In this document: positions 1-64,000 of the stretch, in pieces
Layout of the letters: every line of letters starts with the position of its first letter
How positions within the stretch are numbered: the stretch's first letter is position 1
Source: Terriglobia bacterium
GTDB lineage: Bacteria > Acidobacteriota > Thermoanaerobaculia > Thermoanaerobaculales > Thermoanaerobaculaceae
DNA: 64,000 bases
Assembly: GCA_020073245.1 (NCBI GenBank)
Contig: JAIQFQ010000004.1
Span: 24,181-88,180 of the forward strand
Direction: 5' to 3'
Made by a program: the position numbers and the translations under genes
The notes under the pieces: generated by a model
Seen by the model: only the letters and a program-made list of their open reading frames with translations
Database searches by the model: none
What the model was told of the DNA's origin: nothing

Positions 1-826
1 AAGCATCACCACGCTCCCGGGGCGCAGGCCACAACTCGAGGCGCTCGGCATAGGGGATGGGTGTGAGCGTTCGCGCGCGGGCCGCTGCCGCGCGTGAGCT
101 CCGGGCTACCAGGAGCGCCTCCTCTAGGGCCGGTGCCGGGCCCGCCAGAGTGCTCCCACGAGGGTCGACCGCCCACGACGCGCCGCCGAAGAGGATTCCC
201 TCTTCCCAACCGCAGCGGTTTGTGAAGAACACCGGCGTCACGGTGGTGATGGCGATGGCACCGAGGATCCAGTGCCACCTGCGCCCTCCGGCAGGTTCGC
301 CGCCGAGGTCGAGCTCGGTGGGGCCGCCGGAGATCACCATGAATCCGTCGAGGTTGGCTCGTGACAGGATCACGCTGGACGAGAGGTGCCACGCGTCCTC
401 ACAGATAAGGACCCCGAACCGCCCGAGCGAACAGGTCAGCGGCTCGAGGCACGGCCCGGGGATGAAGTACCTCCCCTCATCGAACATCCCGTAGGTTGGA
501 AGGTACAGCTTGCGGTGGACGCCGCGAATCTCGCCACCCTCGAGCAGCACCGCAGCGTTCGAGATGCCTCCGTGTTGCTCGCGCAGTGGCATGCCAACCA
601 GCAGCACCGTCTCTCGGCTCGCCTTCAGCAACGGCTCGAGGCGAGAATCGTCGAGCCTCAACGCGTGTTCGAGAACGCCGTGTGCGAGGAGGTAGCCAGA
701 CAGGGAAAGTTCCGGAAACACCACCATCTGAGCGCCCGCTCGACGCGCCTCCGCCGCCAAAGTTAGGTGATGGTCGAGATTTCGTTGGAGCTGACCCGGA
801 CAGGTTGCAATCTGCGCCAAGGCCAC
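1..826 (-). CDS. Carbon-nitrogen hydrolase (nitrilase superfamily); 3' end runs off the left edge of the window
   Basis: Absent from the supplied ORF track because it has no stop inside the window. My translation of the minus strand from GTG 826-824 gives VALAQIATCPGQLQRNLDHHL...MVVFPELSLSGY...GVHRKLYLPTYGMFDEGRYF...FGVLICEDAWH. These are the Glu / Lys / Cys catalytic-triad contexts typical of the family. Start (GTG 826 or TTG 832) uncertain. Confidence 0.8.
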   Translation of the reverse strand, partial: MALAQIATCPGQLQRNLDHHLTLAAEARRAGAQMVVFPELSLSGYLLAHGVLEHALRLDDSRLEPLLKASRETVLLVGMPLREQHGGISNAAVLLEGGEIRGVHRKLYLPTYGMFDEGRYFIPGPCLEPLTCSLGRFGVLICEDAWHLSSSVILSRANLDGFMVISGGPTELDLGGEPAGGRRWHWILGAIAITTVTPVFFTNRCGWEEGILFGGASWAVDPRGSTLAGPAPALEEALLVARSSRAAAARARTLTPIPYAERLELWPAPRERGDA

Positions 827-882
827 GACCAATTCGGCTGGCTGCGGCGCACCTCTCCCCAAAGAAACCTCCCGCGTGAGTG

Positions 883-888
883 TAACAT
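883..888 (+). promoter_or_regulatory. Putative -10 hexamer TAACAT, 6 nt upstream of the GTG start at 895 (leaderless-type arrangement)
   Basis: TAACAT-gatgat-GTG read directly. No purine-rich SD in the spacer. One of seven instances of the same geometry in this window. Confidence 0.35.
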
Positions 889-894
889 GATGAT

Positions 895-1587
895 GTGCTG
901 ATGGTTCTTCTGCCGCTCCTGATCACGGCTTCGATGGATGTTGAACGGGTCCTGGCTGTCGTCAACGGCGTTCCCATCCTCGTCTCAGACGTAGATCTCG
1001 CCGAGGCGGCGGTGCTGGTCCCGCGACAGACCGGCGAGGACGACGCCGGCTATCGACAGACGGTAGTGAGCGCTCTCCTGGATCTCGAGTTGCGCTGGCA
1101 GGACCTCACCGCAGCCGGGATCGCACCACGGGTTCAGACGGATCTCGACGTGGCATGGCGGGCGACCGTCCAGAGGGCGGGTGGCGAGGAGGCCTTGCGT
1201 CGGCGGCTGGAGCAGATTGGCCTCGGTGAGCGTGAGCTGCGGGAGTTAGTGCGCCATGCGGCCGTGGTCCAGGCGTACGTGGCATCACGGTTTGCGCCGT
1301 TCGTGCGTCCGACGCCGCAGGAGATCGAAACTGCCTGGCGGCAGGAACTCATGCCGCAGCTCGAAAAGGCGGGCAAACACGTCCCTCCGCTTGACGATGT
1401 CCGGGGAGAGGTTGAAGCACTTCTTCGCGAGCGCAAGCTGTCGGCGGAGATCGAGCGATGGACCTCTGACCTCGCCAAGCGGGCCGAGATCGTCCGGTAT
1501 CCGCCCGCGACAGGGGGTGACGCGTCGGTTCCGCCAGCGGCCGCGACGCGTGCGAGCAGCCCGCCCCCCGCAACTCCTCGGAATTGA
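895..1587 (+). CDS. SurA N-terminal-domain-like periplasmic chaperone (hypothetical)
   Basis: 230-aa ORF with a hydrophobic N-terminus (MLMVLLPLLITAS). VERVLAVVNGVPILVSDVD... resembles the N-terminal chaperone domain of SurA/PpiD-type proteins. Pro/Ala-rich tail. Divergent from the nitrilase-family gene. Confidence 0.45.
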   Translation: MLMVLLPLLITASMDVERVLAVVNGVPILVSDVDLAEAAVLVPRQTGEDDAGYRQTVVSALLDLELRWQDLTAAGIAPRVQTDLDVAWRATVQRAGGEEALRRRLEQIGLGERELRELVRHAAVVQAYVASRFAPFVRPTPQEIETAWRQELMPQLEKAGKHVPPLDDVRGEVEALLRERKLSAEIERWTSDLAKRAEIVRYPPATGGDASVPPAAATRASSPPPATPRN

Positions 1588-1654
1588 ATCCCGGCCTCTG
1601 TCCATTTCGCAGGGGCTGACGGTTCCGGAAGCGCCTGCTTGCTCGGGCAGGCTC

Positions 1655-3727
1655 TCAGGGGCCTTCGCTCTGTTCGGCTTCCGCGGAAAGGTAGCCGGCC
1701 AACTCAGCTCCTTCGCGGACTGCGAGAACGTACTCTGCGGTCTCGCGATAGGGAATGGCGGCCGCAAACAGGACCTCGTTAGGCTCCCCTCCGAACTGTG
1801 TGAGCCAACTCGCCACCACGCCCTCACCAGCGTTGTACGCTGCGGCCACGACCGAGAGGCGGGGCCCGAACCGAGCGGCGAGTCGGTTCACCTCGCACGC
1901 GGCAAGGTGGAGTGCAAGGTCGTCATCCTTGAGGTCAGCCGGTGAGGCACCGAGCCGCCGAGCCGCCTCGGGTACAAACTGCGCCATGCCGATGGCGCCG
2001 GCCTGCGAGTAGGCTGCGGTGTCGAACCGCGACTCCTGTCGGATGATTCCCACCAGCCACGCGGCCGGGGACTCCGCATCGCGCGCCGCTGTTCTGCACC
2101 CTTCAGTCAGAGGGATCGGCAGAATTCGTCGCAGCAACGGATCCGGAAGGAGTGTCACCGGGACCCAGCCGAGCCGTTCCCACAGGTGCTCGCCGGCGGC
2201 CAATGCGGCGGGCCGGTTTCCCCAGGCTGCGAGCCTTGCCGCACTCGAGGCGATCTCGCCCAAAGAACGGACTGGGAAGGTGCTCGGGAAGAGCGTGGCG
2301 GCATCGTGCCCCATTCCGAGCGCCGCCAGCCTCTGCGCCGGGCCGGTCCAGTCGGCCGGTTCAAGCGGCTCGCCCGCCAGCAAAGGTGCCCATTCGATGT
2401 CGGTGGCGAGCGCGGCGGCAAGCGCGGCGCGGGCGGAACCCGCGCCCTGAGCCACTGCGAGGCGCGCGAGCTGTCCTAGGTCACGCGTGGGCGTCGCAGC
2501 GTCTCTTGAAGGTGGCGACGTGGGGAGCAGTTCCAGCACCGCGGCGCGCCATTCCCCGGCTCGGGGGTCGGCCACGATCGCGGCGGCCCGGGACCGTGCG
2601 TCCTCCACATCGCCGAGGCGCATCGACAGGGCAACCTTCAGGACGCGTACGACCGGAAGGCGATCGGGCAGATACGCGAGCGCCCGGCGCGCGCCGCCGA
2701 CGTCACCGTGGGCGAGGAGATTTGCAGCGAGCCGCGGCCCGGCCGTCGGCAAGACCGTTGGTGGACAGCGCGCGACCAAAGCGAGCGCCTCGTCACCTCG
2801 TCCGAGCGCGACCCGGCTCCGCGCGCCGCCGTCCCATCCCTCGACCTCGCGGGGACCGGCCGTGCGCGCCGTGTCCCACAGAGCGAGCGCACCCTCGAAG
2901 TCTCCCGCAAGCTCGGCTGTCCGGGCGCGCTGGACTGCGGTTTCGAACCGTTCCTCATCCGATCGTGCCGCCTCCAGTGCCTTGTCGTACGCCGCTGCCG
3001 CACGGGCAAGATCGCCGAGGCGGTACGCAGCGCGACCGCGCAGGAACGCCCACCGCCAGGACAGCCGAGGCTCGGTCGGGCAGGCCATGGCGGCGAGCAA
3101 TCCATCGGCCTCACGCCAGGCTCCACCAGCCAGGAGCGCCTCGGCAACCGCAAGCGAGTCCTTGGAACGGAGGCCGTCCCTTCCCACAAGCCACTGGGCC
3201 GCTCGCAGAGCAGCCTGGTCGCCCACGCTTTCGGTAAGGATGCGAAGGGCGCCGGCTCGGTCGCCTGCGCGCACGGCGATGAGGGCCGCAAGGTCGCGTC
3301 GCAGCGGCCTTTGAAGCATGGCCCGTGGCACCCGGCGCACTGTCGGGAGGGGAAGGGTTTCCCAGGCGGCCCGAAGGCACGCGGATGCGGCCCGGCGCGG
3401 AGCGGGCGGAGCGGATCGCGCCATCAGCGGCGAAACGAACGGCCATGGGTCCTGGCCAAGTGCGGCTGCCACCCCGGCTGCCTCGAGTCGGAGTGCGGCG
3501 CTCAACTCACCGGCGCGTGGGATCGCGGCACGGAGGATCTCCAGCGCCTGCTTCGGCTCGCCGATGCCACGGGCCGCCCGAGCCGCCGCGAGTGCAACCT
3601 CCGGGGGCAGCGGGCGCGGGAAGGCAGCCGCCATCGTGCGAACCTCGGCCCAGCGGCGCCCCTGCACGGCCTCCGCGAGGGTCGGAGCCGGAGGAAGCGA
3701 CGCCGCAGGCGTCATCCCGGTGGCCAC
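1655..3727 (-). CDS. Soluble lytic murein transglycosylase (SLT domain) with long helical-repeat N-terminal region
   Basis: 690-aa ORF. The C-terminal part has QESRFDTAAYSQAGAIGMAQFVPEAA and AAYNAGEG motifs of family-1 lytic transglycosylases. The Ala/Leu/Arg-rich N-terminal region is consistent with superhelical repeats. Confidence 0.85.
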   Translation of the reverse strand: MATGMTPAASLPPAPTLAEAVQGRRWAEVRTMAAAFPRPLPPEVALAAARAARGIGEPKQALEILRAAIPRAGELSAALRLEAAGVAAALGQDPWPFVSPLMARSAPPAPRRAASACLRAAWETLPLPTVRRVPRAMLQRPLRRDLAALIAVRAGDRAGALRILTESVGDQAALRAAQWLVGRDGLRSKDSLAVAEALLAGGAWREADGLLAAMACPTEPRLSWRWAFLRGRAAYRLGDLARAAAAYDKALEAARSDEERFETAVQRARTAELAGDFEGALALWDTARTAGPREVEGWDGGARSRVALGRGDEALALVARCPPTVLPTAGPRLAANLLAHGDVGGARRALAYLPDRLPVVRVLKVALSMRLGDVEDARSRAAAIVADPRAGEWRAAVLELLPTSPPSRDAATPTRDLGQLARLAVAQGAGSARAALAAALATDIEWAPLLAGEPLEPADWTGPAQRLAALGMGHDAATLFPSTFPVRSLGEIASSAARLAAWGNRPAALAAGEHLWERLGWVPVTLLPDPLLRRILPIPLTEGCRTAARDAESPAAWLVGIIRQESRFDTAAYSQAGAIGMAQFVPEAARRLGASPADLKDDDLALHLAACEVNRLAARFGPRLSVVAAAYNAGEGVVASWLTQFGGEPNEVLFAAAIPYRETAEYVLAVREGAELAGYLSAEAEQSEGP

Positions 3728-4056
3728 CCCATCGGGCGACCGCCGAGCACGTGAAGGTGGAGGTGAGGCACGCTTTGGCCCGCCCCTGCGCCGATGTTGG
3801 TTACGACCCGATAGCCGGTGGTGGCGATTCCCGTACGCCTGGCCACCTCCGCGGCGGCGAGAAAGAGGTGGCCGAGGATGCCACGGTCGCCATCGTCCGC
3901 GTGGGCAAGCGACACAACGTGGCGGCGGGGGATGACCAGCACATGGACCGGGGCGCGCGGAGTGATGTCGTGGAATGCGATCACCTCATCGTCGGCGAAG
4001 AGAATGCGCGCTGGCGCGGTTCCTTCGACGACCAGGCAGAACACACAGCTCTTCAT
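3712..4056 (-). CDS. HIT-family (histidine triad) nucleotide hydrolase
   Basis: 114 aa, CVFC near the N-terminus, HVLVIPRRH, and the triad HLHLHVLGG near the C-terminus. Overlaps the start of the downstream transglycosylase gene by 16 nt (operon). Confidence 0.9.
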   Translation of the reverse strand: MKSCVFCLVVEGTAPARILFADDEVIAFHDITPRAPVHVLVIPRRHVVSLAHADDGDRGILGHLFLAAAEVARRTGIATTGYRVVTNIGAGAGQSVPHLHLHVLGGRPMGWPPG

Positions 4057-4190
4057 GCAGGGAAGAATAGCAAGGCGAGAGCTTCAGTGAAGAGTGAGGA
4101 GTTGAAAGACGGTTGGCCAACCCTCCGGTCCGGTCGTCGGGCGGATACCCTTCCGGTCCGAACCCTGAATCGGCGACTCTCAGTCGGTTC

Positions 4191-5462
4191 CTACAGGTAA
4201 GGCCCGGGGTTAAAACGCTCGATCTCGGCGCCCAGCCCGTTGAGCTTGATCTCCATCGCCTCGTAGCCGCGGTCGAGGTGGTAGATGCGGTCGACCACGG
4301 TGTCGCCCTTGGCCACGAGACCGGCCAGAACGAGGCTGGCCGACGCCCGCAGATCGGAAGCCATGACCGCTGCGCCATCGAGGGGCGTGGGACCGTGAAC
4401 CTGGGCGGTTCGACCCTCGACCTCGATCGAGGCCCCCAAGCGTTTGAGCTCGAGAACGTGCTGGAACCGGTTCTCGAAGATCGCTTCGGTGATAGCGCTC
4501 GTGCCCTCAGCCTGCGTTGCGAGGGTGAGGAACTGCGCCTGCAGATCCGTGGCAAAACCGGGGTACTCGGCGGTGACGAGGGAAGCGGCGCGTGGCGGCA
4601 CCGCTTGTTCGGGCACCTCGATCGTGTCGGCCAGGACTGACAGGCTCACGCCCACTTCTCGAAGGACCGCGAGCAAGGCACCCAACTGGTCTGGCCGGCA
4701 CCCTGAGATCTTCACGCCGGCACCGGCCAGGACGGCAGCGATCACATAGGTGCCAGCCTCGATGCGGTCGGGGACGATCGTGTGGGCGGCACCGCGGAGC
4801 GCGTCGACGCCTTCGACTTCAATCGTGGAAGTAGCGATTCCGACGATCCGGGCACCCATTGCGGTCAGCAATTGAGCCAGGTCCGTCACCTCCGGTTCGA
4901 GAGCGCAGTTCCTGAGGATCGTGCGGCCCCGTGCGAGGGCCGCCGCCATGAGGAGGTTCTCGGTCCCGGTGACGGTGACTCGCGGAAAATCGATCTCGGC
5001 GCCGCGCAGGCCCTGCGGGGCCTCGCCCACCACGTCGCCGCTTTCCACCCGCAGGTCGGCGCCCAGACGTGCCAGCGCCTGGAGGTGAAAGTCCACGGGG
5101 CGTGCGCCGATCGCGCAGCCACCCGGAAGCGCCACGCGGGCGCGGCGCCGCCGGGCGAGCAGCGGTCCGAGCACCAGCACCGACGCGCGCATGGTGCGCA
5201 CCAGCTCGTAGGGCGCGTGGAACGCATCGCCTCGTCCCGCGATCGCGCGTGTGACACCGTCGTGCTGCTCACACGATTCGCCCAGGGCCGCCAGCACCTT
5301 CTCCATCGTGATGATGTCCCGCACCCGTGGGAGACCGTACAGGTCGACCGGCTCTGACGTCAGAAGCGTCGCTGCCAGGCAAGGAAGCGCTGCGTTCTTA
5401 GCCCCCGAGATGCGGACCTCCCCTCTCAGGCGCCTTCCGCCACGAATTCGGAACTTCTCCAT
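4191..5462 (-). CDS. murA: UDP-N-acetylglucosamine 1-carboxyvinyltransferase
   Basis: 423 aa. [27 protein letters not shown] at the N-terminus, active-site context [19 protein letters not shown]-synthase-fold length. Confidence 0.95.
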
Positions 5463-5471
5463 CGCGCGGGG

Positions 5472-5500
5472 AGTGTCGGCCTCTTGGAGAGCTTCGTCAA
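5472..5500 (-). promoter_or_regulatory. Putative sigma70-type promoter of murA: TTGACG - 17 nt - GACACT, with the -10 ending 9 nt before the ATG
   Basis: Minus-strand reading cTTGACGaagctctccaagaggccGACACTccccgcgcgATG. The -35 is the reverse complement of 5495-5500 and the -10 of 5472-5477. Confidence 0.4.
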
Positions 5501-5540
5501 GACGACCCGGTCAGGAGGCCAAGGGAGGAGGGGATGCCCC

Positions 5541-5546
5541 TACAAT
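5541..5546 (+). promoter_or_regulatory. Putative -10 hexamer TACAAT, 6 nt upstream of the GTG start at 5553 (leaderless-type arrangement)
   Basis: TACAAT-cgagcg-GTG read directly. No SD in the spacer. Confidence 0.45.
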
Positions 5547-5552
5547 CGAGCG

Positions 5553-5807
5553 GTGACGACGGTTCGTGAGCTTCTCAACCGGTTACGGTGGGACGCCGCC
5601 GCCCAGGCGCGGGGCGTGGTGATCGAGGTGCGTACGCGGGAACGCGGTGCCGAGAGACTGGCGGTGGTCGCATTCGAGTCGGTGGTAGAAATACTGCCGC
5701 AGGGGGTGACGGTGGCCGGCGAGACCTTCCTGCCCTACCATCGGTTCGTTCGGGTGCGACGTGGGCCGGAGGTTCTCTGGCCACCGGCCGAGGGGACGGC
5801 ACCATGA
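5553..5807 (+). CDS. DUF504-family small protein
   Basis: The tracked ORF 5484..5807 is trimmed to GTG 5553. VTTVRELLNRLRWD...FLPYHRFVRV matches my memory of the DUF504/UPF0248 pattern (N-terminal LNRL.WD and C-terminal IP.HRI). Its stop overlaps the rnc ATG (ATGA at 5804-5807). Confidence 0.6.
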   Translation: MTTVRELLNRLRWDAAAQARGVVIEVRTRERGAERLAVVAFESVVEILPQGVTVAGETFLPYHRFVRVRRGPEVLWPPAEGTAP

Positions 5808-6514
5808 GGCGGAAAACCGCGTTACTGAGGCTCCAGCGGGCTCTCGGGTATCGGTTTGCCGACACGGAGCTCCTCGAACAGGCCCTGCGGCACCGCTCCG
5901 CCGCACACGAGCAGGGCGTTCCCTCCTTCGAGCGTCTGGAATTTCTCGGAGATGCGGCTCTGTCCCATGCGGTGGCTGCGCTCCTGTTTGCGCGCTGGGC
6001 GGATGCGACCGAGGGTCAGCTGACGCGCGCTCGCGCGGCGCTGGTTCGGGAGGGAACACTCGCGTCGCTCGCGGAGCGGCTCGGCCTGCCGGCAGCCCTC
6101 GAGCTCGGTAGCGGCCTCGACGTCGAGAACCCCGGGGCCGCGTTGCTGGCCGACGCGCTGGAGGCCGTGCTGGGAGCCGTGCTCCTGGACGGAGGGTGGC
6201 GAGCATTTCGGGCAGCGATCGCCAGGTCGTTCGCTCCCCTTCTGGCCTCCCTGGACCCGGCGCAGCTCCCTCTCGAGGAACCGAAGTCCACACTCCAGGA
6301 ACTGGCGCAAAGGCACGGCAACCCTCTCCCGGTCTACCGCGAGGTTGAAGTTCGCGGTCCGGCCCACCGCCAGGTCTTCGTGTTCGAGGTCGAGCTCGAT
6401 GGGCACGTGATTGGGTGGGGCGAGGGGTCGTCGAAGAAGGCGGCCCAGCAAGAGGCCGCCCGCAACGCCCTCGAAGCCCTCGGCAACCCCGCAACCTCCG
6501 AGACGAGCGACTGA
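5804..6514 (+). CDS. rnc: Ribonuclease III
   Basis: ATG 5804 within tracked ORF 5588..6514. LGYRFADTELLEQALRHRS, signature ERLEFLGDAAL, and a C-terminal dsRBD (KSTLQELAQ...GSSKKAAQQEAA). Confidence 0.93.
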   Translation: MRRKTALLRLQRALGYRFADTELLEQALRHRSAAHEQGVPSFERLEFLGDAALSHAVAALLFARWADATEGQLTRARAALVREGTLASLAERLGLPAALELGSGLDVENPGAALLADALEAVLGAVLLDGGWRAFRAAIARSFAPLLASLDPAQLPLEEPKSTLQELAQRHGNPLPVYREVEVRGPAHRQVFVFEVELDGHVIGWGEGSSKKAAQQEAARNALEALGNPATSETSD

Positions 6515-6586
6515 TCTCGGTGTTCCCTCTCTGGGGGGGCGGGGGAAGACTGTCGGCTGTCAACGGGGTGGGTGGATGGGCCGTAC

Positions 6587-7630
6587 CTAACGGGCGGCGG
6601 TGACCTCCGCGGGACCGAGGCCAGGGATTCGGAGCTGGGCCAACTCCTGCACGAGCCTGAGCTCGAGAGGTCGGGTTGCATACAGGAGCGACGGGGTCCC
6701 GTCCCAGTGAGCACGAAAGTCCGCTGCCAGCTGGTCGCACCAGGTCAGGAACGGCGTGGGCTCGAACAGGAGGTCGCGCTGAGCCGCTGAGGCGTCGAGC
6801 ACGATGTCGTGGTCATGAGTGTAGGGCGAGAACGTGGTGCCGAGGTTGAGCCGAGCGAGCCACTCCGACGGGACGGCAACCAGTGTCGGCCGTAACCCCA
6901 GATTGGCGCCTGCGGTTTCGACAAACTGTTTCAACGACACGATCTCGCGCTGAGCGAGATTGTATGCTCGCCCGAACGAATTGGAGTTCATGAGGTTGGC
7001 TGCAACTATCTCGGCCACGTCCGCGACCCAGAGAAACCCCCAAGAGTTCAATCCGCCGTCGGGGAGGATGAGCGGCCCGCCGTCCACGAGGCGCTCCAGG
7101 TACGTCTGGGCGCGTCCGGTGTAGTCGCTCGGCCCCACGACCATCGGGAGGCGCAGGGTGGTGAAGGGGAACTGCTCCGTCTCCCAGGCGTGGGCGAGCA
7201 CCAACTCGCAACGGCGCTTGTGGTACGCGTACGTCCACGAAGGGCCGCTCGCTTCAGTTTTGGGAGCCAGACGTCCCGAGAAATCCTCCTCCCGGAACGG
7301 CGCCAAGATGCGGTCGCGGATGAGGTAGACCGATGCGGTCGAAACGTGGATGAAGTGCCCGATTCGACCCGAGAGCTTCTCGATCGCCGTCCGCGTGTCC
7401 TCCTCGCGGAAGGCGATGACGTCCACGACGACATCGAAATCCCGTCGCGCCACCGCCCGCTGCAGCACCTGAGGGTCGGAACGATCGCCGATGACGCGGC
7501 TCACACGGGCGCCGAACGGATCAGGGGTATGGCCGCGGTTCAGGAGCGTGATGCGGTGGCCATCCATGAGCAGGCGCTGAACGACTGAGAGGCCGATGAA
7601 CCGGCTGCCCCCGATGACCAGCACGTGCAT
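6587..7630 (-). CDS. NAD-dependent epimerase/dehydratase family (extended SDR)
   Basis: 347 aa. N-terminal Rossmann motif MHVLVIGGSRFIGLSVV. Length and layout of extended SDRs. Confidence 0.85.
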   Translation of the reverse strand: MHVLVIGGSRFIGLSVVQRLLMDGHRITLLNRGHTPDPFGARVSRVIGDRSDPQVLQRAVARRDFDVVVDVIAFREEDTRTAIEKLSGRIGHFIHVSTASVYLIRDRILAPFREEDFSGRLAPKTEASGPSWTYAYHKRRCELVLAHAWETEQFPFTTLRLPMVVGPSDYTGRAQTYLERLVDGGPLILPDGGLNSWGFLWVADVAEIVAANLMNSNSFGRAYNLAQREIVSLKQFVETAGANLGLRPTLVAVPSEWLARLNLGTTFSPYTHDHDIVLDASAAQRDLLFEPTPFLTWCDQLAADFRAHWDGTPSLLYATRPLELRLVQELAQLRIPGLGPAEVTAAR

Positions 7631-7636
7631 AGCAGA

Positions 7637-7642
7637 ATTCTA
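7637..7642 (-). promoter_or_regulatory. Putative -10 hexamer TAGAAT, 6 nt upstream of the ATG at 7630 (leaderless-type); overlaps the TAG stop of the upstream gene
   Basis: Minus-strand reading TAGAAT-tctgct-ATG. The TAG of the hexamer is the stop codon (7642-7640) of CDS 7640..9013. Confidence 0.45.
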
Positions 7643-9013
7643 CCTTTGTTCCCGCCTGGGCCTAGCCGCGCGTTCGGCCGCCCTCCGGGCAGAGGCGAGC
7701 GCCGTCTTCACCGCAGGATCTGCCGCGAGCGCGGGTTCTTCCTCGGTTTCTTCCGGGGTGATCAGCTCTCCAGCCGCCAGGCCCACGAGACGAGAGAGGC
7801 GGGCACCCTGGTGGTGGGCGGGGGTCAAGCTCAGCGCAGCGAGAAGCACCTCGGGCATGCCGGCTGCCAGGCCGGCGGCCTGACCGACCAGCGGCAGCAG
7901 GTGACGGATCGCGCACCGCTGGAGCGCCGGGCCGGCCATTGCCGACGTGCCGAGGCCCGTCGCGACGAGCTCCAGAATGACTATTGCCAACGCCCCAGAC
8001 GTTGTAGCTACATCGTCCGACAGGTCTACAACCGACGCGAGCCTTCGGGCCGCAGCAATTCGGGAGAGAGTCGCCCGCCGGATGGCCGCGTCGGTTTCCG
8101 AACGGCTCTCACGCCGCCACCGCGGGTTCTCGAGGATCAGACGGACCCAGACTGCGGCGTCGGCGCCCGCGAGCTGCCATGCCTCATCGGCACCGGCGGC
8201 ACTGGCGACACCGGGCACGCTCAGGCCGTTGACCAGAGAGAGAAGGTTCCAAGCCAGCGTCGGAGAGTCCTCGAGCCGCACCGACTTGCCGCTTTTGAGG
8301 CGGCGCTCCACACGCTCGGCGTCGTCTGGTCCGATCGGCAGCAGGGGCGACCCCTGGACCACCCATCGGTTGAGGAGGTCTCCGACCGCGAGAAACGTGC
8401 GGTGAGCTTCAGCGAGCGCGCCGGGGTCTACCAGCTCACCTTGCAGCTCACCGACGATGTGCCAGAAGAGCGCCTCGATCGTCTTCGAATCCAGCGTCGC
8501 GTTGGGAGCGGCGGAGCTTCTTTCGCTGGGTGGGTGCGTGTCCGCCCGGTAGGCAGCCTGCATGATCAGGTTCCGGCAGTCCATCTCGAGGTCGACGTGC
8601 TTTCGGTCGGCAACGGACCGCGTGGGGTCGAAAGTGAAGAAGACCTGATCCTGGTGGAGCACACGGCTGACGAGCGCGGTAGCCAGAGCGCGGCCGGCTT
8701 CCACCAGCGTCTCGTGGGCAATGCCCGCCTGGCGCTCGAGCACCACGGTGAAGAGCTCCCCCCGGGTCTGGGACAGCACCAGGGCCCGAAGCAGCGCCTC
8801 CCGCGATGCGACCCCTCGGTACAACAGCCACGAACCGAGGCGTTCGGAGGCGTACGACGAGGAGGCAAACGCCACCCTGCCGCAGTACAGGTCAAACTCT
8901 CGGGTCACGTCACCAGTGGTGAGCAAGAGGCGTCCGGTGGCGTGAGTGAGGTGGAGCCACTCGAGAAGATCGCCAAGGTACAGTCGGTCCAAGGTCCCCG
9001 AGATGGTCAGCAT
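7640..9013 (-). CDS. DUF4388-domain protein (N-terminal), otherwise hypothetical
   Basis: 457 aa. N-terminus MLTISGTLDRLYLGDLLEWLHLTHATGRLLL matches the G.L..(F/L)...LLQ.L......G.L pattern of DUF4388. The same pattern recurs at the C-terminus of CDS 47947..50397. Confidence 0.55.
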   Translation of the reverse strand: MLTISGTLDRLYLGDLLEWLHLTHATGRLLLTTGDVTREFDLYCGRVAFASSSYASERLGSWLLYRGVASREALLRALVLSQTRGELFTVVLERQAGIAHETLVEAGRALATALVSRVLHQDQVFFTFDPTRSVADRKHVDLEMDCRNLIMQAAYRADTHPPSERSSAAPNATLDSKTIEALFWHIVGELQGELVDPGALAEAHRTFLAVGDLLNRWVVQGSPLLPIGPDDAERVERRLKSGKSVRLEDSPTLAWNLLSLVNGLSVPGVASAAGADEAWQLAGADAAVWVRLILENPRWRRESRSETDAAIRRATLSRIAAARRLASVVDLSDDVATTSGALAIVILELVATGLGTSAMAGPALQRCAIRHLLPLVGQAAGLAAGMPEVLLAALSLTPAHHQGARLSRLVGLAAGELITPEETEEEPALAADPAVKTALASARRAAERAARPRREQR

Positions 9014-9050
9014 CGTTTCTCAGTATGACCCAAAGGCAGCCCACAGGGAA

Positions 9051-9237
9051 CTGGGGGTGGAGGAAGCGAGTCGAGGGTAGGGCACCCAGTTACGAGTCAA
9101 GGGTGAAGAGTTAGAGGCAAACATGTGGAGACCATGCACCGCTGGCCAGATTCAACGCAGCAACGGCGACGGGACCCTTCGTCTTCGACTCTTCACTCTC
9201 AACTCTTGGCTCTTCGCTCGATCCTGAGCTTTGAGCC
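9051..9237. repeat. Purine-block / pyrimidine-block heptad dyad element, copy E
   Basis: GA-rich arm about 9055-9122 (ggaggaagcgagtcGAGGGTAgggc...gagtcaagggtgaagagttagaggcaaac). About 50-nt mixed spacer. CT-rich arm about 9175-9237 (cccttcgtcttcgactcttcactctcaactcttggctcttcgctcg...). GTGAAGAGT is present in the left arm and as its reverse complement in the right arm. Confidence 0.5.
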
Positions 9238-9347
9238 TGCCGGTTTTGATCCGGGCGACGCCCCGGGCCATCAAACTCCCACGACCTCCTAGGTGGGTCG
9301 CGAACTGGGCGGTATACTCGCCCGGCTTGGGGGTCGGAGGGCCGGCC

Positions 9348-10984
<1,637 letters not shown>

Positions 10985-10988
<4 letters not shown>

Positions 10989-12664
10989 AGACCGGGGTCC
11001 GAGGTCCGGGGTCCGGGGTCCGAATCACGCTGATGGCGGCGGCGCTGGCGCTCGGGGCAGGCCTCGCCTGGGGCCAGGAGCGGACCACCCTCACAGTGCT
11101 CTTCACCTCGGATATGCACGGCCACGTGTTGCCGTTCGACGACCTCCGTGATCGTCCGTCGGACGGCTCGGTTGCTCAGGTCGCATCGCTCGTCGCGCGG
11201 CTCCGCGGAGCGAGCTCGCGACTCGTTGTCCTCGACGGCGGCGATGCGATCGAAGGCACGCCGCTGGGGTACTACGCCATCGCCGCCGCGGGCGCCTCGG
11301 GGATCGATCCGACCATTGCTGCGATGAACCTCGTGGGCTACGACGCGGCGGTGCTCGGAAATCACGAGTTCAACTTCGGCCTCGACGTTTTGCGCCGCTC
11401 GGTCTCGCAGTCGAGGTTCCCGTGGTTGGGGGCGAACCTTTCCGGTTGTGACCAGGCGCACCTGTCGGCGCGCGACGAGCTGCTGGTTGAGCGCGGCGGG
11501 ATCAAGGTCGGCATTCTCGGGCTGACAAACCCCAATGTGCCTCACTGGGATCCACCATCGCACTGGGCCGGGCTCGTGTTTGAGGATCCGGTCCCGGTTG
11601 CCCTCGCGCACCTTCCCAGCCTCCGCGCGCGAGCCGATGTGGTCATCCTGGTCGTCCATAGCGGTTTCGAGCGGGATCTCGAAACCGGCGCCCGGAACGA
11701 CACCGACAGTGAGAACTTCGCGTACCGCCTGGCACAGCTTCCGGGCATCGACCTGCTGCTCACCGGTCACACACACCGCGCCATCCCGCCACGTGCTCTC
11801 GGCAGGACGATCGTGGCTCAACCGGGTCGCTGGGCGGAATTCGTCACGAGAGTCGACCTCGAGCTCGCGCGCGAGGGCAGTTCATGGAAGGTGACCGGTT
11901 GGAGAGGGGAGAACGTGCCTACGAGAGGAGAGCCGGCGGACCCGGACGTGGTGGCGGCCGTGAGCGGTGAGGAAGCGAAGACGAAGGCGGAGCTCGCCCG
12001 CCCGCTTGGCGAGCTCACGGCACCTCTCAACGTCACCAGCATACCGATCGGCGACGACCCCAGCGTCGACCTCATCCATGCGGTGCAGCTCGAGGCGAGC
12101 GGAGCCCAACTCTCCCTCGCCGCGCCTCTCGGCAGCCATGTCGAGTTCGCGGCGGGACCGCTCACACCGCGTCTCGCCTATGCACTGTACCCGTACCCCA
12201 ACACGTTGCTCGTAGTGCGCCTCACCGGGAGGCAACTCAAGGATGTCCTCGAGCACGCTGTTCGGGGCTGGACCGGGGTCGAGTGCGCCGGTGGCTGCAC
12301 GCTCCAGCGCGACCCCGACCTTCCACCGTACAACTACGACACGCTCGAGGGCGGCACCTACCTCGTGGACCCGACCGCTCCGGTTGGGCAGCGCGTCCGC
12401 GGGCTGCGTGTGAACGGTGCGCAGGTGGGGCCCGATGACACTTTCACGGTCGCGATCAACTCGTACCGCGCTGCCGGGGGCGGCGGGTTTCCGCATCTCG
12501 CTACGGCGCCCCGCGTCATCGAGATCGCCCGGCCAATGGTGGACCTCATCACCGAGTACATCGCTCGTCACGGGAAGGTGACACCCGTCGCCGACTACAA
12601 CTGGGCGTTCACCGTCCCGCTGCGCGTTGCGCCGGGCGGGAGGCCGGCGGCCCCGTCCAGGTGA
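10985..12664 (+). CDS. Secreted bifunctional metallophosphatase / 5'-nucleotidase (UshA/CpdB-like)
   Basis: 559 aa. Signal-like [14 protein letters not shown]. Metallophosphoesterase motifs [23 protein letters not shown] and a C-terminal 5'-nucleotidase domain. The GTG start overlaps the mutase stop (GTGA). An internal ATG about 11033 is an alternative start. Confidence 0.85.
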
Positions 12665-12835
12665 GGCGAATGGCGTTCCTCGAAGGAGCGGGGGCGCCGT
12701 TCGGAAGACCGGGGCACTGTGCCTGTACTTCGCCCGCAGGTGTTGAGACATCGCTGCCGTCTTGACCACATTCCTGGGACTCCCTAGACTCACCGCGGTT
12801 CCGGGGTCCTCGGTGTTCCGCGGGAGGGACAGGCC

Positions 12836-13387
12836 ATGCAGGTCAAGGGCAACATTCTGAGAGCCCGAATCGCCTTCGTGAAGGAACGCTTCGGCGAGGC
12901 CGCGTGGGACCGAGTCGTGCGCACGCTCTCTGCGGAGGAGCAGAAGCAGCTGAGCGGTGTCGTGAACGTCGCATGGTACCCGTTCGATCTCGGCCGGCAC
13001 CTGGACGACGCGATCGTGGCGGTCCTCGGCGGAGGCAAGACGACGGTGTTCGAAGAGATGGGACGGGCGTCGGCGCGCGAGAACCTCACCACGGTGCACC
13101 GGAACTTCCTCGATGCCGGCGATCCCCAGGCCTTCATGCAGAAGGCCCCGATGATCTACCGCTTCTACTACGATACCGGTCGTCGGACCTGGGAGGCTAC
13201 GGGCCCGACTTCGGGCGTGATCACCACCCACGACGCCGATACATACTCGGCCGCGGACTGCGCCACGGTCGTCGGTTGGTACAAGGAAGCCCTCGCCATG
13301 GTCGGGGCGAAGAACCCCGTCATCGTCGAGGAGGCATGCCGAGCCCGCGGCGACGAGTGCTGCCGATACCGGGTGAGCTGGAGCTGA
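12836..13387 (+). CDS. Stand-alone H-NOX / V4R-superfamily small-ligand-binding protein (tentative)
   Basis: 183 aa. The N-terminus MQVKGNILRARIAFVKERFGEAAWDRVV resembles the start of H-NOX/HNOB domains. VHRNF...YYDTGR is a possible His / Y.(S/T).R pair. The C-terminal EEACRARGDECCRYRVSW resembles the C...G...C.(F/Y) end of V4R domains. GGGAGGG SD upstream. Confidence 0.4.
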   Translation: MQVKGNILRARIAFVKERFGEAAWDRVVRTLSAEEQKQLSGVVNVAWYPFDLGRHLDDAIVAVLGGGKTTVFEEMGRASARENLTTVHRNFLDAGDPQAFMQKAPMIYRFYYDTGRRTWEATGPTSGVITTHDADTYSAADCATVVGWYKEALAMVGAKNPVIVEEACRARGDECCRYRVSWS

Positions 13388-13401
13388 GGCTCCTTCTCCT
13401 T

Positions 13402-13422
13402 GGGGTCGCCCGAAACGACCCC
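13402..13422. terminator. Short GC hairpin between convergent genes (weak terminator candidate)
   Basis: GGGGTCG-cccgaaa-CGACCCC (7-bp stem) between the stop at 13387 (+) and the stop at 13436 (-). No clear U-tract. Confidence 0.25.
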
Positions 13423-13435
13423 GGCATTGTGAGCG

Positions 13436-15331
13436 TCACGGCTGCCAGGCGTGCGCCCGCAGGGGCGGCCGGACGCCCGCGAGCGTCGCGACGAACGACG
13501 CCACCTCGGTGAGCGACTCCTCGCGAACGCGGCGGTGCGGCACGCCGGCGCCACGGGCGAACCAAACCGCGGCCACCTCGGGATGAGAGTTGAGGTAACC
13601 ATGCTGGCCGCAGATCTCGGCGGGCCCGTGCCAACTTAATCCGGGTGCGGCGATGGACGATGTGCCGGCCATTCCCGGCCGCAGGAAGACGACGAGATCA
13701 CCTGCGTCGGGCGACTCGAGCCCAACTGGCGCCAGCTCACCGTGACGGAACATCGCCTCCACCACGTCCTCGCCTTCGACCTGAGCCTGTGCGAGCGCAA
13801 CCGCCGCAGCCTGAATGACCGCGTCCTTCGCGCCTGGTTCGACAACGCCTCCAGGCTCGCGACCCTTGAGGTTCACGTAGAGGTGGGCGCAGCCACCGTT
13901 CGCGTAGGCCACCATCTTCGAGGACGGCGCTACGCGCCACCTGTTCTCGACCTTCTCCGCGGCGGCCAACCCGGCGTGCTGGAGGAGTTGGTTGAGGTAG
14001 ATGTCCTCCCAGACCGAGGCCATGCCGTGATCGGAGACCACCACCAGCGCGTCGTTGGAGAGGTCGACGGCGCGGGCCACCTCGCCGACCGCGCGGTCAC
14101 AGATCCTGAAAGCCTCGGTCACGACCTCCCGTGCGGCCAGAGCCCGAGTAGGCGAGTAGGCGTGCTGCCGGACGTCCGTGAGCAGGAACGCGTGCTCGAC
14201 CTCGTCCGGGATCGGTTGGTAAAGCATCAGGAGGCTAAAGCTCTCCCGCGAGATGGCCGTCCGTGCGCACGCGTTGAAGAACTCGGAGAAGCGCCGTACC
14301 TGCGTCAGCATGTCGGCGGCCGTGATCCCACCCTCCCCCGTCTCGTGGCGCTCCACTGCGCGTTCGTCGGGCGGGCCGGGCCAGAACCCTGCCCTCTGCT
14401 CCAGCGCCTCGCGGAACTCGCGCGGATACGCCTCGGTGGAGAAGAACCCGCCGCGATAGATCGTGACGCGCGAAAGGTCGGGAGCAAGCGCTTGGAGGAG
14501 GCACCACGCCCCAACGGTCCGGGTGCCGCCGTCCGGGTGCGGCACGTGGAACGACAGCGGGAACCACTCTCCAACCCGAGCCCGAGCGAGCGTTTCGTTC
14601 GACGGGTCAGAATCGTCATCGACGACGAGGGTGTCGTAGTCGGTCTTCCCGTCATCCGTTGAGTCCAGCGCGGTCAGCGTGAAAGCCGTGCTCTGGGGCA
14701 GGCCGGACCCGCTGAGGTCCACGGTCAACGTTGCCCGTTGCGCAGGGGAGTAACTCGTCCAATCCGATTGGAGCGTCGTGGGTGTGAAGCGCGCGGCATC
14801 AAACTCAAGCACGCGCGGACGGGCGAACGGCGTGTTGACGTAGGTCATGCCGAAATCAGCCGCGCGAGCCGCCGACGTGTTGTCGCACCCCGGGAAGGTA
14901 AGCACGCCGACGCGCTTGCCCTGCCGGCGGAACGCCTGCCAGAGCGCCTCCGCGCCCATTGGCGCGTCGAAGCCGGAGGCTGCCTGGAGAATCGGCGTGC
15001 CCGACCGGTGGAACGTGTTCGACACGATACCGGTGACTGTCGGGAACGCGCCGCTGGCGATCGATGTGTGGCTCACCGCAGTCAGGGTCGGGTTCACAGG
15101 AACGGCGCGCTCCACGACGTAGCCGCCTCCGAACGCCGCAACGCCGTCGGGATCCGTGTAGACGCCTCTCCAGAGGTTTTCACCGTGGCGCTGGGCGGCG
15201 AAGCCGTCGAGCGACAGGAGCACGATGCGCCGAGCCTGCGCTGCCTGGGAAGGGGGCCGAGCCGTTTCTGTTGCGGCGCAGGCAACGATGAGAACCGAGG
15301 CGGCGGCAGACAGGAGGTCTTGGGATCGCAC
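13436..15331 (-). CDS. Alkaline-phosphatase-superfamily enzyme, nucleotide pyrophosphatase/phosphodiesterase (NPP)-like, secreted
   Basis: 631 aa. Signal/lipoprotein-like N-terminus (SVLIVACAATE). IVLLSLDGFAAQRH (metal-binding Asp context) and VVVSDHGM motifs typical of type-I phosphodiesterase/NPP enzymes. Confidence 0.8.
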   Translation of the reverse strand: MRSQDLLSAAASVLIVACAATETARPPSQAAQARRIVLLSLDGFAAQRHGENLWRGVYTDPDGVAAFGGGYVVERAVPVNPTLTAVSHTSIASGAFPTVTGIVSNTFHRSGTPILQAASGFDAPMGAEALWQAFRRQGKRVGVLTFPGCDNTSAARAADFGMTYVNTPFARPRVLEFDAARFTPTTLQSDWTSYSPAQRATLTVDLSGSGLPQSTAFTLTALDSTDDGKTDYDTLVVDDDSDPSNETLARARVGEWFPLSFHVPHPDGGTRTVGAWCLLQALAPDLSRVTIYRGGFFSTEAYPREFREALEQRAGFWPGPPDERAVERHETGEGGITAADMLTQVRRFSEFFNACARTAISRESFSLLMLYQPIPDEVEHAFLLTDVRQHAYSPTRALAAREVVTEAFRICDRAVGEVARAVDLSNDALVVVSDHGMASVWEDIYLNQLLQHAGLAAAEKVENRWRVAPSSKMVAYANGGCAHLYVNLKGREPGGVVEPGAKDAVIQAAAVALAQAQVEGEDVVEAMFRHGELAPVGLESPDAGDLVVFLRPGMAGTSSIAAPGLSWHGPAEICGQHGYLNSHPEVAAVWFARGAGVPHRRVREESLTEVASFVATLAGVRPPLRAHAWQP

Positions 15332-15337
15332 GGTGGA

Positions 15338-15343
15338 AGTGTA
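15338..15343 (-). promoter_or_regulatory. Putative -10 hexamer TACACT, 6 nt upstream of the GTG at 15331 (leaderless-type arrangement)
   Basis: Minus-strand reading TACACT-tccacc-GTG. No SD in the spacer. Confidence 0.45.
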
Positions 15344-15388
15344 GCGAAAATCACGGTTAACCGTTGAGCCTACAGGACCGTCCCCGAC

Positions 15389-15410
15389 CTCTTCACGCCT
15401 TCTTCACAGG
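15389..15410 (+). promoter_or_regulatory. Pho-box-like pair of direct repeats upstream of pstS
   Basis: ctcTTCACgcct / tcTTCACaggc. TTCAC at 15392-15396 and 15403-15407, exactly 11 bp apart. Followed by GACAAT (15417-15422) and GAGGAGGA before the ATG at 15455. Confidence 0.5.
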
Positions 15411-15454
15411 CTGGCTCGACAATCCGCTGGGGTCGCCACCCCGAGGAGGACGAG

Positions 15455-16426
15455 ATGACACGCAGTCAGATTTGGTCCCTGATCGGCATCGTGATGCTGG
15501 CGGCAGCGACCGCGGGAGCCCAGACGGTCCAGGTGGACCAGGCGGTCAAGGAGTATCAACGCGGGCCCGCCGTTTCGGGCAACCTCAACTCGGTCGGCTC
15601 CGACACCATGAACAACCTCATGACCTACTGGGGCGAGTCGTTCGCGAAGACGTACCCGACGGTCCGTATCCAGGTCGAAGGCAAGGGGTCCTCGACCGCT
15701 CCGCCGGCGCTCATCGCGGGGACGTCCCAGTTCGGTCCGATGTCGCGGGCGATGACGCCCGCGGAGGTCGACGCGATCGAGAAGAAGTACGGCTTCCAGC
15801 CGACTCAGATCCGCACCGCCCTCGACACGATCGGTGTGTACGTCAACAAGGACAACCCGATTGCATCGATCTCGGTGCCGGAGGTCGACGCGATCTTCTC
15901 CAAGACGCGCAAGTGGGGATACCCGACCGACATCACGACGTGGGGCCAACTCGGTCTCAAGGGCGGGTGGGCCAACAAGCCGATCTCGGTGTTCGGCCGT
16001 AACTCCGCGTCCGGCACGTACGGGTTCTTCAAGGAGCACACCCTCGCGAAGGGCGACTACAAGGACACTGTCAAGGAGCAACCCGGATCCGCGTCCGTCG
16101 TCCAGGGGGTGAGCGAGGACCTCTACGCGATCGGTTACTCGGGCATCGGCTATCGCACCTCCGGTGTGCGCGCGCTGCCTCTCGCGCCGAAGGCCGGCGT
16201 GCCAGCCGTGGAGCCGAACTACGCCAACGCGCTCTCCAAAGCGTACCCGTTGTCGCGATACCTGTTCATCTACGTGGTGCGCGACCCTCGCCGCCCGGTG
16301 GACCCCCTCACGAAGGAATTCCTCAAGTTCGTCCTGTCGCGCGAGGGCCAGGAGATCGTCGTGAAGGACGGCTTCCTCCCGCTCCCGGCGAAGGTCGTCG
16401 ATGAAGAGCTCGCCAAACTGAACTAG
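15455..16426 (+). CDS. pstS: Phosphate ABC transporter substrate-binding protein
   Basis: 323 aa with a signal peptide. SGNLNSVGSDTMNNLMTYWGE and GRNSASGTYGFF are PstS-family (PBP-like) contexts. First gene of the pst operon. Confidence 0.92.
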   Translation: MTRSQIWSLIGIVMLAAATAGAQTVQVDQAVKEYQRGPAVSGNLNSVGSDTMNNLMTYWGESFAKTYPTVRIQVEGKGSSTAPPALIAGTSQFGPMSRAMTPAEVDAIEKKYGFQPTQIRTALDTIGVYVNKDNPIASISVPEVDAIFSKTRKWGYPTDITTWGQLGLKGGWANKPISVFGRNSASGTYGFFKEHTLAKGDYKDTVKEQPGSASVVQGVSEDLYAIGYSGIGYRTSGVRALPLAPKAGVPAVEPNYANALSKAYPLSRYLFIYVVRDPRRPVDPLTKEFLKFVLSREGQEIVVKDGFLPLPAKVVDEELAKLN

Positions 16427-16442
16427 CGCCTGGGTATCAGGG

Positions 16443-16472
16443 AACCCGGAACCGTTGACCCCGTTCCGGGTT
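16443..16472 (+). promoter_or_regulatory. Intercistronic stem-loop between pstS and pstC
   Basis: AACCCGGAAC-cgttgacccc-GTTCCGGGTT, a perfect 10-bp stem 17 nt after the pstS stop. No U-tract, so more likely an mRNA-processing/stability or attenuation element than a full terminator. Confidence 0.5.
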
Positions 16473-16501
16473 ACCCTTCTCCCGACCTATCCCGGAATGC
16501 G

Positions 16502-18658
16502 ATGAGCCCGCTTGCCGCCTCCCGTCTGCGCCGCAGCCGCGCCGTCGACCGTTTGGTCGCGGCGCTCATCACCGTCGGCGGCTCGTCGGTGCTTCTGGCT
16601 GTTGCGTTCCTGATGGTCTTCCTTGTGGCGCAGTGCCTCCCCATGCTGGGCACCGGTTCCCTGAAGCGCACGCCTCCGGCGTCCGATGGACCCAAGCCCG
16701 TCGCTGCTCTCGAAGACGAGTACCGAAGTGCCGTCACTTTGCTTGGGGAGGACGGTGCCATGCACGTGGTGCCGCGCTCCAGCACGCCCCGGGTGACACA
16801 CCTCGACGGGGTGCAGCCTCCTGTCAGGCAGGGCCGAACCGATGCTGCCGGGACGCTCCTGGCGCTCGAGGACGCTTCCGGTGCGATCGGCGTGTGGGCG
16901 TTCGCGGCGGAAGTGAAGTGGCACGGCAACACGCGGGTGATCGAGCCCTCCCTTCGGAAGATCGCCACCAAGCCGGGCCACGCGGGCGCGCCGATCCTCG
17001 CGGTCGCCGGCGACCTCGACATCCCTGCTGTCCTGGTCGCGAGCTCGAAGGGGGCCATGCTGCTCACGGGCACAGACGATGCCCCGGCATCGGTCGAACT
17101 CATGCTCCCCTCGCCACCACGGGTCGGGGCGCTCGCCGCGGACGCCAGTCAAGCGTGGCTCGCCTCCGGGCGAGAACTCGCCTGGTACTCGCTGGCCGGT
17201 GGACAGGAAGCGCTCCTTGCGTCGCAGGCAACCGAACCGCTCGCGTCTCCGCCCACCGCCGCTGCCATGGTTGTGGGCGACTTCACGCTGCTCCTGGGCG
17301 ACGAGTCTGGGAGCGTCAATGCCTGGCAGGTCGTGACGGGTGCGGTGGCGGGAAGCAAGGTAATCAACCTCGCGGGCACGTTTGCCGGCAATGGAGCCGT
17401 GCGTGCGCTCGCGGCTTCACAGCGCGACAAGGCGTTCCTTGTCGAGCGCACGCGCGGGACATCGATCGCATACCTGACGAGCCGCCGCACGTTGCTGTCG
17501 GTGCCGGAGTTTCCGTCGGATTCGACGGTTGCCGGGATCTCACCGCGCCGCGACGGTCTGTTCGCCGTGACGCGCGCCGGGGTTGTCCATCGCTGGGGGC
17601 TCGACCTGGCGTATCCGGAAGCTACCGCGAGTACCCTGTTTCTGCCCACCCGATATGAGGGCTTCACCTCACCCGAGCTCGCGTGGCAGTCGACCGGAGG
17701 CAGCGAGTCGTTCGAGCCGAAGCTGTCGTTGATCCCTCTGCTCGTCGGCACACTCAAGGGTGCCCTGTACGCCCTCCTGTTCTCGGCACCGTGTGCGCTC
17801 GCCGCGGCGCTTTTCATCAGCCAGTTCGCCCCGGCCGCCCTGCGCCAGGTCGCCAAGCCGGTCGTCGAGATGATGGCGGCGGTCCCCTCGGTCGTGGTTG
17901 GTTTCCTGGGGGCGCTGTTTCTCGCCCCTCTGCTCCAGCGCCACATCGTCGGCACGCTCGCCCTTCTGGTGTTCCTACCGGTCGTCGTGGTGGCGGCAGC
18001 GGCCGTGTGGCAGGGTGCTCCCGTGATGTGGCGGCGGCGAATGACCCCCACCAGAGAGCTTGTTCTCGTTTCTGCGTTGCTGGCGTCGGTTTCCGTCGGC
18101 GTGTTTGCGGTGGAAAAGGGGATCGAGCGCGTCCTGTTCGCGGGCGACCTCAAAGGGTGGCTGCTTTCGGCTGCGGGCATCACGTACGACCAGCGCAACG
18201 CCGTGGTGGTCGGTTTCGCCCTGGGCTTTGCGGTCATCCCGATCATCTTCACGCTTGCCGAAGACGCTTTCTCCAACGTGCCCCCGTCGCTGATCTCCGC
18301 ATCGCTGGCTCTCGGTGCATCGCGCTGGCAGGCCGCGAGGACCGTCGCGATCCCGGCCGCGTCGCCCGGGCTCTTCGCGGCCGTAATGACGGGCCTCGGC
18401 CGTGCTGTCGGTGAGACGATGATCGTGCTGATGGCGACGGGCAACACGCCGATCCTCTCGTTCTCGCCGTTCAACGGGATGCGGACGATGTCGGCGTGCA
18501 TCGCCGTCGAGCTTCCGGAGGCGCCCTACGGTGGGACGCTCTACAGGGTGCTGATCCTGACCGCACTCCTGTTGTTTGCGATGACGTTCGTCATCAACAC
18601 GGCCGCGGTGATGATCTCGAATCGCCTCCGCCGGCGGTTCGGGAGGCTTGCGGCATGA
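16502..18658 (+). CDS. pstC: Phosphate ABC transporter permease PstC, long form with about 350-aa extracytoplasmic insert
   Basis: 718 aa. The C-terminal about 300 aa carry the permease core (ALGASRWQAARTVAIPAASPGLFAAVMTGLGRAVGETMIVLMATGN). One N-terminal TM helix is followed by a long non-membrane region. Confidence 0.85.
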   Translation: MSPLAASRLRRSRAVDRLVAALITVGGSSVLLAVAFLMVFLVAQCLPMLGTGSLKRTPPASDGPKPVAALEDEYRSAVTLLGEDGAMHVVPRSSTPRVTHLDGVQPPVRQGRTDAAGTLLALEDASGAIGVWAFAAEVKWHGNTRVIEPSLRKIATKPGHAGAPILAVAGDLDIPAVLVASSKGAMLLTGTDDAPASVELMLPSPPRVGALAADASQAWLASGRELAWYSLAGGQEALLASQATEPLASPPTAAAMVVGDFTLLLGDESGSVNAWQVVTGAVAGSKVINLAGTFAGNGAVRALAASQRDKAFLVERTRGTSIAYLTSRRTLLSVPEFPSDSTVAGISPRRDGLFAVTRAGVVHRWGLDLAYPEATASTLFLPTRYEGFTSPELAWQSTGGSESFEPKLSLIPLLVGTLKGALYALLFSAPCALAAALFISQFAPAALRQVAKPVVEMMAAVPSVVVGFLGALFLAPLLQRHIVGTLALLVFLPVVVVAAAAVWQGAPVMWRRRMTPTRELVLVSALLASVSVGVFAVEKGIERVLFAGDLKGWLLSAAGITYDQRNAVVVGFALGFAVIPIIFTLAEDAFSNVPPSLISASLALGASRWQAARTVAIPAASPGLFAAVMTGLGRAVGETMIVLMATGNTPILSFSPFNGMRTMSACIAVELPEAPYGGTLYRVLILTALLLFAMTFVINTAAVMISNRLRRRFGRLAA

Positions 18659-20265
18659 GCGGCCTCCGGAGGTGGCTGGCGGAGGGCACGGCCCAGCGCT
18701 GGCTGACGGCCGCGGCCGTGCTCCTGGCGCTGGGGATGGTGGCCGGCCTCATCGGTGTCGTGGTCGAGGTCGCCGGTGGGTTCTTCTGGCCTCAGAGGCT
18801 TGTCGAACTCCAACTCGGCGACGGCAGCAACGTCCTCGGTGAGGTGTGGGACCGGGAATCCGACCCCGGTTCACCCGGGATGGAGCGGGTCCGCGTCAAG
18901 GTCGGCAATCGCGATCTCTTCGGGGCGGATTTCCGGTGGATCCGAGAAAGCGACGTCCGGAAGAGGGACTTTCCTGCCGGCGCGTGGCTCATCGAGCGCC
19001 GGGAGTACGGGAACTTCTACGGTTTCCCGATCCGTCTCGAACTGCCCTCCGCCACAGTTGCCGTGGCCGATCCGCTTTTCCGAACCGCACTAGCGCGTGA
19101 GGTGGACGGCGCCCACGATCTGGTGAGGGAAGAGCGAGGGCTTCTTCGCCGAGTGGATCGCCTGCACGCGCCCGTCGCCAAGCTGATGGTGCTTGTGGCA
19201 GCCGCCCAACGGAGAGGTGAAGATGCTCACGCGCTCGAGGCGCGGCTGGCGAATGCCCAGCGAAGCGAAGACGAGGCGACGCGGCCGATCATGGAACGGC
19301 TGGCGGCAGCTCGCCAGCGTCTCAACCAAGCCCGACTCGTGATGAGCACGGCGGACGGACGCGAGAAGCAGGTCCCGGTCTCCGCGGTCGTCCGGGCCGT
19401 ACCGGTGAACAGATTGGGCTCGGCCCAGAAGGTCGGTCTCTACGTCGAGCGATGGTGGGAATTCCTCGCGGACGAGCCGCGCGAGTCCAACACGGAGGGC
19501 GGGATCTTCCCTGCGATCTTCGGCACCGCGCTGATGGTGGTGCTCATGACCGTCGCCGTCGTGCCCCTCGGCGTCGTCACCGCCGTCTACCTCAACGAGT
19601 ACGCCAGGGAGGGCGCGCTTACCGCCGCGGTCCGCATCGCGCTCGCAAACCTCGCTGGCGTACCCTCGATCGTCTTCGGTGCATTTGGGCTGGCTTTCTT
19701 TGTGTACACGCTGGGGGGCGGCATCGACAGGCTCTTCTTCTCGAATGTGCTCCCGACGCCGACCTTCGGCACCGGTGGGATCACCTGGGCGGCGCTGACC
19801 CTGGCGCTGCTCACCCTGCCGGTGGTAGTGGTGGCGACCGAGGAAGGGCTGCAGGCGGTGCCGCAAGCGGTGCGGGACGGGGCACGGGCCCTCGGGGCCA
19901 CGCGCTGGCAGACCCTGCGCCGGGTCGTCCTACCGTATGCGATGCCGGGGATCCTTACCGGTGCGATCCTGGCGGTTGCCCGCGGGGCAGGCGAAGTCGC
20001 CCCGCTCATGCTGACCGGGGTGGTCAAGCTCGCACCAAACCTCCCTTTCGATTCCGTACCGCCGTTCCTCCACCTCGACCGGAAGTTCATGCACCTCGGG
20101 TTCCACATCTACGATGTCGGGTTTCAGTCGCCCAACGTGGAAGCCGCCAAGCCGATGGTCTACAACGCGGTCCTCGTGCTGATCGTGCTCGTCGTCGCCC
20201 TGAACTTGACCGCGATCATGTTGCGCAACCGCCTGCGACGCAAATTGAGAGGATCGGCGGTATGA
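18655..20265 (+). CDS. pstA: Phosphate ABC transporter permease PstA, long form
   Basis: ATG 18655 overlaps the pstC stop (ATGA). 536 aa. The tracked ORF 18496 start lies inside pstC. Core motif ALGATRWQTLRRVVLPYAMPGILTG. Confidence 0.88.
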   Translation: MSGLRRWLAEGTAQRWLTAAAVLLALGMVAGLIGVVVEVAGGFFWPQRLVELQLGDGSNVLGEVWDRESDPGSPGMERVRVKVGNRDLFGADFRWIRESDVRKRDFPAGAWLIERREYGNFYGFPIRLELPSATVAVADPLFRTALAREVDGAHDLVREERGLLRRVDRLHAPVAKLMVLVAAAQRRGEDAHALEARLANAQRSEDEATRPIMERLAAARQRLNQARLVMSTADGREKQVPVSAVVRAVPVNRLGSAQKVGLYVERWWEFLADEPRESNTEGGIFPAIFGTALMVVLMTVAVVPLGVVTAVYLNEYAREGALTAAVRIALANLAGVPSIVFGAFGLAFFVYTLGGGIDRLFFSNVLPTPTFGTGGITWAALTLALLTLPVVVVATEEGLQAVPQAVRDGARALGATRWQTLRRVVLPYAMPGILTGAILAVARGAGEVAPLMLTGVVKLAPNLPFDSVPPFLHLDRKFMHLGFHIYDVGFQSPNVEAAKPMVYNAVLVLIVLVVALNLTAIMLRNRLRRKLRGSAV

Positions 20266-21026
20266 GCGCACACCCCGAGGCGCTCGGCCTCAGAGACCTG
20301 GTTCTCGGTTTCGGCGAGACCGAGGTTCTGAAGGGGATCGACCTTTCGGTGTCCTCGCGGGGCGTGACGGCGCTCATCGGTCCCTCCGGGTGCGGGAAGT
20401 CGACGGTCCTTCGCTGCTTCAACCGCATGAACGACCATCTCGTAGGGTTCTGGCACCGCGGCGATATCTCCGTGACGGGGCGGGACGTCTACGACCCGAC
20501 CTGGTCGCTCGAGGCGTTGCGCTTCCAGGTCGGGATGGTGTTCCAGAAGCCCAATCCGTTTCCGCTCTCGATCAAGGAGAACGTGCTCTTCGGGCCGCGC
20601 CTGGCGGGCATCACGGAGACGGCGACACTGGATGCGATTCTCTCGCGTTCGCTTCAGCGCGCGAACCTGTGGGACGAGGCGAAGGACCGACTCGACGCCT
20701 CGGCGCTCGAGTTCTCGGGTGGGCAGCAGCAACGACTCTGCATCGCCCGGGCGCTTGCGTCGTCGCCCGACATCCTGCTGCTCGACGAGCCCGCTTCCGC
20801 GCTCGACCCAATCGCCACGGCGCGGCTGGAGGAGACGATCGCAGAGCTGTCGCAGGACATCGCGGTCCTGCTCGTGACGCATAACATGCAACAGGCGGCC
20901 CGGGTCGCACAACGCACGGCGTTTCTCTACCTCGGTCGCCTGGTGGAAGAAGGGGAAACCACGAAGCTGTTCTCGGCGCCGCGCGAAAGGCTGACGGAGG
21001 AGTACGTGACCGGTAGGTTCGGGTAG
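20262..21026 (+). CDS. pstB: Phosphate ABC transporter ATP-binding protein (copy 1)
   Basis: ATG 20262 overlaps the pstA stop. Walker [18 protein letters not shown], signature SGGQQQRL, Walker B ILLLDEP. The tracked ORF 19452 start lies inside pstA. Confidence 0.95.
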   Translation: MSAHPEALGLRDLVLGFGETEVLKGIDLSVSSRGVTALIGPSGCGKSTVLRCFNRMNDHLVGFWHRGDISVTGRDVYDPTWSLEALRFQVGMVFQKPNPFPLSIKENVLFGPRLAGITETATLDAILSRSLQRANLWDEAKDRLDASALEFSGGQQQRLCIARALASSPDILLLDEPASALDPIATARLEETIAELSQDIAVLLVTHNMQQAARVAQRTAFLYLGRLVEEGETTKLFSAPRERLTEEYVTGRFG

Positions 21027-21034
21027 GGGGACGT

Positions 21035-21712
21035 ATGCCTGAGAGACCTTTGGAACACGATCTGGAGGAGCTCAAGAAGCTGCTCCTCACCATGGCTGGA
21101 GAGGTGGAGCGTCAGCTCGGCCTCGCCATTCGCGCGCTGGTCGAACGTGACAGCACCCTGGCGGAAGAGGTGATCGCGGCGGACGCGTTGATCGACCGGC
21201 GTGAGGTCGAAGTGGATCACCGGGTCGTCGAGCTGATCGTCCGCGCACGGCCGATGGCCCGCGACCTCCGCCTGGCGATGACCGCCGTCAAGATCGCCCC
21301 GGACCTCGAGCGCGTGGCGGACCACGCCGTGGACATCGCCCGGCAGGCCCTCGTGTTGAACAAGGTGCCGCCGCTCAAGGCGTTCATCACCATCCCCCGC
21401 ATGGCCGACGAGGCCACCGAGATGGTCCGGGACGCCATCGGCGCGTTCGTTCAGGGCGACTCCCGGCTCGCGCGTCAGGTCATCGCCCGCGACGACACAG
21501 TGGACGACATGCACGAGCAGATCTTCCGCGAGCTGCTCACATACATGATGGAGGATCCCAAGACGATCCACCGGGCCCTCGCTTTGCTGTTGGCGTCCCG
21601 CTCACTGGAGCGGATTGCGGACCAAGCGACCAACATCGCGGAGCAGGTCGTGTACCTGGTGGAGGCGGAGGACATCCGGCACCGGCACGGGGAGGGAGCG
21701 ACGAGCGGGTGA
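21035..21712 (+). CDS. phoU: Phosphate signalling complex protein PhoU
   Basis: 225 aa with two PhoU repeats ([11 protein letters not shown]... and [12 protein letters not shown]). Confidence 0.93.
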
Positions 21713-22470
21713 GCGCCGGCACGCGTTTCTCGCTCGCTGGTGTGACCTGCCGCTACGGCGGGGCGGTGGCCGTGCGCGACGTCACGATGGACATCCCGAG
21801 CCACGGTGTGACGGCGTTCATCGGTCCTTCGGGGTGCGGCAAATCGACGATCCTGCGCTGCCTCAACCGTATGAACGACGTGGTTCCGGGGTTCTCACTG
21901 ACCGGCCAGGTCCTACTCGACGGCGAGGACATCTACACTCCGACCACCGACCCGGTGGCCGTCCGCCGCCGTGTCGGGATGGTCTTCCAACGCTCCAACC
22001 CCTTCCCGGCGTCGATCTTCGACAACGTTTCTTACGGGATGCGGTTGAACCACGAGCGGTCGCGGGCGGAGCTCGAAGTCAGGGCGGAGGAAGCCCTGCG
22101 CGCGGCCGGTCTCTGGGACGAGGTCAAGGACCGCTTGGACACCCCCGCGAGCATGCTCTCCGGCGGCCAACAACAGCGGCTCTGCATCGCCCGGGCGCTT
22201 GCGGTGGAGCCGGAAGTTCTCCTCTTCGACGAACCCGCGTCGGCGCTCGACCCAATCTCGACCCAGCATGTGGAGGAGCTCGTTCTCGAGCTGGGGACGA
22301 AGCTCACCGTGGTGATCGTGACGCACAACCTCCAACAAGCCTCCAGGGTGGCCGACCGCACCGCGTTCTTCCTGCTTGGTCGTCTCGTGGAGTACGCTCC
22401 TACCGTGAACCTCTTCGCCAGCCCGCGTGACTCGCAGACAGAAGCGTACGTGTCGGGACGGTTCGGATGA
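21709..22470 (+). CDS. pstB: Phosphate ABC transporter ATP-binding protein (copy 2)
   Basis: GTG start overlaps the phoU stop (GTGA). Walker [32 protein letters not shown]. Full length (253 aa). Confidence 0.93.
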
Positions 22471-23153
22471 GCACACGGGTCTACGTGGTCGAGGACGACG
22501 CCGACATCGCAGCCATGGTGCGGCGCCAGCTGGAGCGTGCGGGAAATTGCTCGGTCACGACCTTCGCTCGCGGTGATGAGTTCCTCTCGGCGTGCGAGCT
22601 TGCGACGCCCGACCTCGTCATCCTCGATCTCAACCTTCCCGACACCGATGGCCTCGTGCTTTGCAGAGAGCTTCGCAGCTGGGAGGCGACACGCACCGTG
22701 CCGATCCTGATGCTCACGGCGCGGACCGCCGAGGCCGACCGCGTCACGGGCCTCGACCTCGGCGCGGACGACTACCTCACCAAACCGTTCTCACTGCGCG
22801 AGCTGGCGGCACGCGTCTCCGCGCTGCTGAGAAGGGTCGAATGGGAGCGCGGGACGCCGGGCGGTATATACCGCGACTCGCGTCTGACGGTCGACCCGGC
22901 ACGGGTCCAGGTCGTCCGAGACGGTGCCGAGGTCCATCTCACCCGCCGCGAATTCGCCGTGCTCTGGCACCTCATTTCACTGTGCGGGCGCGTGGCTTCG
23001 CGCGAACAGATCCTCGACGCTGTGTGGGGCCTCGCCTCGAGCGTGGACGCCCGCACCGTAGACGCTCACATCAGGACGTTGCGCCGGAAGCTGGGTGAGG
23101 ACGTGATCGAGACCCTGATCGGCTCGGGCTACAGGTTTCGGAGTCGGCCATGA
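22467..23153 (+). CDS. phoB: OmpR-family response regulator, PhoB-like
   Basis: 228 aa. Receiver ([31 protein letters not shown]) plus winged-helix output ([12 protein letters not shown]). ATGA overlap with pstB copy 2. Confidence 0.9.
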
Positions 23154-24817
23154 GGAGGCGCGGCTCACCGGGCCTTCTGGTCGGTCTCACGACGCTGACC
23201 GTCGCGCTGGCCGGTCTCACGATGACCGAAGGACTCTACCGTTCCCAGGCCCGAAAGGAGCTGACGGAGCGCCTGCGAGGCTCGGCGGATGCCCTCGCGC
23301 CGCGATCGACCGATCTGTTTGCACTTTCCTCGGACCAGGCCGACGCCGAAATCAGGCGTTGGGCGGCCGCCAGCGGACTCAGGGTGACGCTGATCGGAGC
23401 GGACGGAATAGTCCATGCCGACTCCTGGACACTTCCGGCCCTCCTACCGAGACTCGAGAACCACAGCTCGCGGCCGGAGGTCGTGGCCGCCCGCACCGGG
23501 GACGTCGGCATCGATCGGCGGCGCTCAGTCACCACCGATCACCCCACAACGTATGTGGCGCGCATAGTGGGTCCGGCGGACAACCCGGTCGGGTTCCTGC
23601 GCCTGGCCCAGGAAGAGACTCCTCGTGGCTGGCCGTGGGGGGCGATCCTCCTGATGGGTGTCACGGCGTTGGTGGCCGGCACTCTGGCGCACCGCTGGGA
23701 CCGGCGCTACCACGAGAGCGCGGTGCGCCATCTGGCTGCGTGGACGGATCTACCGGCCAGTGCGGACCTTGAGGCCATCGCCGACGACGTAGACCGGCGG
23801 TTCCGGACGACGAAGGAGGACCTCACCCGCGAGCTCGAGGCGACGCGCGCTGCTTTGGAACAAGTCGCCGAAGGAGTCGTGCTGCTGGATCGCGAGGGGA
23901 TCGTGCGCTACGCGAACGCGGCCGCCGGGACGCTCCTCCGGGTCCCGCTCGCGCCCGGGCGCGCGCTGGTGGAAGCGGTACGCCTGCCCGAGGTTCTCGG
24001 CGTCGTGAACGAGGTTCTCTCGGGCGGCGGGACGCACCACACCGCGGTCGGCGGCCCCGAGGGCCAGGAGTTGGCGGTCCGGGCGGTCGCAGTGCCACAC
24101 CCTGTGCTCGCGGTCGCGGTGGTGCTCGCCGACGTTCGCGGGGAACGCCAACTCGAGCGGGCGCGGCGCGCGCTGGTGGCCGATCTCGCCCACGAGCTGC
24201 GGACGCCTCTGACCGTTCTCTCCGGGCTCGCAGAGGAGTTGACGGAGGTCCGTGGCAACGAGGACCTTACCGCCACCATGGCGCGCCAGGTCCACAAGTT
24301 GAGGACATTTGCCGAGGAACTCGAGGAGCTCGCTCGGATCGAGTCCGGTCAGCTGAAGCTGCACCTCGAGGACGTCGATGCGGCATCAGTGACGAGGCAG
24401 GTCAGCGGGGACCTCCGGACTGTTGCCCAGGAGCGCGGTGTCACCGTGACGGTGGTCGGGGGTGCGCCGCAGATGAGGACCGATCCGGTGCGCCTCGCCG
24501 AGGTGCTCACGAACCTCGTGGACAACGGCATCCGGTACAACCGGGCCGGCGGGCAGGTCACGGTTCGAATCGACGCGGCGGAGGACGGCGTTCGCATCGC
24601 CGTCGAGGACACCGGCGTCGGCATCCCCGCCTCGGAGGTGGGGCTGGTTTTCCAGCGCTTCTACCGAGTGCGAAGGCAGGCCGAGACCGAAGGCGGGAGC
24701 GGGCTCGGTCTAGCCATCGTGAAGCACCTCGTAAAGGCCCTTGGCGGAACGGTCAACCTTACGTCGCGCATCGGGCAGGGCACGACGATCACGCTCCTCT
24801 TCCCGACCACGAGTTGA
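23150..24817 (+). CDS. phoR: Sensor histidine kinase, PhoR-like
   Basis: 555 aa. H-box LAHELRTPLT, N-box LVDNGIRYN, G-boxes DTGVGIP and GGSGLGLAIVKH. ATGA overlap with the response regulator gene. Confidence 0.88.
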   Translation: MRRRGSPGLLVGLTTLTVALAGLTMTEGLYRSQARKELTERLRGSADALAPRSTDLFALSSDQADAEIRRWAAASGLRVTLIGADGIVHADSWTLPALLPRLENHSSRPEVVAARTGDVGIDRRRSVTTDHPTTYVARIVGPADNPVGFLRLAQEETPRGWPWGAILLMGVTALVAGTLAHRWDRRYHESAVRHLAAWTDLPASADLEAIADDVDRRFRTTKEDLTRELEATRAALEQVAEGVVLLDREGIVRYANAAAGTLLRVPLAPGRALVEAVRLPEVLGVVNEVLSGGGTHHTAVGGPEGQELAVRAVAVPHPVLAVAVVLADVRGERQLERARRALVADLAHELRTPLTVLSGLAEELTEVRGNEDLTATMARQVHKLRTFAEELEELARIESGQLKLHLEDVDAASVTRQVSGDLRTVAQERGVTVTVVGGAPQMRTDPVRLAEVLTNLVDNGIRYNRAGGQVTVRIDAAEDGVRIAVEDTGVGIPASEVGLVFQRFYRVRRQAETEGGSGLGLAIVKHLVKALGGTVNLTSRIGQGTTITLLFPTTS

Positions 24818-25247
24818 AGCCGACACGTCAAGCAGGCTCGAGGGTCATCTACATCGGCCAACCCTGAGGGGCAGAGCTGCTGGGGAGCGGAGGACCGTGC
24901 GGAAGAAGGACAGAACCCGATGGTTTCTTCGTAGCTCCTCGCCCACGCCCGATGCCAATCCTTCAGGGGAGTGACTGGGGGTCTGAGCCCAATCCGATCA
25001 GCCCGGGTTCCAACTCTCGACTTGGACCGATTGCCGAGGGGGAGATCACCGGATGAGGTTGCCCTGCTTGAGCCGTGCGTTGCCGAGATCTTGCTGAGCC
25101 GGCGGGCGAGGAAGTAAGGGGGAAAGCGGGTGGTGCGAAAAGAACGCATCCCTTGTACCCACTTTGGAAGTATGGCCGCCTGCGGCTGGGAGCCCCTCGC
25201 TTGCCGACCTCGGGAAGAAGTACCCGGCCGAGGCAACTGAAATTGAG

Positions 25248-25305
25248 TTCACGCCCACTTCACGCTGAAGCCATGATCGCTTCACATTGGCGGGCGATCC
25301 TTCAC
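25248..25305 (+). promoter_or_regulatory. Array of four Pho-box-like TTCAC direct repeats upstream of the PHP phosphoesterase gene
   Basis: TTCAC at 25248, 25259, 25281 and 25301. The first three are in exact 11/22-bp register and the fourth is 2 bp off. Units gTTCACgcc, cTTCACgct, cTTCACatt, cTTCACgtg. The ATG is at 25354 with GGAGGAG SD. Confidence 0.5.
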
Positions 25306-25353
25306 GTGGTGCGATGGGACAGCACCTGGACCCCGCCGCGCTGCGGAGGAGCG

Positions 25354-26268
25354 ATGCAGTACCTGAACATGGACATGCACGTCCACTCCTGTTTCTCGGT
25401 TGAGGCTATCCCGGGTCTCCGGGACGTCACGTTCTCGCCGAAGGAGACGCCTGACGAGCTGTACGAGTCCGCCAAGGCGCGTGCCATGGACTTCGTGACG
25501 ATCACGGACCACGACACCATTGATGGGTGCCTGGACTTCATGGCTCGCCACCCCGAGGTGGAAGACTTCGTCGTGGGCGAGGAGGTCTCGACCGAGCTTC
25601 CTGTCAGCAAGCTCACCGTCCACATCAACGTCTACGGGCACGACCGAAGACAACACGAGGAGCTCCAGCGCCGGCGTGGGGATGCGTTCGCCGTGGCGGA
25701 GTACTGTGGGGCGAAAGGGTTGTTCTTCGTCTGGAATCACCCTTTCTACCGCGAGAACCTCTCCACCATCGAGGAGGAGGAGTTCATGCGGCTGGTCGCC
25801 AACGTGCCTGTGATCGAGGTGCGCAACGGCGGCCGGATGCAGGTGCTCAATGTGCTTGCCGAGGAACTGGCGGTCCGCGAGGGCAAGGCGATGCAGGGCG
25901 GCAGTGACACCCACACGGGCAACATCGGCTCGGTTTACACGGCGGTGCCCTGCGAGGACCTCGCGGGGTTCTTCGCCGGCATCCTTGCCCGAACGAGCCG
26001 GATCGTCGGACACCACTCGACGAGGAGGAACTTCCTCCTCCACAACTACCTCGCTGGCCGGCGCCACGTCGTGGACCTCAACTGCCGGCGGATGACGTCG
26101 CCGCTTCAGCGCGTCCGAATGCGCGGCCTGGGGGTTCTCGCTTTCGCGTTCTCGCCGTGGGTCGTGCGACGCCACTTTCGGAACCAGATCGATATGGCCC
26201 GAATCGCGCTCTCAACCCTCAAGGCGTTCGGCCACCTCAACGAAGCACTGCTGCTCGACGCGGCGTAG
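25354..26268 (+). CDS. PHP-domain metal-dependent phosphoesterase
   Basis: ATG 25354 within tracked ORF 25075..26268. MDMHVHSCFS, DFVTITDHDTIDG, GGSDTHTG are PHP (polymerase/histidinol-phosphatase) metal-ligand motifs. Confidence 0.75.
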   Translation: MQYLNMDMHVHSCFSVEAIPGLRDVTFSPKETPDELYESAKARAMDFVTITDHDTIDGCLDFMARHPEVEDFVVGEEVSTELPVSKLTVHINVYGHDRRQHEELQRRRGDAFAVAEYCGAKGLFFVWNHPFYRENLSTIEEEEFMRLVANVPVIEVRNGGRMQVLNVLAEELAVREGKAMQGGSDTHTGNIGSVYTAVPCEDLAGFFAGILARTSRIVGHHSTRRNFLLHNYLAGRRHVVDLNCRRMTSPLQRVRMRGLGVLAFAFSPWVVRRHFRNQIDMARIALSTLKAFGHLNEALLLDAA

Positions 26269-26368
26269 GAACGACAAAGCCGCGACCCAGCCCGGAGCAG
26301 GCTCGGCGCCAACGCGATTCGGGAGGCGGGCTGGTCGACCTGCCCGGTGGATCTCACGGCAGACGTGT

Positions 26369-27682
26369 TCAACCCTCCGTAAGCTGCTGCACCACCTCGG
26401 TAATCCGAGCCGTCCCGAACTTGGGCAGGCGTTGGTAGCCTGACCACGCCGCTCCGGCGAGCGTTCCGTCGTCGAGCCACTCGCGTAGCCACTCCCAGGT
26501 GGTCCCCGGGCTGTCCTGCTTGAAACCCGCGCCCCGGTGCAGGATCCACCGCCGGTTGATACGCTCGTGGACGCCGACGGGCCACGAGAACACGAGGGGG
26601 ATCCCGAGGGCGCCGTAGAACGAGAGCTCCGAGGGCTTGGTCCAGAGGATGTCAGTGCGCACCATCAGGGCGTTGAAGCGCCCGAAGTACTCCGGAAACG
26701 TTGTTGCGGACACGACCTCGATCCCATCGCCGAGCAGCTCGCCGAGCCCGGCGTCCCGCACCCAGCGCTCCAGGCGCGCAGCCACGTCGCAGCGGACCCC
26801 GGCGACCAGGGCAAGCCGCAGCTGCCTCTGTTCCAGCGGCCGGCGCAGCGAGGAAATGAAAGAGCGGGCGATCCCGAGCTGGGCCCCTGCGCCACCAACC
26901 GCAAAGGTGAGTAGGGGCGGGCGCCCCTCCTCAGCTGCAGGCAGCGCGCCGAGCAGGTGAGCGATCTCCTCCCGGAGCTGCTCGCGGAACACGCCGCGAC
27001 GGTCGAGCCGCACGAGGCGCGCGCCGAGGTTGGCACGCAGCACCGCGAGGTTCGGGCCGCCCACCAGCTCCGGCGGCAGCGGAAACCCGGTTAGGTGGAT
27101 GAACTCGGGCCGGACGCCGAACGCTCGCAGGCGGCGCAGGGCGCGCTCGGAGGGCACACAGTAGTGCACGGTGGAGTGAGCGGGCCAGCGTGAGACCCAG
27201 ACGCGGTTGATGTCGGAATCCGTCACCACGCAGACCGTGCGGGGATAGCCGAGGAGATCCGCGATCACCGCCGGCGCGTAGAACGTCGTCACCAGCGTTG
27301 CGTCCTCCCGGTGCAAGAAGTCGAGGGTGCCGCGGCCGAGCCCACGCCGGGCAAGTGCCTCGAGCATGGCCACGCCGAGGGTCGGCCGTGACTGGTCTCG
27401 CGCGCCGTAGAGTTGCGGGATGAACGTGATCCCCTCGAGGAGCCGGCGCATCGGCCGGCCCACGACCGGGAGCTGCGAGGAGCGCGACAGCATCTCGTAA
27501 AGCGCACGCACCTGTCCCCACCGCTTCTGCTCCGCCGGGGATGCTAGCGGCGGCCGGTCGATCTCGAGAACCGGCGCCGCGAGGGCCGGCGCCAACGCAT
27601 GCGCCGCCCGCAGGTGGCCGTATCCCATAGCCACCGCGACCAGGGCCACCTTGCGCCCCGCCGGGATCCCGCCGTCCGCCAT
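26369..27682 (-). CDS. GT-B glycosyltransferase, MGDG-synthase / MurG-like (GT28-like), tentative
   Basis: ATG 27682 (GGAGG 4 nt upstream) within tracked ORF 26369..27718. N-terminal KVALVAVAMGYGHLRAAHAL resembles the G.GH..AA motif of diacylglycerol glycosyltransferases. About 437 aa. Confidence 0.55.
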   Translation of the reverse strand: MADGGIPAGRKVALVAVAMGYGHLRAAHALAPALAAPVLEIDRPPLASPAEQKRWGQVRALYEMLSRSSQLPVVGRPMRRLLEGITFIPQLYGARDQSRPTLGVAMLEALARRGLGRGTLDFLHREDATLVTTFYAPAVIADLLGYPRTVCVVTDSDINRVWVSRWPAHSTVHYCVPSERALRRLRAFGVRPEFIHLTGFPLPPELVGGPNLAVLRANLGARLVRLDRRGVFREQLREEIAHLLGALPAAEEGRPPLLTFAVGGAGAQLGIARSFISSLRRPLEQRQLRLALVAGVRCDVAARLERWVRDAGLGELLGDGIEVVSATTFPEYFGRFNALMVRTDILWTKPSELSFYGALGIPLVFSWPVGVHERINRRWILHRGAGFKQDSPGTTWEWLREWLDDGTLAGAAWSGYQRLPKFGTARITEVVQQLTEG

Positions 27683-27744
27683 CTCGCCTCCGCGACTCGG
27701 GAGCGTAGCACTGCACACGCGCTTCGCCCCGCCTTCGCACGACC

Positions 27745-27762
27745 TTCACCGCCGCAGTTCAC
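27745..27762 (+). promoter_or_regulatory. Two further TTCAC repeats (13-bp spacing) just upstream of the GT21-like gene; weak Pho-box candidate
   Basis: cTTCACcgccgcagTTCACgctg. The flanks closely resemble the pair at 25248-25266 (gTTCACgcccacTTCACgctg). The spacing is 13 rather than 11 bp and the second repeat ends only 10 nt before the ATG at 27773. Confidence 0.25.
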
Positions 27763-27772
27763 GCTGCATGCG

Positions 27773-28957
27773 ATGAATCCGGCCGCACTGCTCGCGCTCG
27801 TTTTGCCCGGCCTCGCCCTCTTGGCTGTGATGGCGTTGGCACAGAGGCGCCAGCTGCGCGAGGCTACCTCTCGGCCGGCGGGGGTGCTGCCTGGAGTGAG
27901 CATCCTCAAGCCGATGAAGGGCGCCGATCCCAACCTCGAGGAAAACCTGGACAGCTTCTTCCGGCTCGACTATTCCGAGTACGAAGTCCTGCTCGGCGTG
28001 GATGACCTCGCCGACCCGGCACTGGCGGTGGCGCGCGCCGTCGCCGCTCGGCACCCCGAGGTGCCTTGCCGGTTGGTCGTTGACCGTCGCACCGTCGGTT
28101 TCAACCCGAAGGTCAATAATCTCGCCAACATCACACGCCATGCCCGCCACGAGGTGCTCTGGATTTCCGACAGCAATACGCGGGTCGCGCCAGATACCCT
28201 TTCGGATCTTGTCGCCCGTCTCGAGCAGCCTGGCGTGGGCCTCGTCTCCTCGCCGTTCCGCGGTGTGGCAGCCACCGGCCTCGGCGGGGCGTGCGAGAGC
28301 CTCCAGCTCAACACGTTCGTGATGGGCGGCGTGGCCGCCATGCACCGCGTGATCGGCGGCGTGTGCGTGGTGGGCAAATCCATGATCCTGCGCCGCTCGA
28401 CCCTCGACGCCATCGGCGGCTTCCCCTTCCTCGCCCGCTTCCTTGCCGAGGATCAGGTGAGCGGCGAGGAGGTGGCACGGTTGGGCCTTCGTGTCGACGT
28501 TGCGAGCCGTCCGGTGGATAACGTGCTCGGTTACATGCCCCTGGATTCGTTTCTGGCCCGCCACCTGCGCTGGGCGCGCATCCGCCGTCGGATGAACCTC
28601 GTCGGCTACGTTGGCGAGGTGGTGCTCAACCCGGTGTTTCTCGCAACAATCGCGGCGCTCGCGCTGCAAAGCCGGGCAAGCCTCGCCCTGGCTGTTGCCG
28701 TGCTCGCGGTCAAGTCCGCTCTGGACGCAGCCGCCGAGCGAGGCGCCGGCGTGCGGCGCCCACTCGTCCTTTACCCAGCGCTCACGTTCGTTAAGGACAT
28801 TCTTGTCGGTGCCGTGTGGGCCGTTCCGATCGCCAGTGCGACGGTAGCTTGGCGCGGCAACCGGTTCCGTATCGGCCCGCGCACGGTGCTGCGTCGCGCC
28901 GGCGCGGAGAGTGACGCCATCACATTCGACCCCGCCTCCGCCGAAGCCACCGGTTAG
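27773..28957 (+). CDS. GT2-superfamily glycosyltransferase, ceramide-glucosyltransferase-like (GT21-like)
   Basis: ATG 27773 within tracked ORF 27599..28957. N-terminal TM helix, VSILKPMKGADPNLEENL, WISDSN (D.D-type), EDQVSGEE, and ARHLRWARIRR ((Q/R)..RW motif). Several C-terminal TM helices. Confidence 0.75.
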   Translation: MNPAALLALVLPGLALLAVMALAQRRQLREATSRPAGVLPGVSILKPMKGADPNLEENLDSFFRLDYSEYEVLLGVDDLADPALAVARAVAARHPEVPCRLVVDRRTVGFNPKVNNLANITRHARHEVLWISDSNTRVAPDTLSDLVARLEQPGVGLVSSPFRGVAATGLGGACESLQLNTFVMGGVAAMHRVIGGVCVVGKSMILRRSTLDAIGGFPFLARFLAEDQVSGEEVARLGLRVDVASRPVDNVLGYMPLDSFLARHLRWARIRRRMNLVGYVGEVVLNPVFLATIAALALQSRASLALAVAVLAVKSALDAAAERGAGVRRPLVLYPALTFVKDILVGAVWAVPIASATVAWRGNRFRIGPRTVLRRAGAESDAITFDPASAEATG

Positions 28958-29002
28958 GTCCGTCACGACGCCCGGGCCGAGGTTGACCATTGGGCTTGAA
29001 AT

Positions 29003-29140
29003 GGTCAGACGGAGGAAGTCAGAGGTGAAAAGGGAAGACGTGAAAGGGAAGATCAATAGCACACGGGCTTCTGTGAGGCTGTTTTCTGTCTGACCTTTGA
29101 CGTTTGACCCTTGACCTCTTCTTGTCGAACCTTCGAACCC
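29003..29140. repeat. Purine-block / pyrimidine-block heptad dyad element, copy A
   Basis: GA-rich arm 29003 to about 29055 (ggtcagacggaggaagtcagaggtgaaaagggaagacgtgaaagggaagatcaa). CT-rich arm about 29079-29140 containing four tandem heptads CTGACCT TTGACGT TTGACCC TTGACCT. GGTCAGAC (29003-29010) is the exact complement of GTCTGACC (29088-29095). Ends with TCGAACCTTCGAA (29125-29137). Confidence 0.55.
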
Positions 29141-29154
29141 TGCGTTATGAAACA

Positions 29155-29188
29155 CGAAGGCTCCCCGCATCGGGGAGCCTTCGATTTT
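29155..29188. terminator. Intrinsic terminator, probably bidirectional, between the convergent GT21-like and S1 genes
   Basis: CGAAGGCTCCCC-gcatc-GGGGAGCCTTCG, a perfect 12-bp stem (29155-29183), followed by aTTTTc on the plus strand. It lies 22 nt beyond the S1 gene stop on the minus strand. Confidence 0.6.
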
Positions 29189-29204
29189 CTGACGAAAGCT
29201 CGGT

Positions 29205-30629
29205 CTACTTCTTCTCGCCCTCCAGCGCCTTCATGAGGGCGCTGCCGAACGCCGTCACCTCGGGCTTGCGCTCCGCCTTCTTCTCTTCCTTCCAGTTGCG
29301 GAACTCCTTGACCGCCTTGCCCTCGCGAGCCTTCTTGACGGACAGGGAGAGGCGCTTGCGCTCCGGGTCGACGGTCAGCACGGTGGCTGAAACGCGGCTG
29401 CCGGCGACGAACGTCTTGGCGAGGTCGCCGCCCCGCGGGACGTCGGTCTCGGAGGCGGGGATCAGGCCGGTCAGGCCGGGTTCGAGCTGGACGAACACGC
29501 CGAAGTTGGCGGTGCGCTCCACGGTTCCCTCGACGGCGGTCTCGGCCGGATAACGCTGCGTGGCGTCGAGCCACGGGTCGGACGTTGCCACCTCGCGGAG
29601 GGTGAGCGACAGACGGTGGCGCTCCATATCGAGCTCGCGCACCCACCCCCGCACCGGAGTTCCAGGCGCCAGCGTCTCGTCGTCGAGCTTCATGCCGGGG
29701 GGGAGCTGGGACACGTGGATCAGGCCGTCGACTCCGGGCAGCAGCTCGACGAAGATGCCGAAATCCGTCTTGCGAGCTACGGTCCCTTCGAACACGGCGC
29801 CGGACGGAAACCGCTCCGGGACCTCGACCCACGGGTCAGGCTCCAGCGCCTTCATCGAGAGCGCTATCCGGGCCTTCTCCTTGTCGGCTTCGAGAACCTT
29901 CACGCGAACCGTGTCACCGACCTTGACGAGCTGCGACGGGCGGGCGTTCATCCTATGGGACAGCTCGGAGATGTGCACCATTCCGTCGATACCGCCGAGG
30001 TCCACGAAGACGCCGAAGTCGCGGATGCTCTTCACCGTCCCGTCGAGCTCCTGGCCCGGTACGATCCGCGCCCACGCCGCGGCGGCGGTTGCCTCGCGCT
30101 CGTCCTTGAGGACCTGGGCGCGGGAGACGACGAGCGAGTCGAGATCGTCCGACAGCTCGGTGATCCGGAACAGGAAGGACTTCCCGAGGTAGGCGTCCAC
30201 GTTGCGAGGGAAGCCGAGGTCGATCTGGGACATTGGGCAGAAGGCCCGCAACCCCGCGATCGAGATGTCGTAGCCGCCCTTGTTGCGTCCCGTGACCTTC
30301 CCATCGACGGGGACGCCGTTCTCGAAAGCACCCTTCAGGGCATCGCGCTCCCGCCGTTCGATGGCGAGCTTGTGCGAGACGCGCAGTTCGGGAGAGAGCG
30401 CGATGATGACCGCGTCGAGGCCGTCCCCCGGGCGCAGCTCGCCGAGCTCCGTACGGTCCATGACCGCCTCGGATTTTCCCCCGACGGCGATCAGGGCGAT
30501 GTCGCCGTGGACGGCCATCACCGAGCCGGTGACCAGCTGCCCGATCTCGAGCTCATCTTGCTGGAACGATTGAGCCAGGGCCTCCGCGAAGCTCTGGTCG
30601 TTCGAGGTTGCGTTCTTCTCGTTGCTCAT
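29205..30629 (-). CDS. rpsA: 30S ribosomal protein S1-like (five S1 RNA-binding domains)
   Basis: ATG 30629 (GAGGA SD 7 nt upstream) within tracked ORF 29205..30704. Repeated S1 motifs (GQLVTGSVMAVHGDIALI, GKVTGRNKGGYDISI, GTVKSIRDFGVFVDLGG..GMVHISEL, GTVARKTDFGIFVEL, GTVERTANFGVFVQL). Lys-rich tail. Confidence 0.85.
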   Translation of the reverse strand: MSNEKNATSNDQSFAEALAQSFQQDELEIGQLVTGSVMAVHGDIALIAVGGKSEAVMDRTELGELRPGDGLDAVIIALSPELRVSHKLAIERRERDALKGAFENGVPVDGKVTGRNKGGYDISIAGLRAFCPMSQIDLGFPRNVDAYLGKSFLFRITELSDDLDSLVVSRAQVLKDEREATAAAAWARIVPGQELDGTVKSIRDFGVFVDLGGIDGMVHISELSHRMNARPSQLVKVGDTVRVKVLEADKEKARIALSMKALEPDPWVEVPERFPSGAVFEGTVARKTDFGIFVELLPGVDGLIHVSQLPPGMKLDDETLAPGTPVRGWVRELDMERHRLSLTLREVATSDPWLDATQRYPAETAVEGTVERTANFGVFVQLEPGLTGLIPASETDVPRGGDLAKTFVAGSRVSATVLTVDPERKRLSLSVKKAREGKAVKEFRNWKEEKKAERKPEVTAFGSALMKALEGEKK

Positions 30630-30772
30630 GGTCCGATCCTCGCCGCCTGGTCCTGCTCCAGGCGCAGCCTCTCGGGCTGAGCCCGGCATTCTACACCCAT
30701 TCAACCCGAGGCGCTCGCCGCCTGGCCGAAGCAGAATCCAGTCCTGAGTGGGCGCGGCGTATCCTGGGTTTT

Positions 30773-31585
30773 GTGCGGCATGACACCTTTGCCTTTCTTG
30801 CCTTGACGCTCACGGCAGCGTGTGCCACCACCTCGCCGCCCTCCCTGCCCGGCACCCTCCGGGTCGAGGTGCTATCGGCGCTCGACCGGGTGCCCATCAC
30901 GGCCGCCGATGCGCTGTTGCCGGCCGGAACGGGCGATGAGGTCGAGGCCGGTCGCCTCACCACCATGCGGGCCCTGAGTGCCGACCTGGCCAACACGCTC
31001 GCTGCGAGCGGCGCGGAGGTCTGCCTCGGCGACGCGTCCATCACGGACGATAGACGCCCCGAGCCGGCTCGTCTCGCCGCAATCGGTCGTGCCGACGGCG
31101 TCGATGTCGTGGTCCTGCCGGAGCTTATTGCCTACGGGCAGATCCGAAGATCGTGGCTGTGGCTCCTGGCTGCCCAGGGCCTGGCGGCCGGCATAGGTCA
31201 CGGCGTCGTGGTTGCGCGTGCGACCGGGAACCCAACAACCGGCTGGTGGGTAGGAGTCGGGGAGTTCGCGCTCGAGACCATCACCTGGGTCGGAGGGGCG
31301 CTGGTAGCCTCCCGCGTGATCGACCCTGTGATCGTGCGGGTGTGGGCCGTGGACGCGAGCGACGGCGAATTGCTGGGTCGGTGGACGGGAGAGAACACGC
31401 GACCAGTCCGCAAGTGGTTTCGAACCGAGGGGCGACCGCCTCGGGCGGAGCGGCTCCTTCGCGTAGCGGATCGGGAGTTCGCCCGACTGGCGCCGAAGCT
31501 CCTCGCGGCGGTTGCGGCGGACGTTCGACGCCGGCAGCGAGGGCCGGACGGTGACTCTTCGGCGGACGAGGTGCACCATGAGTGA
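30773..31585 (+). CDS. Hypothetical lipoprotein
   Basis: GTG 30773 within tracked ORF 30608..31585. FAFLALTLTAAC looks like a lipobox. No recognisable domain. The earlier part of the tracked ORF overlaps the S1 gene start region. Confidence 0.4.
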   Translation: MRHDTFAFLALTLTAACATTSPPSLPGTLRVEVLSALDRVPITAADALLPAGTGDEVEAGRLTTMRALSADLANTLAASGAEVCLGDASITDDRRPEPARLAAIGRADGVDVVVLPELIAYGQIRRSWLWLLAAQGLAAGIGHGVVVARATGNPTTGWWVGVGEFALETITWVGGALVASRVIDPVIVRVWAVDASDGELLGRWTGENTRPVRKWFRTEGRPPRAERLLRVADREFARLAPKLLAAVAADVRRRQRGPDGDSSADEVHHE

Positions 31586-32534
31586 GGACCCCGGATCGAT
31601 CCGGATCGGTGTCTCGTCCTGTTTGCTCGGGTGCAAGGTGCGCTTCGACGGAGGGCACAAGAAGGACGACTTCCTGGTGGGCACCTTCGGACGCTGGGTC
31701 GAATGGGTTCCCGTGTGCCCTGAGGTCGAGGTCGGCATGGGCACGCCGCGCGAGTCGGTCCGCCTCCTCCGCGACGGGGACGAGATCCGAATGGTGGCTC
31801 CGAAGAGCGGGAAAGACTGGACCGACGCCATGAACAGGTACGCCGTGCGGCGTGTCGAGGAGCTTGCCGCCACGCGTCTTTGCGGCTGCGTGCTGAAGAA
31901 GGACTCACCCTCCTGCGGGATGGAGCGTGTCAAGGTCTACGGCACCGGCATGCCGACCAAGTCGGGAACCGGCGTGTTCGCTCGGGCGCTGCTCGTGCGT
32001 TTCCCCAACCTGCCCGTCGAGGAGGAGGGCCGCCTGTGCGATCCGCGGCTGCGCGACAACTTCGTCGAACGGGTGTTTGCCTACCATCGGCTCCGGCAGC
32101 TCTTCGACGGTCGCTGGACGCTCGGTGGGCTGGTGGCGTTTCACACCGCGCGCAAGCTCCAGTTGATGGCGCACGCCCCCAAGGCGTACGAGACGCTCGG
32201 AAAGCTAGTGGCCGGGGCGAAGGCAATGCCGCGCGACGAGGTCCAGACCCGGTACGAGGACGCCTTCATGCAGGGGCTCAAGACGATCGCGACCGTTCGG
32301 CGCAACACCAACGTGCTCCAGCACATCCTCGGCTACTTCAAGAGGCTCGTCGACGACGACGCGCGCGCCGAGCTCCTCGCGCTGATCGAGGACTACCACC
32401 TGGGCCTCGTTCCCCTCGTCGTCCCGATCACGCTGGTCCGCCACTACGTTCGGCTGCACGGCGTGCGCTACCTCGCGGGCCAGACCTACCTGGACCCTCA
32501 CCCGAAGGAGGTGATGCTCAGGAACCACGTGTGA
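31578..32534 (+). CDS. DUF523 + DUF1722 protein (YbgA / TudS-type)
   Basis: ATG 31578 within tracked ORF 31512..32534. IGVSSCLLGCKVRFDGGHKKD and VPVCPEVEVGMGTPRE are DUF523 Cys motifs. The C-terminal half has the DUF1722 helical region (LMAHAPKAY...YFKR). Confidence 0.8.
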   Translation: MSEDPGSIRIGVSSCLLGCKVRFDGGHKKDDFLVGTFGRWVEWVPVCPEVEVGMGTPRESVRLLRDGDEIRMVAPKSGKDWTDAMNRYAVRRVEELAATRLCGCVLKKDSPSCGMERVKVYGTGMPTKSGTGVFARALLVRFPNLPVEEEGRLCDPRLRDNFVERVFAYHRLRQLFDGRWTLGGLVAFHTARKLQLMAHAPKAYETLGKLVAGAKAMPRDEVQTRYEDAFMQGLKTIATVRRNTNVLQHILGYFKRLVDDDARAELLALIEDYHLGLVPLVVPITLVRHYVRLHGVRYLAGQTYLDPHPKEVMLRNHV

Positions 32535-32687
32535 GCGCGGCAGGCGGCGCTGCCACGCCCCTCATCACACCTCGTCCGCGTTCCGGTGATGTGCGGTGGG
32601 GAATGGACTTAGCCCCCAAGCCGTTTGGGTTTGACACGGATTCCACGACCGCGTGCGGTGGGGTCCGCGAGGGGGCTGCACCTGACG

Positions 32688-33755
32688 ATGGCGGCCAAGC
32701 CCACAGAGTTCGCGCTGACGCTGACCCCGAGGTCGCGCTACGACGCCATCGACGTCGCGGCCGCGATACGGCAGGATTTCGGCGATGCTCTCGCCGGCTT
32801 CCGGCGGGCGATGTACTGCTCGCTCCACACCACAGCTGGCTACCTTGAGCAGAGCCTCTCGGCGCGCCTCGATCACCGTCGTGACCGGCTGGATCCGTTC
32901 ATGCGGACGTTCCAAGCGCTGTTCCCCCCGGGGGCGGGGTACCGTCACGACCAACTCCACGAGCGCTCCGAGCTCTCCGAGGCTCAACGGCGCTGTGAGC
33001 CGAAGAACGCGGACTCGCACCTCGCGTACATCGGCTCCGGGTTGCGCAACTGCGTGACGTACGTCAACCGGCCGGGCGAGCCGGTTTTCTTCATGGATCT
33101 CGACGGTGTCAACGATGGGCATTTCCGGACCCGGCGGACCTGCGTCCTGGCGTACAGCCGCGCGGAGACCGTCGCGACGGTACGTTGCGAGATCCCCGTG
33201 TCCCGGCACCCCATCGACTCGGTCAACCTCGCGGACCAGCGAACCGGAATCCTCGCCCACGGCGAGGAACTGATTCGGCGCCACGGCGTGGAGAAGGGAC
33301 GACTCGAGATCACCCTCGACCCCAGCGAGCGCGATGCCGGGGTGACGGTCAACGAGTACGAGACGCTCCTGATGCGACACGACCTCGCGGAGGTGCTCGC
33401 CGATCCTCTGAAGTTCGCGGCTCGAACGGGCAAGCGGATTCTGCGTGACCCGCGGGCGATCGCGACCAAGAGCCTTGGGTACGCCCGCTACGACATGGTC
33501 CAGGTGCTCAACGAGCTCATGGACGCGTTGCGGATTTCGGAGTCGGCGGTCGAGAGGCTGCTTGCTCGGGCGATGGCGGTCCCTGCGCGGCGCTTCCTGC
33601 GCCTCAAGCGTGGCGTGAGTTTGCCGGTGTCCGACGGTCCGGGTTCCGGCGGCGGCGTGGTGCGCGGGACCTACCAGAACCCGATCTTGATCCAGTGGGC
33701 CACGGCACCCCACAACAGCCGCACGATCCTCCTCCGGCTCACGAGATTCAGCTAG
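32688..33755 (+). CDS. YjbQ/UPF0047-like domain protein with about 200-aa C-terminal extension
   Basis: ATG 32688 within tracked ORF 32625..33755. YDAIDVAAAI...AMYCSLHTTAGYLEQ and PKNADSHLAYIGSG match the HTTA and NA.(A/S)HL motifs of YjbQ-type proteins. About 355 aa in total versus about 140 aa for the canonical family. Confidence 0.5.
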   Translation: MAAKPTEFALTLTPRSRYDAIDVAAAIRQDFGDALAGFRRAMYCSLHTTAGYLEQSLSARLDHRRDRLDPFMRTFQALFPPGAGYRHDQLHERSELSEAQRRCEPKNADSHLAYIGSGLRNCVTYVNRPGEPVFFMDLDGVNDGHFRTRRTCVLAYSRAETVATVRCEIPVSRHPIDSVNLADQRTGILAHGEELIRRHGVEKGRLEITLDPSERDAGVTVNEYETLLMRHDLAEVLADPLKFAARTGKRILRDPRAIATKSLGYARYDMVQVLNELMDALRISESAVERLLARAMAVPARRFLRLKRGVSLPVSDGPGSGGGVVRGTYQNPILIQWATAPHNSRTILLRLTRFS

Positions 33756-33790
33756 TTGCAGAAGCCACGGGGGCCGGAGATCATGCAGGC

Positions 33791-34558
33791 ATGAGTGAAT
33801 CCGTTAGGCGGGTCTTTGTGGTGGGGCTGGGCGAGGTTGGCCGACGTCTCGCTGGGGCGCTCACCGCGTCGGGGACCGACGTCGCTCCCGTTACCCGCCA
33901 GGGGGGTTGGGAGCATCTCTCGGGCGACCGTGAGGCCCCCGTGCTGGTGTGCGTGCGCGAGGAGGCGCTCTCGGATACGGTTTCTCGCCTGCGCAACGTC
34001 GCTGCCGAGCGGCTCGTGTTCGTGCAGAACGGCTGGATCAGACCGCTGCTCGGGGGCGTACAAGGGTGTTCTCGAGGCCTCATCTGGTTCACCAGCAAGG
34101 GTGAGTTCTTCCGTGTGCTGCGCGCAAGCGTCTTCTCGGGTCCAGCCGCGCCGGCGGTCGCAGACGCCTTGAAACGCGGCGGGATCGCCGCCGCAGCGAT
34201 AGGCACCGAGGCGTTTGCAGGCGCGGAGGCCGAGAAGATGGGCTTCAACTGCGTCGTCGGGCTGCCACTCGCCGTGCATGCGTTGAGCCTCGGAGAGTAC
34301 CTGGACCGAAACGCAGCTGAGGCGGAGGCAGTGTTCTCCGAGGCGGCCGGAGTGACGGCGCGCGCCCTGGGGGTCACCCCCTCAAACGACTGGTGGCCTG
34401 AGTTCCTCCGGGTCGCAAAGCCCCTCGGCTGGGTGCGATCGGCCGCGCCCAAGGCGCTCGAGTTCCGCAACGGAGCCGTGGCGCGTCTCGCGAGGGAGCG
34501 AGGAGAACGCACGCCCGCGAACGAACGTTTGCTAAAAGCTGTGGGGTTCGAGATCTGA
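33791..34558 (+). CDS. Rossmann-fold NAD(P)-binding protein, ketopantoate-reductase (ApbA/PanE)-like, tentative
   Basis: ATG 33791 within tracked ORF 33695..34558. VFVVGLGEVGRRLAGAL dinucleotide-binding motif. About 255 aa. Confidence 0.4.
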   Translation: MSESVRRVFVVGLGEVGRRLAGALTASGTDVAPVTRQGGWEHLSGDREAPVLVCVREEALSDTVSRLRNVAAERLVFVQNGWIRPLLGGVQGCSRGLIWFTSKGEFFRVLRASVFSGPAAPAVADALKRGGIAAAAIGTEAFAGAEAEKMGFNCVVGLPLAVHALSLGEYLDRNAAEAEAVFSEAAGVTARALGVTPSNDWWPEFLRVAKPLGWVRSAAPKALEFRNGAVARLARERGERTPANERLLKAVGFEI

Positions 34559-34600
34559 GTCCCGTAGCCGCCCTCAATCGCCCAGTCAGGGGAATCTCAC

Positions 34601-34737
34601 GGGTAAAAGGTCAAAGGTAAGAGGGTAGACGGGAGACGGAAGAGGGAAATCGTTAAAGGGCAAACGGAAGCCAAGGTCACCCGTTGTCTTTCCTCTACCT
34701 TCTACCCTCTTCCCTTCCTCTCTTTGCCACCTTGAGG
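34601..34737. repeat. Purine-block / pyrimidine-block heptad dyad element, copy B
   Basis: Ten consecutive heptads at 34607-34676: AAGGTCA AAGGTAA GAGGGTA GACGGGA GACGGAA GAGGGAA ATCGTTA AAGGGCA AACGGAA GCCAAGG. Short centre, then the CT-rich arm 34686-34737. Its reverse complement reads ...AAGGGAA GAGGGTA GAAGGTA GAGGAAA. Confidence 0.6.
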
Positions 34738-34767
34738 CCGAGAGCGGGCGGGTGTAACGTCGGGCCA

Positions 34768-36051
34768 ATGGAACCCACGCTCCTGCAACAGCTCGCGGCT
34801 CTGACCCACCCGGAAGCGCTCAAGATACTGCTGGTCCTGTTCCTCTCGTTCCTCCTTGGCCTCGAGCGCGAGGGCCGCAAGGCGCACGCCGGGCACTACA
34901 TCTTCGGCGGCGTCCGCACCTTCCCGCTGATCGGTCTCGTCGGGTACGCGATGGCGCTCGTCGCCGGCCAGCAACTCCTGTCCGTGGCGCTCGGGTTCGT
35001 GGTCGTCGGGGCGTTCCTCCTGGTCTCCTACCTGCACAAGCTCGCGAGCTCCGAGGACGCTGGCGTCACCACGGAGGTGTCCGGCCTCGTCACCTACCTG
35101 CTTGGCGCCGTTGTCTGCTACGGCTACTACTGGATCGCGGTCACCATCGTCGTCCTCGCGATGCTCCTGCTCGAGCTCAAGGCCGCCCTCGAGGGGCTCA
35201 CCGAGCGGATCCCGTCCGAGGATGTCGTGACCTTCACCAAGTTCCTTCTGCTCACCGTCGTGATCCTGCCGGCCGTGCCGAACCGCGAGTTCGGGTCGTT
35301 CCTGATCAACCCGTTCCGGACATGGATCATCGTCATCGCGGTGAGCGGGATCTCATACGGCAGCTACGTCCTGCAACGTGTTACGCGGAAGCGCGGCGGG
35401 GTCGTGCTGGCGGCCCTGCTCGGCGGGGCCTACTCGTCGACCGTCATGACCGTCGCTCTGGCGCGTCGGGCGCGCCGCGAGCACCGCCCCAACCTGTTCG
35501 CGGGCAGCATGGTGCTGGCTTCGGGTGTGATGTACCTGAGAGTGCTGGCCCTGCTCGCCATCTTCAACGGCGCCCTCGCGGGACGAGTCGCGCTGCCGTT
35601 CGTGGCCCTGGGTGTTGGGACGATGCTCGGCGGGTATCTCTGGTCGCGCGTTCCGGACCCGGTGCAGGGTCCGGTTGAGCGCGAGTACGAGGCGAAGAAC
35701 CCGCTCGAGGTTCGGTCGGCGTTCCTCTTCGCGGCCGTCTTCCTGGCGATCATGGTCGTGACGAGGCTTGCCGTCGAGCGCTTCGGCACCGTCGGGATCG
35801 TGGCGCTCGCCGCGCTCATGGGGGTGAGCGACGTGGACCCGTTCATCATGGGCCTGACGCAGACGGCGGTGTCGGCGACGCTTCTGGCCACCGCCGCTGC
35901 TGCGGTCGTCGTGGCCACCGCCAGCAACAACGCGATCAAGGGGATCTACGCGTACGCCTTCGCGGACCGTGCGACGGGCGTCCGGGGTCTCGCGGCGCTC
36001 CTTCTGCTCGCCGCGATCGGTCTCCTGCCGCTGCTGGTCCTTGCCCCGTAG
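34768..36051 (+). CDS. MgtC/SapB-family membrane protein with DUF4010 C-terminal domain
   Basis: ATG 34768 within tracked ORF 34684..36051. LGLEREGRKAHAGHYIFGGVRTFPLIG at the N-terminus. Polytopic throughout (427 aa). Confidence 0.8.
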   Translation: MEPTLLQQLAALTHPEALKILLVLFLSFLLGLEREGRKAHAGHYIFGGVRTFPLIGLVGYAMALVAGQQLLSVALGFVVVGAFLLVSYLHKLASSEDAGVTTEVSGLVTYLLGAVVCYGYYWIAVTIVVLAMLLLELKAALEGLTERIPSEDVVTFTKFLLLTVVILPAVPNREFGSFLINPFRTWIIVIAVSGISYGSYVLQRVTRKRGGVVLAALLGGAYSSTVMTVALARRARREHRPNLFAGSMVLASGVMYLRVLALLAIFNGALAGRVALPFVALGVGTMLGGYLWSRVPDPVQGPVEREYEAKNPLEVRSAFLFAAVFLAIMVVTRLAVERFGTVGIVALAALMGVSDVDPFIMGLTQTAVSATLLATAAAAVVVATASNNAIKGIYAYAFADRATGVRGLAALLLLAAIGLLPLLVLAP

Positions 36052-36131
36052 GCCGGGCTGCTCGCGTGGTGCAGGGCGGGCCGGTTCGCTTCCGGCACAC
36101 CCGGACGTCGCCCCTCTGGTCCCCTGCTGCG

Positions 36132-37649
36132 TCAGGTTCCCCCGCGCCGGAGATGGCGTCTGAGCGTCCCCGCCACGCTCCCGTCCGGGAAGAGCAGGGT
36201 TGCGTCCTCGAACGTTGCCGAGAGCGGGGTTCCCGAAGCGTCGCCGATCGCGCGCGCCACGGGCTGATCGGATAGCACCACAATGGCGGTCGGCCTTGGA
36301 GCCGTCGATGGCGTCTCGAACGTCACGACGACCAACTCGTAGTCACCTTGAGGGAACGCCTGGCCGGCAGGGAGTGTGAGGGTGATCCCGAGGCGGCCGT
36401 CTCCGGCCTCGGAGTCGTCGACCACCAAGGTGGCCGCCACTCCACCACTCCCCAACGTGACGACGGGGGCGCTCAGCATGGTGGGATCGAACGCGAGGCT
36501 GAAGCGCACCTCGTGCTCGTCGCCCAACGCCGACATCACGATCGGGAGGGCGATCTGAGAGCCGGGATTCACGGACGGAGCAACGGCGCGCACCACGCGC
36601 GGCCCCAAAACCGCCGTCACGGTGAAGAACTGGGTGAAGGCCATCCCGTCCTGGCTGGTCGCGGAAAACGTGACGTGTCCCTCCTGCGAGGCGCGAGCCA
36701 ACCCGGCCGCGGCCACGGTGACGGCGGGTTGCGTCGCGATGCCCGCCTCGTCCGGGGTGAGGACGAGCCATGGCACATCGGAGACCGCGGTCCAGTGGAG
36801 GGTGTAAGGGCCCACGAGCGTGACGGGGATCGTGCGGTCGACGGGGTGACCGGAGTCCACACCGACGGGGACCGTCGACGGCGTAACCGTCAGGCCGGCA
36901 GGTCGCGCGACCGCCGCCTGCAACATGTCGTACGCCGTACCCGGTCCGGGGACGTAGTCGGTCAGCACGACCGTGTGGAGCGCGTTCCACGTGACACCGG
37001 AGAGGGTGTTCGTGGTGAGCGTGGCGGTGTAGACGCCGCCCGGCGCGAGCGCCGACACGATGTCGATCCACGGAGCGGCCCTCATGATGCGACCCGTGAC
37101 GCCGACGTATGCGTCCTCGTAGACCAGCGCGTGGAGCGCCGCCTGGTTCGCGGAGGCCGAGAGCGTCGCGGCGCTGGTGTTGTGGAACCGTGCGTACACC
37201 CGCATCCGCGTCCCGACCTGGCGCGCGTACGCCTCGATCTCCGCTTGGGGCGGGCGGGTCAACTCGGGGTCCACGAGCCTCTGAAAGGCTGTCTTGAAGT
37301 CACCCTGGTCCCCGGTGAGGACCCGATTCCCGGAGTCTACGATCACGAGGGGCAGGTATGCCGTCGAGTCGCCGAAGGCGGCCCAGAACCGGCTCATTCG
37401 GTTGCCGATCGGCGCATCCACGTTCTGCTCGATGAAGACGGCGCGCCCCCCGTACTGGAGGCCAAGCGCGTCGACCGCCGGACCGGCGGCCTGGCAGATC
37501 GGTCAGGTGAACCGGGTGAAGTCCTCGAACACCACGAGGCGGGTGCCGGGGTCAGTGGGGGAGCTCTCCTGCGCCGCGGCGATGCTCGCCACTCCGGCAA
37601 GCGCCAGGGCTCCGAGAAGGCACGCCGGCCATCGTCGTACCGTCGCCAT
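36132..37649 (-). CDS. Secreted thioredoxin-fold protein with in-frame UGA at the CxxC position (candidate selenoprotein, or else a pseudogene), with cohesin-like C-terminal domain
   Basis: ATG 37649 (GAGGTG SD), then signal peptide MATVRRWPACLLGALALAGVASIAAAQ, then RLVVFEDFTRFT-[TGA at 37505-37503]-PICQAAGPAVDALGLQYGGRAVFIEQNVD, continuing in frame into tracked ORF 36132..37421. An LPLVIVDSG cis-Pro-like loop follows. The C-terminus (EVRFSLAFDPTML...LGITLTLPAG) looks cohesin/Ig-like. Confidence 0.6.
37473..37491 (-). promoter_or_regulatory. SECIS-like stem-loop 11 nt downstream of the in-frame UGA
   Basis: mRNA: UGA-ccgaucugcca-G GCCGCC GGUCC GGCGGU C. This is a 7-8 bp GC stem (one G-U pair) with a 5-nt loop containing GGU, read directly from the reverse complement of 37473-37491. 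Confidence 0.45.
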
Positions 37650-37924
37650 CACCGCACCTCGCGCCCCATTTCACAATTAAACTGCCGGCGATGCAAGCTT
37701 TGCGCTCCGGCAGAAGAAATGGAACGTCCATGCCAGCCTCGTTTGCGGGTCCCCGCATCGCCTGCCTGCGCCTCCGGCACTGCCCGATGCGCGTGCTAGA
37801 CTGCGCGCCGTGAGCTCGCCGCTGGGTCTTCTCTCAACCCCAATGTTGCGGCCAGCCACCACGTCGCTGTTTGCGTTGCATCGCGTTGTAGCTGGCCCGA
37901 TGTAGCCGGGAGGGCAAACCGCAG

Positions 37925-38944
37925 TTGGTGACTTTTCCCCTCTTCCTCTTCGTGGCCATCGTCGCCGTCGCGTTGCTGTTCGATTTCCTCAACGGCTTCC
38001 ACGACGCGGCCAACTCGATCGCAACCGTGGTCTCGACGCGGGTGCTCTCGCCCGGGCTCGCGGTGGTCTGGGCCGCGTTCTTCAACTTCGTCGCGGCGTT
38101 CGTCTTCCCACTCAAGGTCGCCTCCACGATCGGTAAGGGCCTGGTTGTCACCAGCGCCGCCACGGTCTACGTAATCCTGGCTGGCCTGGTTGGTGCCATC
38201 GCATGGGATCTCATCACCTGGTACTTCGGCCTGCCGACAAGCTCGTCCCACGCCCTGATCGGGGGGTACGCCGGCGCTGCAATCGCAAAGGTCGGTTTCG
38301 CGGCGATCATCTACTCGGGTTGGATCAAGACGCTCGTCTCGATGTTCGTCTCGCCGGTCGTCGGTCTGCTCCTGGGCCTCATGCTGATGGTCGGCGTGAC
38401 GTGGTTCTTCCGGAACTCGCTCCCGGGTCCGGTGGACCGCTTCTTCCGGCGTGCCCAGCTCGTGTCGGCCGGGCTGTACAGCCTCGGCCACGGCGGCAAC
38501 GACGCCCAGAAGACGATGGGCATCATCGCGATCCTCGCGTTCTCCTACGAGAAGTCCCTCGGCCGGAACCCGGCTGACATTCACGTCGCCTTCTGGATGG
38601 TCATTGCCTGCCACGCAGCGATCGCCCTCGGCACTCTGTCGGGAGGGTGGCGCATCGTCAAGACGATGGGGTCCAAGATCACCAAGCTGAAGCCGATCGG
38701 CGGATTCTGCGCGGAGACCTCCGCCGCCCTCACGCTGTTTGCCAATTCGTACCTCGGGATCCCGGTCTCGACAACCCACACGATCACAGGCGCCATCATG
38801 GGGGTCGGCGCAACCCAGAGGCTGTCGGCGGTGCGCTGGGGCGTGGCGACGCGAATCGTGTGGGCGTGGCTGTTCACCATTCCGCTCTCCGCCCTCATGG
38901 CGGCGCTCGCGTTCAAGGCGCTCGGCCTCTTCCTGAACGTCTGA
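37925..38944 (+). CDS. pit: Inorganic phosphate transporter, PiT family
   Basis: 339 aa. LFDFLNGFHDAANSIATVV and GHGGNDAQKTMGI are the duplicated PHO4/PiT signatures. Polytopic. TTG 37925 or GTG 37928 start, with GGGAGGG upstream. Confidence 0.92.
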   Translation: MVTFPLFLFVAIVAVALLFDFLNGFHDAANSIATVVSTRVLSPGLAVVWAAFFNFVAAFVFPLKVASTIGKGLVVTSAATVYVILAGLVGAIAWDLITWYFGLPTSSSHALIGGYAGAAIAKVGFAAIIYSGWIKTLVSMFVSPVVGLLLGLMLMVGVTWFFRNSLPGPVDRFFRRAQLVSAGLYSLGHGGNDAQKTMGIIAILAFSYEKSLGRNPADIHVAFWMVIACHAAIALGTLSGGWRIVKTMGSKITKLKPIGGFCAETSAALTLFANSYLGIPVSTTHTITGAIMGVGATQRLSAVRWGVATRIVWAWLFTIPLSALMAALAFKALGLFLNV

Positions 38945-39061
38945 TGGCGCTCGACCGCTGAAACAGGCGCGGTCGGCGTACCTAAGGAAGCCCAGGCCGA
39001 GGGACACGCATCTCCCAGAACCGTTGAGCCTTGGGTGTCTAAGCGGATCGGCGAGGAGGCC

Positions 39062-39685
39062 CTAGGAACTCTTGAGGATGATCGTCTCGATGGTGTTCGC
39101 AACGTCCTCGCAGCGATCGGTCGCATCCTCGAGGAAGGCGTACAGGTCCTTGAGCTTGAGGACATCGATCGCGTTCGGCGTGTTGGCGAAGAGGTCGCCG
39201 AGCGCCTCGCGGTGCAGGACGTCGGCCTCGTTTTCGAGGCGGTTGATCTCGACGCAAGCGACCATCGCCTCCTTGTGCTTCTTGCTGTCGTGGAGGACAA
39301 CGACGGCTTTGTGGACCTCCTCGGCAGAAGTAACCAGCAGATCGGCAAGGGATTTCAACTGGCGCGGCACCTGGGTGATGTGGTAGACAACGAGGCGCTG
39401 CGCCGCAGCATCAGCCGAGTCGAGGATGTCATCGAGGCGGGTCGCCAGTGAATGGATGTCCTCGCGGTCGAAGGGGGTGATGAAGGTGGCGTTCAGCTTC
39501 GCCAGGGCCTCGTGAGTGATGCGGTCACCCTCGTGCTCGAGCTCCTTCAGCCTCTCGACCTTGGCTGGGAAGTCAGTGGGATCCTCGAGGAGCTCACGGA
39601 AGAGCTTGACCCCCTGGACGATGTTGGCCGATGCACGGTCGAAGAGATCGAGGAAGTCAACCTTCTTGGGCAGGAACCAGCGCAT
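39062..39685 (-). CDS. DUF47-family protein (PhoU-like, YkaA/TIGR00153-type phosphate transport regulator)
   Basis: ATG 39685 within tracked ORF 39062..39715. MRWFLPKKVDFLDLF..., ELEHEGDRITHE, FITPFDREDIH, LENEADVL are typical of DUF47. Confidence 0.88.
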   Translation of the reverse strand: MRWFLPKKVDFLDLFDRASANIVQGVKLFRELLEDPTDFPAKVERLKELEHEGDRITHEALAKLNATFITPFDREDIHSLATRLDDILDSADAAAQRLVVYHITQVPRQLKSLADLLVTSAEEVHKAVVVLHDSKKHKEAMVACVEINRLENEADVLHREALGDLFANTPNAIDVLKLKDLYAFLEDATDRCEDVANTIETIILKSS

Positions 39686-39719
39686 GCGACCCCCGATTGT
39701 GCCGGCGCGACACAAGCGG

Positions 39720-39725
39720 ATTATA
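39720..39725 (-). promoter_or_regulatory. Perfect TATAAT -10 hexamer upstream of the DUF47 gene
   Basis: Minus-strand reading TATAAT, followed by 34 nt that end in GGGGGtcgc, then ATG 39685. No convincing -35 at 17 bp. Confidence 0.4.
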
Positions 39726-39869
39726 GACCTACTGCGCCGATCGGCCCGTCAACGCCGTGACGGGAACAACTGGTTCCGAGGAGCCGCTGACGGATGGGAC
39801 CTCTTGTCCGGGGCGCGGGCGGCTGCAGCTCGCTCCGACTGCGGCGATAATCATCTGGGGGTCGAAACC

Positions 39870-42848
39870 ATGACCGCTTGGGACAGACCGGACGGACTCT
39901 CGGAGTACGACCCGACGCACACGGTGCTCCGCGACCTGATGGGGTATCGGGTGCGCGAGGTACTGCTCGTGTCCTCGCTGTACGACTCGTACATCCTCGA
40001 GGAGGACGGCCAGCTCTCGGAGAGCCTCGATGCCGAGTTCTACCAGCTGAACCTCTCGACGGCGCCCCGCATCACCCAGGTCTCAACGGCCCAGGAGGCG
40101 CTGGCGACGTTGCAGAGGCGGCCGTTCGACCTGGTGATCACGATGCCCCGACTGGGTGGGATGGATGTCAAGGCGTTCGCCCGCGCCGTCAAGGGGCTCC
40201 ACCCCGACCTTCCGGTCGTCATGCTCGCCGACAACCACTTCGAGGCGCACCGGGTCAAGGAGCTCAATGAGCCAGGGATGCTCGACCAGGTGTTCGTGTG
40301 GCGCGGCGACGTGGCACTGTTCCTCGCGATCATCAAGTACATCGAGGACCGCCGCAACGTACGGCGCGACACCTCCCTCGCCAGCGTACGCACCATCATC
40401 CTGGTCGAGAACTCGGTGCGCTTCTACTCCGCCTACCTCCCGCTGCTGTACACGGAGCTCACGGCCCAGACGCACGCGCTGATGGCGGATGGGGTCAACG
40501 CGCGCCAGCGTCTTAGGCGGATGAAAGCGCGCGCCAAGATTCTGCTCGCCGAGACGTTCGAGGAAGGGTGGGCACTGTTCGACGAGTTCCGTGCGACGAC
40601 GCTTGGAATCATCACCGATGCCCGCTTTCCGAGGGGGGGCGAGAGCGACCCCGAGGCCGGCCTCGAGTTCGTGCGCCGGGTCAAGGCCGAGGACCCGGAT
40701 ATGCCTGCGCTCCTCCAGTCCACGGACGAGACGCTCGAGGAGCGCGCCCACGCTCTCGGTGCCGCGTTTCTGCACAAGCACTCGCCGCGACTGCTCGAGG
40801 AGCTGCGGCGCTTCATGCGCTCCAATCTGGGGTTCGGCGACTTCGTCTTCCTCGACCCGGTAACGGGGGCGGAGGTGGCTCGCGTCTCCGACCTCGGCGG
40901 GATGCCGCGAGCGCTCCGGGCGGTGCCAGGGGAGTCGCTTCGCTATCACGCCTCCCGCAACCACTTCTCAAACTGGTGCATGGCTCGCACCGAGTTCGCC
41001 CTCGCAGCACGAATCAGGCCCTGGAAGGTCTCGGACTTCAAGGATGTGGAGGAGTTGCGTTCGTACCTCATCGATGCGTTCGCCGAACTCCAGTCGGAAG
41101 CACGTCGCGGCGTGGTCGCCGACTTCACCCCACGGGAGTTCGAGGGACTAGCTGGCTTCGTGCGGATCGGCGCGGGTTCAATGGGGGGCAAAGGGCGCGG
41201 CCTCGGGTTCATCAACTCGTTGTTGTCGCGCGAGGAGGTGACCGAGGACGGGGTTCGCGCTGCGGTTCCGCCCGCCGCTGTCATCGGCACCGATGTCTTC
41301 GATGACTTCCTTCGGATGAGAGGCCTCCTCGCGCTTGCGCTGTCGGACGCGAGCGATCGGGCGATCGAAGACGCGTTCCTCGCCGCGCCGCTGCCGCCGG
41401 CCCTCGAGCGCGACCTCTGGGCGATCGTCGAACGCACGTCGGTGCCGCTGGCCGTGCGGTCGTCGAGCCTACTGGAGGACTCCTACGACCAGCCGTTCGC
41501 CGGGATCTACCGCACCCTGATGCTCGCCAACGGCGACCCCGACCCGGCCGTGCGACACGCTGAGCTTTCGGCCGCGGTGAAACTGGTGTACGCCTCGACG
41601 TTCTCGAGAAGCGCGAAGGCGTACCTCGCAAACACCCCGCACCGCCCCGAGGAGGAAAAGATGGCGGTGGTGGTGCAGCGGGTCGTCGGGCGCAGCCACG
41701 GAAGGTTCTTCTACCCGTCGTTCGCCGGTGTGGCGTGCTCGCGCAACTACTACCCGGTGCTCGGACTCAAGGCGGAGGAGGGTCTGGCCGCCGTGGCGCT
41801 CGGCTTCGGGAAGACGGTGGTCGAGGGCGGACGAGCCGTGCGCTTCTCCCCGGGCTCGCCTGGAAACGTACCGCAGTTCGCCTCGACCGCCGCCGTGTTG
41901 GAGACGGCCCAGCGCGAGTTTGTGGCGCTCGACCTCGAGCGTGTCGGTACCGTTGGGGGCAGCGACCATACCGACGCGCTCGTGGTGCTCGGGCTCGCCG
42001 AGGCCGAGCACCACGGCACGCTCCACCCGCTCGGTTCCGTCTACTCGCCCGACAACGACGCGATCTACGACGGCGTGTCCCGACCCGGGATTCGCGTCGT
42101 GACGTTCGCCCCCATCCTCAAGACCGACGTGTTTCCGCTCTCCCGTCTCCTCACGCGGCTGCTGTCGCTCGGGGAGCGGGCGATGAGCTGTCCGGTTGAG
42201 GTCGAGTTTGCGGTCAACCTGCCGTCGCGCGGGGAGCCGGGGGAGCTCGCGGTGCTGCAGGTGCGCCCGCTCGTGGTAGAGGTGGGCAGCGAGGACCTCG
42301 ACGCGATCCTGCGCGTCACCACCCACGACGACATCTTCTGTCTCTCGGAACAAGCGCTCGGGGAGGGGCGCGTGCAGGGCATCCGGGACGTCGTGTACGT
42401 CAGACCCTCGGCGTTTGACCGCTCCCAGACGCCGGCGGTCGCGGTGGAGGTGGAGGAGATCAACCGAACCCTCGCCGAGGAGGGACGTCCCTACCTGCTG
42501 ATCGGACCCGGGCGGTGGGGGACATCGGACCAGTGGCTAGGGGTTCCCGTGGAATGGGACCAGATCGCGGGTGCTCGGGTCATCCTTGAGACCGAACTCG
42601 ACGACGTGCCGGTGACGCCTTCCGAGGGCACGCACTTCTTCCAGAACATCACCTCGTTCGGGATCGGTTACCTCACCGTGCACCGACGCGGCGGCAGAGG
42701 CCGCGTTGATTTCGACTGGCTGGATGGCCTGTCAGCCAGCACCCAGACGCGCTTCCTGCGGCACGTCAGGCTTGAGCGGCCCCTGGACGTCCGCATCGAC
42801 GGCCGATCCGGACGCGGCATCGTGCTCAAGACCCCGTTCGGCCTCTGA
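39870..42848 (+). CDS. REC-like domain + PEP/pyruvate-binding (PPDK_N-type) domain protein
   Basis: ATG 39870 within tracked ORF 39516..42848 (992 aa). N-terminal receiver-like fold (REVLLVSSLYD..., FDLVITMPRLGGMDV, VVMLAD). The central SMGGKGRGLGF...LAVRSSSLLEDSYDQPFAGIY region is characteristic of the ATP-grasp PEP/pyruvate-binding domain of PEP synthase/PPDK relatives. C-terminal GPGRWGTSD...PSEGTHFFQN. Confidence 0.8.
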   Translation: MTAWDRPDGLSEYDPTHTVLRDLMGYRVREVLLVSSLYDSYILEEDGQLSESLDAEFYQLNLSTAPRITQVSTAQEALATLQRRPFDLVITMPRLGGMDVKAFARAVKGLHPDLPVVMLADNHFEAHRVKELNEPGMLDQVFVWRGDVALFLAIIKYIEDRRNVRRDTSLASVRTIILVENSVRFYSAYLPLLYTELTAQTHALMADGVNARQRLRRMKARAKILLAETFEEGWALFDEFRATTLGIITDARFPRGGESDPEAGLEFVRRVKAEDPDMPALLQSTDETLEERAHALGAAFLHKHSPRLLEELRRFMRSNLGFGDFVFLDPVTGAEVARVSDLGGMPRALRAVPGESLRYHASRNHFSNWCMARTEFALAARIRPWKVSDFKDVEELRSYLIDAFAELQSEARRGVVADFTPREFEGLAGFVRIGAGSMGGKGRGLGFINSLLSREEVTEDGVRAAVPPAAVIGTDVFDDFLRMRGLLALALSDASDRAIEDAFLAAPLPPALERDLWAIVERTSVPLAVRSSSLLEDSYDQPFAGIYRTLMLANGDPDPAVRHAELSAAVKLVYASTFSRSAKAYLANTPHRPEEEKMAVVVQRVVGRSHGRFFYPSFAGVACSRNYYPVLGLKAEEGLAAVALGFGKTVVEGGRAVRFSPGSPGNVPQFASTAAVLETAQREFVALDLERVGTVGGSDHTDALVVLGLAEAEHHGTLHPLGSVYSPDNDAIYDGVSRPGIRVVTFAPILKTDVFPLSRLLTRLLSLGERAMSCPVEVEFAVNLPSRGEPGELAVLQVRPLVVEVGSEDLDAILRVTTHDDIFCLSEQALGEGRVQGIRDVVYVRPSAFDRSQTPAVAVEVEEINRTLAEEGRPYLLIGPGRWGTSDQWLGVPVEWDQIAGARVILETELDDVPVTPSEGTHFFQNITSFGIGYLTVHRRGGRGRVDFDWLDGLSASTQTRFLRHVRLERPLDVRIDGRSGRGIVLKTPFGL

Positions 42849-43108
42849 CTCTCTGCAGGCGCCGCCGGCGTCGGACCATCTATCCGTGCGGGCGGTCCCG
42901 CGGCCGCCCCGCCACCCGCCCAGCCGCTCTAGACCCCCCGAGCCCCCGTGAGCCGCGGCGGAGCCGCGTCTCGCCCAGAGCGTTGCGCTCGGCGGTTCGC
43001 ATCCTCATGGTGCCTCCAGCTACACTCCGGTGCGACGGGCTCGTGCGCCTTGCGAGAGGCCCAACGGCGGCGGCGCGGCTGCCCGCCATGCTGTGAGGCC
43101 CTGCCTGC

Positions 43109-43222
43109 GCTGAAGAGGGAAGAAGGAAGAGGGAAGACGAAGGATGGTGGGCGGAAGGCAGTCTCTGCCTTCCCTCTACCGTGTCCCCTCTACCCTCTCC
43201 CGTTCCGTCTCGTCTGCTGAAG
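43109..43222. repeat. Purine-block / pyrimidine-block heptad dyad element, copy C (best-defined copy)
   Basis: Heptads GAGGGAA GAAGGAA GAGGGAA GACGAAG GATGGTG GGCGGAA (43115-43156). Perfect core hairpin GGAAGGCAG-tct-CTGCCTTCC (43153-43173). The reverse complement of the CT-rich arm reads AACGGGA GAGGGTA GAGGGGA CACGGTA GAGGGAA. GCTGAAG is present at both ends (43109-43115 and 43216-43222). Confidence 0.65.
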
Positions 43223-43232
43223 TCGGGCGCAC

Positions 43233-43796
43233 CTACTTGGCGGCGGGAGCCGGAGGCACTGGGTCCGGGACGTGGTTCTTGATTGGGGGTACCGTTCTCA
43301 GGTAGGCGTAGATCGCCTTGAGGTCCTCGTCCGTCATCTTCCCGACCCAGTTCCACGGCATCGGTGGGAGAATCTCCCGCCCGCCGCCGAAGTGCTGGCC
43401 CGTCCTCATCGCCTTGATGAAGTTCTCCTCCGAGAGAGCGCCGAGCCCCGTCTCGGAGTCGGGCGTGAGGTTGCTCGTGTAGCTGATCCCCCACGGCCCG
43501 GCCCACGCCGTCATGGTCAGCGCCGCGACCGCCCCCCACGGCCCCGGCGGCAGTGCAGGAGGCGGCGGGAACTTCATGGCCTCCGGGTGACCGGAAAGCA
43601 TTCGGGCCATGTCGGGTTCGGGGCCCTTCTCGCCGAGCTTCCAGGGTGTGTGGCAGTCGTTACACCCCCCGACCGTGACGAGGTACTTCCCGTGCTCGGC
43701 CGGCGACTGCGCGGCTACGGTCGACCGCGGCTGCTGGCACGCGGCGGCCGCGACGCACATCATTGTGAGGCCTGCGAGTGGTGTCCTCAACCTCAT
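43233..43796 (-). CDS. c-type cytochrome (single CxxCH), exported
   Basis: 187 aa. Signal/lipobox-like MMCVAAAAC, heme motif GGCNDCH. Distal PPMPW region may supply the Met ligand. Confidence 0.8.
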   Translation of the reverse strand: MRLRTPLAGLTMMCVAAAACQQPRSTVAAQSPAEHGKYLVTVGGCNDCHTPWKLGEKGPEPDMARMLSGHPEAMKFPPPPALPPGPWGAVAALTMTAWAGPWGISYTSNLTPDSETGLGALSEENFIKAMRTGQHFGGGREILPPMPWNWVGKMTDEDLKAIYAYLRTVPPIKNHVPDPVPPAPAAK

Positions 43797-43954
43797 CTCT
43801 GCTCTTCCTCCTGATTATGACATTGAAACGCAGTCTACATATCAGGATCGGTTTGTCAAGCGTTTGCAACGGGCCGGCGCATCCTCGTGTTACGATCCCA
43901 CGGCGCCGGACCCGTCGGCGCCACACACCTTTTGCGCGAAGGGGCGGAACGGAC

Positions 43955-45136
43955 ATGGAGCTGCCAATCGGCGCTGGCACGGTCATCTACCTCGACAACG
44001 CCGCCACCACCTTTCCGAAACCAAAAGAGGTGCTGGATCAGATGCTCGAGGTCTACTGCCGGTACGGAGTGAACCCGGGCCGCTCCGGCTACGACCTCTG
44101 CCTGATGGCGGGCGAGCTCGTCGCCGACACCCGTAAGGCGCTGACGCGGCTCTTCGGCGGCTCCGACCCGAACCGCCTGGTGTTCGCCTCCAACGCGACC
44201 GACGCGCTCAACCTCCTCATCCAGGGAGTGCTGAGCGAAGGCGACCACGCGGTCTCGACCACAATCGAGCACAACTCGGTGATCCGTCCCTTGAACCACA
44301 TGGCGCGCGACCGCGGGGTCGAGGTGGACTTCGTGCCGGTTGAGGCGGGTGGCCGGGTGGACCCACGGGCGATCGCGAAGCGGTTGCGGCCGAACACCCG
44401 GCTGGTCGTCGTCAACCACGGCTCGAACGTGATCGGCACGATCCAGCCGGTGGGGGAGATCGGGAGGCTGTGCCGTGCCCGCGGTGTGACGTTCGCGGTC
44501 GACACCGCCCAGACGGCAGGCGTGGTGCCGATCGACATGCAGACCATGTGTATCGATGTCGTCGCGTTCACCGGGCACAAGTCGCTCTTGGCGCCGACGG
44601 GGATCGGCGGCCTGTGTGTCGGGGACGCGGTCGACATCCGGCCCACGCGGTTCGGCGGAACGGGCGTCAACTCCGTGGCCCCGTACCACCTCGAGGAGTA
44701 CCCATACCGCCTCGAGGCCGGCACCGGCAACGTACTCGGCATCGCGGGGCTGCACTTCGGGCAGGCGTACATCGCGAAGCGCGGCCTCGACGCGATCTAC
44801 CGGCACGAGATGGCGCTCTTCTCCCGCCTCCAGGACGGGCTGGCGGCGATCGACGGCGTGACCCTGCACGGGGCGACCGGACTCAAGGACCGACTGCCTG
44901 TCCTCTCGTTTACGGTGGCCGGGCGGGACCCGGCCGACGTCGGCACGCTCCTCGACGTCGAGTACAACATCGCCGCGCGCACGGGCCTGCAGTGCGCCCC
45001 TCTCATCCATCGCCAGATGGGGACCGAAGCCCGGGGCACCGTGCGGCTGTCCGTCGGCCCGTTGAACACCGAGAGTGACATCGAGGCCGCGATCGCGGCG
45101 GTGACCGAGATCGCCACCGAAGCACGGGTCTCGTAG
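43955..45136 (+). CDS. Class-V aminotransferase, cysteine desulfurase / selenocysteine lyase family
   Basis: ATG 43955 within tracked ORF 43778..45136. IYLDNAATTFPKP, FASNATDALN, FTGHKSLLAPTGIGGL (PLP-Lys context). Confidence 0.88.
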   Translation: MELPIGAGTVIYLDNAATTFPKPKEVLDQMLEVYCRYGVNPGRSGYDLCLMAGELVADTRKALTRLFGGSDPNRLVFASNATDALNLLIQGVLSEGDHAVSTTIEHNSVIRPLNHMARDRGVEVDFVPVEAGGRVDPRAIAKRLRPNTRLVVVNHGSNVIGTIQPVGEIGRLCRARGVTFAVDTAQTAGVVPIDMQTMCIDVVAFTGHKSLLAPTGIGGLCVGDAVDIRPTRFGGTGVNSVAPYHLEEYPYRLEAGTGNVLGIAGLHFGQAYIAKRGLDAIYRHEMALFSRLQDGLAAIDGVTLHGATGLKDRLPVLSFTVAGRDPADVGTLLDVEYNIAARTGLQCAPLIHRQMGTEARGTVRLSVGPLNTESDIEAAIAAVTEIATEARVS

Positions 45137-45329
45137 GCCGCGAGGCGCGCCTCCCGCCAACCCACGCTCGGCTTGTTCCTCATCCCCTGCGGGGCTGCCA
45201 AGCCCGAGGGTGGCCCCCACCGCACTGGCAAGAGAGAAAGCCGTGCCCGCAGGGCAATGAAGAAGTACCGGCACACAGTGGCAAACGACGCCCCGTGGCT
45301 GAGCCGGGAGGTCCGGAAAGGGGCGAGGG

Positions 45330-46646
45330 TCAAGGTGCGGGCTGGCCCGGGAGGACGAGGGCATCCGCGACGATCTCGGCGAGAGTTCTCACCTCGACGC
45401 CGAGCTTGTAGAAGCGGTTCAACTCCATGAGCTGGTCGATGCAGTTGTGGCAGGGCGACGCAACCACCTTGGCACCCGTCGCACGGATCTGCTCGGCCTT
45501 GATGCGACCTGCCTCGATCCGCTTGGCGGCGTGCTCGGACGCAGCCAACATGCCGCCGCCGCCACCACAGCAGTAGTTGTCCTCGCGGTTGGGAACCATC
45601 TCGACGAAGTCGGCCGCTCCAGCCCGCAAGAGAACCCTCTGCTCCTCGATCACGCCGCCGTTGCGAACGAGATTGCAGGGATCGTGCAGCGTGATTCGGT
45701 CGGCGTTCTTAGTCGGGTCGAGACGGAGAAGCCCGTGGTCGACGTACTCCGCCATTACCTCGACCAAGCTGCTGACCTTGAACGGGAGGGGCCGGCCGAG
45801 CCACTCCGGTGCTTCCCACCTGAGCGCCCGGTACCCATGACCGCACTCGGCCACGACGAGTTCCTCGACTCCCAGCTCTTCGGCCCGCGCGATAAGACGT
45901 TCGGCGATCGCCCGTGCGGCGGCGGCATCGGCCGCGAAGTACCCGTAGTTCGTGATGTCGAAATCGGTTGACGTTAGCGTCCAGTCCTCGCCGGCGACGT
46001 GGAAGATCGTCGCGGCGGCCGAAAGCGACAGGGGGAAGAACTTCACCTCTCGGGGGTTGACCGCGTAGAGGACACGCGCCCCGTAACGATCGATCGGCAT
46101 CGCTGCCGCCGGATCGCCAAGGGTGTCCCGCAGGTCCTGCTCCAGCCAGGCCACCGTCTCCAGGACGTTCTCGCGCGAGATCCCCATGTTGTTGCCGGTC
46201 TCGAGTGCGAGATCGGCGTTCGCGCGGATCCCCTTGGGCACCATGCCGGCGGCGCCCAGCACCGTGCGGGCGAAGCGAATGATCGTTGATGGGTCGAGAC
46301 CGACACTGCAGTTGAGGGCGCAACGGCCGCAGAGCGTGCAGCGCCCGAACGCGGCGGCCGCGAGTCCCTCCAGCGCCTCCAGGTCAAGGTTCTGCGCGCC
46401 CACGAAGCCAGGCGTCAGGCGGCCGAGCAGCGTGTGGTACCGGCGAAAGAGGCGGGCGACGCGCTCCACCTTGTGCGCCGGCATCGACTCGGATTCGGAA
46501 TCCGCCAGGAACACGTGGCAGGTGTCGGCACACAGGCCGCACCTCACGCACGAGTTGAGGAACGCGGTCGTGCGGGCGTCGAGTCGCCCGCGCAGTACCG
46601 CGAGGGCGCGTTCCACGGCTCCCGCGCCGGCCGACGGCTCAGCCAT
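45330..46646 (-). CDS. HdrD/DsrK-family iron-sulfur protein (2x[4Fe-4S] ferredoxin + CCG domains)
   Basis: 438 aa. CVRCGLCADTCHV and CTLCGRCALNCSV ferredoxin motifs. C-terminal CCG-type motifs HDPCNLVRNG...NYCCGGGGG...SPCHNCIDQ. Confidence 0.85.
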   Translation of the reverse strand: MAEPSAGAGAVERALAVLRGRLDARTTAFLNSCVRCGLCADTCHVFLADSESESMPAHKVERVARLFRRYHTLLGRLTPGFVGAQNLDLEALEGLAAAAFGRCTLCGRCALNCSVGLDPSTIIRFARTVLGAAGMVPKGIRANADLALETGNNMGISRENVLETVAWLEQDLRDTLGDPAAAMPIDRYGARVLYAVNPREVKFFPLSLSAAATIFHVAGEDWTLTSTDFDITNYGYFAADAAAARAIAERLIARAEELGVEELVVAECGHGYRALRWEAPEWLGRPLPFKVSSLVEVMAEYVDHGLLRLDPTKNADRITLHDPCNLVRNGGVIEEQRVLLRAGAADFVEMVPNREDNYCCGGGGGMLAASEHAAKRIEAGRIKAEQIRATGAKVVASPCHNCIDQLMELNRFYKLGVEVRTLAEIVADALVLPGQPAP

Positions 46647-47271
46647 GGTCCGACCGGCTACGCACCGCGGTTGGCCGCACGCCCCGACGCCCGAAGGTGG
46701 CCCCGAGAACCCACCGACTGGTGAGGAGGAACAGCATGTGCCTCAGCTTTCCGAGCGGTGCGTACAGGACCAACACGGCGCCCACAATCTGGAAGACCGG
46801 GAGCGTGCTCGGACGCAGTGCAGCTGCGAGCGTCGCCGCGAGCATCAGGTTGACGAGGGCGTTCGCGAAGTAGTCCTCGGGCACACTGACCGCCCGCAAG
46901 CGACGATCGGTGCAGCGCTTCACGAGCAGAGCCAGGCCACACGCGAGGCCACACCCCGCGAGCACGGCGATGACCCCGTTGGCGAGCGACGGCAGCGAAG
47001 GTCCCACCAGGCTGACAGCGAGCCGCACCAATCCGGCGAACACCGCAACGTGATATGCGATGCCTGCGAGGTAACTAGGCAGGTGGCGGGATGCGCTCTC
47101 CTTGGCCCACGGGGCGAATGCGAACGTGAATGCGTACAGGATGCCCGCGGCGGCGCTGCCGCGAGCCGGTGCGATGGGTGCGGGAACGGAGCCCAAACGG
47201 AACCGAAGCGCCGTGAACACTGCGACCGAGGTGACCATCGCAGCGAGGAGGATGAGCGTCGTAGCGTGCAC
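46639..47271 (-). CDS. Polytopic membrane protein, NarI/DsrM/HdrE-like (tentative)
   Basis: 210 aa with 5-6 predicted TM helices. His residues inside helices (SRHLPSYLAGIAYHVAVF) and the C-terminal PLGKLRHMLF resemble the P.SKL.H motif I recall from the nitrate-reductase-gamma-like family. 8-nt overlap with the HdrD/DsrK-like gene. Confidence 0.5.
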   Translation of the reverse strand: MHATTLILLAAMVTSVAVFTALRFRLGSVPAPIAPARGSAAAGILYAFTFAFAPWAKESASRHLPSYLAGIAYHVAVFAGLVRLAVSLVGPSLPSLANGVIAVLAGCGLACGLALLVKRCTDRRLRAVSVPEDYFANALVNLMLAATLAAALRPSTLPVFQIVGAVLVLYAPLGKLRHMLFLLTSRWVLGATFGRRGVRPTAVRSRSDHG

Positions 47272-47381
47272 CTAGCGGTCTCCCGTGGACGGATTCCGGG
47301 CGTGGCGTCGGGAGATCAGGTCCCGACCACGTTTCGCGAGCCGGGAGCGGGTGGTTCCCGGGTGGACGGCCCGGACCGCGT

Positions 47382-47699
47382 TCACACGCAGCCCTCAGGC
47401 TTGGGGAGACCCGCCACCTTGCACGCGCCCTTGGCGGGTCCGGCCGGGAACAGCTTGAAGATCGTGCGCAGGTTGATTCCGGTCCGCTGGCAAAGGAGGC
47501 GGATCATGGGGGCGTTGCCGTGCTCGAGGTAGTACTCGCGGATCATCCGCACGACCGCCCAGTGCTCCGGAGACATCTCCGTGACGCCCTCGGTGGTCGC
47601 GAGCAGCTTTGCAACCTCGTCGTTCCAGAGCTCCGGCTTCTGGAGGAAGCCTTCCTCGTCGACGGCGAACGTGCGGCCTTGGATCGTAATCTCAGACAT
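47382..47699 (-). CDS. dsrC: DsrC/TusE-family sulfur-relay protein with both C-terminal-arm cysteines (DsrC-type)
   Basis: ATG 47699 (GGAGGG SD) within tracked ORF 47382..47756. 105 aa. FAVDEEGFL, MSPEHWAVVRMIREYY. The C-terminus is GACKVAGLPKPEGCV, i.e. a penultimate Cys plus a second Cys ten residues upstream. Confidence 0.88.
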   Translation of the reverse strand: MSEITIQGRTFAVDEEGFLQKPELWNDEVAKLLATTEGVTEMSPEHWAVVRMIREYYLEHGNAPMIRLLCQRTGINLRTIFKLFPAGPAKGACKVAGLPKPEGCV

Positions 47700-47946
47700 A
47701 GGCACCCTCCGGCCAAGACCAACGGCGCCGCAAGGGTAGACAGCGTGGATTCCCATTTCAACAGCCGAGGCCCCACCTTGAGGCCGCGTCTCAAGAGTCG
47801 CGGAGTCGCAACGCCCGCCATGTGGTTGCCCTTGGAGTGGGCGATTCTCTCGTGCACGCAGAGCGCGCGCCCGTCAAGGCTCGAAGCAAAACTGTCTTCA
47901 GCGGCGCCGAACTTGTTACAATGCGACGAACGCGGAGGAATAGCCG

Positions 47947-50397
47947 GTGGGCGGCGTGGCGGACGATCCCAAGATCGCCGAGGCGTTGAGCGAGCTTCAG
48001 CAGTATCTCTCCGACGCCATCTCGCCGCTGGTCGTCGCCGATTCCATCGCCATCCTCCTCGCCGTCCCTCCCGAGGTCGTGGCCGACGAGATCCGCAGTT
48101 GGACCACAAGCCAGCACCGCCGCCTCGGCGCCAGCGTTCCCATCTCCGACTACCTCTACCACGCGATCCGCAAGCTCTACATGATGGGCGAGTTCACCCT
48201 CGTATCAAAGGAAACGATGGCTGCCTACCTGGAGGTGCTCGAGAGCTACCTCGTGGCATTCTGCCCGACCGAGGACAGGGATCTCTTGCGGGAGAACCTC
48301 GACCACCTCGACGACGTACGCTCGGATCTCGCGGCTCCCATTGCGACCCTCCATCGCGCAGAGGAGGAGGAAACCGCTCCTGTCGTGCACCAGCCGACGG
48401 CGACGGCGAAGACGGCCGTTCACGCCAGCCAACAGTTCGCCCAACTCGTCGAGCGGCTGGCGCGCCTCCAGATTCCAGGCGGGCCGGGCGAGACGCCAGC
48501 GGCCGCGCGCGAGGACGTGTTCTCGCAGCTCGTGTCCGTCGCGGCTCGAAACTCCGGCACGAGCGAGGAGTTTGAACAGGCCAAGGAGAGCCTGCGGGCG
48601 TTCGGCATGGGCTCGTCGATGGAGAACGTCTTTCGCTCGCTCGGCCGCCGGCTCCCGGGGTGGGTGGTGCAGGAACAACCGGGGAGCGAGGGCGCAGCGG
48701 CGCCGATGACCGCGACGGCCCGGGCCATGGAACGCATCGTGACGCTCGAGCACGACCCTCGCGAGGCGGCCCGCCGTTTTCAGGAACTCGTATACGCGGC
48801 GATCGAACAGTTCAACGAGGGTTCCCTGGCTCGCGCTGTCACGATGCTGGACCTGGCAGGCCTCCTCCTTGCCGAGAAGAAGGTTGACCCGGCCTACGTG
48901 CAGGGGTTCAAAGAGCAGGCACACGCGAAGCTGGAAGAACAGCGGCTGCGACAATTCGCCGAGGATGCCACCTCGCATGCGCTCTTCCAGCGCATCCTGG
49001 CATTCTTTCCGGCCCTCGAGCCGGCCGGACTCCTCGACGCGGTGAGGGGTGAGGAGAAGCGCGAACGGCGCCACCTCTTGCTCGGGCTCCTTGAGGTTCA
49101 CGGCGCTTCCGCACGGGAGCTGGCCACAGAGCGCCTCGCTGCTTCGATCGCCACCTTCGGCGACAGGGACGCCCACTACCAGAGGAACCTCCTGTACGTG
49201 CTGCGGCGCATCCCGCGTCCGGAAGGGATCGTGCCGGATGCCGAGATTCAGACGGCGATCAGATTGTCGGCGGTGGGAAGGCCGGTGATCCTGCTCAAGG
49301 AAGCGGTCGCCTACCTCGGTCAGGTCAAGGACGAGCGCGCGGAGCGCGCCCTCATCAACCGCGTCGGGGAGTACGAGGCGGCTCTGCTCAAGCCGGGAAG
49401 CACCGGAGTGGAGAACGCCGAGTTGGTGCCGGTTCTTGACCGTGTCGTCTTCGCACTTGCGCGTTTCGACACGCCTGCCGCCGTCCGGGCAGTCGTGAAC
49501 CACGGGCTCAAGCGCCACCCGAACTTTGGCGACACGTCCGCCAGGCTCGCACAGCTTGGCGGCACGGACCTGTCTGGAGACCCCGAGACCGTCAACCGCC
49601 TGGTCCAGGCGATCGAGGCCGAGCTGCCGCACAAGATTTTTGGCTTTCTCCTCAAGAAGGACTGGAGCTTCCTGCTCCACCTCATCGAGGCGGTGGCTTC
49701 GTCCGCGAAGGCACAACCGGTGCGGAATGCCCTCGAGGGAATGGTCCAGCGTTTCCCGGGCGAAGAGTTCAGCCTGGCCGCCTCAAAGGTCCTCGCGGGC
49801 GCCGAACTGCCGCCGGCCCCACCCCAACCCGAGCCGCAACAAACCGCGAGCCTGTCGGGCGATCTCGAGCTGTTCGGGCTGCCGACGCTCCTGCAGAACC
49901 TCTCGCAGTCAGCCGCCTCGGGGGTCCTCACCATCACCGACCCCATCGGGGAAGAGGTTGCAACCGTCGTTCTGGAGAAGGGAAAGTTCCGTGATTGCCA
50001 CGGCGGCCAGCTCACGGGGGAGGTCGCGCTGTTCCAACTGATCGAGCGGCCGACCCCATCTTCATTCAGTTTCGTGAGGCTCAACGTGGCCGCCGAAGGC
50101 GCCGGAAGCGAACCGTTGAAAGATCTTGTGCCTCTCTTCTTCGAGGGGACGCGCCGATACGACGAGTTCCAGCAGGCGTGCATGTTGGTGCCGGACTACG
50201 CCTGCTTGCGCGCGACGGCGACAAAGCCGACGCGCCCGCCCGAGGAGTACGACGGGACGCTGGTCCGCACGGTCTGGCAGCGCGCATGCTCCGGCGCCTC
50301 GGCCATCGAGTGCGAGAAGGACCTCGCGGTGGACTCGTTCCGGGTGCGCAGGGCGCTCGCACACTGGGTCGAGGAGGGATCGCTGGAGCCCCGTTAG
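47947..50397 (+). CDS. Large hypothetical helical-repeat protein with C-terminal DUF4388 domain
   Basis: 816 aa. GTG start with GGAGGA SD and TACAAT further upstream. SLSGDLELFGLPTLLQNLSQSAASGVLTI near residue 640 matches the DUF4388 pattern. No other domain recognised. Confidence 0.5.
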   Translation: MGGVADDPKIAEALSELQQYLSDAISPLVVADSIAILLAVPPEVVADEIRSWTTSQHRRLGASVPISDYLYHAIRKLYMMGEFTLVSKETMAAYLEVLESYLVAFCPTEDRDLLRENLDHLDDVRSDLAAPIATLHRAEEEETAPVVHQPTATAKTAVHASQQFAQLVERLARLQIPGGPGETPAAAREDVFSQLVSVAARNSGTSEEFEQAKESLRAFGMGSSMENVFRSLGRRLPGWVVQEQPGSEGAAAPMTATARAMERIVTLEHDPREAARRFQELVYAAIEQFNEGSLARAVTMLDLAGLLLAEKKVDPAYVQGFKEQAHAKLEEQRLRQFAEDATSHALFQRILAFFPALEPAGLLDAVRGEEKRERRHLLLGLLEVHGASARELATERLAASIATFGDRDAHYQRNLLYVLRRIPRPEGIVPDAEIQTAIRLSAVGRPVILLKEAVAYLGQVKDERAERALINRVGEYEAALLKPGSTGVENAELVPVLDRVVFALARFDTPAAVRAVVNHGLKRHPNFGDTSARLAQLGGTDLSGDPETVNRLVQAIEAELPHKIFGFLLKKDWSFLLHLIEAVASSAKAQPVRNALEGMVQRFPGEEFSLAASKVLAGAELPPAPPQPEPQQTASLSGDLELFGLPTLLQNLSQSAASGVLTITDPIGEEVATVVLEKGKFRDCHGGQLTGEVALFQLIERPTPSSFSFVRLNVAAEGAGSEPLKDLVPLFFEGTRRYDEFQQACMLVPDYACLRATATKPTRPPEEYDGTLVRTVWQRACSGASAIECEKDLAVDSFRVRRALAHWVEEGSLEPR

Positions 50398-50441
50398 GCC
50401 GGGCTCCTTGCGGGACACAGAGGCCGTCCTCTCCGCGACCG

Positions 50442-51047
50442 CTACGCTCGGATGGCCTCCCCGTACCTGCGTGCGACGTCGGCCCAGTTCACCAGGTGCT
50501 GCATCATCGCTTCGACCCACTCCCCGCGACGGTTCTGGTACTTGAGGTAGTAGGCGTGCTCCCACACGTCGATGACCAGAATCGGCACCCACCCGGGGAG
50601 CAGCAGGTTCTGGTGCTTCTCCACCTGGAGGACTGTGAGCCGGCCGCTCGAGGAATCGACCGCCAGGACACCCCAGCCGGAACCCTCCACCGCGTTGGTG
50701 GCGGCGCGCAGGTGGGCATCGAAGGCGGTATACGAGCCGAAATCGCGAGCAAGGGAATCGGCAAGCACCCCGCCTGGTTCGCTTCCGCCGTCGGGGCTCA
50801 GGTTGGTCCAGAAGATCGAGTGGAGGACGTGCCCTCCGCCGTGAAAGGCGACCTCCCGCTCGAGGTGCTTGATGAGTGCGAAGTCGCCCGCCGCTCGTGC
50901 TACCGTCAGCTTGTCGAGGGCGGCGTTCAGGCCGTTGACGTAGGCCTGGTGGTGCTTGCCGTGATGCAGCTCGACCGTGCGGGCATCGTAGTGGGGTTCG
51001 AGGGCGTCGGCGGCGTACGGCAGGGGGGGAAGCTCGGCTTTCTTCAT
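50442..51047 (-). CDS. Fe/Mn superoxide dismutase
   Basis: ATG 51047 (AAGGAG SD) within tracked ORF 50442..51182. LPPLPYAADALEPHYDARTVELHHGKHH and DVWEHAYYL signatures. Confidence 0.95.
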   Translation of the reverse strand: MKKAELPPLPYAADALEPHYDARTVELHHGKHHQAYVNGLNAALDKLTVARAAGDFALIKHLEREVAFHGGGHVLHSIFWTNLSPDGGSEPGGVLADSLARDFGSYTAFDAHLRAATNAVEGSGWGVLAVDSSSGRLTVLQVEKHQNLLLPGWVPILVIDVWEHAYYLKYQNRRGEWVEAMMQHLVNWADVARRYGEAIRA

Positions 51048-51314
51048 GACGCGCTCCTTTCGGGCCCAAGAGAGTCCGTGTTCCGCGATTCTCTCAACGG
51101 TCGCGGTCTCAACATCCGGTTCGAAAACGATACGGCCGCGAGGAAGCCGTGTCAAACGCGGCCGGGAATGGCGCATGGCCACGCGGTCGCGGCCGGCCTT
51201 CGTGCATCCGGCGCCGCTCCGGCCGACCTCACGTGGCGAGCGGGACGCGGGCCCGCCGGGTCGTGCTCCAGGGACGGCGGCGTTGGGGGAAGAAGGGAGC
51301 CTGCCTTGAACGCG

Positions 51315-52745
51315 TCAGCCGCGCCGGGCGGGCGCCGGGGCGCCCTGCTGCTGGAATGCGAGGATCGCTTTGATCGCGGCGTGCCGGTAGAGGTCCGAGA
51401 GTGTGGGGTAGTTGTAGAGCGTCTCGGCGATCTGAGGTGCTGTTGCGCCGGCGCGTAGGAATGCCTGGCCGATGTGGATGAGCTCGCTGGCTCCGTGGCC
51501 GATCATGTGAGCGCCGACGAGTCGCAGGGAACCGGTCTCGAAGAGCAGCTTGAGCAACCCCTCCGTGTCGCCGATGATCTGGCCTCGGGGGTTCATGTCG
51601 TAGTTACCTCGGCCTGTGACGTAGTCCACGCCCTTGTCCGAGAGCGTCTCCTCCGTCTCGCCGATGTAGCTCACCTCCGGGATCGAGTAGATCGCGAAGG
51701 GCAGGCTTTCGGTCTTCGAGTTCACGCCGGGAATCCCGAAAGCGTGCCGCATCGCCTGCCGCCCTTGCTCCATGGAAGTGCTGGCCAGCGCGGGGTAGCC
51801 GATCACGTCGCCCACGGCGTAGATGTGCGGCACCGAGGTCTGGTAGTTCTCGTTGACGGTGAGCAGCCCGTAGCTGTTGGGCTCGAGGCCCACGAGCTCG
51901 AGCCCTATGCCTGTCGTGTTGCCGTCGCGACCGACGCAGTAGAGGAGAGCATCGGCCTCCAGGACGGCACCTTGGCGTAGAGTGCAGCGCACCCTCGCCG
52001 GGTCGCCAGGCAGCCGCTCGATCGACGCGTGCCGGTCATTGTGAAGCAGCGTGATGCCGAGCCGACCTAGCTCGCGCTCGAGGATCGCCGCGATCTCCCG
52101 GTCGAGGTACGGGAGCAACCGATCGCGGGTGTCGACCAGAGTGACGGTAACCCCGAGCGCCGCGAAGATACTCGCGAACTCCACGCCGATCACCCCCGCT
52201 CCGAGCGTCACCATGCTCTTCGGGATGGCCGGGAGGGAGAGGATCGAGTTGCTGTCGAAAACGGACTCACCGTCGAACGGGACATCACCCGGGCGATTGG
52301 GGTTCGAGCCCGTCGCGAGCACGATGAAGTCGGCAGTCAGCGAAAACAGCACACCGCCATCGGGGCCGCAGACCGCGACCGTGTGGGCGTCGACGAAGCG
52401 TGCCTGTCCGACGAACACCTCGATCCGGTAGCGGTCGAGGGACTCGTTGATCAGCTCGAGCTCCCGCTGCACCACCATTCGCTCGCGGTGCATGAAGTCA
52501 TGGACCGTGATCTCGCTCGGGATCTCGCAGCGGATCCCCTCGAGCTTGTCGCGTACGAGCGAGTGCACGAACAGAGCGCTCTCCCGCAGCGTCTTGGACG
52601 GGATCGTCCCCCAGTTGACGCGGGTGCCGCCCATGACGTGCTGGCGCTCGATCACCGCGACCTGCTTCCCCGCCCGGGCGGCTTGAATCGCCGCCCGCTC
52701 GCCGCCTGGTCCGCACCCGATCACGATCACATCAAAGCGCCGCAT
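51315..52745 (-). CDS. sthA: Soluble pyridine nucleotide transhydrogenase (Si-specific NAD(P)+ transhydrogenase)
   Basis: ATG 52745 within tracked ORF 51315..52925. FDVIVIGCGPGGERAA, GGTRVNWGTIPSKTLRE (no redox-active CxxxxC, as in SthA), IYAVGDVIGYPALAS, NYPTLSDLY. Confidence 0.85.
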   Translation of the reverse strand: MRRFDVIVIGCGPGGERAAIQAARAGKQVAVIERQHVMGGTRVNWGTIPSKTLRESALFVHSLVRDKLEGIRCEIPSEITVHDFMHRERMVVQRELELINESLDRYRIEVFVGQARFVDAHTVAVCGPDGGVLFSLTADFIVLATGSNPNRPGDVPFDGESVFDSNSILSLPAIPKSMVTLGAGVIGVEFASIFAALGVTVTLVDTRDRLLPYLDREIAAILERELGRLGITLLHNDRHASIERLPGDPARVRCTLRQGAVLEADALLYCVGRDGNTTGIGLELVGLEPNSYGLLTVNENYQTSVPHIYAVGDVIGYPALASTSMEQGRQAMRHAFGIPGVNSKTESLPFAIYSIPEVSYIGETEETLSDKGVDYVTGRGNYDMNPRGQIIGDTEGLLKLLFETGSLRLVGAHMIGHGASELIHIGQAFLRAGATAPQIAETLYNYPTLSDLYRHAAIKAILAFQQQGAPAPARRG

Positions 52746-52951
52746 CCATCCCTTCCGACTGGGGGCAGGAATGGCGAACGCCACCGTCGCCTGCCGGCCG
52801 CAGCCACCGTACTCACGGGCGAATCGTAGCAGGGAACGCGTCTCGTTCGGCAAGTGCGGCGGTTCAGCCATCCTCTTGTTAGGCAGTACTTCATCCTGCC
52901 CTATCGCGGGAGAGGCCGGCCCCAAACGGTCGCGCTGTGCCTCGTCGCCGT

Positions 52952-52957
52952 TACAAT
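52952..52957 (+). promoter_or_regulatory. Putative -10 hexamer TACAAT, 6 nt upstream of GTG 52964 (leaderless-type arrangement)
   Basis: TACAAT-gtcgcg-GTG read directly. GTG 52964 is in frame with tracked ORF 52937..54160. Confidence 0.45.
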
Positions 52958-52963
52958 GTCGCG

Positions 52964-54160
52964 GTGCAGCCGCGACGAGCGCTGACCTGGATCGCGATCC
53001 TCTACTTTGCCGAAGGACTCCCGTTCGGGATTGCTTACGACCTGTGGCCCGTCTACTTTCGACGGCACGGCGTCTCGCTCAGGGAGATCGGCCTGATGAG
53101 TCTCCTCTTCATGCCGTGGACCCTGAAGATGCTGTGGGCGCCGCTGGTGGACCGGTACGGCGCCCGCCAGCACTGGATCAGCGCAGCTCTTCTCGTGCTC
53201 GGTGGCACGACCCTCGCGGTCATGCCTCTGGATGCCGCGCACCCGTCGTGGCTGATGTGGTCCGTGCTGCTGCTGTTCACCACGGCCTCCGCGACCCAGG
53301 ACATCGCGGTCGACGCGTACGCAGTCGACGTCATCACGCCGGAGTCGAGGGGACCGATCAACGGCATGCGCGTGTCGGCTGCTCGCGTCGCCTTCGTCCT
53401 GGCAGGGGGCGTCGCCCTGGTGCTCTCGAAGTTCACGGGCTGGAAGCCACTGTGGGCGTTGCTCGGCGTCACGTTCTTCGTGCTGGCTGCGGTCGCGTTC
53501 ACGAGTCCCCGAGTGGTCCTCGACGCGGCCAAGCGCCGCAACCCTATCGGCCCGGTGCTTCGATGGGCGCTGCGATGGGAGATGGTTCCGGTGCTCCTCT
53601 TCGTGCCCCTCTTCAAGCTCGGCGACTCCACGCTGGGGCGCATGGTCAAGCCGTTCTGGGTGGACCGGGGGTATACGGACGCAGAGATCGGGCTGGTCTC
53701 GATGACCGGCGGGGTGGCTCTCACGGTTGTCGGCGCCCTCGCCGGAGGATGGTTCGTGAAGCGCTACGGGATCTTCCGGGCGCTGCTTTGGCTCGGCATC
53801 GCGCAGTCGGCCGTGAACCTCGGGTACGTGGCGGTAGCGACGCTGCCGCTTCCGCGGGAGGCCATCTACGTTGCCTCGTTGCTCGAGTCGTTCGGCCAGG
53901 GACTGGGAACCGCCGCTTTCGTCTCTTTCCTGACGAACCTCTGCGACAAGGAACACGCTGCGACGCAATACGCGCTGTTATCGGCGCTGTTCGCGCTCAC
54001 GCGCGACGTCGCCGGGGCATTCACGGGGTTTGGTGTAGAGAGACTCGGCTACGCCGTCTACTTCGGGTTCACGGTGCTGATCGCCGTACCCGGCCTGCTG
54101 CTGCTCCCGCTGATCAAGCCGCGGGTCCGCGAGCAGCAGGCTGCGGCCGTCTCGGGGTGA
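52964..54160 (+). CDS. ampG: MFS transporter, AmpG (muropeptide permease) family
   Basis: LTWIAILYFAEGLPFGIAYDLWPVYFRRHGVSLREIGLMSLLFMPWTLKMLWAPLVDRYG is the AmpG-type N-terminal pattern. 12-TM layout. Start taken at GTG 52964 (alternative: 52937). Confidence 0.82.
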   Translation: MQPRRALTWIAILYFAEGLPFGIAYDLWPVYFRRHGVSLREIGLMSLLFMPWTLKMLWAPLVDRYGARQHWISAALLVLGGTTLAVMPLDAAHPSWLMWSVLLLFTTASATQDIAVDAYAVDVITPESRGPINGMRVSAARVAFVLAGGVALVLSKFTGWKPLWALLGVTFFVLAAVAFTSPRVVLDAAKRRNPIGPVLRWALRWEMVPVLLFVPLFKLGDSTLGRMVKPFWVDRGYTDAEIGLVSMTGGVALTVVGALAGGWFVKRYGIFRALLWLGIAQSAVNLGYVAVATLPLPREAIYVASLLESFGQGLGTAAFVSFLTNLCDKEHAATQYALLSALFALTRDVAGAFTGFGVERLGYAVYFGFTVLIAVPGLLLLPLIKPRVREQQAAAVSG

Positions 54161-54362
54161 GGCGCTCGGCGTTCTTGACGCCGCGAGTCAGCTAGGTGGC
54201 TCGTCGCGGCGTACGCCGCGTCGGTGCGCCACACAACTGCGGGGAGGAAACGGATCGCACCCGTTCTGGCCCTTCGGCCCGTGCCGAACCCTTTCCTTCT
54301 GGCGCGACGTACAATGCCTCGTCGCGCGGCCGCACCAGGGCCGCGCGCTTCTGGAGGAGAGG

Positions 54363-55700
54363 ATGAACCACAGAGCGGCGTTGGCGGTCGGAGTTGCCAT
54401 TGTCGCGGTGTTAACGGCGGGAGCGGTCGGCGCCGCGGCGCCGGCGGTGAGGCCGACCCCGACACCCTTGGGCGACGCAGCGGTCTATCAGCCGCGCCAC
54501 GTGGACCCCGTGCTCAAGCAGATCGAGGATGCGGACAAGGCGGCCACCGCAAGCGCAGACGAGCAGACCGCCAAGGTCCGCGATGCACAGAAGGCGAGGG
54601 CCGAGACCTCGAAGAAGGACGAGAATGTCCTCCGCTTCGATCTTTCGCGTGTCGCCAGGCCCTCAGGCCCTGTGGCCTTCCGGCAGGCGTTCCACTTTCC
54701 GCCGGTGGCCCAGTACCTCACGGGGACGTGTTGGAGCTTCTCCACCACCTCGTTCTACGAGTCGGAGGTATACCGCCTCACCGGTCAGAAGGTGAAACTC
54801 TCCGAGATCTGGACGGTGTACTGGGAGTACGTCGAGAAGATGCGCCGCTTCGTACGAGAGCGTGGCGACTCCTTGATCGAGGAAGGGTCCGAATCCGGCG
54901 CGGTGGCGCGGATCTGGAAGCAGTACGGTGCGGTGCCCGAGGACGCGTACCCGGGCGTGCTGAGCAAGGACGGCAGGCACGACCACTCCCGACTCATCGC
55001 GCAGCTCAAACAGCTCTCCGAATGGGTCAGGGCTCACGGCGTGTGGGACGAAGAGCGGGTGCTGGCAATGGCACGCGCGATCCTGGATCGCGAGTTGGGC
55101 GTCCCCCCGCAGCGGGTGACGTACGGTGGGAACGAGTACGCGCCGCAGCAGTTCCTCTCGCAGGTACTCAAGCTAAATCTCGACGACTACGTGGAGTTCA
55201 TGTCGACCCTCTCGGTGCCCTTCTACACGCGCGGCGAGTTCAAAGTTCCCGACAACTGGTGGCACGACGACTCGTACTACAACGTGCCGCTGGAGGACTG
55301 GTACGGACTGGCGAAGAGCGCCGTCCGGCGTGGGTTCACGGCGGCGATCGGCGGCGACGTTTCGGAGCCGGGCTACAACGGCTTCGAGAACGTGGCCGTG
55401 GTGCCGACGTTCGACATCCCGCAGGGGAACATCAACCAGGACGCGCGGGAGTTCCGCTTCTACAACCACGCGACCGAGGACGACCACGGGCTGCACATGG
55501 TGGGCATCACCAGCGTGGGTGGACGCGACTGGTTTCTGATCAAAGACTCGGCGCGCTCGTCACGGTGGGGGAAGTTCGAGGGGTACTACTTCTACCGCGA
55601 CGATTACGTGCGGCTGAAGATGCTCACCATCCTGGTGCACAGGGACGCCGTCAAGGACCTCTTGGCGAGGTTCACGCAGCAGCCAGCGCGGTCATCGTAG
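54363..55700 (+). CDS. C1-family cysteine peptidase, aminopeptidase C / bleomycin-hydrolase-like, exported
   Basis: 445 aa. Signal peptide, catalytic-Cys context QYLTGTCWSFSTTSF, and later HGLHMVGIT (His). GGAGGAGAGG SD. Confidence 0.8.
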   Translation: MNHRAALAVGVAIVAVLTAGAVGAAAPAVRPTPTPLGDAAVYQPRHVDPVLKQIEDADKAATASADEQTAKVRDAQKARAETSKKDENVLRFDLSRVARPSGPVAFRQAFHFPPVAQYLTGTCWSFSTTSFYESEVYRLTGQKVKLSEIWTVYWEYVEKMRRFVRERGDSLIEEGSESGAVARIWKQYGAVPEDAYPGVLSKDGRHDHSRLIAQLKQLSEWVRAHGVWDEERVLAMARAILDRELGVPPQRVTYGGNEYAPQQFLSQVLKLNLDDYVEFMSTLSVPFYTRGEFKVPDNWWHDDSYYNVPLEDWYGLAKSAVRRGFTAAIGGDVSEPGYNGFENVAVVPTFDIPQGNINQDAREFRFYNHATEDDHGLHMVGITSVGGRDWFLIKDSARSSRWGKFEGYYFYRDDYVRLKMLTILVHRDAVKDLLARFTQQPARSS

Positions 55701-55849
55701 GCGCGCGGGGCGGCCAAGCCGGCTGGCGCACCGGACGCCCGTGCGGCTCGCATGCCCGGCATCCTCGATTTGAGCCCTGACTCGCCGTATGGGCGCGCTA
55801 CACTCCCGGCGTGCCGCCATGCCGGTGACGTGGTGGGGGGAGACACACC

Positions 55850-57235
55850 GTGCCGAGTTACACACTTGGGAAAGCTCCGCGGGGCCGCTTTCGTTGGGTC
55901 CTGCTTGTTCTGCCGCTGGTTCTTGTCGGGCTCGTCGTGTGGGGTTCGCTGCGCCGTGGTCCTGCACCGGGCATCGTGATCGAGAGCGCCCGCCCGGCGG
56001 TCGGAACCGCGACGAAGATCGTGGCGCGTTTCTCCGAGCCGGTCGGAGGCCTCGGGCGGATCTCGCTCGAGCTCAGCCAGGGCGAGAGGACGGTGAGGCT
56101 CGCCGAGCAGCGGTTCGAACGCGCCGGCGCGTTCTCCCCGACCCGCGGCCGGTTCACCGCAAACGCGGAACTTGCCGCGACGGTCGGACGATCGGCGCAG
56201 GACTGGCTGAAGGAAGGCGAGGTCGTGCTCCGGGCGACGGCTGAACGGATGGCGGGGCCGCTCCGCTCGCGCGCCCCTGTGGTCGTCGAGAAACGCATGA
56301 CCGTCCGCCTGCGTCCGCCTCACTTGGAGCTTCTCTCGAAGCAGCACTACGTTCGCCAGGGAGGCTCAGGGGTCGCAGTTCTGCGTATCGGCGAGAGCGC
56401 CGTGCGCTCGGGCGTGCGCGCCGGGGCGGTGGAGTCGCTTTCGTTCGTGCTGCCGGGAGGCGCGCCGGGAGAGCGCTTTGTCCTCTTCGCGATCCCCTGG
56501 GAGCTTTCGGACGGCGACCAGGTACGGCTGTTCGCCGAGGACGACGCCGGGAACCGTGTCGAGATGCCGTTCGTGAACCTCTTCAAGCCGTCGCCCCCCC
56601 GGACGGATCGCCTCGAGCTCTCCGAGAGCTTCCTGGCCAAGGTGGTGCCGGCGATCGCGAGCCAGACGCCCGGGTTCGACGCGAGCGGCTCGTTGCTCGA
56701 CCAGTACTTGAGGATCAACGGCGACGTCCGCAGGGCAACGCTCGCCACGATCGCCGAGCTCTCTGCGGACACCCAACCGACGTTCCTGTGGCGCAACGCG
56801 TTCGCGCAGATGCCCAACACGCAGCGCCGGGCCGGCTTCGCGGAGAACCGCACCTACCTCTACCAGGGAAAGGTGGTGGACCACCAGACGCACCTCGGCC
56901 TCGATCTCGCCTCGACCGAGCATGCCCCGGTCCCGGCAGCCAATGCCGGCAGGGTGGTCTTTGCCGGTTGGCTCGCGATCTACGGGAACGCGGTGATTAT
57001 CGACCACGGATACGGCCTCATGAGCCTGTACGGTCACATGGCCTCGCTCTCGGTGAAGGCCGGCGACGTCGTCTCAAAGGGCCAGCAGATCGGAAACAGC
57101 GGGTCGACCGGCCTCGCGGGAGGAGACCACCTGCATCTGGAGATCTTCGTGCAAGGCAAGTCAGTCGACCCGCTCGAGTGGCTCGACGAGCACTGGATCC
57201 GCGACAACATCGCCACGAAGGTGAAGGTGCCTTAG
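55850..57235 (+). CDS. M23-family (LytM-type) metallopeptidase with N-terminal TM anchor
   Basis: 461 aa. HLGLDLAS, GNSGSTGLAGGDHLHLEI, VDPLEWL are classic M23 motifs. Confidence 0.88.
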   Translation: MPSYTLGKAPRGRFRWVLLVLPLVLVGLVVWGSLRRGPAPGIVIESARPAVGTATKIVARFSEPVGGLGRISLELSQGERTVRLAEQRFERAGAFSPTRGRFTANAELAATVGRSAQDWLKEGEVVLRATAERMAGPLRSRAPVVVEKRMTVRLRPPHLELLSKQHYVRQGGSGVAVLRIGESAVRSGVRAGAVESLSFVLPGGAPGERFVLFAIPWELSDGDQVRLFAEDDAGNRVEMPFVNLFKPSPPRTDRLELSESFLAKVVPAIASQTPGFDASGSLLDQYLRINGDVRRATLATIAELSADTQPTFLWRNAFAQMPNTQRRAGFAENRTYLYQGKVVDHQTHLGLDLASTEHAPVPAANAGRVVFAGWLAIYGNAVIIDHGYGLMSLYGHMASLSVKAGDVVSKGQQIGNSGSTGLAGGDHLHLEIFVQGKSVDPLEWLDEHWIRDNIATKVKVP

Positions 57236-57240
57236 CGGCG

Positions 57241-57382
57241 GGAAGCAGGAAGAACGGGAAACGGTAGAGGGAAGACGGGCGGGGGAGCAGAGGGGCAGAG
57301 GAGCGGAGGAGCGGAGCGGCGATGCCGTCGCCCTCCCCTGTTTTTTCTCGCTCCTCGGCTCCCCAGCACCCCGCTCCTCTGC
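57241..57382. repeat. Purine-block / pyrimidine-block heptad dyad element, copy D
   Basis: GA-rich arm 57241 to about 57320 with heptads AACGGGA AACGGTA GAGGGAA GACGGGC (57253-57280). Central hairpin around GGCGA-tgccg-TCGCC. CT-rich arm ccctcccctgttttttctcgctcctcggctccccagcaccccgctcctctgc. Followed by TCGAACCTTCGAA at 57396-57408. Confidence 0.55.
57313..57346 (+). terminator. Terminator-like core of element D downstream of the M23 peptidase gene
   Basis: GGAG(c)GGCGA-tgccg-TCGCCCTCC (9 bp with one bulge) followed 4 nt later by TTTTTT (57341-57346). Confidence 0.4.
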
Positions 57383-57467
57383 AGCTGGGGAGCGTTCGAA
57401 CCTTCGAATGTGTGAACCTCTGGACCCTCATTGCCTGGCAGTTGTTGCCCGCGCGGGCGGCGAGACG

Positions 57468-57473
57468 TAGACT
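57468..57473 (+). promoter_or_regulatory. Putative -10 hexamer TAGACT, 6 nt upstream of ATG 57480 (leaderless-type arrangement)
   Basis: TAGACT-cacgaa-ATG read directly. No SD. Confidence 0.45.
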
Positions 57474-57479
57474 CACGAA

Positions 57480-57947
57480 ATGGACCGTGAGCTCAGCCTG
57501 CAGGACCGCTACGCCCCTTCGACGTGCTGCTTCGGGTGCGGCCCGGCCAACCCCGAAGGCCTTCGGATCAAGAGCTTCGTGCGCGGTGGCGAGGTCGTGG
57601 CCGAGTGGGTGCCGGCGAAACGCCACGAGGCCTTCGACGGCGTGCTCAACGGCGGCATCATCGGCACCCTGTTCGATTGCCACTGCAACTGGACGGCCGC
57701 GCACCATCTGATGGAGGCGAGCGGCGCCGACAAACCGCCGTGCACCGTGACCGCGGAGTACCGCGTCGTGCTCAAGCGGCCGACGCCTTCGGGCGGCCCC
57801 GTCATCGTGCGGGCCCGGGTCGTGGAGGCGGGCGTCGACCGCGCGGTGGTCGAGAGCACACTCGAGGCCGGGGGCAGGGTCACGGCCACCTGCCGCGGGG
57901 TCTTCGTGGCGGTGCAGGAAGGACACCCCGCGTTTCACCGGTGGTAG
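57480..57947 (+). CDS. Hotdog-fold thioesterase (PaaI/YbgC-like)
   Basis: 155 aa. CCFGCGPANPEGLRI..., LNGGIIGTLFD. Typical size and layout of the thioesterase superfamily. Confidence 0.8.
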   Translation: MDRELSLQDRYAPSTCCFGCGPANPEGLRIKSFVRGGEVVAEWVPAKRHEAFDGVLNGGIIGTLFDCHCNWTAAHHLMEASGADKPPCTVTAEYRVVLKRPTPSGGPVIVRARVVEAGVDRAVVESTLEAGGRVTATCRGVFVAVQEGHPAFHRW

Positions 57948-58052
57948 TCATCGACCGGGGTGCCGTCTCACCGGCCACGGCACTGGTGGGAGCCTTCCCC
58001 TGCCCTGCCCACGGACTCGGGGTGGCGTCGGGCCGCGCCTCGGCGGCCACGG

Positions 58053-58937
58053 TTACTTCGTGTCAAGGATGAGCGGGAGGCCGTCCTTGCCGGCGCCGAT
58101 GATCACGACCTTGGCGTTTTGCGAGGCCGCCAGCTTCTCGGTGGCCTCGATCCCCTTCCAGCGCAGCAGCGGGTCGGAGATCCCCTTCGTGACGATGTTC
58201 TGGAAGTCGGAGATCCCCTGCGCCTCGATGCGCTTCCGCTCGGCCTCCTGCTTCTCCTTCAGGAGCACGAACTGCATGCGCTGGCTCTCCTGCTCGGCGC
58301 GGAGCTTTTCCTCGATCGCCTGCGTGAGCCCGGCGGGCAGCCCGACCCGGCGCAGGGGCGTCGCCTCGACCATGATCCCCCGCGGCCCCACGAGCTTCTG
58401 GAGGTCCTTCAGGATCGTCTCCGCGAGCATCTCGCGCTCCGAGGTGTAGAGCGCCTTCGCCTCGTACCCGGCGGTCACGCCGCGCGCCACCGACCGGAAC
58501 TGAGGTTCCAGGATCACCTCGAGGTAGTTCGGGCCGATCGTCTTGTACACTTCGGCGGCCCGGTCGGGGTCGAGGTGGTACAGGGCCGAGAGCTCGAGCT
58601 GGACGGTGAGCCCCTCCTTGGAGGGCACGTCCATCGTCTCCTTGATCTCCTCGGTCTTGATCGAGAACTTGCGGATCATTGCGAGCGGGTTTCGGGTGTT
58701 GATCCCCGCCTTCAAGGTGTCCGGCGAGACGCTGCCGAAGAAATCCACGATCCCCACGTGACCGGCGGGAATCACCGTGAACATCTGCGCGAGCGCGAGC
58801 AGGACGCCGAGCACGACGACGGCACCCGCCCCCGCCCGACTCGCTCCGGCGAACTCACCGGCACGCGCGGCCTTCCCCAGCCGAGTCCACGCCACGAGAG
58901 CGACCACCGCGATCAAAGCCCCAACGATGAAGAGCAT
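58053..58937 (-). CDS. SPFH/Band-7 (prohibitin/HflC-like) membrane protein
   Basis: 294 aa. N-terminal TM, then the SPFH core (GHVGIVDFFG..., LELSALYHLDP, REMLAE...). GAAGGAGG SD and TACACT further upstream. Confidence 0.9.
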   Translation of the reverse strand: MLFIVGALIAVVALVAWTRLGKAARAGEFAGASRAGAGAVVVLGVLLALAQMFTVIPAGHVGIVDFFGSVSPDTLKAGINTRNPLAMIRKFSIKTEEIKETMDVPSKEGLTVQLELSALYHLDPDRAAEVYKTIGPNYLEVILEPQFRSVARGVTAGYEAKALYTSEREMLAETILKDLQKLVGPRGIMVEATPLRRVGLPAGLTQAIEEKLRAEQESQRMQFVLLKEKQEAERKRIEAQGISDFQNIVTKGISDPLLRWKGIEATEKLAASQNAKVVIIGAGKDGLPLILDTK

Positions 58938-59217
58938 CGCCGCCTCCTTCGCAATTTCCGTAAGTGTACGGTACTCGCTGTGAGGAGCTGACGAAGTGGG
59001 CAGCGGGTGGAGCTCAACGGAGACGACGCATCAAATCCCGACCTGAGCGGCCGCGGCTCTGGGTATGTGGCCACCTACCATCGGATTCGTGAGGGTTCCT
59101 CGGCGCCTAATCATAGTTGCTGAACCGGGGGCGTCGAAAGTTGAAGGCCCCCTACGACGGTCGGCCCTTTTTCGAACACGGCCTGCGAGGCGTGGCACTC
59201 TGAAGGGAAGGTTGTGC

Positions 59218-59223
59218 TATAAC
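59218..59223 (+). promoter_or_regulatory. Putative -10 hexamer TATAAC, 6 nt upstream of ATG 59230 (leaderless-type arrangement)
   Basis: TATAAC-ggcgtc-ATG read directly. No SD. Confidence 0.45.
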
Positions 59224-59229
59224 GGCGTC

Positions 59230-59682
59230 ATGCCGGACCGAAAATACAGGCACCGCGGGTATCAGGACGAGGAGCGCCACGAGGAGCGCCGGCCTCCCGA
59301 CAGTGGGCCGCCGCGCGAACGTCCTGAGGGTCCGCGGGGTCGGGGACTGGGCGCTCCGACCCTGACGGTGTTCCGCTGCCGGATGTGCGGCACGCGGCAG
59401 CAACTCTCTGGAGCGGTCGGCCCGGAAAGCACTTGCGTCAGCTGTGGCAACGACCTGCACACCTGCTCGAACTGCATCCAGTTCGACACCTCGCGTCCGA
59501 ACGAGTGTCGCAAGCCGGTCGTCCAGCGCATCACGAACAAAACCAGGCGCAACGCCTGTGAGCTGTTCACACCCAACACGGTGCAGGAATTTGCCTCCGA
59601 CATGCCGGCAGTCGCAACCCCTGACGGCGGATCGATCGCAAGCCCGCGCGCCGCCTTCGACGCTCTCTTCAAGAAGAAGTGA
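59230..59682 (+). CDS. Hypothetical zinc-ribbon protein with basic/acidic N-terminal tail
   Basis: ATG 59230 within tracked ORF 59065..59682. 150 aa. CRMCG...CVSCGNDLHTCSNC...ECRKP...NACELF cysteine clusters. Confidence 0.5.
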   Translation: MPDRKYRHRGYQDEERHEERRPPDSGPPRERPEGPRGRGLGAPTLTVFRCRMCGTRQQLSGAVGPESTCVSCGNDLHTCSNCIQFDTSRPNECRKPVVQRITNKTRRNACELFTPNTVQEFASDMPAVATPDGGSIASPRAAFDALFKKK

Positions 59683-59870
59683 ATTCGGCTCGCCAGGCGA
59701 GCCGAATTCATCCCGAGCGAAGCGAGGGATCCCCCCGCGCCACGTTGGCTTGAGCAGGCTCGCCAGGCGAGCCGAATTCATCCCGAGCGAAGCGAGGGAT
59801 CCCCCCGCGCCACGTTGGCTTGAGCAGGCTCGCCGGGCGAGCCGAGTTCATCCCGAGCGAAGCGAGGGAC
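59681..59870. repeat. 70-bp tandem repeat (2 identical copies plus a diverged partial third), each unit carrying a palindrome
   Basis: Unit GGCTCGCCAGGCGAGCCGAATTCATCCCGAGCGAAGCGAGGGATCCCCCCGCGCCACGTTGGCTTGAGCA at 59687-59756 and 59757-59826 (identical by eye). The third copy, 59827 to about 59870, has 3 substitutions. A 29-nt perfect palindrome GAATTCGGCTCGCC-A-GGCGAGCCGAATTC at 59681-59709 starts directly after the TGA of the zinc-ribbon gene. Confidence 0.85.
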
Positions 59871-59995
59871 CCCTCAGCGCGAGAGGGGACGGCCATTCGA
59901 GAGTCTTTTGTCTGGTGGTCATTCGTGACGTGCGCCCGTGCGAGCGCCGCGCGTGCCTCATCGCGGGAGAGCGGCCGGCTGCTGAGGCCCGCCGA

Positions 59996-60026
59996 CCGGG
60001 GCACCGGGAGGTGGGTGGTGCCCCGG
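59996..60026 (-). terminator. GC-rich hairpin 26 nt downstream of the ftsZ stop (terminator candidate without U-tract)
   Basis: CCGGGGCACC-gggaggtgggt-GGTGCCCCGG, a perfect 10-bp stem. Confidence 0.35.
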
Positions 60027-60051
60027 CGGCGGTCCGACCGCTGTCCCCGAC

Positions 60052-61233
60052 CTAGTCCATCTGGCGTCGCAGGTACGTGGGCGTGTCGAGCTCCGAGAAG
60101 TTTCCGACGTTGACGCCGTAGTCGGAGGGAAGGTTGGCCGGCAGGTACGGGCTGCCCGGGTCGACCTGCTTCTCTGCCCGCGCGGACTCCTTCGGAAGCA
60201 AGCGCTCGGGCTGGCGCGCGGGCCGGTCCTCCGCGGTGGCGCCGAAGCCGGTCGCGACGACCGTGACCTGGATCTTTCCGGCCAGCTCTTCCCGCTGCCC
60301 GTATCCGAACAGGAACAGGCAGTCCTGGGAGCAGCGCTTGGCGATGTACTCGGCGGCGTCGTTGATCTCCGAGATCGTCGTGTCAACCCCGCCGACGAAG
60401 TTCACCAGCACCCGCTGCGCCCCTTCGAGGGAGGCCTCTTCGAGGAGTGGCGAGGAGAACGCCTGCTGCGCCGCCTCGATGGCGCGGTGCTCGCCCTGGC
60501 CGTGGCCGATGCCCATGAGCGCCATGCCGCCGCCGCGCATCACGGTCTCGACGTCCGCGAAATCGCGGTTGATGATCCCGGTCTCGTTGATGATGTCCGA
60601 GATCCCTTCGACGCCGTGACGGAGCGCCTCGTCGGCGAGCTGGAACGCCTCTTCGACCGAGACCTGCGGCCCGACCATCTGCAGGAGGCGCGAGTTTGGC
60701 ACCGTGATGAGGGTGTCCACGCATTTCCGCAGTTCCTCGATCCCCTTCTCGGCGATCCGAGCCTTTCGCGTTCCCTCGAAGGCGAAGGGCTTGGTCACGA
60801 CGGCAACCGTGAGGGCGCCCGCGTCGCGGGCCAGGTTACCGATGACCGGGGCCGCTCCGGTCCCCGTGCCGCCCCCCATCCCGGCGGCGATGAAGACCAT
60901 ATCGGCGCCTTCGAGACACTCGATGAGATCGTCGGTCCTGTCGAGTGCCGCACGGTTCGCGGCGTCCGGGTCACAGCCGGCACCGAGCGCCTTGCCGCGA
61001 GAGTTCGGGGTGACGAGCTGCAACCGAACACCGGCCCGGCTCGCGCGGAGCGCCTGCCCGTCGGTGTTGACCGCGATGAACTCGACGCCCTTGATGCCGG
61101 CGGCGATCATTCGGTTGACCGCGTTGCTGCCACCCCCACCGACTCCCAAGACCTTGATCACCGCAGGCGAGGAGTCGTCGGCGATGGTGATCGCCGGCAC
61201 CGTGGCGCCCTTGGAGTCGTCGAACGTAATCAT
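60052..61233 (-). CDS. ftsZ: Cell division protein FtsZ
   Basis: ATG 61233 preceded by GGAGGTGGAGA. IKVLGVGGGGSNAVNRM, tubulin signature GMGGGTGTGAAPV, NRDFADV. C-terminal DTPTYLRRQ peptide. It is the 3' part of the artefactual 940-aa tracked ORF. Confidence 0.97.
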   Translation of the reverse strand: MITFDDSKGATVPAITIADDSSPAVIKVLGVGGGGSNAVNRMIAAGIKGVEFIAVNTDGQALRASRAGVRLQLVTPNSRGKALGAGCDPDAANRAALDRTDDLIECLEGADMVFIAAGMGGGTGTGAAPVIGNLARDAGALTVAVVTKPFAFEGTRKARIAEKGIEELRKCVDTLITVPNSRLLQMVGPQVSVEEAFQLADEALRHGVEGISDIINETGIINRDFADVETVMRGGGMALMGIGHGQGEHRAIEAAQQAFSSPLLEEASLEGAQRVLVNFVGGVDTTISEINDAAEYIAKRCSQDCLFLFGYGQREELAGKIQVTVVATGFGATAEDRPARQPERLLPKESARAEKQVDPGSPYLPANLPSDYGVNVGNFSELDTPTYLRRQMD

Positions 61234-62495
61234 TCTCCACCTCCCCTTTTCGCAAGGAACTTGCGTGAAATTCGAGACCATATGCTCTCTCGTCGCCGTC
61301 GATCCCGAACGACCGGCAGCGCCGAGGGAAGAAGCAAATTTCGACCGTGCACCAGCAGCCCCACTGCGACCGCCGGCGATCGCGCGGGAAGCTCGGAGCT
61401 CGCGAGCAGGTGTGTGGCGTCCGGGACGCCCTCGAGCTCCCCGAGGCGTGCGCGCTTGACGAAGACCTCCTCGGCCAGCGCGGCGAGCCCTTCGAGATGG
61501 GCGCCCCCGCCGGAGAGGACGACGCCCGTACAGGGCGCGTCCTGGGGGATCTGACGCCACACCTCGGCGGCGATCAACTCGAACGTCTCCTGCATCCGCA
61601 GGCGGATCGTCTTGCACAGCTCGCGGCGGGAGATGACGTGACTGCCGCGCCCCTCGATCGTCGGGACGGAGATCGTCTCCTCCTCCCCGACGTCGCCCAG
61701 CAGCATGGTGCCCGCCTCCCGCTTGGCGGTCTCCGCGCCTGCAGCAGTGGTCTGGAAGCGGTGCACGAGGTCGTCGTTGATCTTGTTGCTGCCGATCGGG
61801 AAGCAGCCGGCCGCGAGCAGTTTGTCGCCAGAGAAGGCGGCGTAGCTGGAGGTGCCGTAGCCGACGTCGATGAGAATCGAGCCAAGGCGGCGCTCGTCCG
61901 AGGTGAGCGTCGCGTTGGCCGCCGCCACCGGCGCGAAGAGGAACTCCTCGACCTCGAGACCGGCTTCGTTGATTGCCTTCTCGAGCGTCCGGACCGGGTT
62001 CTCCTGGCACGCAAGGACATATGCATCCGCTGCCAGTTGCCGGCCCACCATCGCCTGTGGGTCGAGGATGCCATCCTGGTCGTCGAGAGCGTAGGTGGGA
62101 GAGACCACGTTGAGGACCGTGTGTCCCGTTGGCAGCGGCTGGCGTCGTACGGCCTCGTGGAGGGCCTCCAGGTCGGTGAGCGTCACTTCGCGCTCGCGCG
62201 CCCCCATGGCAATCGCGGCCCGTGTCAGGCGCCCGCTCACGAAGATACCTGCAACCGACGCGATCACCTTCTCCACGGGAAGCTTCGCCATGAGCTCGGC
62301 CTCTTCGGCTGCGGCCTTGATGGCTGCCACCACGGGTTTCATCTGAACGACTTGTCCCGAGCGCATGCCGTTCGAGGGCGCGAGCCCGACGCCGCGGATC
62401 ACCATCTCGTCGCGCTCCGAGAGCTCCGCGATGAGTGCCAGCACGCGATGGTTCCCGATATCGAGGGCGGCGATGATCCTCGGGCCCTGCGCCAT
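61230..62495 (-). CDS. ftsA: Cell division protein FtsA
   Basis: ATG 62495 within tracked ORF 61230..62594. IAALDIGNHRV, IDVGYGTSSY, VVLSGGGAHLEGL actin-fold motifs. Its stop overlaps the ftsZ ATG (ATGA). Confidence 0.93.
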   Translation of the reverse strand: MAQGPRIIAALDIGNHRVLALIAELSERDEMVIRGVGLAPSNGMRSGQVVQMKPVVAAIKAAAEEAELMAKLPVEKVIASVAGIFVSGRLTRAAIAMGAREREVTLTDLEALHEAVRRQPLPTGHTVLNVVSPTYALDDQDGILDPQAMVGRQLAADAYVLACQENPVRTLEKAINEAGLEVEEFLFAPVAAANATLTSDERRLGSILIDVGYGTSSYAAFSGDKLLAAGCFPIGSNKINDDLVHRFQTTAAGAETAKREAGTMLLGDVGEEETISVPTIEGRGSHVISRRELCKTIRLRMQETFELIAAEVWRQIPQDAPCTGVVLSGGGAHLEGLAALAEEVFVKRARLGELEGVPDATHLLASSELPARSPAVAVGLLVHGRNLLLPSALPVVRDRRRRESIWSRISRKFLAKRGGGE

Positions 62496-63211
62496 CACGA
62501 TTCCCCTTCGGGAGCGACCTGCCCCGGCAGGACCGCGACACGCCCGGCCAACCGGGCGTCCAGGCGGAGGGGAACCGATCGCTTCGCGGTCCATGCGGTG
62601 AATACGCGTCGCGCCGTGACCAACTCCTCCGGCCTCCCCGGGTCGGCCAGTACAGGTGCTGAGATCTCTGCAAAGTGAAGCGCGACATCGTGAGGACCGA
62701 CGCGCTCGACGCGCTCGAGCTTTCCGCCCCAGGCGCCCTCGAGGGTCGGCACGACTGCGAGAAGTGTCTCCCTCTCCTCGGGGAACGGTCCGAACCCTTC
62801 GAGGCGAAGGAGCGACGAGGCGGCCTCGATCGTCGCGAGGAGACGGCCCTCACGGTCGACCAGCTGCCGCACACCCGCGTCGACCTCGACGGCCACGGGG
62901 ACGCGTTCCACGACGGCGCATGTCACGACACCGTCGAGTGACACCCGGACGGTGGCATCCTCGACCCAGGGTACCGCTCGGACCTTGGCGCGCAGCGCGC
63001 TGGCACGCGTGGCGACCGTCGGGCTGCCGAGAGCGGAACGGAGCACGCTCTCAACATCCCGTGCGGCGAAGCGCCGGGCGCCCACAACCCGGACCTCCCG
63101 CACCTGGAGCGCCACGGCCAGGGTGGCGGTGGCTGCGAGCGTCACAAGCGCAGGCAGCGCACGGCGGAGGAACCGGCGGACCGGGTGGCGGTGACGGCGA
63201 GGCGCGCTCAC
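62495..63211 (-). CDS. ftsQ: Cell division protein FtsQ/DivIB (POTRA + FtsQ domains)
   Basis: GTG 63211 overlaps the murC stop (GTGA). Basic N-terminus, one TM (ALVTLAATATLAVAL), then VREVRVVGARRF...VPWVEDATVRV (POTRA-like). Position between murC and ftsA. Confidence 0.75.
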   Translation of the reverse strand: MSAPRRHRHPVRRFLRRALPALVTLAATATLAVALQVREVRVVGARRFAARDVESVLRSALGSPTVATRASALRAKVRAVPWVEDATVRVSLDGVVTCAVVERVPVAVEVDAGVRQLVDREGRLLATIEAASSLLRLEGFGPFPEERETLLAVVPTLEGAWGGKLERVERVGPHDVALHFAEISAPVLADPGRPEELVTARRVFTAWTAKRSVPLRLDARLAGRVAVLPGQVAPEGES

Positions 63212-64000
63212 GCAGTGCCCCCTGCCAGCCACGTTTCGCCGAGCTGGACAACGTTGCCCGCCCCGAGCGTGAGCAGAACGTCGCCTGGCCTCAGCGACTC
63301 CTCGAGCATGGTGAGGGCTTGACCGAACGACGTCGCTGCTCGTACGTTCGGATGGCCCGAGCGCCGAGCCGCCTCGACCACGAACTCGTGGGTAACGCCC
63401 GGGATCGGCTGCTCCCGCGCCGGGTAGATCGGCAGAACTACGACCACGTCGGCTCCGAGCAGCGCGTCGCCGAACTCCCGCGCGAACATCTGCGTGCGCG
63501 AGAACAGGTGGGGCTGGAACGCCGCCACCAGCCTCGCGTCGGGGAAACTCTGGCGTGCGGCCTGCAGCGTGGCAGCGACCTCGGTGGGGTGGTGAGCGTA
63601 GTCGTCGACCAGCGTGACCTGACCGCGCGTGCCCTTGCGCTCGAAGCGCCGGGCGACGCCGGCAAAAGCGCCGACAGCCGCCGCGATCGCCGCGAACGGG
63701 ACACCGACCTCAAGCGCGGCCGCGGTTGCGCCGAGAGCGTTGGCAAGCGTGTGACGGCCAGGCAGCGACAGCGTCAGCCGGCCGACCTCGCGGCCACGCA
63801 CGACGACCAGACAGTCGGAGCCGGCGGTGGTCAGGCGCACCGCGCGACCGCAGACGTCCGCCTCCGGCGAGAAGCCGTACGTCACGATGCGGCGCTCGAA
63901 GCGGGGCAGGAGTCCCCGCACTCCCGGGTCGTCGAGACAGGCGATGGTGGCGCCGTAGAACGGCACGCGGTTGGCGAAGATCACGAACGCCTCGTCCATC
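63208..64000 (-). CDS. murC: UDP-N-acetylmuramate--L-alanine ligase, C-terminal part (5' end beyond the right edge)
   Basis: LPGRHTLANALGA, VDDYAHHPTE, FQPHLFSRT, IYPAREQP are Mur-ligase middle/C-terminal motifs specific to MurC-type enzymes. The open frame continues to the window edge. Confidence 0.93.
   Translation of the reverse strand, partial: MDEAFVIFANRVPFYGATIACLDDPGVRGLLPRFERRIVTYGFSPEADVCGRAVRLTTAGSDCLVVVRGREVGRLTLSLPGRHTLANALGATAAALEVGVPFAAIAAAVGAFAGVARRFERKGTRGQVTLVDDYAHHPTEVAATLQAARQSFPDARLVAAFQPHLFSRTQMFAREFGDALLGADVVVVLPIYPAREQPIPGVTHEFVVEAARRSGHPNVRAATSFGQALTMLEESLRPGDVLLTLGAGNVVQLGETWLAGGTA

What the first reader, a model, noticed from the sequence alone, without database searches (positions are those of the whole stretch)
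29003..29140. Copy A: right arm is four tandem TTGACCN heptads; shares a 13-nt terminal motif with copy D
This sits between the convergent GT21-like and S1 genes.

The GA-rich arm (GACGGAG GAAGTCA GAGGTGA AAAGGGA ...) is followed by CTGACCT TTGACGT TTGACCC TTGACCT. This is the complement of the AAGGTCA-type heptads that open copy B.

GGTCAGAC (29003-29010) and GTCTGACC (29088-29095) are perfectly complementary and would close a large stem.

The element ends with TCGAACCTTCGAA (29125-29137). The identical 13-mer follows copy D at 57396-57408. A 13-mer match somewhere in 64 kb is not remarkable by itself, but finding it at the equivalent flank of two copies is.

A separate canonical terminator hairpin (29155-29183) follows. 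So the element is probably not simply the terminator of these genes.
Basis: seen in the sequence. Interest (0 to 1): 0.6.

Follow-up and report, generated by a model that had tools for sequence, protein, structure and literature searches.

The report
Nested tandem-repeat hairpin between genes
This spot is one gene-less copy of a fast-changing family of DNA hairpins whose arms are runs of 7- and 8-base words; the shared 13 letters are a piece of an 8-base repeat, and the same kind of arms wraps a small, unexplained gene family first seen in ribosomal RNA inserts.

Summary
Every motif sits at the stated coordinates.

**What the 13-mer is.** It is not a fixed terminus. It is 1.6 units of an octamer tandem array, (TTCGAACC)n.
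- It occurs at 16 loci in this 4.4-Mb genome.
- At all 16 it lies just outside a pyrimidine-rich repeat arm.
- At nine loci its complement sits outside the opposite arm.
- Close relatives carry arrays of up to 15 units, and other phyla up to 29.

**What copy A is.** It is a nested quasi-palindrome: a worn octamer remnant, an AAGGTCA-type heptad arm, a unique loop, the TTGACCN arm, then the octamers.

**How the family behaves.**
- The genome holds over 100 such hairpins, nearly always G/purine-rich arm first (129:2).
- Partner arms share a word type but not a matching word order.
- Loops are unique.
- Orthologous sites in sister genomes carry different word types.
- One site shows a heptad hairpin exactly at the centre of a bare octamer palindrome.

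**Link to a gene family.** The same kind of arms brackets 23S-rRNA-IVS-protein (four-helix-bundle) genes: 2 of 2 here, 21 of 22 in the genus, and 65 of 73 metagenomic relatives.

**Most likely reading.** Copy A is a gene-less, IVS-like hairpin nested in an older octamer palindrome.

This scan has noted the same class before on other DNA, in at least eight phyla, and on two other copies in this window.

The parts
28980..29002 (.). Degenerate remnant of the inverted octamer module (GGTTCGAA-like words). It pairs with the right-hand octamers in the fold.
   Evidence: Sequence read. Pairing with 29124-29140 is seen in the minimum-free-energy structure. Calling it a worn octamer array is inference by analogy with 9 loci that have clear arrays on both flanks.
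29003..29052 (.). Purine-rich arm: AAGGTCA/AAGGGAA/GACGTGA-type heptads (type H1, purine form).
   Evidence: It is one of the purine-rich runs found by the composition scan (one search lists C31:53178-53243, which is window 28998-29063).
29053..29089 (.). Unique loop. It holds a small hairpin (29066-29080) followed by GTTTTCTG on the + strand.
   Evidence: terminator-like scan. True loops of this family have no second copy in the genome.
29090..29117 (.). Pyrimidine-rich arm: four tandem heptads CTGACCT, TTGACGT, TTGACCC, TTGACCT (type H1, pyrimidine form).
   Evidence: period 7, 3.9 copies.
29118..29123 (.). Short linker (CTTCTT) between the heptads and the octamers. Other copies have a similar TCTT-rich linker.
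   Evidence: flanks of 15 heptad arrays; G002 orthologue.
29124..29139 (.). Octamer array, two units: GTCGAACC and TTCGAACC.
29155..29183 (.). Separate intrinsic-terminator-like hairpin next to the S1 gene end. It is not part of the repeat element.
   Evidence: It is conserved next to S1 in G002 and G018, whereas the element varies.
57395..57426 (.). Octamer array at the right flank of copy D: TTCGAACC, TTCGAATG, TGTGAACC, TCTGGACC. It holds the second 13-mer (57396-57408).

Best explanation
Copy A (about 28980-29140) is a gene-less member of a genus-wide, fast-turnover population of intergenic quasi-palindromes. Their arms are inverted arrays of short tandem words.

**Two nested layers.**
- The inner layer is a heptad hairpin: an AAGGTCA-type purine arm, a unique loop, and the TTGACCN pyrimidine arm.
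- The outer layer is an octamer palindrome: GGTTCGAA-type words on the left, now worn, and (TTCGAACC)n on the right.
- The '13-mer terminal motif' is 1.6 units of that outer array.

**Shown.**
- The family, its strict polarity with the G/purine-rich arm first, and its word-type matching between arms.
- The outer position of the octamers.
- Rapid replacement at orthologous sites.
- The fact that heptad arms of the same kind and polarity bracket the four-helix-bundle genes of the 23S-rRNA-IVS-protein family in this genome, this genus and in metagenomes.

**Inferred.**
- The heptad hairpin is an empty (ORF-less) form of such IVS-like cassettes.
- These hairpins arrive or are replaced as arm pairs, preferentially at the dyad centre of an existing hairpin. 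That placement is the same as for rRNA IVSs, which sit at helix tips.
- Slippage then changes word number.
- When transcribed, the arms form a long double-stranded RNA stem. Here that happens mainly from the glycosyltransferase side, since S1 has its own terminator. The stem ends, insulates or is cut out of the transcript (an RNase III-type substrate) without needing a cognate protein.
For: **The family and the octamer flank**
- The 13-mer occurs 21 times at 16 loci, always outside a pyrimidine array.
- Of 64 intergenic octamer arrays, 43 have 70% or more pyrimidine upstream and none has purine-rich sequence upstream.
- Thirty of them abut H1 heptads.
- Nine loci show octamer(inverted)...octamer with 106-159 nt between. 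None shows the opposite order.

**Polarity**
- Purine-run then pyrimidine-run pairs number 129, against 2 in the reverse order. A coarser scan gave 92 against 6.

**Arms**
- Arms match by word type in 33 of 44 elements, against 13.9 with shuffled partners.
- Within a type, partner arms pair no better than arms from different elements.
- Loops are unique.

**Turnover at orthologous sites**
- At the copy D site, five genomes carry five different module sets.
- At the S1 site there is no element in G004 or G016, a full element in G002 and G000, and a truncated one in G018.
- Ten G002 heptad loci were compared with G000. Three have the same type, two a different type, three are absent and one has no flank match.
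- In the tenth, the G002 heptad hairpin lies exactly at the centre of a bare octamer palindrome that G000 keeps.

**Link to IVS-protein genes**
- 2 of 2 PF05635 genes in G000 lie between inverted word arrays.
- So do 21 of 22 in the genus, by my reading of the flanks. The same insertion site carries different words in different genomes, and both arms change together.
- So do 14 of 15 in three genomes of other lineages.
- Among the 80 best metagenomic relatives, 73 have 150 nt or more on both sides. Of these, 65 show an inverted repeat across the gene (z of 4 or more) and 37 have tandem arrays on both sides, 33 of them complementary. All but one array has period 7.
- The G-rich arm comes first in 29 of 30.

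**Other**
- An RNase III gene is present.
- IVS stems are RNase III substrates (Warrier 2016, PMC4990558, passages read).
Against: - No PF05635 gene with AAGGTCA-type or GGTTCGAA-type arms was found. This holds for the 22 genus loci, and tblastn found none within about 4 kb of 80 octamer loci from other genomes. Copy A's descent from a gene-bearing cassette is therefore by class resemblance only.
- Cassette arms are almost always period 7. The octamer module that the finding is about is not a typical cassette arm.
- The centre-of-palindrome case (L128) is one locus. It could equally be a precise deletion of a hairpin in G000.
- Other genes can lie between half-elements. Examples are a 1.1-kb ORF with no Pfam match in G016 and DinB-like and enolase genes between separate elements.
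- There is no sign of RNA-level selection. In tandem gene contexts the sense strand folds better in only 17 of 36 cases.
- 14 of 82 hairpins lie between divergent genes.
- Neutral sites between G000 and G002 are probably saturated, so different loops at orthologous sites say little.
- Contigs from other metagenomes show no length variation at copies A and B.
- No RNA data could be had.
Confidence: 0.55

Rival explanations
1. These are plain long simple-sequence repeats. Heptad and octamer arrays arise and change by replication slippage in tolerated intergenic DNA. Inverted pairs persist because hairpins are harmless or mildly useful at gene ends. IVS-protein genes merely tend to land in or next to such hairpins.
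For: - Word numbers vary widely between genomes.
- Arm lengths are barely correlated (r = 0.16).
- Partner arms are no better matched than arms from different elements.
- Heptanucleotide repeats are the commonest long repeat class in prokaryotes and were ascribed to slippage (Mrazek 2007, as cited in MacGregor 2015, PMC4679880, passages read).
- Other genes also sit between half-elements.
Against: - Slippage alone does not explain the 129:2 polarity.
- It does not explain the matching of word type between arms (33 of 44).
- It does not explain why many loci in two genomes share the same word variants despite saturated neutral divergence.
- It does not explain presence or absence of whole arm pairs.
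- It does not explain inverted repeats around unrelated metagenomic IVS-protein genes in 65 of 73 cases.
Confidence: 0.22
2. The element is a miniature inverted-repeat transposable element. The octamer arrays are its terminal inverted repeats and a transposase encoded elsewhere moves it.
For: - The architecture is shared: inverted octamers, linker, heptads, loop.
- Right arms are 85-91% identical over 50-77 nt between loci.
- A 59-nt, 90% match to copy A's right arm exists at a non-orthologous place in G018.
- Presence and absence differ between G000 and G002.
- One G002 insertion is flanked by a roughly 40-nt imperfect direct duplication.
Against: - Loops are unique even between copies with near-identical arms, so whole elements are not being copied.
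- No short target-site duplication is seen at the cleanest case (L128).
- Terminal arrays vary from 1 to 6 units and are often missing on one side.
- The only Y1 transposase is flanked by its own, different REP family.
- Both reverse transcriptases are group II intron maturases.
Confidence: 0.08
3. The element is a locus-specific functional RNA element. It would be a long bidirectional terminator or a 3'-UTR stabiliser for the glycosyltransferase operon, selected as such.
For: - The + strand folds much better than the - strand (-96.8 against -77.6 kcal/mol).
- The loop holds a small hairpin plus T-run.
- Hairpins are 2.6-fold enriched between convergent genes: 29 of 79 intergenic hairpins against 479 of 3455 adjacent gene pairs.
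- Purine-first polarity is what a bidirectional terminator has (A-tract, stem, U-tract). That comparison rests on established knowledge and is inference here.
Against: - The neighbour on the left is not conserved. The site is empty in G004 and G016 and truncated in G018.
- There is no strand preference across the family (17 of 36).
- 14 copies lie between divergent genes.
- Rfam has no match.
Confidence: 0.1
4. The arrays are made by polar addition of G-rich repeats to the two 3' ends of a double-strand break (telomerase-like healing), followed by joining. This would give G-rich strands that converge on a unique junction.
For: - It predicts exactly the observed polarity, unique junction loops, arms that share a word type but not a register, and foreign DNA at centres.
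Against: - There is no candidate enzyme. Both RVT_1 genes are group II intron maturases.
- Five or more word types would need as many templates.
- In sister genomes one octamer arm is long and perfect while the other is short and worn. That fits slippage on one side, not paired synthesis.
Confidence: 0.03

Closest known systems
G-rich heptameric repeats of Xanthomonas (GGGAATC) and Nostoc (GGGGAYT), including 'convergent' inverted pairs (Rehm et al. 2015, PMC4692102; passages read)
   Same: - Tandem 7-nt words that are intergenic and lie close to the end of the upstream ORF.
- Dispersed through the genome.
- Often two arrays on opposite strands with the G-rich strands converging.
- Lengths differ between sister species while the pair type is kept.
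- Function unknown.
   Different: - The words here lack a G-tract of 3, so the quadruplex reading does not apply to the AAGGTCA type.
- Several word families coexist and are nested.
- An 8-nt TTCGAACC module forms an outer layer.
- The link to IVS-protein genes is not in that paper, as far as the passages I read show.
ORF-bearing intervening sequences (IVS) of 23S rRNA with the S23p / PF05635 four-helix-bundle protein (Coxiella, Leptospira, Xanthomonas; Warrier et al. 2016, PMC4990558; passages read)
   Same: - Complementary arms form a long stem around a loop, and the insertion sits at the tip of an existing helix.
- In gene-bearing forms the same protein family lies in the loop (2 of 2 here).
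- The stem is a known RNase III substrate in rRNA.
   Different: - Copy A has no ORF and is not in rRNA.
- Its arms are tandem word arrays rather than unique inverted repeats.
- Excision has not been tested.
REP / BIME mosaic extragenic palindromes of enterobacteria and REPIN-RAYT systems (named from established knowledge; listing of PMC2817692 and PMC8266576 seen)
   Same: - High-copy extragenic palindromes at gene ends, combined in mosaics of several motif types.
- Enriched between convergent genes.
   Different: - There is no conserved 20-40-nt palindromic unit.
- The genome's RAYT-like gene is flanked by a different REP family.
STRR heptanucleotide repeats of heterocystous cyanobacteria and TAACTGA repeats of Beggiatoaceae (MacGregor 2015, PMC4679880; passages read; STRR recalled)
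   Same: - Lineage-specific 7-nt tandem words in intergenic DNA.
- The same word has a patchy distribution across phyla.
- No known mechanism.
   Different: - Those are mostly direct arrays upstream of start codons.
- Here the arrays are inverted pairs with strict polarity and nesting.
MITEs such as Correia/NEMIS or ERIC (recalled; review PMC2229807 seen as a listing)
   Same: - Small, non-coding, hairpin-forming and dispersed, with presence or absence differing between strains.
   Different: - Internal regions are not conserved.
- The ends are variable arrays.
- No target duplication or cognate transposase was found.

Membership tests
Heptameric intergenic repeats with convergent inverted pairs (Xanthomonas type) | Head-to-tail repeats of a 7-nt unit, at least 3-4 units | tested here: met
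   TRF reports 29091-29117, period 7, 3.9 copies. Four heptads were read.
Heptameric intergenic repeats with convergent inverted pairs (Xanthomonas type) | Two arrays close together on opposite strands, G-rich strands converging | tested here: met
   Purine arm 29003-29052 faces pyrimidine arm 29090-29117. Genome-wide the counts are 129 purine-then-pyrimidine pairs against 2 in the reverse order.
Heptameric intergenic repeats with convergent inverted pairs (Xanthomonas type) | G-tracts of 3 or more in each unit, allowing a G-quadruplex | tested here: not met
   The units AAGGTCA, GACGTGA and AAGGGAA seldom hold GGG in consecutive units. Quadruplex potential is not a property of this word type.
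Heptameric intergenic repeats with convergent inverted pairs (Xanthomonas type) | Dispersed, intergenic, nearer to the upstream gene end | tested here: met
   79 of 82 hairpins are intergenic. Distances from the stop codon are mostly -50 to +70 nt (my own gene calls).
IVS-like hairpin cassette (23S rRNA IVS with PF05635 ORF) | Complementary arms that form a long stem | tested here: met
   Fold at -96.8 kcal/mol, z -8.4.
IVS-like hairpin cassette (23S rRNA IVS with PF05635 ORF) | PF05635 gene in the loop | tested here: not met
   The loop of copy A is 37 nt. The gene-bearing form exists elsewhere in the genome with other word types. None was found with AAGGTCA or GGTTCGAA arms.
IVS-like hairpin cassette (23S rRNA IVS with PF05635 ORF) | Insertion at the tip of a pre-existing helix | tested here: inconclusive
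   The heptad hairpin lies between inverted octamer arrays at 9 loci. It lies at the exact centre of a bare octamer palindrome in one G000/G002 comparison. A deletion in G000 would give the same picture.
IVS-like hairpin cassette (23S rRNA IVS with PF05635 ORF) | Excision of the stem-loop by RNase III | not testable with these tools
   An RNase III gene is present. No RNA run holds the region.
MITE | Copies alignable over their whole length, internal part included | tested here: not met
   True loops have no second copy in the genome. The matches listed come from embedded arrays or REP-like hairpins.
MITE | Short target-site duplication at insertions | tested here: inconclusive
   None is seen at L128. 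A roughly 40-nt imperfect duplication is seen at L124. Only two informative sites were available.
MITE | Cognate transposase with the same ends | not tested
   Only Y1_Tnp and RVT_1 were searched. Neither is associated with the arrays.
REP / REPIN-RAYT | RAYT gene flanked by the repeat in question | tested here: not met
   The single Y1_Tnp gene (C37:19440-19841) is flanked by a different palindromic repeat.
Intrinsic terminator | Short G+C-rich stem followed by a T-run | tested here: inconclusive
   The loop has a 6-pair hairpin plus GTTTTCTG on the + strand. The long stem itself has no trailing T-run. A canonical terminator lies 15 nt further on.

The most novel reading that the evidence does not exclude
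Heptad hairpins such as copy A may be the empty forms of a widespread, undescribed selfish cassette.
- The cassette's cargo would be the ring-forming four-helix-bundle (IVS/Avd-like) protein.
- It would home to the tips of existing hairpins: rRNA helices, terminators, and octamer palindromes such as (GGTTCGAA)n|(TTCGAACC)n.
- Each 7-nt word would be read, about one word per subunit, by its own protein variant.
- The G-rich-arm-first rule would exist because that arm is the translated leader of the cargo gene.
- The octamer arrays would be landing pads rather than ends.

If so, the unexplained bacterial heptamer repeats, the 23S rRNA intervening sequences and the PF05635 family would be one system.
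Probability: 0.15. Interest if true: 0.8.

Novelty: new variant of a known kind. Interest (0 to 1): 0.5.

Why it matters
On its own, copy A is one more bacterial heptamer-repeat hairpin, a class known since Xanthomonas and cyanobacteria and still unexplained.

What this case adds is anatomy.
- The hairpins are layered, with octamer palindromes outside and heptad hairpins inside.
- They obey a near-absolute polarity.
- They are replaced as arm pairs at fixed sites.
- Arms of the same kind enclose the 23S-rRNA-IVS-protein genes in this genome, its genus and unrelated metagenomes.

If the link is causal, three old loose ends become one testable system:
- why 7-nt repeats dominate prokaryotic long repeats;
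- what rRNA intervening sequences are;
- what PF05635/Avd-like proteins do outside diversity-generating retroelements.

On the practical side, these arrays break assemblies. Contigs of sister genomes end inside them. They also mark rearrangement-prone sites.

Tried and rejected
- **RNA evidence.** No RNA holder was listed for 28500-29800, so nothing can be said on expression.
- **Population variation.** Contigs of four DNA runs span copy A (X4, X6) and copy B (X3, X5) with 0-1 differences. One 2-nt deletion row at 29120 comes from a contig that matches only 29091-29138 and is a paralogue.
- **Rfam.** There was no match in the window or in six octamer loci of relatives.
- **A TTCGAA-specific restriction system or other protein.** TTCGAA is not avoided (ratio 0.91).
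- **RAYT.** It is present but has its own REP family.
- **Reverse transcriptase idea.** Both hits are group II intron maturases.
- **Loops as captured DNA.** There are no second copies except embedded REP-like hairpins and arrays.
- **Fold-back origin.** Partner arms are no better matched than arms from different elements.
- **RNA strand selection.** None was seen (17 of 36).
- **Gene-bearing octamer or H1 cassettes in G000.** The candidates were ordinary genes (DinB-like, enolase) lying between separate elements.
- **The ORF between half-elements in G016.** It has no Pfam match.
- **First gene caller.** It covered only 57% of the genome and was discarded. The counts come from the second caller (88% coding), which is my own crude method.
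- **Rows dropped.**
  - 22 of 86 octamer arrays lay inside predicted genes.
  - 7 of 80 metagenome loci had under 150 nt on one side.
  - The partial PF05635 hit L154 and three hits without loci were not read.
- **Literature searches.** Searches found no paper on TTCGAACC arrays and none linking PF05635 genes to tandem-repeat arms outside rRNA.
Full report
**Observation**

- GGTCAGAC lies at 29003-29010 and GTCTGACC at 29088-29095.
- The four heptads lie at 29090-29117. TRF reports period 7 and 3.9 copies.
- TCGAACCTTCGAA lies at 29125-29137 and at 57396-57408.
- The separate terminator-like hairpin lies at 29155-29183.
- The neighbours are a Glyco_transf_21 gene on the + strand and an S1-domain gene on the - strand.

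As RNA the + strand folds to -96.8 kcal/mol (z -8.4) and the - strand to -77.6 (z -5.1), terminator included. In that fold the GA-rich arm pairs with the heptads. A stretch further left (28980-29002) pairs with the TCGAACC words. The element is therefore longer than stated, and the proposed 8-bp closure is not the register used.

**What the 13-mer is**

In the window alone its count is not significant. The window is C31:24181-88180 of a 4.38-Mb, 67% G+C assembly.
- In the whole genome the 13-mer occurs 21 times at 16 loci. I estimate about 0.04 expected from base composition.
- The backwards control gives none in 19 genomes.
- The flanks show that it is a fragment of a tandem octamer array. 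Its units read TTCGAACC, TGCGAACG, TGTGAACC and the like.
- I found 86 such arrays of 2 or more units. Twenty-two lay in predicted genes and were dropped. The 64 intergenic ones hold 2 to 6 units.
- Read on the TTCGAACC strand, 43 of the 64 have 70% or more pyrimidine in the 45 nt upstream. None has purine-rich sequence there.
- Thirty abut TTGAC-type heptads, 7 abut CTTCC-type, 6 abut ACTCTT-type and 2 abut CTCCTCTG-type. Nineteen abut none of these.
- At nine loci the inverted form (GGTTCGAA words) stands on the left and the TTCGAACC form on the right, with 106-159 nt between. The opposite order never occurs.
- A further octamer module (CTCCTCTG words) often follows on the outside.

**The wider family in this genome**

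- Runs of 80% or more purine followed within 150 nt by runs of 80% or more pyrimidine number 129 in intergenic DNA. The reverse order occurs twice. A coarser scan gave 92 against 6.
- This polarity is the same on both strands, so it is a property of the dyad: the G/purine-rich arm is always 5'.
- Of 44 elements that I could type on both arms, 33 have the same word type on both. Shuffled partners give a mean of 13.9 and a maximum of 25 in 2000 shuffles.
- Within a type, an arm pairs with its own partner no better than with the partner of another element. For H1, n = 37, the scores are 17.2 against 16.3. For H2, n = 30, they are 18.9 against 18.1.
- Arm lengths are barely correlated (r = 0.16).
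- True loops have no second copy in the genome. Some loops hold a REP-like G+C-rich hairpin of another family.
- I built my own codon-based gene calls (3544 genes, 88% coding). With these, 82 hairpins lie as follows: 29 between convergent genes, 36 between tandem genes, 14 between divergent genes and 3 inside genes.
- Among all adjacent gene pairs there are 479 convergent, 2494 tandem and 482 divergent.
- In tandem contexts the sense strand folds better in 17 of 36 cases. I therefore see no RNA-strand selection.

**Relatives**

The genome is an uncultured Thermoanaerobaculaceae (Acidobacteriota) bacterium. This comes from earlier notes and from the titles of sister MAGs.

Distribution among 19 genomes of the genus:

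| Word or motif | Genomes with it | Counts |
|---|---|---|
| The 13-mer | 6 | G000 21, G002 94, G016 95, G018 17, G004 16, G013 1 |
| TTGAC-type heptad pattern | 4 | G000 17, G002 13, G003 2, G018 1 |
| GGAAGAC-type pattern | 12 | not listed here |

- G016 has runs of up to 15 octamer units, and contigs there end inside arrays.
- Twelve genomes of the sister family have essentially none: one chance-like heptad hit and no GGAAGAC-type hit.

The site downstream of S1:
- G004 has a 25-nt spacer and no element.
- G016 has none.
- G002 has a full element plus the terminator.
- G000 has copy A. Its right arm and terminator are orthologous, but its left neighbour is different.
- G018 keeps only the last octamer and the terminator.

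The copy D site:
- G000, G002, G018, G004 and G016 each have a purine-first structure built from different modules.
- The arms match within each genome that has a hairpin.
- In G016 a 1.1-kb ORF with no Pfam match lies between the two halves.

Ten TTGAC-type loci of G002 compared with G000:
- three have the same type;
- two have another type;
- three have none;
- one has no flank match;
- one (L128) is informative. G000 has a bare octamer palindrome where G002 has a roughly 150-nt heptad hairpin exactly at its centre.

Coding identity between the two genomes is 75-92% at the DNA level. Neutral sites are therefore probably saturated, and differing loops at orthologous sites carry little weight.

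**Beyond the genus**

- Three tandem TTCGAACC units occur in 83 stretches of the species-level genome collection.
- They are in sister Thermoanaerobaculaceae MAGs, in other Acidobacteriota, and at about 25 loci of one Chloroflexia MAG.
- A Bacteroidales MAG has up to 29 units. There are scattered single hits elsewhere.
- In the Chloroflexia MAG the usual form is GGTTCGAA words, a loop of about 12 nt, then TTCGAACC words. Lineage-specific GTTACTC heptads lie outside them. The nesting order is therefore not fixed.
- The sister MAGs carry another composite with a conserved core between a worn left array and a long perfect right array. That form is absent from G000 and unknown to Rfam.

**The lead from earlier notes, tested here**

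Notes of this scan on other genomes say two things. Such hairpins are purine-arm-first in many phyla. Some carry a PF05635 (23S rRNA IVS protein, four-helix-bundle) gene in the loop. I tested this in four sets.

| Set | Result |
|---|---|
| G000 | 2 of 2 PF05635 genes lie between inverted word arrays |
| Genus | 13 of 19 genomes have hits; by my reading of the flanks, 21 of 22 genes lie between inverted tandem arrays |
| Three array-rich genomes of other lineages | 14 of 15 do; the odd one has same-sense AGTTCCAR octamers |
| Best 80 metagenomic relatives of one subfamily (less biased) | see below |

In G000:
- One gene sits between GAGTGAA-type and CACTCTT-type arrays, in the spacer between two sugar-nucleotide genes.
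- The other sits between (CAGGGGT)4 and (CCCTGAC)4, inside a dnaE2-like reading frame.

In the genus:
- The same site carries different words in different genomes, with both arms changed together.
- After one conserved gene end the words are AGTTRAC or AGCTGAC.
- In the spacer before the dnaE2-like gene they are CGTGGTCC, CGGGCTC or CGGGGCT.
- Between the sugar-nucleotide genes there are three different types.

In the metagenome set:
- 73 loci have 150 nt or more on both sides.
- 65 show an inverted repeat across the gene (z of 4 or more against shuffles).
- 37 have tandem arrays on both sides, 33 of them complementary.
- All periods are 7 except one of 8.
- The upstream arm has G > C in 29 of 30 complementary cassettes and in 45 of 47 upstream arrays.

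No PF05635 gene with AAGGTCA or GGTTCGAA arms turned up.

**Reading**

The descriptive core is secure. Copy A is a nested inverted tandem-repeat hairpin, and the 13-mer is part of its outer octamer array.

The best mechanistic reading has four parts.
- The inner heptad hairpin is a gene-less form of the IVS-like cassettes.
- These hairpins are gained and replaced as arm pairs, preferentially at the centres of existing hairpins.
- Slippage then alters word number.
- As RNA the long stem acts as a transcript end or an RNase III-type processing site. An rnc gene is present, and IVS stems are cut by RNase III (PMC4990558, passages).

Each of these last steps is inference. The rivals are plain slippage repeats, a MITE with octamer ends, a locus-specific terminator, and polar repeat addition at breaks. 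They are weighed in their own sections.

**Known and new**

- Heptamer repeats with convergent pairs are described for Xanthomonas (PMC4692102, passages).
- Heptanucleotide repeats as the commonest long repeats are cited in PMC4679880 (passages).
- ORF-bearing IVSs are described only in 23S rRNA (PMC4990558, passages).
- My searches found nothing on TTCGAACC arrays, on nesting, or on PF05635 genes with tandem-repeat arms outside rRNA.
- The library is partial and supplements were closed.
- The scan itself has reported the class and the gene link several times on other DNA, and has reported two other copies in this window as members of the heptamer class.

I therefore file copy A as a new variant of a known kind, of moderate interest.

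Noticed in passing
window 42857-43109 (core 42980-43086): A separate dispersed repeat of about 230-250 nt. It has 43 BLAST hits in G000 and dozens at 70-88% identity in each of G002, G016, G018 and G004. Its 3' end is usually followed by a word array or hairpin, as at 43109-43222. It has no Rfam match.
   Followed up: partly
window 59687-59880: A tandem repeat of a 70-nt unit, 2.8 copies, 95% matches.
   Followed up: no
G000 C33:100860-101300 (locus L133); also G003, G004, G015 (L141, L142, L145): A PF05635 gene with its heptad arms sits inside a dnaE2-like reading frame at the same codon position in four genomes. In G004 the frame of the hit stays open for 1131 residues, so the insert may be translated as part of the polymerase.
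   Followed up: partly
G000 C37:19000-20200 (locus L130): A RAYT-like Y1 transposase gene is flanked on both sides by clusters of its own palindromic repeat. This looks like a classical REP-RAYT pair and is unrelated to the word arrays.
   Followed up: partly
G000 C1:28213-28292, C60:18893-18972, C80:18915-18994, C63:13289-13315: REP-like G+C-rich hairpins of another family sit inside the loops of word hairpins, that is, nested at dyad centres.
   Followed up: partly
Loci L037, L044, L062, L081, L091, L097, L106-L108, L112 (sister Thermoanaerobaculaceae MAGs): A composite with a conserved core of about 60 nt lies between a worn GGTTCGAA-type array and a long perfect TTCGAACC array of 4-15 units, bracketed by GCAGAGGA-type octamers. 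It is absent from G000, has no Rfam match, and contigs end inside the arrays.
   Followed up: partly
G016 C88:2800-4300 (locus L027): At the copy D site, a roughly 340-residue ORF with a signal-peptide-like start and no Pfam match lies between the purine half and the pyrimidine half of an octamer element.
   Followed up: partly
G000 C67:37954-37979 and G002 C22 about 60300 (locus L128): The last octamer word (TTGAAC) lies 15 nt upstream of a TAGACT box that precedes a start codon closely. The array may supply the -35 box of a leaderless gene. The leaderless pattern itself is from an earlier first-reader note.
   Followed up: no
G002 C6 about 73800-74200 (locus L124) against G000 C58:238380-238900: A composite element present only in G002 is flanked by a roughly 40-nt imperfect direct duplication of a CGTGGNNN octamer run plus a GAAAGGCAG-like motif that G000 has once.
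   Followed up: partly
genome-wide: The octamer word in its purine form (GGTTCGAA) is the same string as the conserved T-arm motif of tRNA genes. This is recalled. The paper search for the word returned mostly tRNA sequences and primers. No link was tested.
   Followed up: no

Follow-up and report, generated by a model that had tools for sequence, protein, structure and literature searches.

Thioredoxin-fold proteins with a UxxC motif are a known class of selenoproteins and are common among bacteria. In these proteins helix 1 begins with the CxxC motif, and selenocysteine (Sec) takes the place of its first Cys; homologues with Cys exist, a bacterial SECIS (bSECIS) hairpin lies directly past the UGA, and some of the families are exported. 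The gene described here resembles them in each of these points, as far as its sequence and structural models allow us to predict. A new selenoprotein family can be recognized by four criteria: homologues with TGA, homologues with Cys, conserved flanks and a bSECIS (PMC12013277). The use of Sec has been documented within the phylum Acidobacteriota (PMC1794560, PMC12013277, PMC13582414); among the papers searched, none links Thermoanaerobaculia to selenocysteine.

The DNA that we analysed, below called the window, is a stretch of 64,000 nucleotides from a member of the Thermoanaerobaculaceae. On its minus strand the frame 37649..36132 comprises 505 codons and contains one internal TGA: its translation begins with MATVRRWPACLLGALALAGVASIAAAQESSPTDPGTRLVVFEDFTRFT and resumes behind the TGA with PICQAAGPAVDAL. 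From sequence comparison we estimate, at a probability of roughly 0.87, that this is one complete gene (36132..37649, minus strand) for an exported selenoprotein of 504 residues plus stop, in which the in-frame UGA (37503..37505, minus strand) would be read as Sec, residue 49. At this position the TGA is conserved among relatives, with Cys as the alternate.

The start codon is ATG 37649-37647, and a Shine-Dalgarno-like GAGGTG can be read from the sequence at 37655..37660 (minus strand), with a 5-nt spacer to the ATG. The terminal TGA of the frame is found at 36134-36132. As the preliminary description of this DNA had it, the list of open reading frames holds the gene in two parts: 36132..37421 (429 aa, starting with GTG) and a short upstream piece, 37503..37652 (49 aa). 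Across 24 related genomes the frame is kept on both sides of the internal TGA.

At the N-terminus the order read from the frame is a signal peptide followed by RLVVFEDFTRFT-[UGA]-PIC. The putative signal peptide covers residues 1-27 (MATVRRWPACLLGALALAGVASIAAAQ; 37569..37649, minus strand) and shows a basic n-region, then a hydrophobic core, and at its end a sequence similar to A-x-A, in keeping with the export that had been proposed. Equivalent N-termini are present in relatives of both architectures that we describe below. A tryptic peptide predicted across the Sec site would read FT-U-PICQAAGPAVDALGLQYGGR.

Behind the signal peptide lies a thioredoxin-like domain, at about residues 36-133 (37251..37544, minus strand), with the redox motif U49-P-I-C52 and a cis-Pro-type loop, YLPLV, that is invariant in the family alignment. 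When a profile of this domain was compared with the PDB the best match was 6zom_A (E=1.2e-4). Here the U/C column falls on the leading Cys of WCGPC, the position at which the preliminary description had placed the UGA. The PDB matches listed are thioredoxin-fold proteins, chiefly thioredoxins but also glutaredoxins and DsbA, with the exception of one unrelated chain at E=0.98. In Pfam the matches to Glrx-like, Glutaredoxin, Thioredoxin and AhpC-TSA all stay under the gathering scores. There is also weak similarity to secreted thioredoxin-like families, NCBIfam Omp28 (E=0.049) and Pfam DUF1223 (5 of 18 members). A profile search with this domain alone did not extend the family beyond the lineages listed below for its genomes, and returned no named relative.

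We studied AF2 models of a natural Cys form, P0070, and of the part of the window protein that follows the UGA. In the P0070 model a strand (264-270) is followed by Cys274, one residue ahead of a helix (275-290), and then by beta-alpha-beta-alpha. The thioredoxin-like domain is modelled with lower confidence than the remainder of the protein: two stretches, residues 320-324 and 333-341, have a pLDDT under 50, and the last strand is not resolved in the model, while the order of secondary structures fits a thioredoxin fold. Foldseek searches with the whole multidomain models returned mainly beta-sandwich matches, and no match to the thioredoxin domain was reported. In both alignment and model, the predicted Sec stands where CxxC proteins have their N-terminal Cys, an exposed nucleophile at which helix 1 begins. 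The DsbA-like assignment made earlier does not stand, as the domain is thioredoxin/glutaredoxin-like. It does not fit the DsbA family: in the model a single helix joins strand 2 to the cis-Pro loop, with no helical insertion, and DSBA is absent from the Pfam matches.

The modules that follow agree with the proposed fusion to Ig-like and cohesin-like domains. A beta-sandwich domain, at about residues 134-250 (36900..37250, minus strand), comes after the thioredoxin-like domain in both architectures without exception; in the model its strands fall at residues 87-198 counted from the TGA, with pLDDT mostly above 90. Next is a BACON-like Ig domain, residues 253-334 (36648..36893, minus strand), where Pfam BACON_2 gives E=0.051, under the cut-off, and many homologues carry a precomputed PF19190 match. 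The cohesin-fold domain occupies about residues 350-486 (36192..36602, minus strand). For it Foldseek returns cohesin modules, namely 6kgd_A (TM 0.80, rmsd 2.7), 6kge_A (TM 0.81) and 1aoh_B (TM 0.78); the Pfam Cohesin model gives E=0.0092 for the window protein, under the cut-off, and PF00963 is present in several homologues. The protein ends in a basic tail (36135..36191, minus strand) with an RRHL motif conserved in the family alignment and low pLDDT.

Outside the cytoplasm the mature protein would probably act as a selenol/thiol-disulfide oxidoreductase that cycles via a selenenylsulfide, and the Ig and cohesin modules may hold or dock it on a partner in the envelope or at the surface. It is a speculative and rather improbable extension that the cohesin-fold module docks the selenoprotein, and perhaps other secreted proteins of these Acidobacteriota, into a multiprotein assembly displayed at the surface. 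The redox chemistry of Sec would then be extracellular, for example against oxidants, or in the handling of sulfur, selenium or metal substrates.

Among the alternatives, the one that survives best accepts a genuine selenoprotein but has the UxxC motif bind or handle a metal or metalloid at the cell surface (e.g. Cu, Hg, As, Se/S species) instead of exchanging disulfides. We consider it unlikely. Several catalogued UxxC and CxxU selenoproteins are metal-handling proteins (PMC13188914, Table 1), the similarities to Omp28 and DUF1223 lead to thioredoxin-like families of unknown function, and beside the gene no reductant partner of the DsbD/CcdA type was seen. However, the neighbourhood contains nothing that ties the gene to metal resistance, and catalytic thiol-disulfide oxidoreductases typically have a cis-Pro-type loop such as the invariant one found here. 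An MgtC/DUF4010 membrane protein, encoded on the opposite strand, is the conserved neighbour. This gene order is shared in 9 related genomes only, and is most simply ascribed to shared ancestry of those genomes.

Comparison with relatives points to decoding of the UGA as Sec. In the alignment of homologues suggested by the preliminary description the codon is either TGA or Cys: among 24 related genomes, each representing a species, TGA stands at this very codon in 22, and the other two have Cys (L017 with TGC, L021 with TGT). Genomes with the TGA form belong to Thermoanaerobaculaceae, Thermoanaerobaculales, Thermoanaerobaculia and Holophagae, and one to Anaerolineales. Conservation is found on either side of the codon. 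The 14 codons upstream hold six residues (R, L, V, E, F, R) that never vary among relatives with 38-82% identity to the domain of the window, and PxCxxAG is conserved downstream.

In the protein databases, all 69 homologues of the window protein are at most 455 aa long and none covers the N-terminus; three of them begin with 'MCQAAGP', two codons past the TGA. Since gene callers stop at the UGA, all entries are truncated and carry names such as 'hypothetical' or 'cohesin domain-containing'. Homologues truly starting near GTG 37421 had been named as evidence that would count against a selenoprotein. What we find instead is that the called starts differ from one homologue to another (MCQ.., MAAGP.., VADAL.., MQYAG.., MDAP.., MSRF..), and that the DNA upstream of them is conserved as protein.

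A sister architecture, which we call group b, repeats this pattern. Here the frame extends about 270 codons upstream of the UGA site, and the proteins end with the same beta-sandwich domain. At least 64 database clusters terminate exactly at the UGA site, at ...F.S[FL].RPG, while about 14 full-length clusters read through with CP[VI]C, in which C274 and C277 are invariant (P0070-P0082). Further, P0190 has CGIC at the redox motif, with Cys at the Sec position.

A bSECIS prediction had been proposed as a check, and downstream of the UGA we found a SECIS-type hairpin (37473..37491, minus strand). Its 5' arm is GGCCGCC (37491-37485), its loop GGUCC (37484-37480) and its 3' arm GGCGGUC (37479-37473), and it is separated from the UGA by 11 nt (37502-37492). 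With a stem of 7-8 bp, a loop of 3-5 nt that reads G-GU-C-C, a distance of 18-19 nt from UGA to loop and an MFE of -13.4 kcal/mol, it falls within all four published bSECIS constraints (PMC13188914). A simple bacterial-SECIS test is passed by 3.9% of the 1424 TGAs in the window, and by 0.5% at -12 kcal/mol or better.

In single-sequence folding against shuffles the hairpin is unexceptional in this G+C-rich DNA (z = -0.15). Comparison between genomes tells more: pairing extends to 96% of the hairpin cells, where shuffles give 86% (0/500) and slid controls 23-63%. Compensatory changes occur in three pairs, 13 cells in total (0/500 shuffles), with covariation between GC and CG at 15-33 and between CG, GC and UA at 17-31. 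RNAalifold returns the same helix. Synonymous identity is 1.00 over the hairpin codons QAAGPA, the top of 119 windows along the gene, compared with a gene mean of 0.589. The conserved peptide AAGPA could account for part of the conservation of the hairpin. The hairpin is still present in the Cys form L017. Rfam gave zero matches over the whole window at gathering thresholds, and in a permissive scan around the UGA site chance matches only, with no SECIS family.

By analogy with fdhF, ribosomes arriving at UGA 37505-37503 would meet the hairpin 11 nt downstream, which may recruit SelB-GTP-Sec-tRNA(Sec). Sec would then be inserted and translation would go on, with termination by RF2 avoided.

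The window and the 24 loci retrieved from relatives, some 0.5 Mb altogether, yielded none of the genes selA, selB, selC and selD; SelA, SelB and SelD were searched there by tblastn with validated queries. ARAGORN returned no tRNA of any kind from the window and the 24 loci. The earlier remark that the window holds no sel genes is correct and applies to tRNA-Sec as well. A neighbouring class-V aminotransferase of the cysteine-desulfurase/selenocysteine-lyase family had also been pointed out. Its ORF (43778-45136, plus strand) is indeed of the desulfurase-family kind, scoring above the TIGR01977 cut-off, but it misses the cut-off of the SclA selenocysteine-lyase model. Scans for further selenoprotein genes, by split ORFs with a bSECIS and by known Sec motifs, gave off-frame low-complexity artefacts only.

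A UGA that is read through need not be read as Sec. It could be recoded to Cys by a tRNA-Sec-like tRNA-Cys(UCA) with a SelB paralogue (selC*/selB*), or by an acidobacterial allo-tRNA acting as opal suppressor, and the hairpin would then serve such a system or merely slow termination. A selC* tRNA-Cys with opal anticodon and a second SelB have been described, unusual allo-tRNAs, possible nonsense suppressors included, are frequent in Acidobacteria (PMC5389517), and the natural homologues tolerate Cys at the site. Nevertheless we regard such recoding as very improbable. The selC* system is reported from Firmicutes, Thermodesulfobacteria, Nitrospirae and Proteobacteria, not from Acidobacteria, and always alongside a complete Sec system (PMC5389517); no such tRNA occurs in the window or the 24 loci. 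In addition, a plain TGC would be the cheaper route to Cys, so the long-term retention of TGA and hairpin across orders argues for a benefit from Sec.

Least credible of all is that the TGA is a true stop, in a pseudogene, by an assembly error or between two genes (a 48-codon leader ORF and a downstream gene from near 37421/37397, encoding a cohesin-domain protein without redox centre): it is annotated in this way by the NCBI, JGI and ENA pipelines (P0001, 421 aa), and TGA is an ordinary stop in these genomes, where it ends the window gene and 12 of the 24 other orthologues, but the same TGA recurs in 22 independent assemblies and dozens of metagenome clusters, conservation at the protein level crosses it, the Cys forms are continuous across the site, the called downstream starts are inconsistent, and the downstream product would start inside the thioredoxin fold, lacking strand 1 and the signal peptide.

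Returning to Sec decoding, we find all four criteria for a new selenoprotein family in the family of the window gene. Nothing comparable appears among the 119 prokaryotic selenoprotein families catalogued in 2026 (PMC13188914, Table 1). For those catalogued families that have a Pfam or NCBIfam model, no model reached its cut-off, and NCBIfam release 20 returned only Omp28 and FlgD (E=0.14). The gene very probably founds a previously uncatalogued selenoprotein family.

This adds a well-supported family to a little-studied, uncultured lineage of soil and sediment, Thermoanaerobaculia and relatives, in which its Sec forms are far more numerous than its Cys forms. More than 100 database entries are truncated mis-annotations that a single family model could correct. 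As a large multidomain selenoprotein, probably associated with the surface, it could help to explain why Sec is favoured over Cys under oxidising conditions outside the cytoplasm, and the strongly conserved hairpin provides a clean example of a SECIS with which to study its recognition by SelB in this phylum. Should the docked assembly exist, it would be without precedent as an extracellular selenoenzyme system scaffolded by cohesins.

The preliminary description had called an exported Sec oxidoreductase with such modules unusual. Export as such is not, since exported UxxC selenoproteins of the thioredoxin fold are a known class. The protein is set apart from the known UxxC families by the context of the motif, F-x-R-x-[TG]-U-P-[IV]-C, and by its size, as it is not a small redoxin but a 504-residue multidomain protein in which the thioredoxin-like domain is followed by beta-sandwich, BACON-like and cohesin-fold modules. 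With DsbA it would share being an exported CxxC-type thiol-disulfide oxidoreductase, and DsbA chains are among the weak profile matches (E about 0.07). The C-terminal domain can be superposed on the cohesins of cellulosomal scaffoldins (1AOH, 6KGD) with TM 0.76-0.81 and rmsd 2.6-3.8 Å; however, it is only 10-20% identical to them, and neither the organism nor the context is cellulosomal. Finally, the hairpin begins 11 nt past the UGA, as does the SECIS of E. coli fdhF, but it has no visible bulged U in the upper stem, and the sequence of its stem is unrelated.

The gene is read on the minus strand from an ATG at 37649, which lies 5 nt after a Shine-Dalgarno-like GAGGTG (37660-37655), to a terminal TGA at 36134-36132. 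The only interruption of this frame is a TGA at 37505-37503, and in the ORF list the frame appears as two separate pieces, one on either side of it. Retranslation gave the same product as in the preliminary description: MATVRRWPACLLGALALAGVASIAAAQESSPTDPGTRLVVFEDFTRFT-[UGA]-PICQAAGPAVDAL... These organisms use TGA as a normal stop, for it terminates the window gene itself and 12 of the 24 other orthologues. We assign a probability of roughly 0.87 to 37649..36132 being a selenoprotein gene, with selenocysteine (Sec, U) in the motif U-P-I-C.

Searching a protein database with the full window protein, its U replaced by C, brought up 69 relatives, every one from Acidobacteria/Thermoanaerobaculaceae-type metagenome bins. 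Their annotations read 'hypothetical protein', 'cohesin domain-containing protein' or 'Viral BACON domain'. None of the 69 covers the first 49 residues (the longest has at most 455), and three start with 'MCQAAGP', two codons past the TGA position. We then extended the in-frame translation upstream in the DNA of 24 species-representative genomes encoding relatives. The preliminary description had asked whether homologues carry Cys or TGA at this codon: 22 of the 24 have TGA, and two (loci L017 and L021) have TGC or TGT. The residues ahead of the stop, R-L-V-V-F-E-x-F-x-R, are kept in all 24, six of them being invariant. A single conserved frame runs over a conserved UGA, with Cys alternates at the site. 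That the TGA is a true stop, in a pseudogene or through error, is contradicted by its recurrence in independent assemblies, by conservation running across it, and by disagreement among homologues in the downstream starts picked by gene callers; a shared start at GTG 37421 is likewise not seen.

Sec/Cys pairs and conserved flanks are among the criteria used for new selenoprotein families (PMC12013277), and both are present here. In one relative, P0222, Gly takes the place of Sec or Cys (FGRPN-G-AFC), presumably making it a redox-inactive variant.

The family has two architectures. In group a (window and L001-L015) a signal peptide is followed by a thioredoxin-like domain, a beta-sandwich and a BACON-like domain, with an additional cohesin-like domain in the window and L001-L014; L015 is shorter, with 313 codons past the TGA. 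In group b (L016-L024) a beta-sandwich domain some 240 residues long lies between the signal peptide and the thioredoxin-like domain, which is followed by the same beta-sandwich as in group a. With a Cys-form query from group b, at least 64 clusters end exactly ahead of the site (...F-x-S-[FL]-x-R-P-G, then stop), and in about 14 full-length clusters Cys274 and Cys277 are invariant. The domain of about 240 residues that precedes the Sec module in group b (e.g. in L017, module at about 9100-10600) recurs in many larger secreted proteins that carry PKD, Kelch or NHL repeats, where it forms the C-terminal end, VDNxSGDxxFIPA (proteins P0120, P0128, P0155, P0182). L015 (9992-10041), from an Anaerolineales MAG, is one Chloroflexota bin with a Sec form (T-U-G-S-C) and has compensatory changes in the hairpin stem; lateral transfer or an error in binning may account for it.

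Starting 11 nt after the UGA, the RNA can form a 7-bp stem, GGCCGCC/GGCGGUC (37491-37485 with 37479-37473, minus strand), with loop GGUCC; in the RNAalifold structure the stem gains an eighth pair and the loop shrinks to GUC. For the published criteria of bacterial SECIS hairpins (bSECIS; PMC13188914), a check that had been proposed earlier, the values are 18-19 nt from UGA to loop, a stem of 7-8 bp, loop G-GU-C-C and an MFE of -13.4 kcal/mol. A simple implementation of these rules is passed by 3.9% of all 1424 TGAs of the window, and by 0.5% at -12 kcal/mol or better. No Rfam family matches the hairpin. The single-sequence fold is not significant in G+C-rich DNA (z = -0.15), and therefore the weight of the evidence lies on comparison.

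Among 25 sequences, 96% of the cells in the hairpin stem are paired, against 86% in column shuffles (0 of 500 reach 96%) and 23-63% when the partner is slid by 1-3 columns. Three pairs show compensatory change (G-C/C-G at columns 15-33, C-G/G-C/U-A at 17-31, C-G/U-A at 18-30), in 13 cells, again reached by none of 500 shuffles. Further, when the 15 group-a genes are aligned by codon, their synonymous identity averages 0.589, while the hairpin-forming codons Q-A-A-G-P-A reach 1.00, the top of 119 windows in the gene; their glycine codon is invariably GGT, although these genes prefer GGC and GGG. The SECIS-type hairpin is under selection at the RNA level: the suppression of synonymous change over its codons indicates that selection acts on the RNA itself. 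Both Cys forms (9995-10044 in each locus) keep the stem, with loop GGUAC in L017 and GAGGC in L021. As stem and GGUAC loop are still there, L017 suggests a recent Sec-to-Cys change.

The preliminary description saw no sel genes in the window. Searches with SelA, SelB and SelD queries validated against NCBIfam, and a tRNA scan, found no selA, selB, selD or tRNA-Sec either there or among the roughly 0.5 Mb of the 24 loci. Sec use is documented in other Acidobacteriota (PMC1794560, PMC12013277, PMC13582414); our literature search found no paper covering it in Thermoanaerobaculia. The class-V aminotransferase nearby (43778-45136, plus strand) does belong to the cysteine desulfurase family, as first described (TIGR01977, 422 bits, cut-off 377); it is under the cut-off of the SclA selenocysteine-lyase model (319 against 525), and is thus at most a hint. 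Conceivably, acidobacterial allo-tRNAs or a system of the selC*/SelB* type could recode the UGA to Cys (PMC5389517). However, the selC*/SelB*-type system has been reported in other phyla only, and always beside a complete Sec system (PMC5389517). Under the selenoprotein reading, Sec would be inserted in a SelB-dependent manner.

No Pfam or NCBIfam model matches the protein at or above its cut-off; below it are Cohesin (E=0.0092), BACON_2 (E=0.051) and, over the redox motif, the NCBIfam Omp28 lipoprotein (E=0.049). Individual members give sub-threshold Pfam matches to Glrx-like, Glutaredoxin, Thioredoxin, AhpC-TSA and DUF1223. A profile of the thioredoxin-like domain from 18 members finds only thioredoxin-fold chains in PDB (best 6zom_A, E=1.2e-4), U/C-x-x-C falling on WCGPC; a second search with full Cys forms finds thioredoxins, save one unrelated chain at E=0.98. 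U occupies the nucleophilic position of a thioredoxin-like CxxC.

In the AlphaFold model of P0070, a natural Cys form of group b (mean pLDDT 77.7), strand 264-270, Cys274 one residue ahead of helix 275-290, strand 296-302, helix 307-318, strand 328-330 past the invariant YLPLV and helix 344-356 precede the beta-sandwich. The modelled order is thioredoxin-like, as proposed, but not DsbA-like: the helical insertion characteristic of DsbA is absent. That the UxxC centre handles metal instead of exchanging disulfides is the less likely reading. The part of the window protein past the UGA (mean pLDDT 88.6) is modelled as the same beta-sandwich, an Ig-like domain and a C-terminal domain that superposes on cohesin modules (TM 0.76-0.81, rmsd 2.6-3.8 Å), bearing out the proposed fusion: the protein contains cohesin-fold and Ig-like modules. 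The proposed signal peptide also holds, as by sequence reading the N-terminus has predicted Sec-type signal-peptide features, like relatives of both architectures. The basic C-terminal tail (36135-36191, minus strand) has a [PV]-R-R-H-L motif conserved throughout group a, low model confidence and no match to known sorting signals.

The selenoprotein would be exported, could carry out extracytoplasmic redox cycling through a selenenylsulfide and may be tethered via its C-terminal modules; a cohesin-docked extracellular selenoenzyme assembly is quite improbable.

The neighbours are uninformative on function: upstream lies a 403-aa gene that has no annotation, and the others are a convergent MgtC/DUF4010 gene and a fusion of receiver and PPDK_N domains. 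Common ancestry is the simplest explanation for the gene order shared with related genomes. The MgtC/DUF4010 membrane protein (34684-36051, plus strand) keeps its arrangement in L004, L006 and L008-L014. The fusion (39516-42848, plus strand), 1110 aa with a response-regulator receiver and a pyruvate-phosphate-dikinase-type AMP/ATP-binding domain, is conserved beside the locus in L004, L009 and L011. An HmcF/TmcB/DsrK-like iron-sulfur (CCG-type) protein lies at 45330-46646 (minus strand), all its equivalog matches being under cut-offs. Long ORFs on both strands overlap each other at 32565-33755, two in all. In L004 and L010 the one on the plus strand (32625-33755) shows 86-87% identity, against 66% for its counterpart, and this far stronger conservation makes it probably the real gene.

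Among bacterial selenoproteins, thioredoxin-fold UxxC proteins are the most frequent kind, and they include exported families (PMC13188914). The window family matches none of the Pfam/NCBIfam models defining the 119 catalogued selenoprotein families (PMC13188914), a comparison made by those models only. For a selenoprotein, both its size and the presence of cohesin and BACON modules are unusual. The family is solid and worth annotating, and it is not surprising in principle, since it is of the known thioredoxin-fold UxxC kind.

Follow-up and report, generated by a model that had tools for sequence, protein, structure and literature searches.

The intergenic element at positions 43109-43222 of the 64,000-nucleotide stretch of DNA analysed here (the window) is an inverted pair of degenerate GASGGNA heptad arrays around a short perfect hairpin, a description that is well supported. 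Judged by its architecture this element, which we call copy C, belongs to a known and widespread class of bacterial heptamer repeats, with the phylum, the unit, and the central hairpin being what is new, and comparison with other copies and with relatives indicates that it is not a mobile insertion of the MITE type. The best reading that we can offer is a joint one, namely that the arrays grew in place by 7-nt slippage and that the resulting hairpin has a two-way role at transcript ends, and we put it forward tentatively, at somewhat under an even chance; a terminator-type or transcript-end role of copy C, considered separately, is probable. The element lies between a convergent PPDK_N-type gene and a cytochrome c gene, with its 3' edge 10 nt from the cytochrome c stop, and the arrays, perfect hairpin, and border copies of GCTGAAG that the original prediction placed in this interval are all present in the sequence. 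The features of copy C are as follows:

43109-43222: whole element, two inverted degenerate heptad arrays around a hairpin, with GCTGAAG on each border
43109-43152: 5' purine-rich arm, about six degenerate heptads (GCTGAAG AGGGAAG AAGGAAG AGGGAAG ACGAAGG ATGGTGG GC)
43153-43173: core hairpin, perfect over 9 bp, GGAAGGCAG (43153-43161), loop TCT, CTGCCTTCC (43165-43173)
43174-43215: 3' pyrimidine-rich arm, about six heptads complementary to the purine type, with lag-7, lag-14, and TRF signals
43216-43222, plus strand: second GCTGAAG, the first (43109-43115) lying within the left arm

The reverse complement of the pyrimidine arm reads AGACGAG ACGGAAC GGGAGAG GGTAGAG GGGACAC GGTAGAG, and on the minus-strand side a pattern of three GASGGNA heptads has three matches in the 3' arm. 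GASGGNA is the consensus of the heptads of copy C, of a second element in the window (copy B), and of the start of a third (copy D); the units of copy C are degenerate, not perfect. When autocorrelation at each lag was compared with 500 dinucleotide-preserving shuffles, lag 7 gave a z of 3.5 in the left arm (0 of 500 shuffles as high), 2.3 in the right arm (p 0.028), and 6.0 over the whole element, while lag 14 gave 3.6, 2.6, and 5.3, respectively, and none of the remaining lags was prominent in this test. TRF independently returned period 7 at 43112-43137 and period 14 at 43172-43201. The 7-nt period claimed in the original prediction thus passed a formal test against shuffled sequence. All lag-7 segments of the window are intergenic.

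Because its arms are arrays of complementary heptads, each strand of copy C is able to form a long hairpin. The predicted RNA folds reached -65.1 kcal/mol on the plus strand (z -2.5) and -64.7 kcal/mol on the minus strand (z -2.7), and the DNA fold -23.5 kcal/mol (z -2.5). This hairpin is about 50 bp long and has several alternative pairing registers, offset by 7 nt and of similar quality: complementarity of the arms outside the core was 0.70 at register 0, 0.62 at -7, and 0.70 at -14, and averaged 0.51 at registers that are not multiples of 7. Permuting the order of the heptads in the 3' arm of copies A, B, C, and E and of a second element in a related genome yielded folds at least as good as the native one in 0.13-0.45 of permutations, which is not significant, and a mirrored heptad order between the arms was rejected, since the permuted order folds no weaker. 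The arms therefore pair as complementary arrays and not through a position-specific stem, and arm pairing of about 70%, no better than that of shuffled heptads, gives no sign of selection for one stem. No T-run follows the core hairpin on either strand, and a terminator consensus scan did not report copy C. An Rfam search of the whole window at gathering thresholds returned zero matches, a permissive Rfam scan of 42700-43400 returned only sub-threshold look-alikes of miRNA precursors, as generic long hairpins do (E of at least 0.01), and a tRNA/tmRNA search found none.

Scans of the window for purine tracts, inverted repeats, and lag-7 periodicity located related arrays at five intergenic sites besides copy C, so that there are six loci in all:

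28996-29135: copy A, inverted arrays of GASGKRA and GTCAAAG-type words, lag-14 z 2.8 and 3.5, TRF period 7 at 29091-29117; between a convergent glycosyltransferase gene and S1-domain gene
34593-34734: copy B, inverted GASGGNA arrays, left-arm lag-7 z 5.6; begins 35 nt past the stop of an ApbA-like gene, with an MgtC/DUF4010 gene downstream
57236-57385: copy D, 2-3 GASGGNA heptads followed by an array of period 8/16 nt (GCAGAGGR) and a pyrimidine arm, TRF period 16 at 57273-57309; first base at the stop codon of an M23 peptidase gene
9056-9235: copy E, inverted arrays of GAGNNRA words, lag-7 z 2.3 and 3.4; flanked by the divergent DUF4388-protein and methylmalonyl-CoA mutase genes
10990-11024, plus strand: unpaired direct array, GTCCGRG repeated 4.4-5 times, TRF period 7 with 91% matches; occupies the whole gap from the mutase stop to the start codon of the next gene

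Copies A and C thus lie between convergent genes, copies B and D and the direct array follow an upstream stop in tandem arrangements, and a single locus of the six, copy E, is placed between divergent genes. Three consecutive GASGGNA units with at most two mismatches occurred 11 times in the window, where the expectation was 0.05, and each of these matches lies in copy B, C, or D; GAGGGWA occurred 24 times against 11.9 expected, with the surplus located in the elements. TRF arrays of period 7, 14, and 16 in the window were all intergenic, and those of period 9, 12, 15, and 18 were in coding sequence. The word positions quoted in the original prediction (34621, 34703 as TACCCTC, 57267, and 9073) were correct in every case. 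Some qualifications apply to the set of copies: D is mostly 8/16-periodic, and A and E are built of other words, of the GTCAAAG and GAGNNRA types, respectively. The 11-mer GAACCTTCGAA adjoins copies A and D, which account for its two exact copies in the window, and was found at none of the other loci. A canonical bidirectional terminator follows copy A at 29149-29189, and copies B and D are each followed by promoter-like hexamers for the downstream genes. Over 20 kb of the window, canonical terminators numbered 12 against 9.4 in shuffles, which is no enrichment.

Further copies are found beyond these six loci in a related genome (L010) and in many metagenomes. When metagenomes were scanned with a pattern of three exact GASGGNA units, which is biased towards near-perfect arrays, at least 120 stretches were returned, on contigs of 32-72% G+C, and many of the matches listed have a purine array, a spacer, and a complementary pyrimidine array. 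For 89 arrays with both flanks complete among the matches listed, a partner was defined as a reverse complement matching at least 12 of 14 bases within 250 nt, and the inverted partner lay 3' of the purine arm in 25 cases and 5' in one. The ratio of 3' to 5' partners was 6 to 1 in the window and 80 genome loci, and the purine arm was 5' in all five inverted loci of the window and in both of those in L010. Genes on the metagenome contigs were called by a crude GC-frame rule; by these calls, 16 of 23 left neighbours on high-G+C contigs among the matches listed end facing the purine array, with a distance from stop codon to array of -3 to +6 nt in 12 of the 16. Paired elements among the matches listed had flanking ORFs pointing in 16 times and away 6 times, and the unpaired arrays within 5 nt of an ORF, a small sample of four from the same matches, were all located after a stop, the mRNA-sense strand being the G-rich one.

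The 29 central spacers measured among the matches listed were 0 to 235 nt long. Strong structure (z < -2) was present in just 5 of them, which argues against an array-flanked terminator core as a general trait, and a structured central core was accordingly rejected as a general feature. Folding energy and G-U pairs, compared with gene direction, gave no trend of strand asymmetry. In the metagenome matches L176 and L110 the arms differ by one and the same base in every unit, a pattern that points to homogenisation or amplification within each arm.

The host genome is that of a Thermoanaerobaculaceae acidobacterium, its PPDK_N/receiver protein matching proteins from metagenome-assembled genomes of Thermoanaerobaculaceae (Acidobacteriota) at 76-83% identity. 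An exact match to the window's cytochrome c protein was looked for and is not in the collection. The nearest relative is L010, in which the cytochrome c is 91% and the PPDK_N-type protein about 81% identical. At the site of copy C this genome carries inverted octad arrays (GCAGAGGR) that begin right at the PPDK_N stop codon, and L001 carries a direct array of CCACGRN repeated four times. In L006 and L207 the site holds an ordinary intrinsic terminator, a plain GC-rich hairpin with TTTCTTGTTT after it when read in the direction of cytochrome c, and in L023 it holds a plain GC-rich hairpin. Between L001 and the window the 260-nt spacer before the element is 74% identical and the copy C interval 42% identical. 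The original prediction had proposed a comparison of orthologous intergenic regions for presence or absence of the element, and that comparison turned up no clean empty site; from the conserved spacer to the cytochrome c stop, relatives have unrelated sequence that also differs in length. The site is therefore hypervariable, and copy C takes up the place that the cytochrome c gene's intrinsic terminator has in relatives.

A second element in L010 consists of inverted GASGGNA arrays after an aminotransferase gene; at its centre is a GC hairpin, to which GTTTTTCC (a GTTTTT run) is appended, and the matching position in the window, after the aminotransferase gene, has no repeat. Turnover at the copy C site is complete between species. 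Six independent samples of the L010 population were identical in both elements and had no polymorphism in unit number, suggesting that slippage is not rapid in degenerate arrays.

Heptamer repeats are known and widespread in bacteria, and the STRR heptamers of cyanobacteria (also cited in PMC4692102) belong among the prokaryotic heptanucleotide repeats. Arrays of copy C's kind have also been described in other phyla, so the original prediction's view that the element fits no named family did not hold: its architecture fits the published G-rich heptameric simple sequence repeats (SSRs), convergent inverted pairs included, and it is also in line with the general excess of heptamers in the intergenic DNA of prokaryotes. 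Rehm et al. (2015; PMC4692102) described the G-rich heptamers GGGAATC in Xanthomonas and GGGGAYT in Nostoc, with about 185 per genome, about 90% of them intergenic, and 70-75 'convergent' inverted pairs per genome; these repeats have a mean distance of 28 nt to the neighbouring ORF, are under-represented between divergent genes, vary in length and sequence between close species, form G-quadruplexes (G4) in vitro with four units preferred, and had no function found for them. The present arrays resemble them in having a 7-nt G-rich unit with conserved and free positions, in being intergenic, in the convergence of their G-rich strands, which amounts to the same purine-then-pyrimidine polarity, in lying near ORF ends and rarely between divergent genes, and in differing in sequence between species at the copy C site. 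They differ in that they come from Acidobacteriota, have the unit GASGGNA, which is more purine-rich and often contains GG only, and are much more degenerate, while copy C has a unique perfect 9-bp hairpin and lacks a canonical G4 motif.

The wider literature on heptamers offers more partial likenesses. Mrazek et al. (2007, as cited in PMC4679880 and PMC4692102) reported heptanucleotides as the most abundant long SSRs and proposed polymerase slippage as their source. In a survey of 7,006 genomes by Mori et al. (2018; 10.1101/309039), tandem heptamers ranked first in abundance among periodic repeats of intergenic DNA, and there was 'no clear clue' to what they do. Copy C shares with these general SSRs its tandem 7-nt units and intergenic location, but such accounts cover direct arrays, and inverted pairing, polarity, and abutment on stop codons are absent from them. 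The direct TAACTGA heptamers of Beggiatoaceae and cyanobacteria, with 2-6 or more units (MacGregor 2015; PMC4679880), are likewise intergenic arrays precisely placed relative to ORF boundaries; unlike copy C, they are A/T-rich, almost always direct (one inverted set in 170), and located just upstream of start codons and not past stops.

We propose that the arrays grew where they now stand, in an intergenic gap that evolves fast, and that 7-nt replication slippage within each arm is the most likely cause; both the growth in place and the fast turnover are suggested by the 74% identity of the spacer against 42% for the element and by the other repeats at the same site in relatives. Together the two arms would make a long, slippery hairpin at the 3' ends of genes, with more than one pairing register, and at the RNA level this hairpin may serve in two-way termination, in 3'-end protection, or in both, for transcripts arriving from either flank. 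Every incoming polymerase would transcribe the purine arm first, and the hairpin would close while the polymerase was on a comparatively weak pyrimidine-RNA:purine-DNA hybrid, hybrids of this type being relatively weak in nucleic-acid thermodynamics. In a genome of 67% G+C, the weak hybrid might in this way substitute for a U-tract. Bidirectional intrinsic terminators have an A-tract on the 5' side and a U-tract on the 3' side, and copy C is like them in its position past convergent stops, its GC-rich core, and its order of purine 5' and pyrimidine 3' on both strands, but unlike them in its lack of a U-tract, its long heptad arms, and its register-degenerate pairing. The core hairpin without a U-tract on either strand argues against a terminator role of copy C, and the position of copy E between divergent genes and the folding energies, which have no strand asymmetry tied to gene direction, argue against a transcript-end role, as do the register-degenerate pairing and the variable spacers.

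It is also possible, if somewhat unlikely, that the arrays are a functionless by-product of mutation, in which slippage fills unconstrained intergenic space up to the nearest constrained sequence (a stop codon, a conserved spacer, or a core hairpin, for example) and the hairpin is incidental. Several results agree with this explanation: the arrays abut stop codons and, at copy C, a conserved spacer; the direct array at 10990-11024 spans exactly the distance from a stop to the next start; the pairing is register-degenerate and no better than with shuffled heptad order; turnover between relatives is very fast; each arm has been homogenised separately; and published work credits polymerase slippage for the heptamer excess, with no function found. 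Pure slippage leaves the adjacency of complementary arrays unexplained, and it does not account for the 25:1 polarity of purine then pyrimidine among the matches listed, for the bias to gene 3' ends (16 in against 6 out, again among the matches listed), or for the depletion between divergent genes in Xanthomonas (PMC4692102).

A doubtful alternative is that the arrays act through a G-quadruplex or an R-loop, with non-template G-tracts spaced 7 nt apart past a stop pausing or ending transcription from either side. The polarity puts the G-rich strand in mRNA sense after the stops of both flanking genes, GGGAATC and GGGGAYT form G4 in vitro with four units preferred (PMC4692102), and four was also the commonest unit number in the metagenome matches listed when at most one mismatch was allowed. 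Canonical G4 motifs were found only in copy D, with extended-loop motifs in copies B and C. Copy C does not have four or more G3 tracts with short loops, its plus strand having only three GGG runs and the motif on its minus strand needing a 10-nt loop. Many members of the family have units with GG only, such as GACGGCA and GACGGAA, copies A and E are without G-tracts, and the complementary arm would compete by forming the hairpin.

Still less probable is that the arrays are rows of sites for a protein that recognises single strands in steps of about 7 nt, such as a cold-shock/OB-fold or other RNA-binding protein, with the element serving as a sponge or as a hairpin under chaperone control. The conservation of unit positions G-A-S-G-G-n-A across loci and genomes and the binding of heptamer repeats by CspB, one protein per heptamer (as cited in PMC4679880), are in keeping with such a reader, but no candidate protein emerged, the units are diverse within one genome (GTCAAAG, GAGNNRA, GTCCGRG, and octads), and the unit sequence at the same site turns over between relatives.

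The least probable explanation is a non-autonomous mobile element, either MITE-like, as raised in the original prediction, or REPIN-like, bordered by a 7-bp GCTGAAG target-site duplication. Like MITEs and REP/REPINs, copy C is about 100 nt long and intergenic, with inverted symmetry and hairpin potential, presence or absence differs among relatives at some sites, and the direct repeat does border the element. The longest word common to both flanks of 37 elements matched that of shuffled flank pairs except in copy C, with the one 7-mer, and in three elements with 6-mers; about 0.3% of elements would be expected to have a 7-mer match, and the 4 of 37 with matches of at least 6 nt are a slight excess over about 0.8 expected. 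A flank duplication of at least 6 nt was absent in the other 33 of 37, so that the flank test for a general target-site duplication was null. GCTGAAG is moreover common in the window (16 copies against 8.9 expected), and since the first copy is in phase with the left array and has the same GAAG ending, it reads as the first degenerate heptad of the left arm; the pair is probably a chance or array-derived match and not a target-site duplication. Copies A-E and those of L010 have only heptad words in common, with no conserved termini or interior and no common terminal inverted repeats, and no 20-mer of the REP type is conserved across the copies within the 64-kb window; the arms, unlike those of MITEs and REP/REPINs, are tandem arrays. 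With no common termini, no general flank duplication, and unrelated sequence without a clean empty site in relatives, the evidence runs against insertion as a unit, and a MITE annotation of copy C should be avoided.

Returning to growth in place combined with a transcript-end role, the most general form of the idea is that inverted G/A-rich heptamer arrays, with near-invariant polarity and abutting stop codons, constitute a widespread, multi-phylum, two-way gene-end module that works without a U-tract, whether as a terminator, an insulator, or an R-loop/G4 pause site. We regard this generalisation as speculative and, as it stands, unlikely. The copy C locus extends the inverted-pair form of heptamer repeat to the Acidobacteriota, and it adds three testable regularities, namely the purine-first polarity (25:1 among the matches listed), the starts at stop codons, and the presence of an ordinary terminator at the same site in relatives. 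If the arrays were functionless, they would provide a clean case of intergenic filling driven by mutation. If the gene-end module were real, it would supply a function for part of the excess of 7-nt repeats in prokaryotic intergenic sequence, and hairpins that terminated or protected transcripts with no U-tract would bear on how terminators are predicted and operons annotated in high-G+C, poorly studied phyla.

Between the stop codon of the PPDK_N-type gene and copy C, the element of inverted purine-rich heptad (7-nt repeat) arrays around a perfect hairpin at 43109-43222, lies a non-coding spacer of ~260 nt (42849-43108). In pairwise comparison with L001, the locus of a relative carrying the orthologous gene, this spacer was 74% identical (188/254), while the element interval adjoining it was just 42% identical. 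Its initial ~30 nt, GGCGCCACCGATAGCGGACC, were also present 3' of the orthologous gene in two other relatives (L007 and L008). No long ORF was found within the spacer, which contains a canonical G-quadruplex motif on the minus strand; it may represent a regulatory element or a non-coding RNA that has been conserved.

Features of the window
10990-11024: direct, unpaired heptad array, GTCCGRG x 4.4-5, from the methylmalonyl-CoA mutase stop to the 5'-nucleotidase-like gene start
29149-29189: predicted canonical bidirectional intrinsic terminator, directly adjoining copy A
42897-42921, minus strand: canonical G-quadruplex motif, inside the spacer
43832-43859, minus strand: promoter-like TTGACA-16-TAGACT, upstream of the cytochrome c gene
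57445-57473, plus strand: promoter-like TTGCCC-17-TAGACT, 7 nt before the thioesterase ATG at 57480
59687-59880: tandem repeat, unit 70 nt, 2.8 copies, 95% identity, 3' of an ORF ending at 59682
60052-62874, minus strand: 940-aa ORF with FtsZ/tubulin GTPase and FtsZ_C domains (residues 573-877)

The inverted-array copies A (28996-29135) and D (57236-57385) share a 13-mer, TCGAACCTTCGAA, containing two TTCGAA palindromes, at their 3' edges (29125-29137 and 57396-57408, respectively), and the exact 11-mer GAACCTTCGAA occurs in the window only at these two sites. A related sequence, GTGTGAACCTTCGAG, was found on the opposite strand at 13330-13350 of L010, another relative's locus, inside the first of its two elements. 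In the terminator beside copy A, the stem is 13 bp long, CGAAGGCTCCCCG-cat-CGGGGAGCCTTCG, and is flanked by A-rich sequence on the 5' side and by a T-run on the 3' side. This was the sole strong terminator-like site among the 20 kb of the window scanned. Near copy D, the position of the promoter-like sequence would place the element downstream of a stop codon and ahead of the following promoter. This sequence stops so close to the thioesterase ATG as to suggest that the mRNA of that gene has no leader or a very short one.

The direct heptad array at 10990-11024 spans its intergenic gap exactly, from stop codon to start. Repeats of the same kind as those in the window were present at two sites (2339-2456 and 10055-10085) of L068, a Desulfobulbales metagenome-assembled genome locus reached through its PPDK_N homologue; one is an inverted pair, purine arm then pyrimidine arm, and the other a direct array, CCGTCTC x 4 (GAGACGG on the opposite strand).

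The N-terminal extension of the FtsZ-domain ORF (~570 residues) had no Pfam match. Every unit of the 70-nt tandem repeat contains both a palindrome, GGCTCGCCAGGCGAGCC, and a hairpin, ATCCCGAGCGAAGCGAGGGAT. Since its motif TCCCGAGCGNAGCGAGGGA recurs in three unrelated metagenome contigs (L082, L089, and L187), this repeat may belong to a separate dispersed family.
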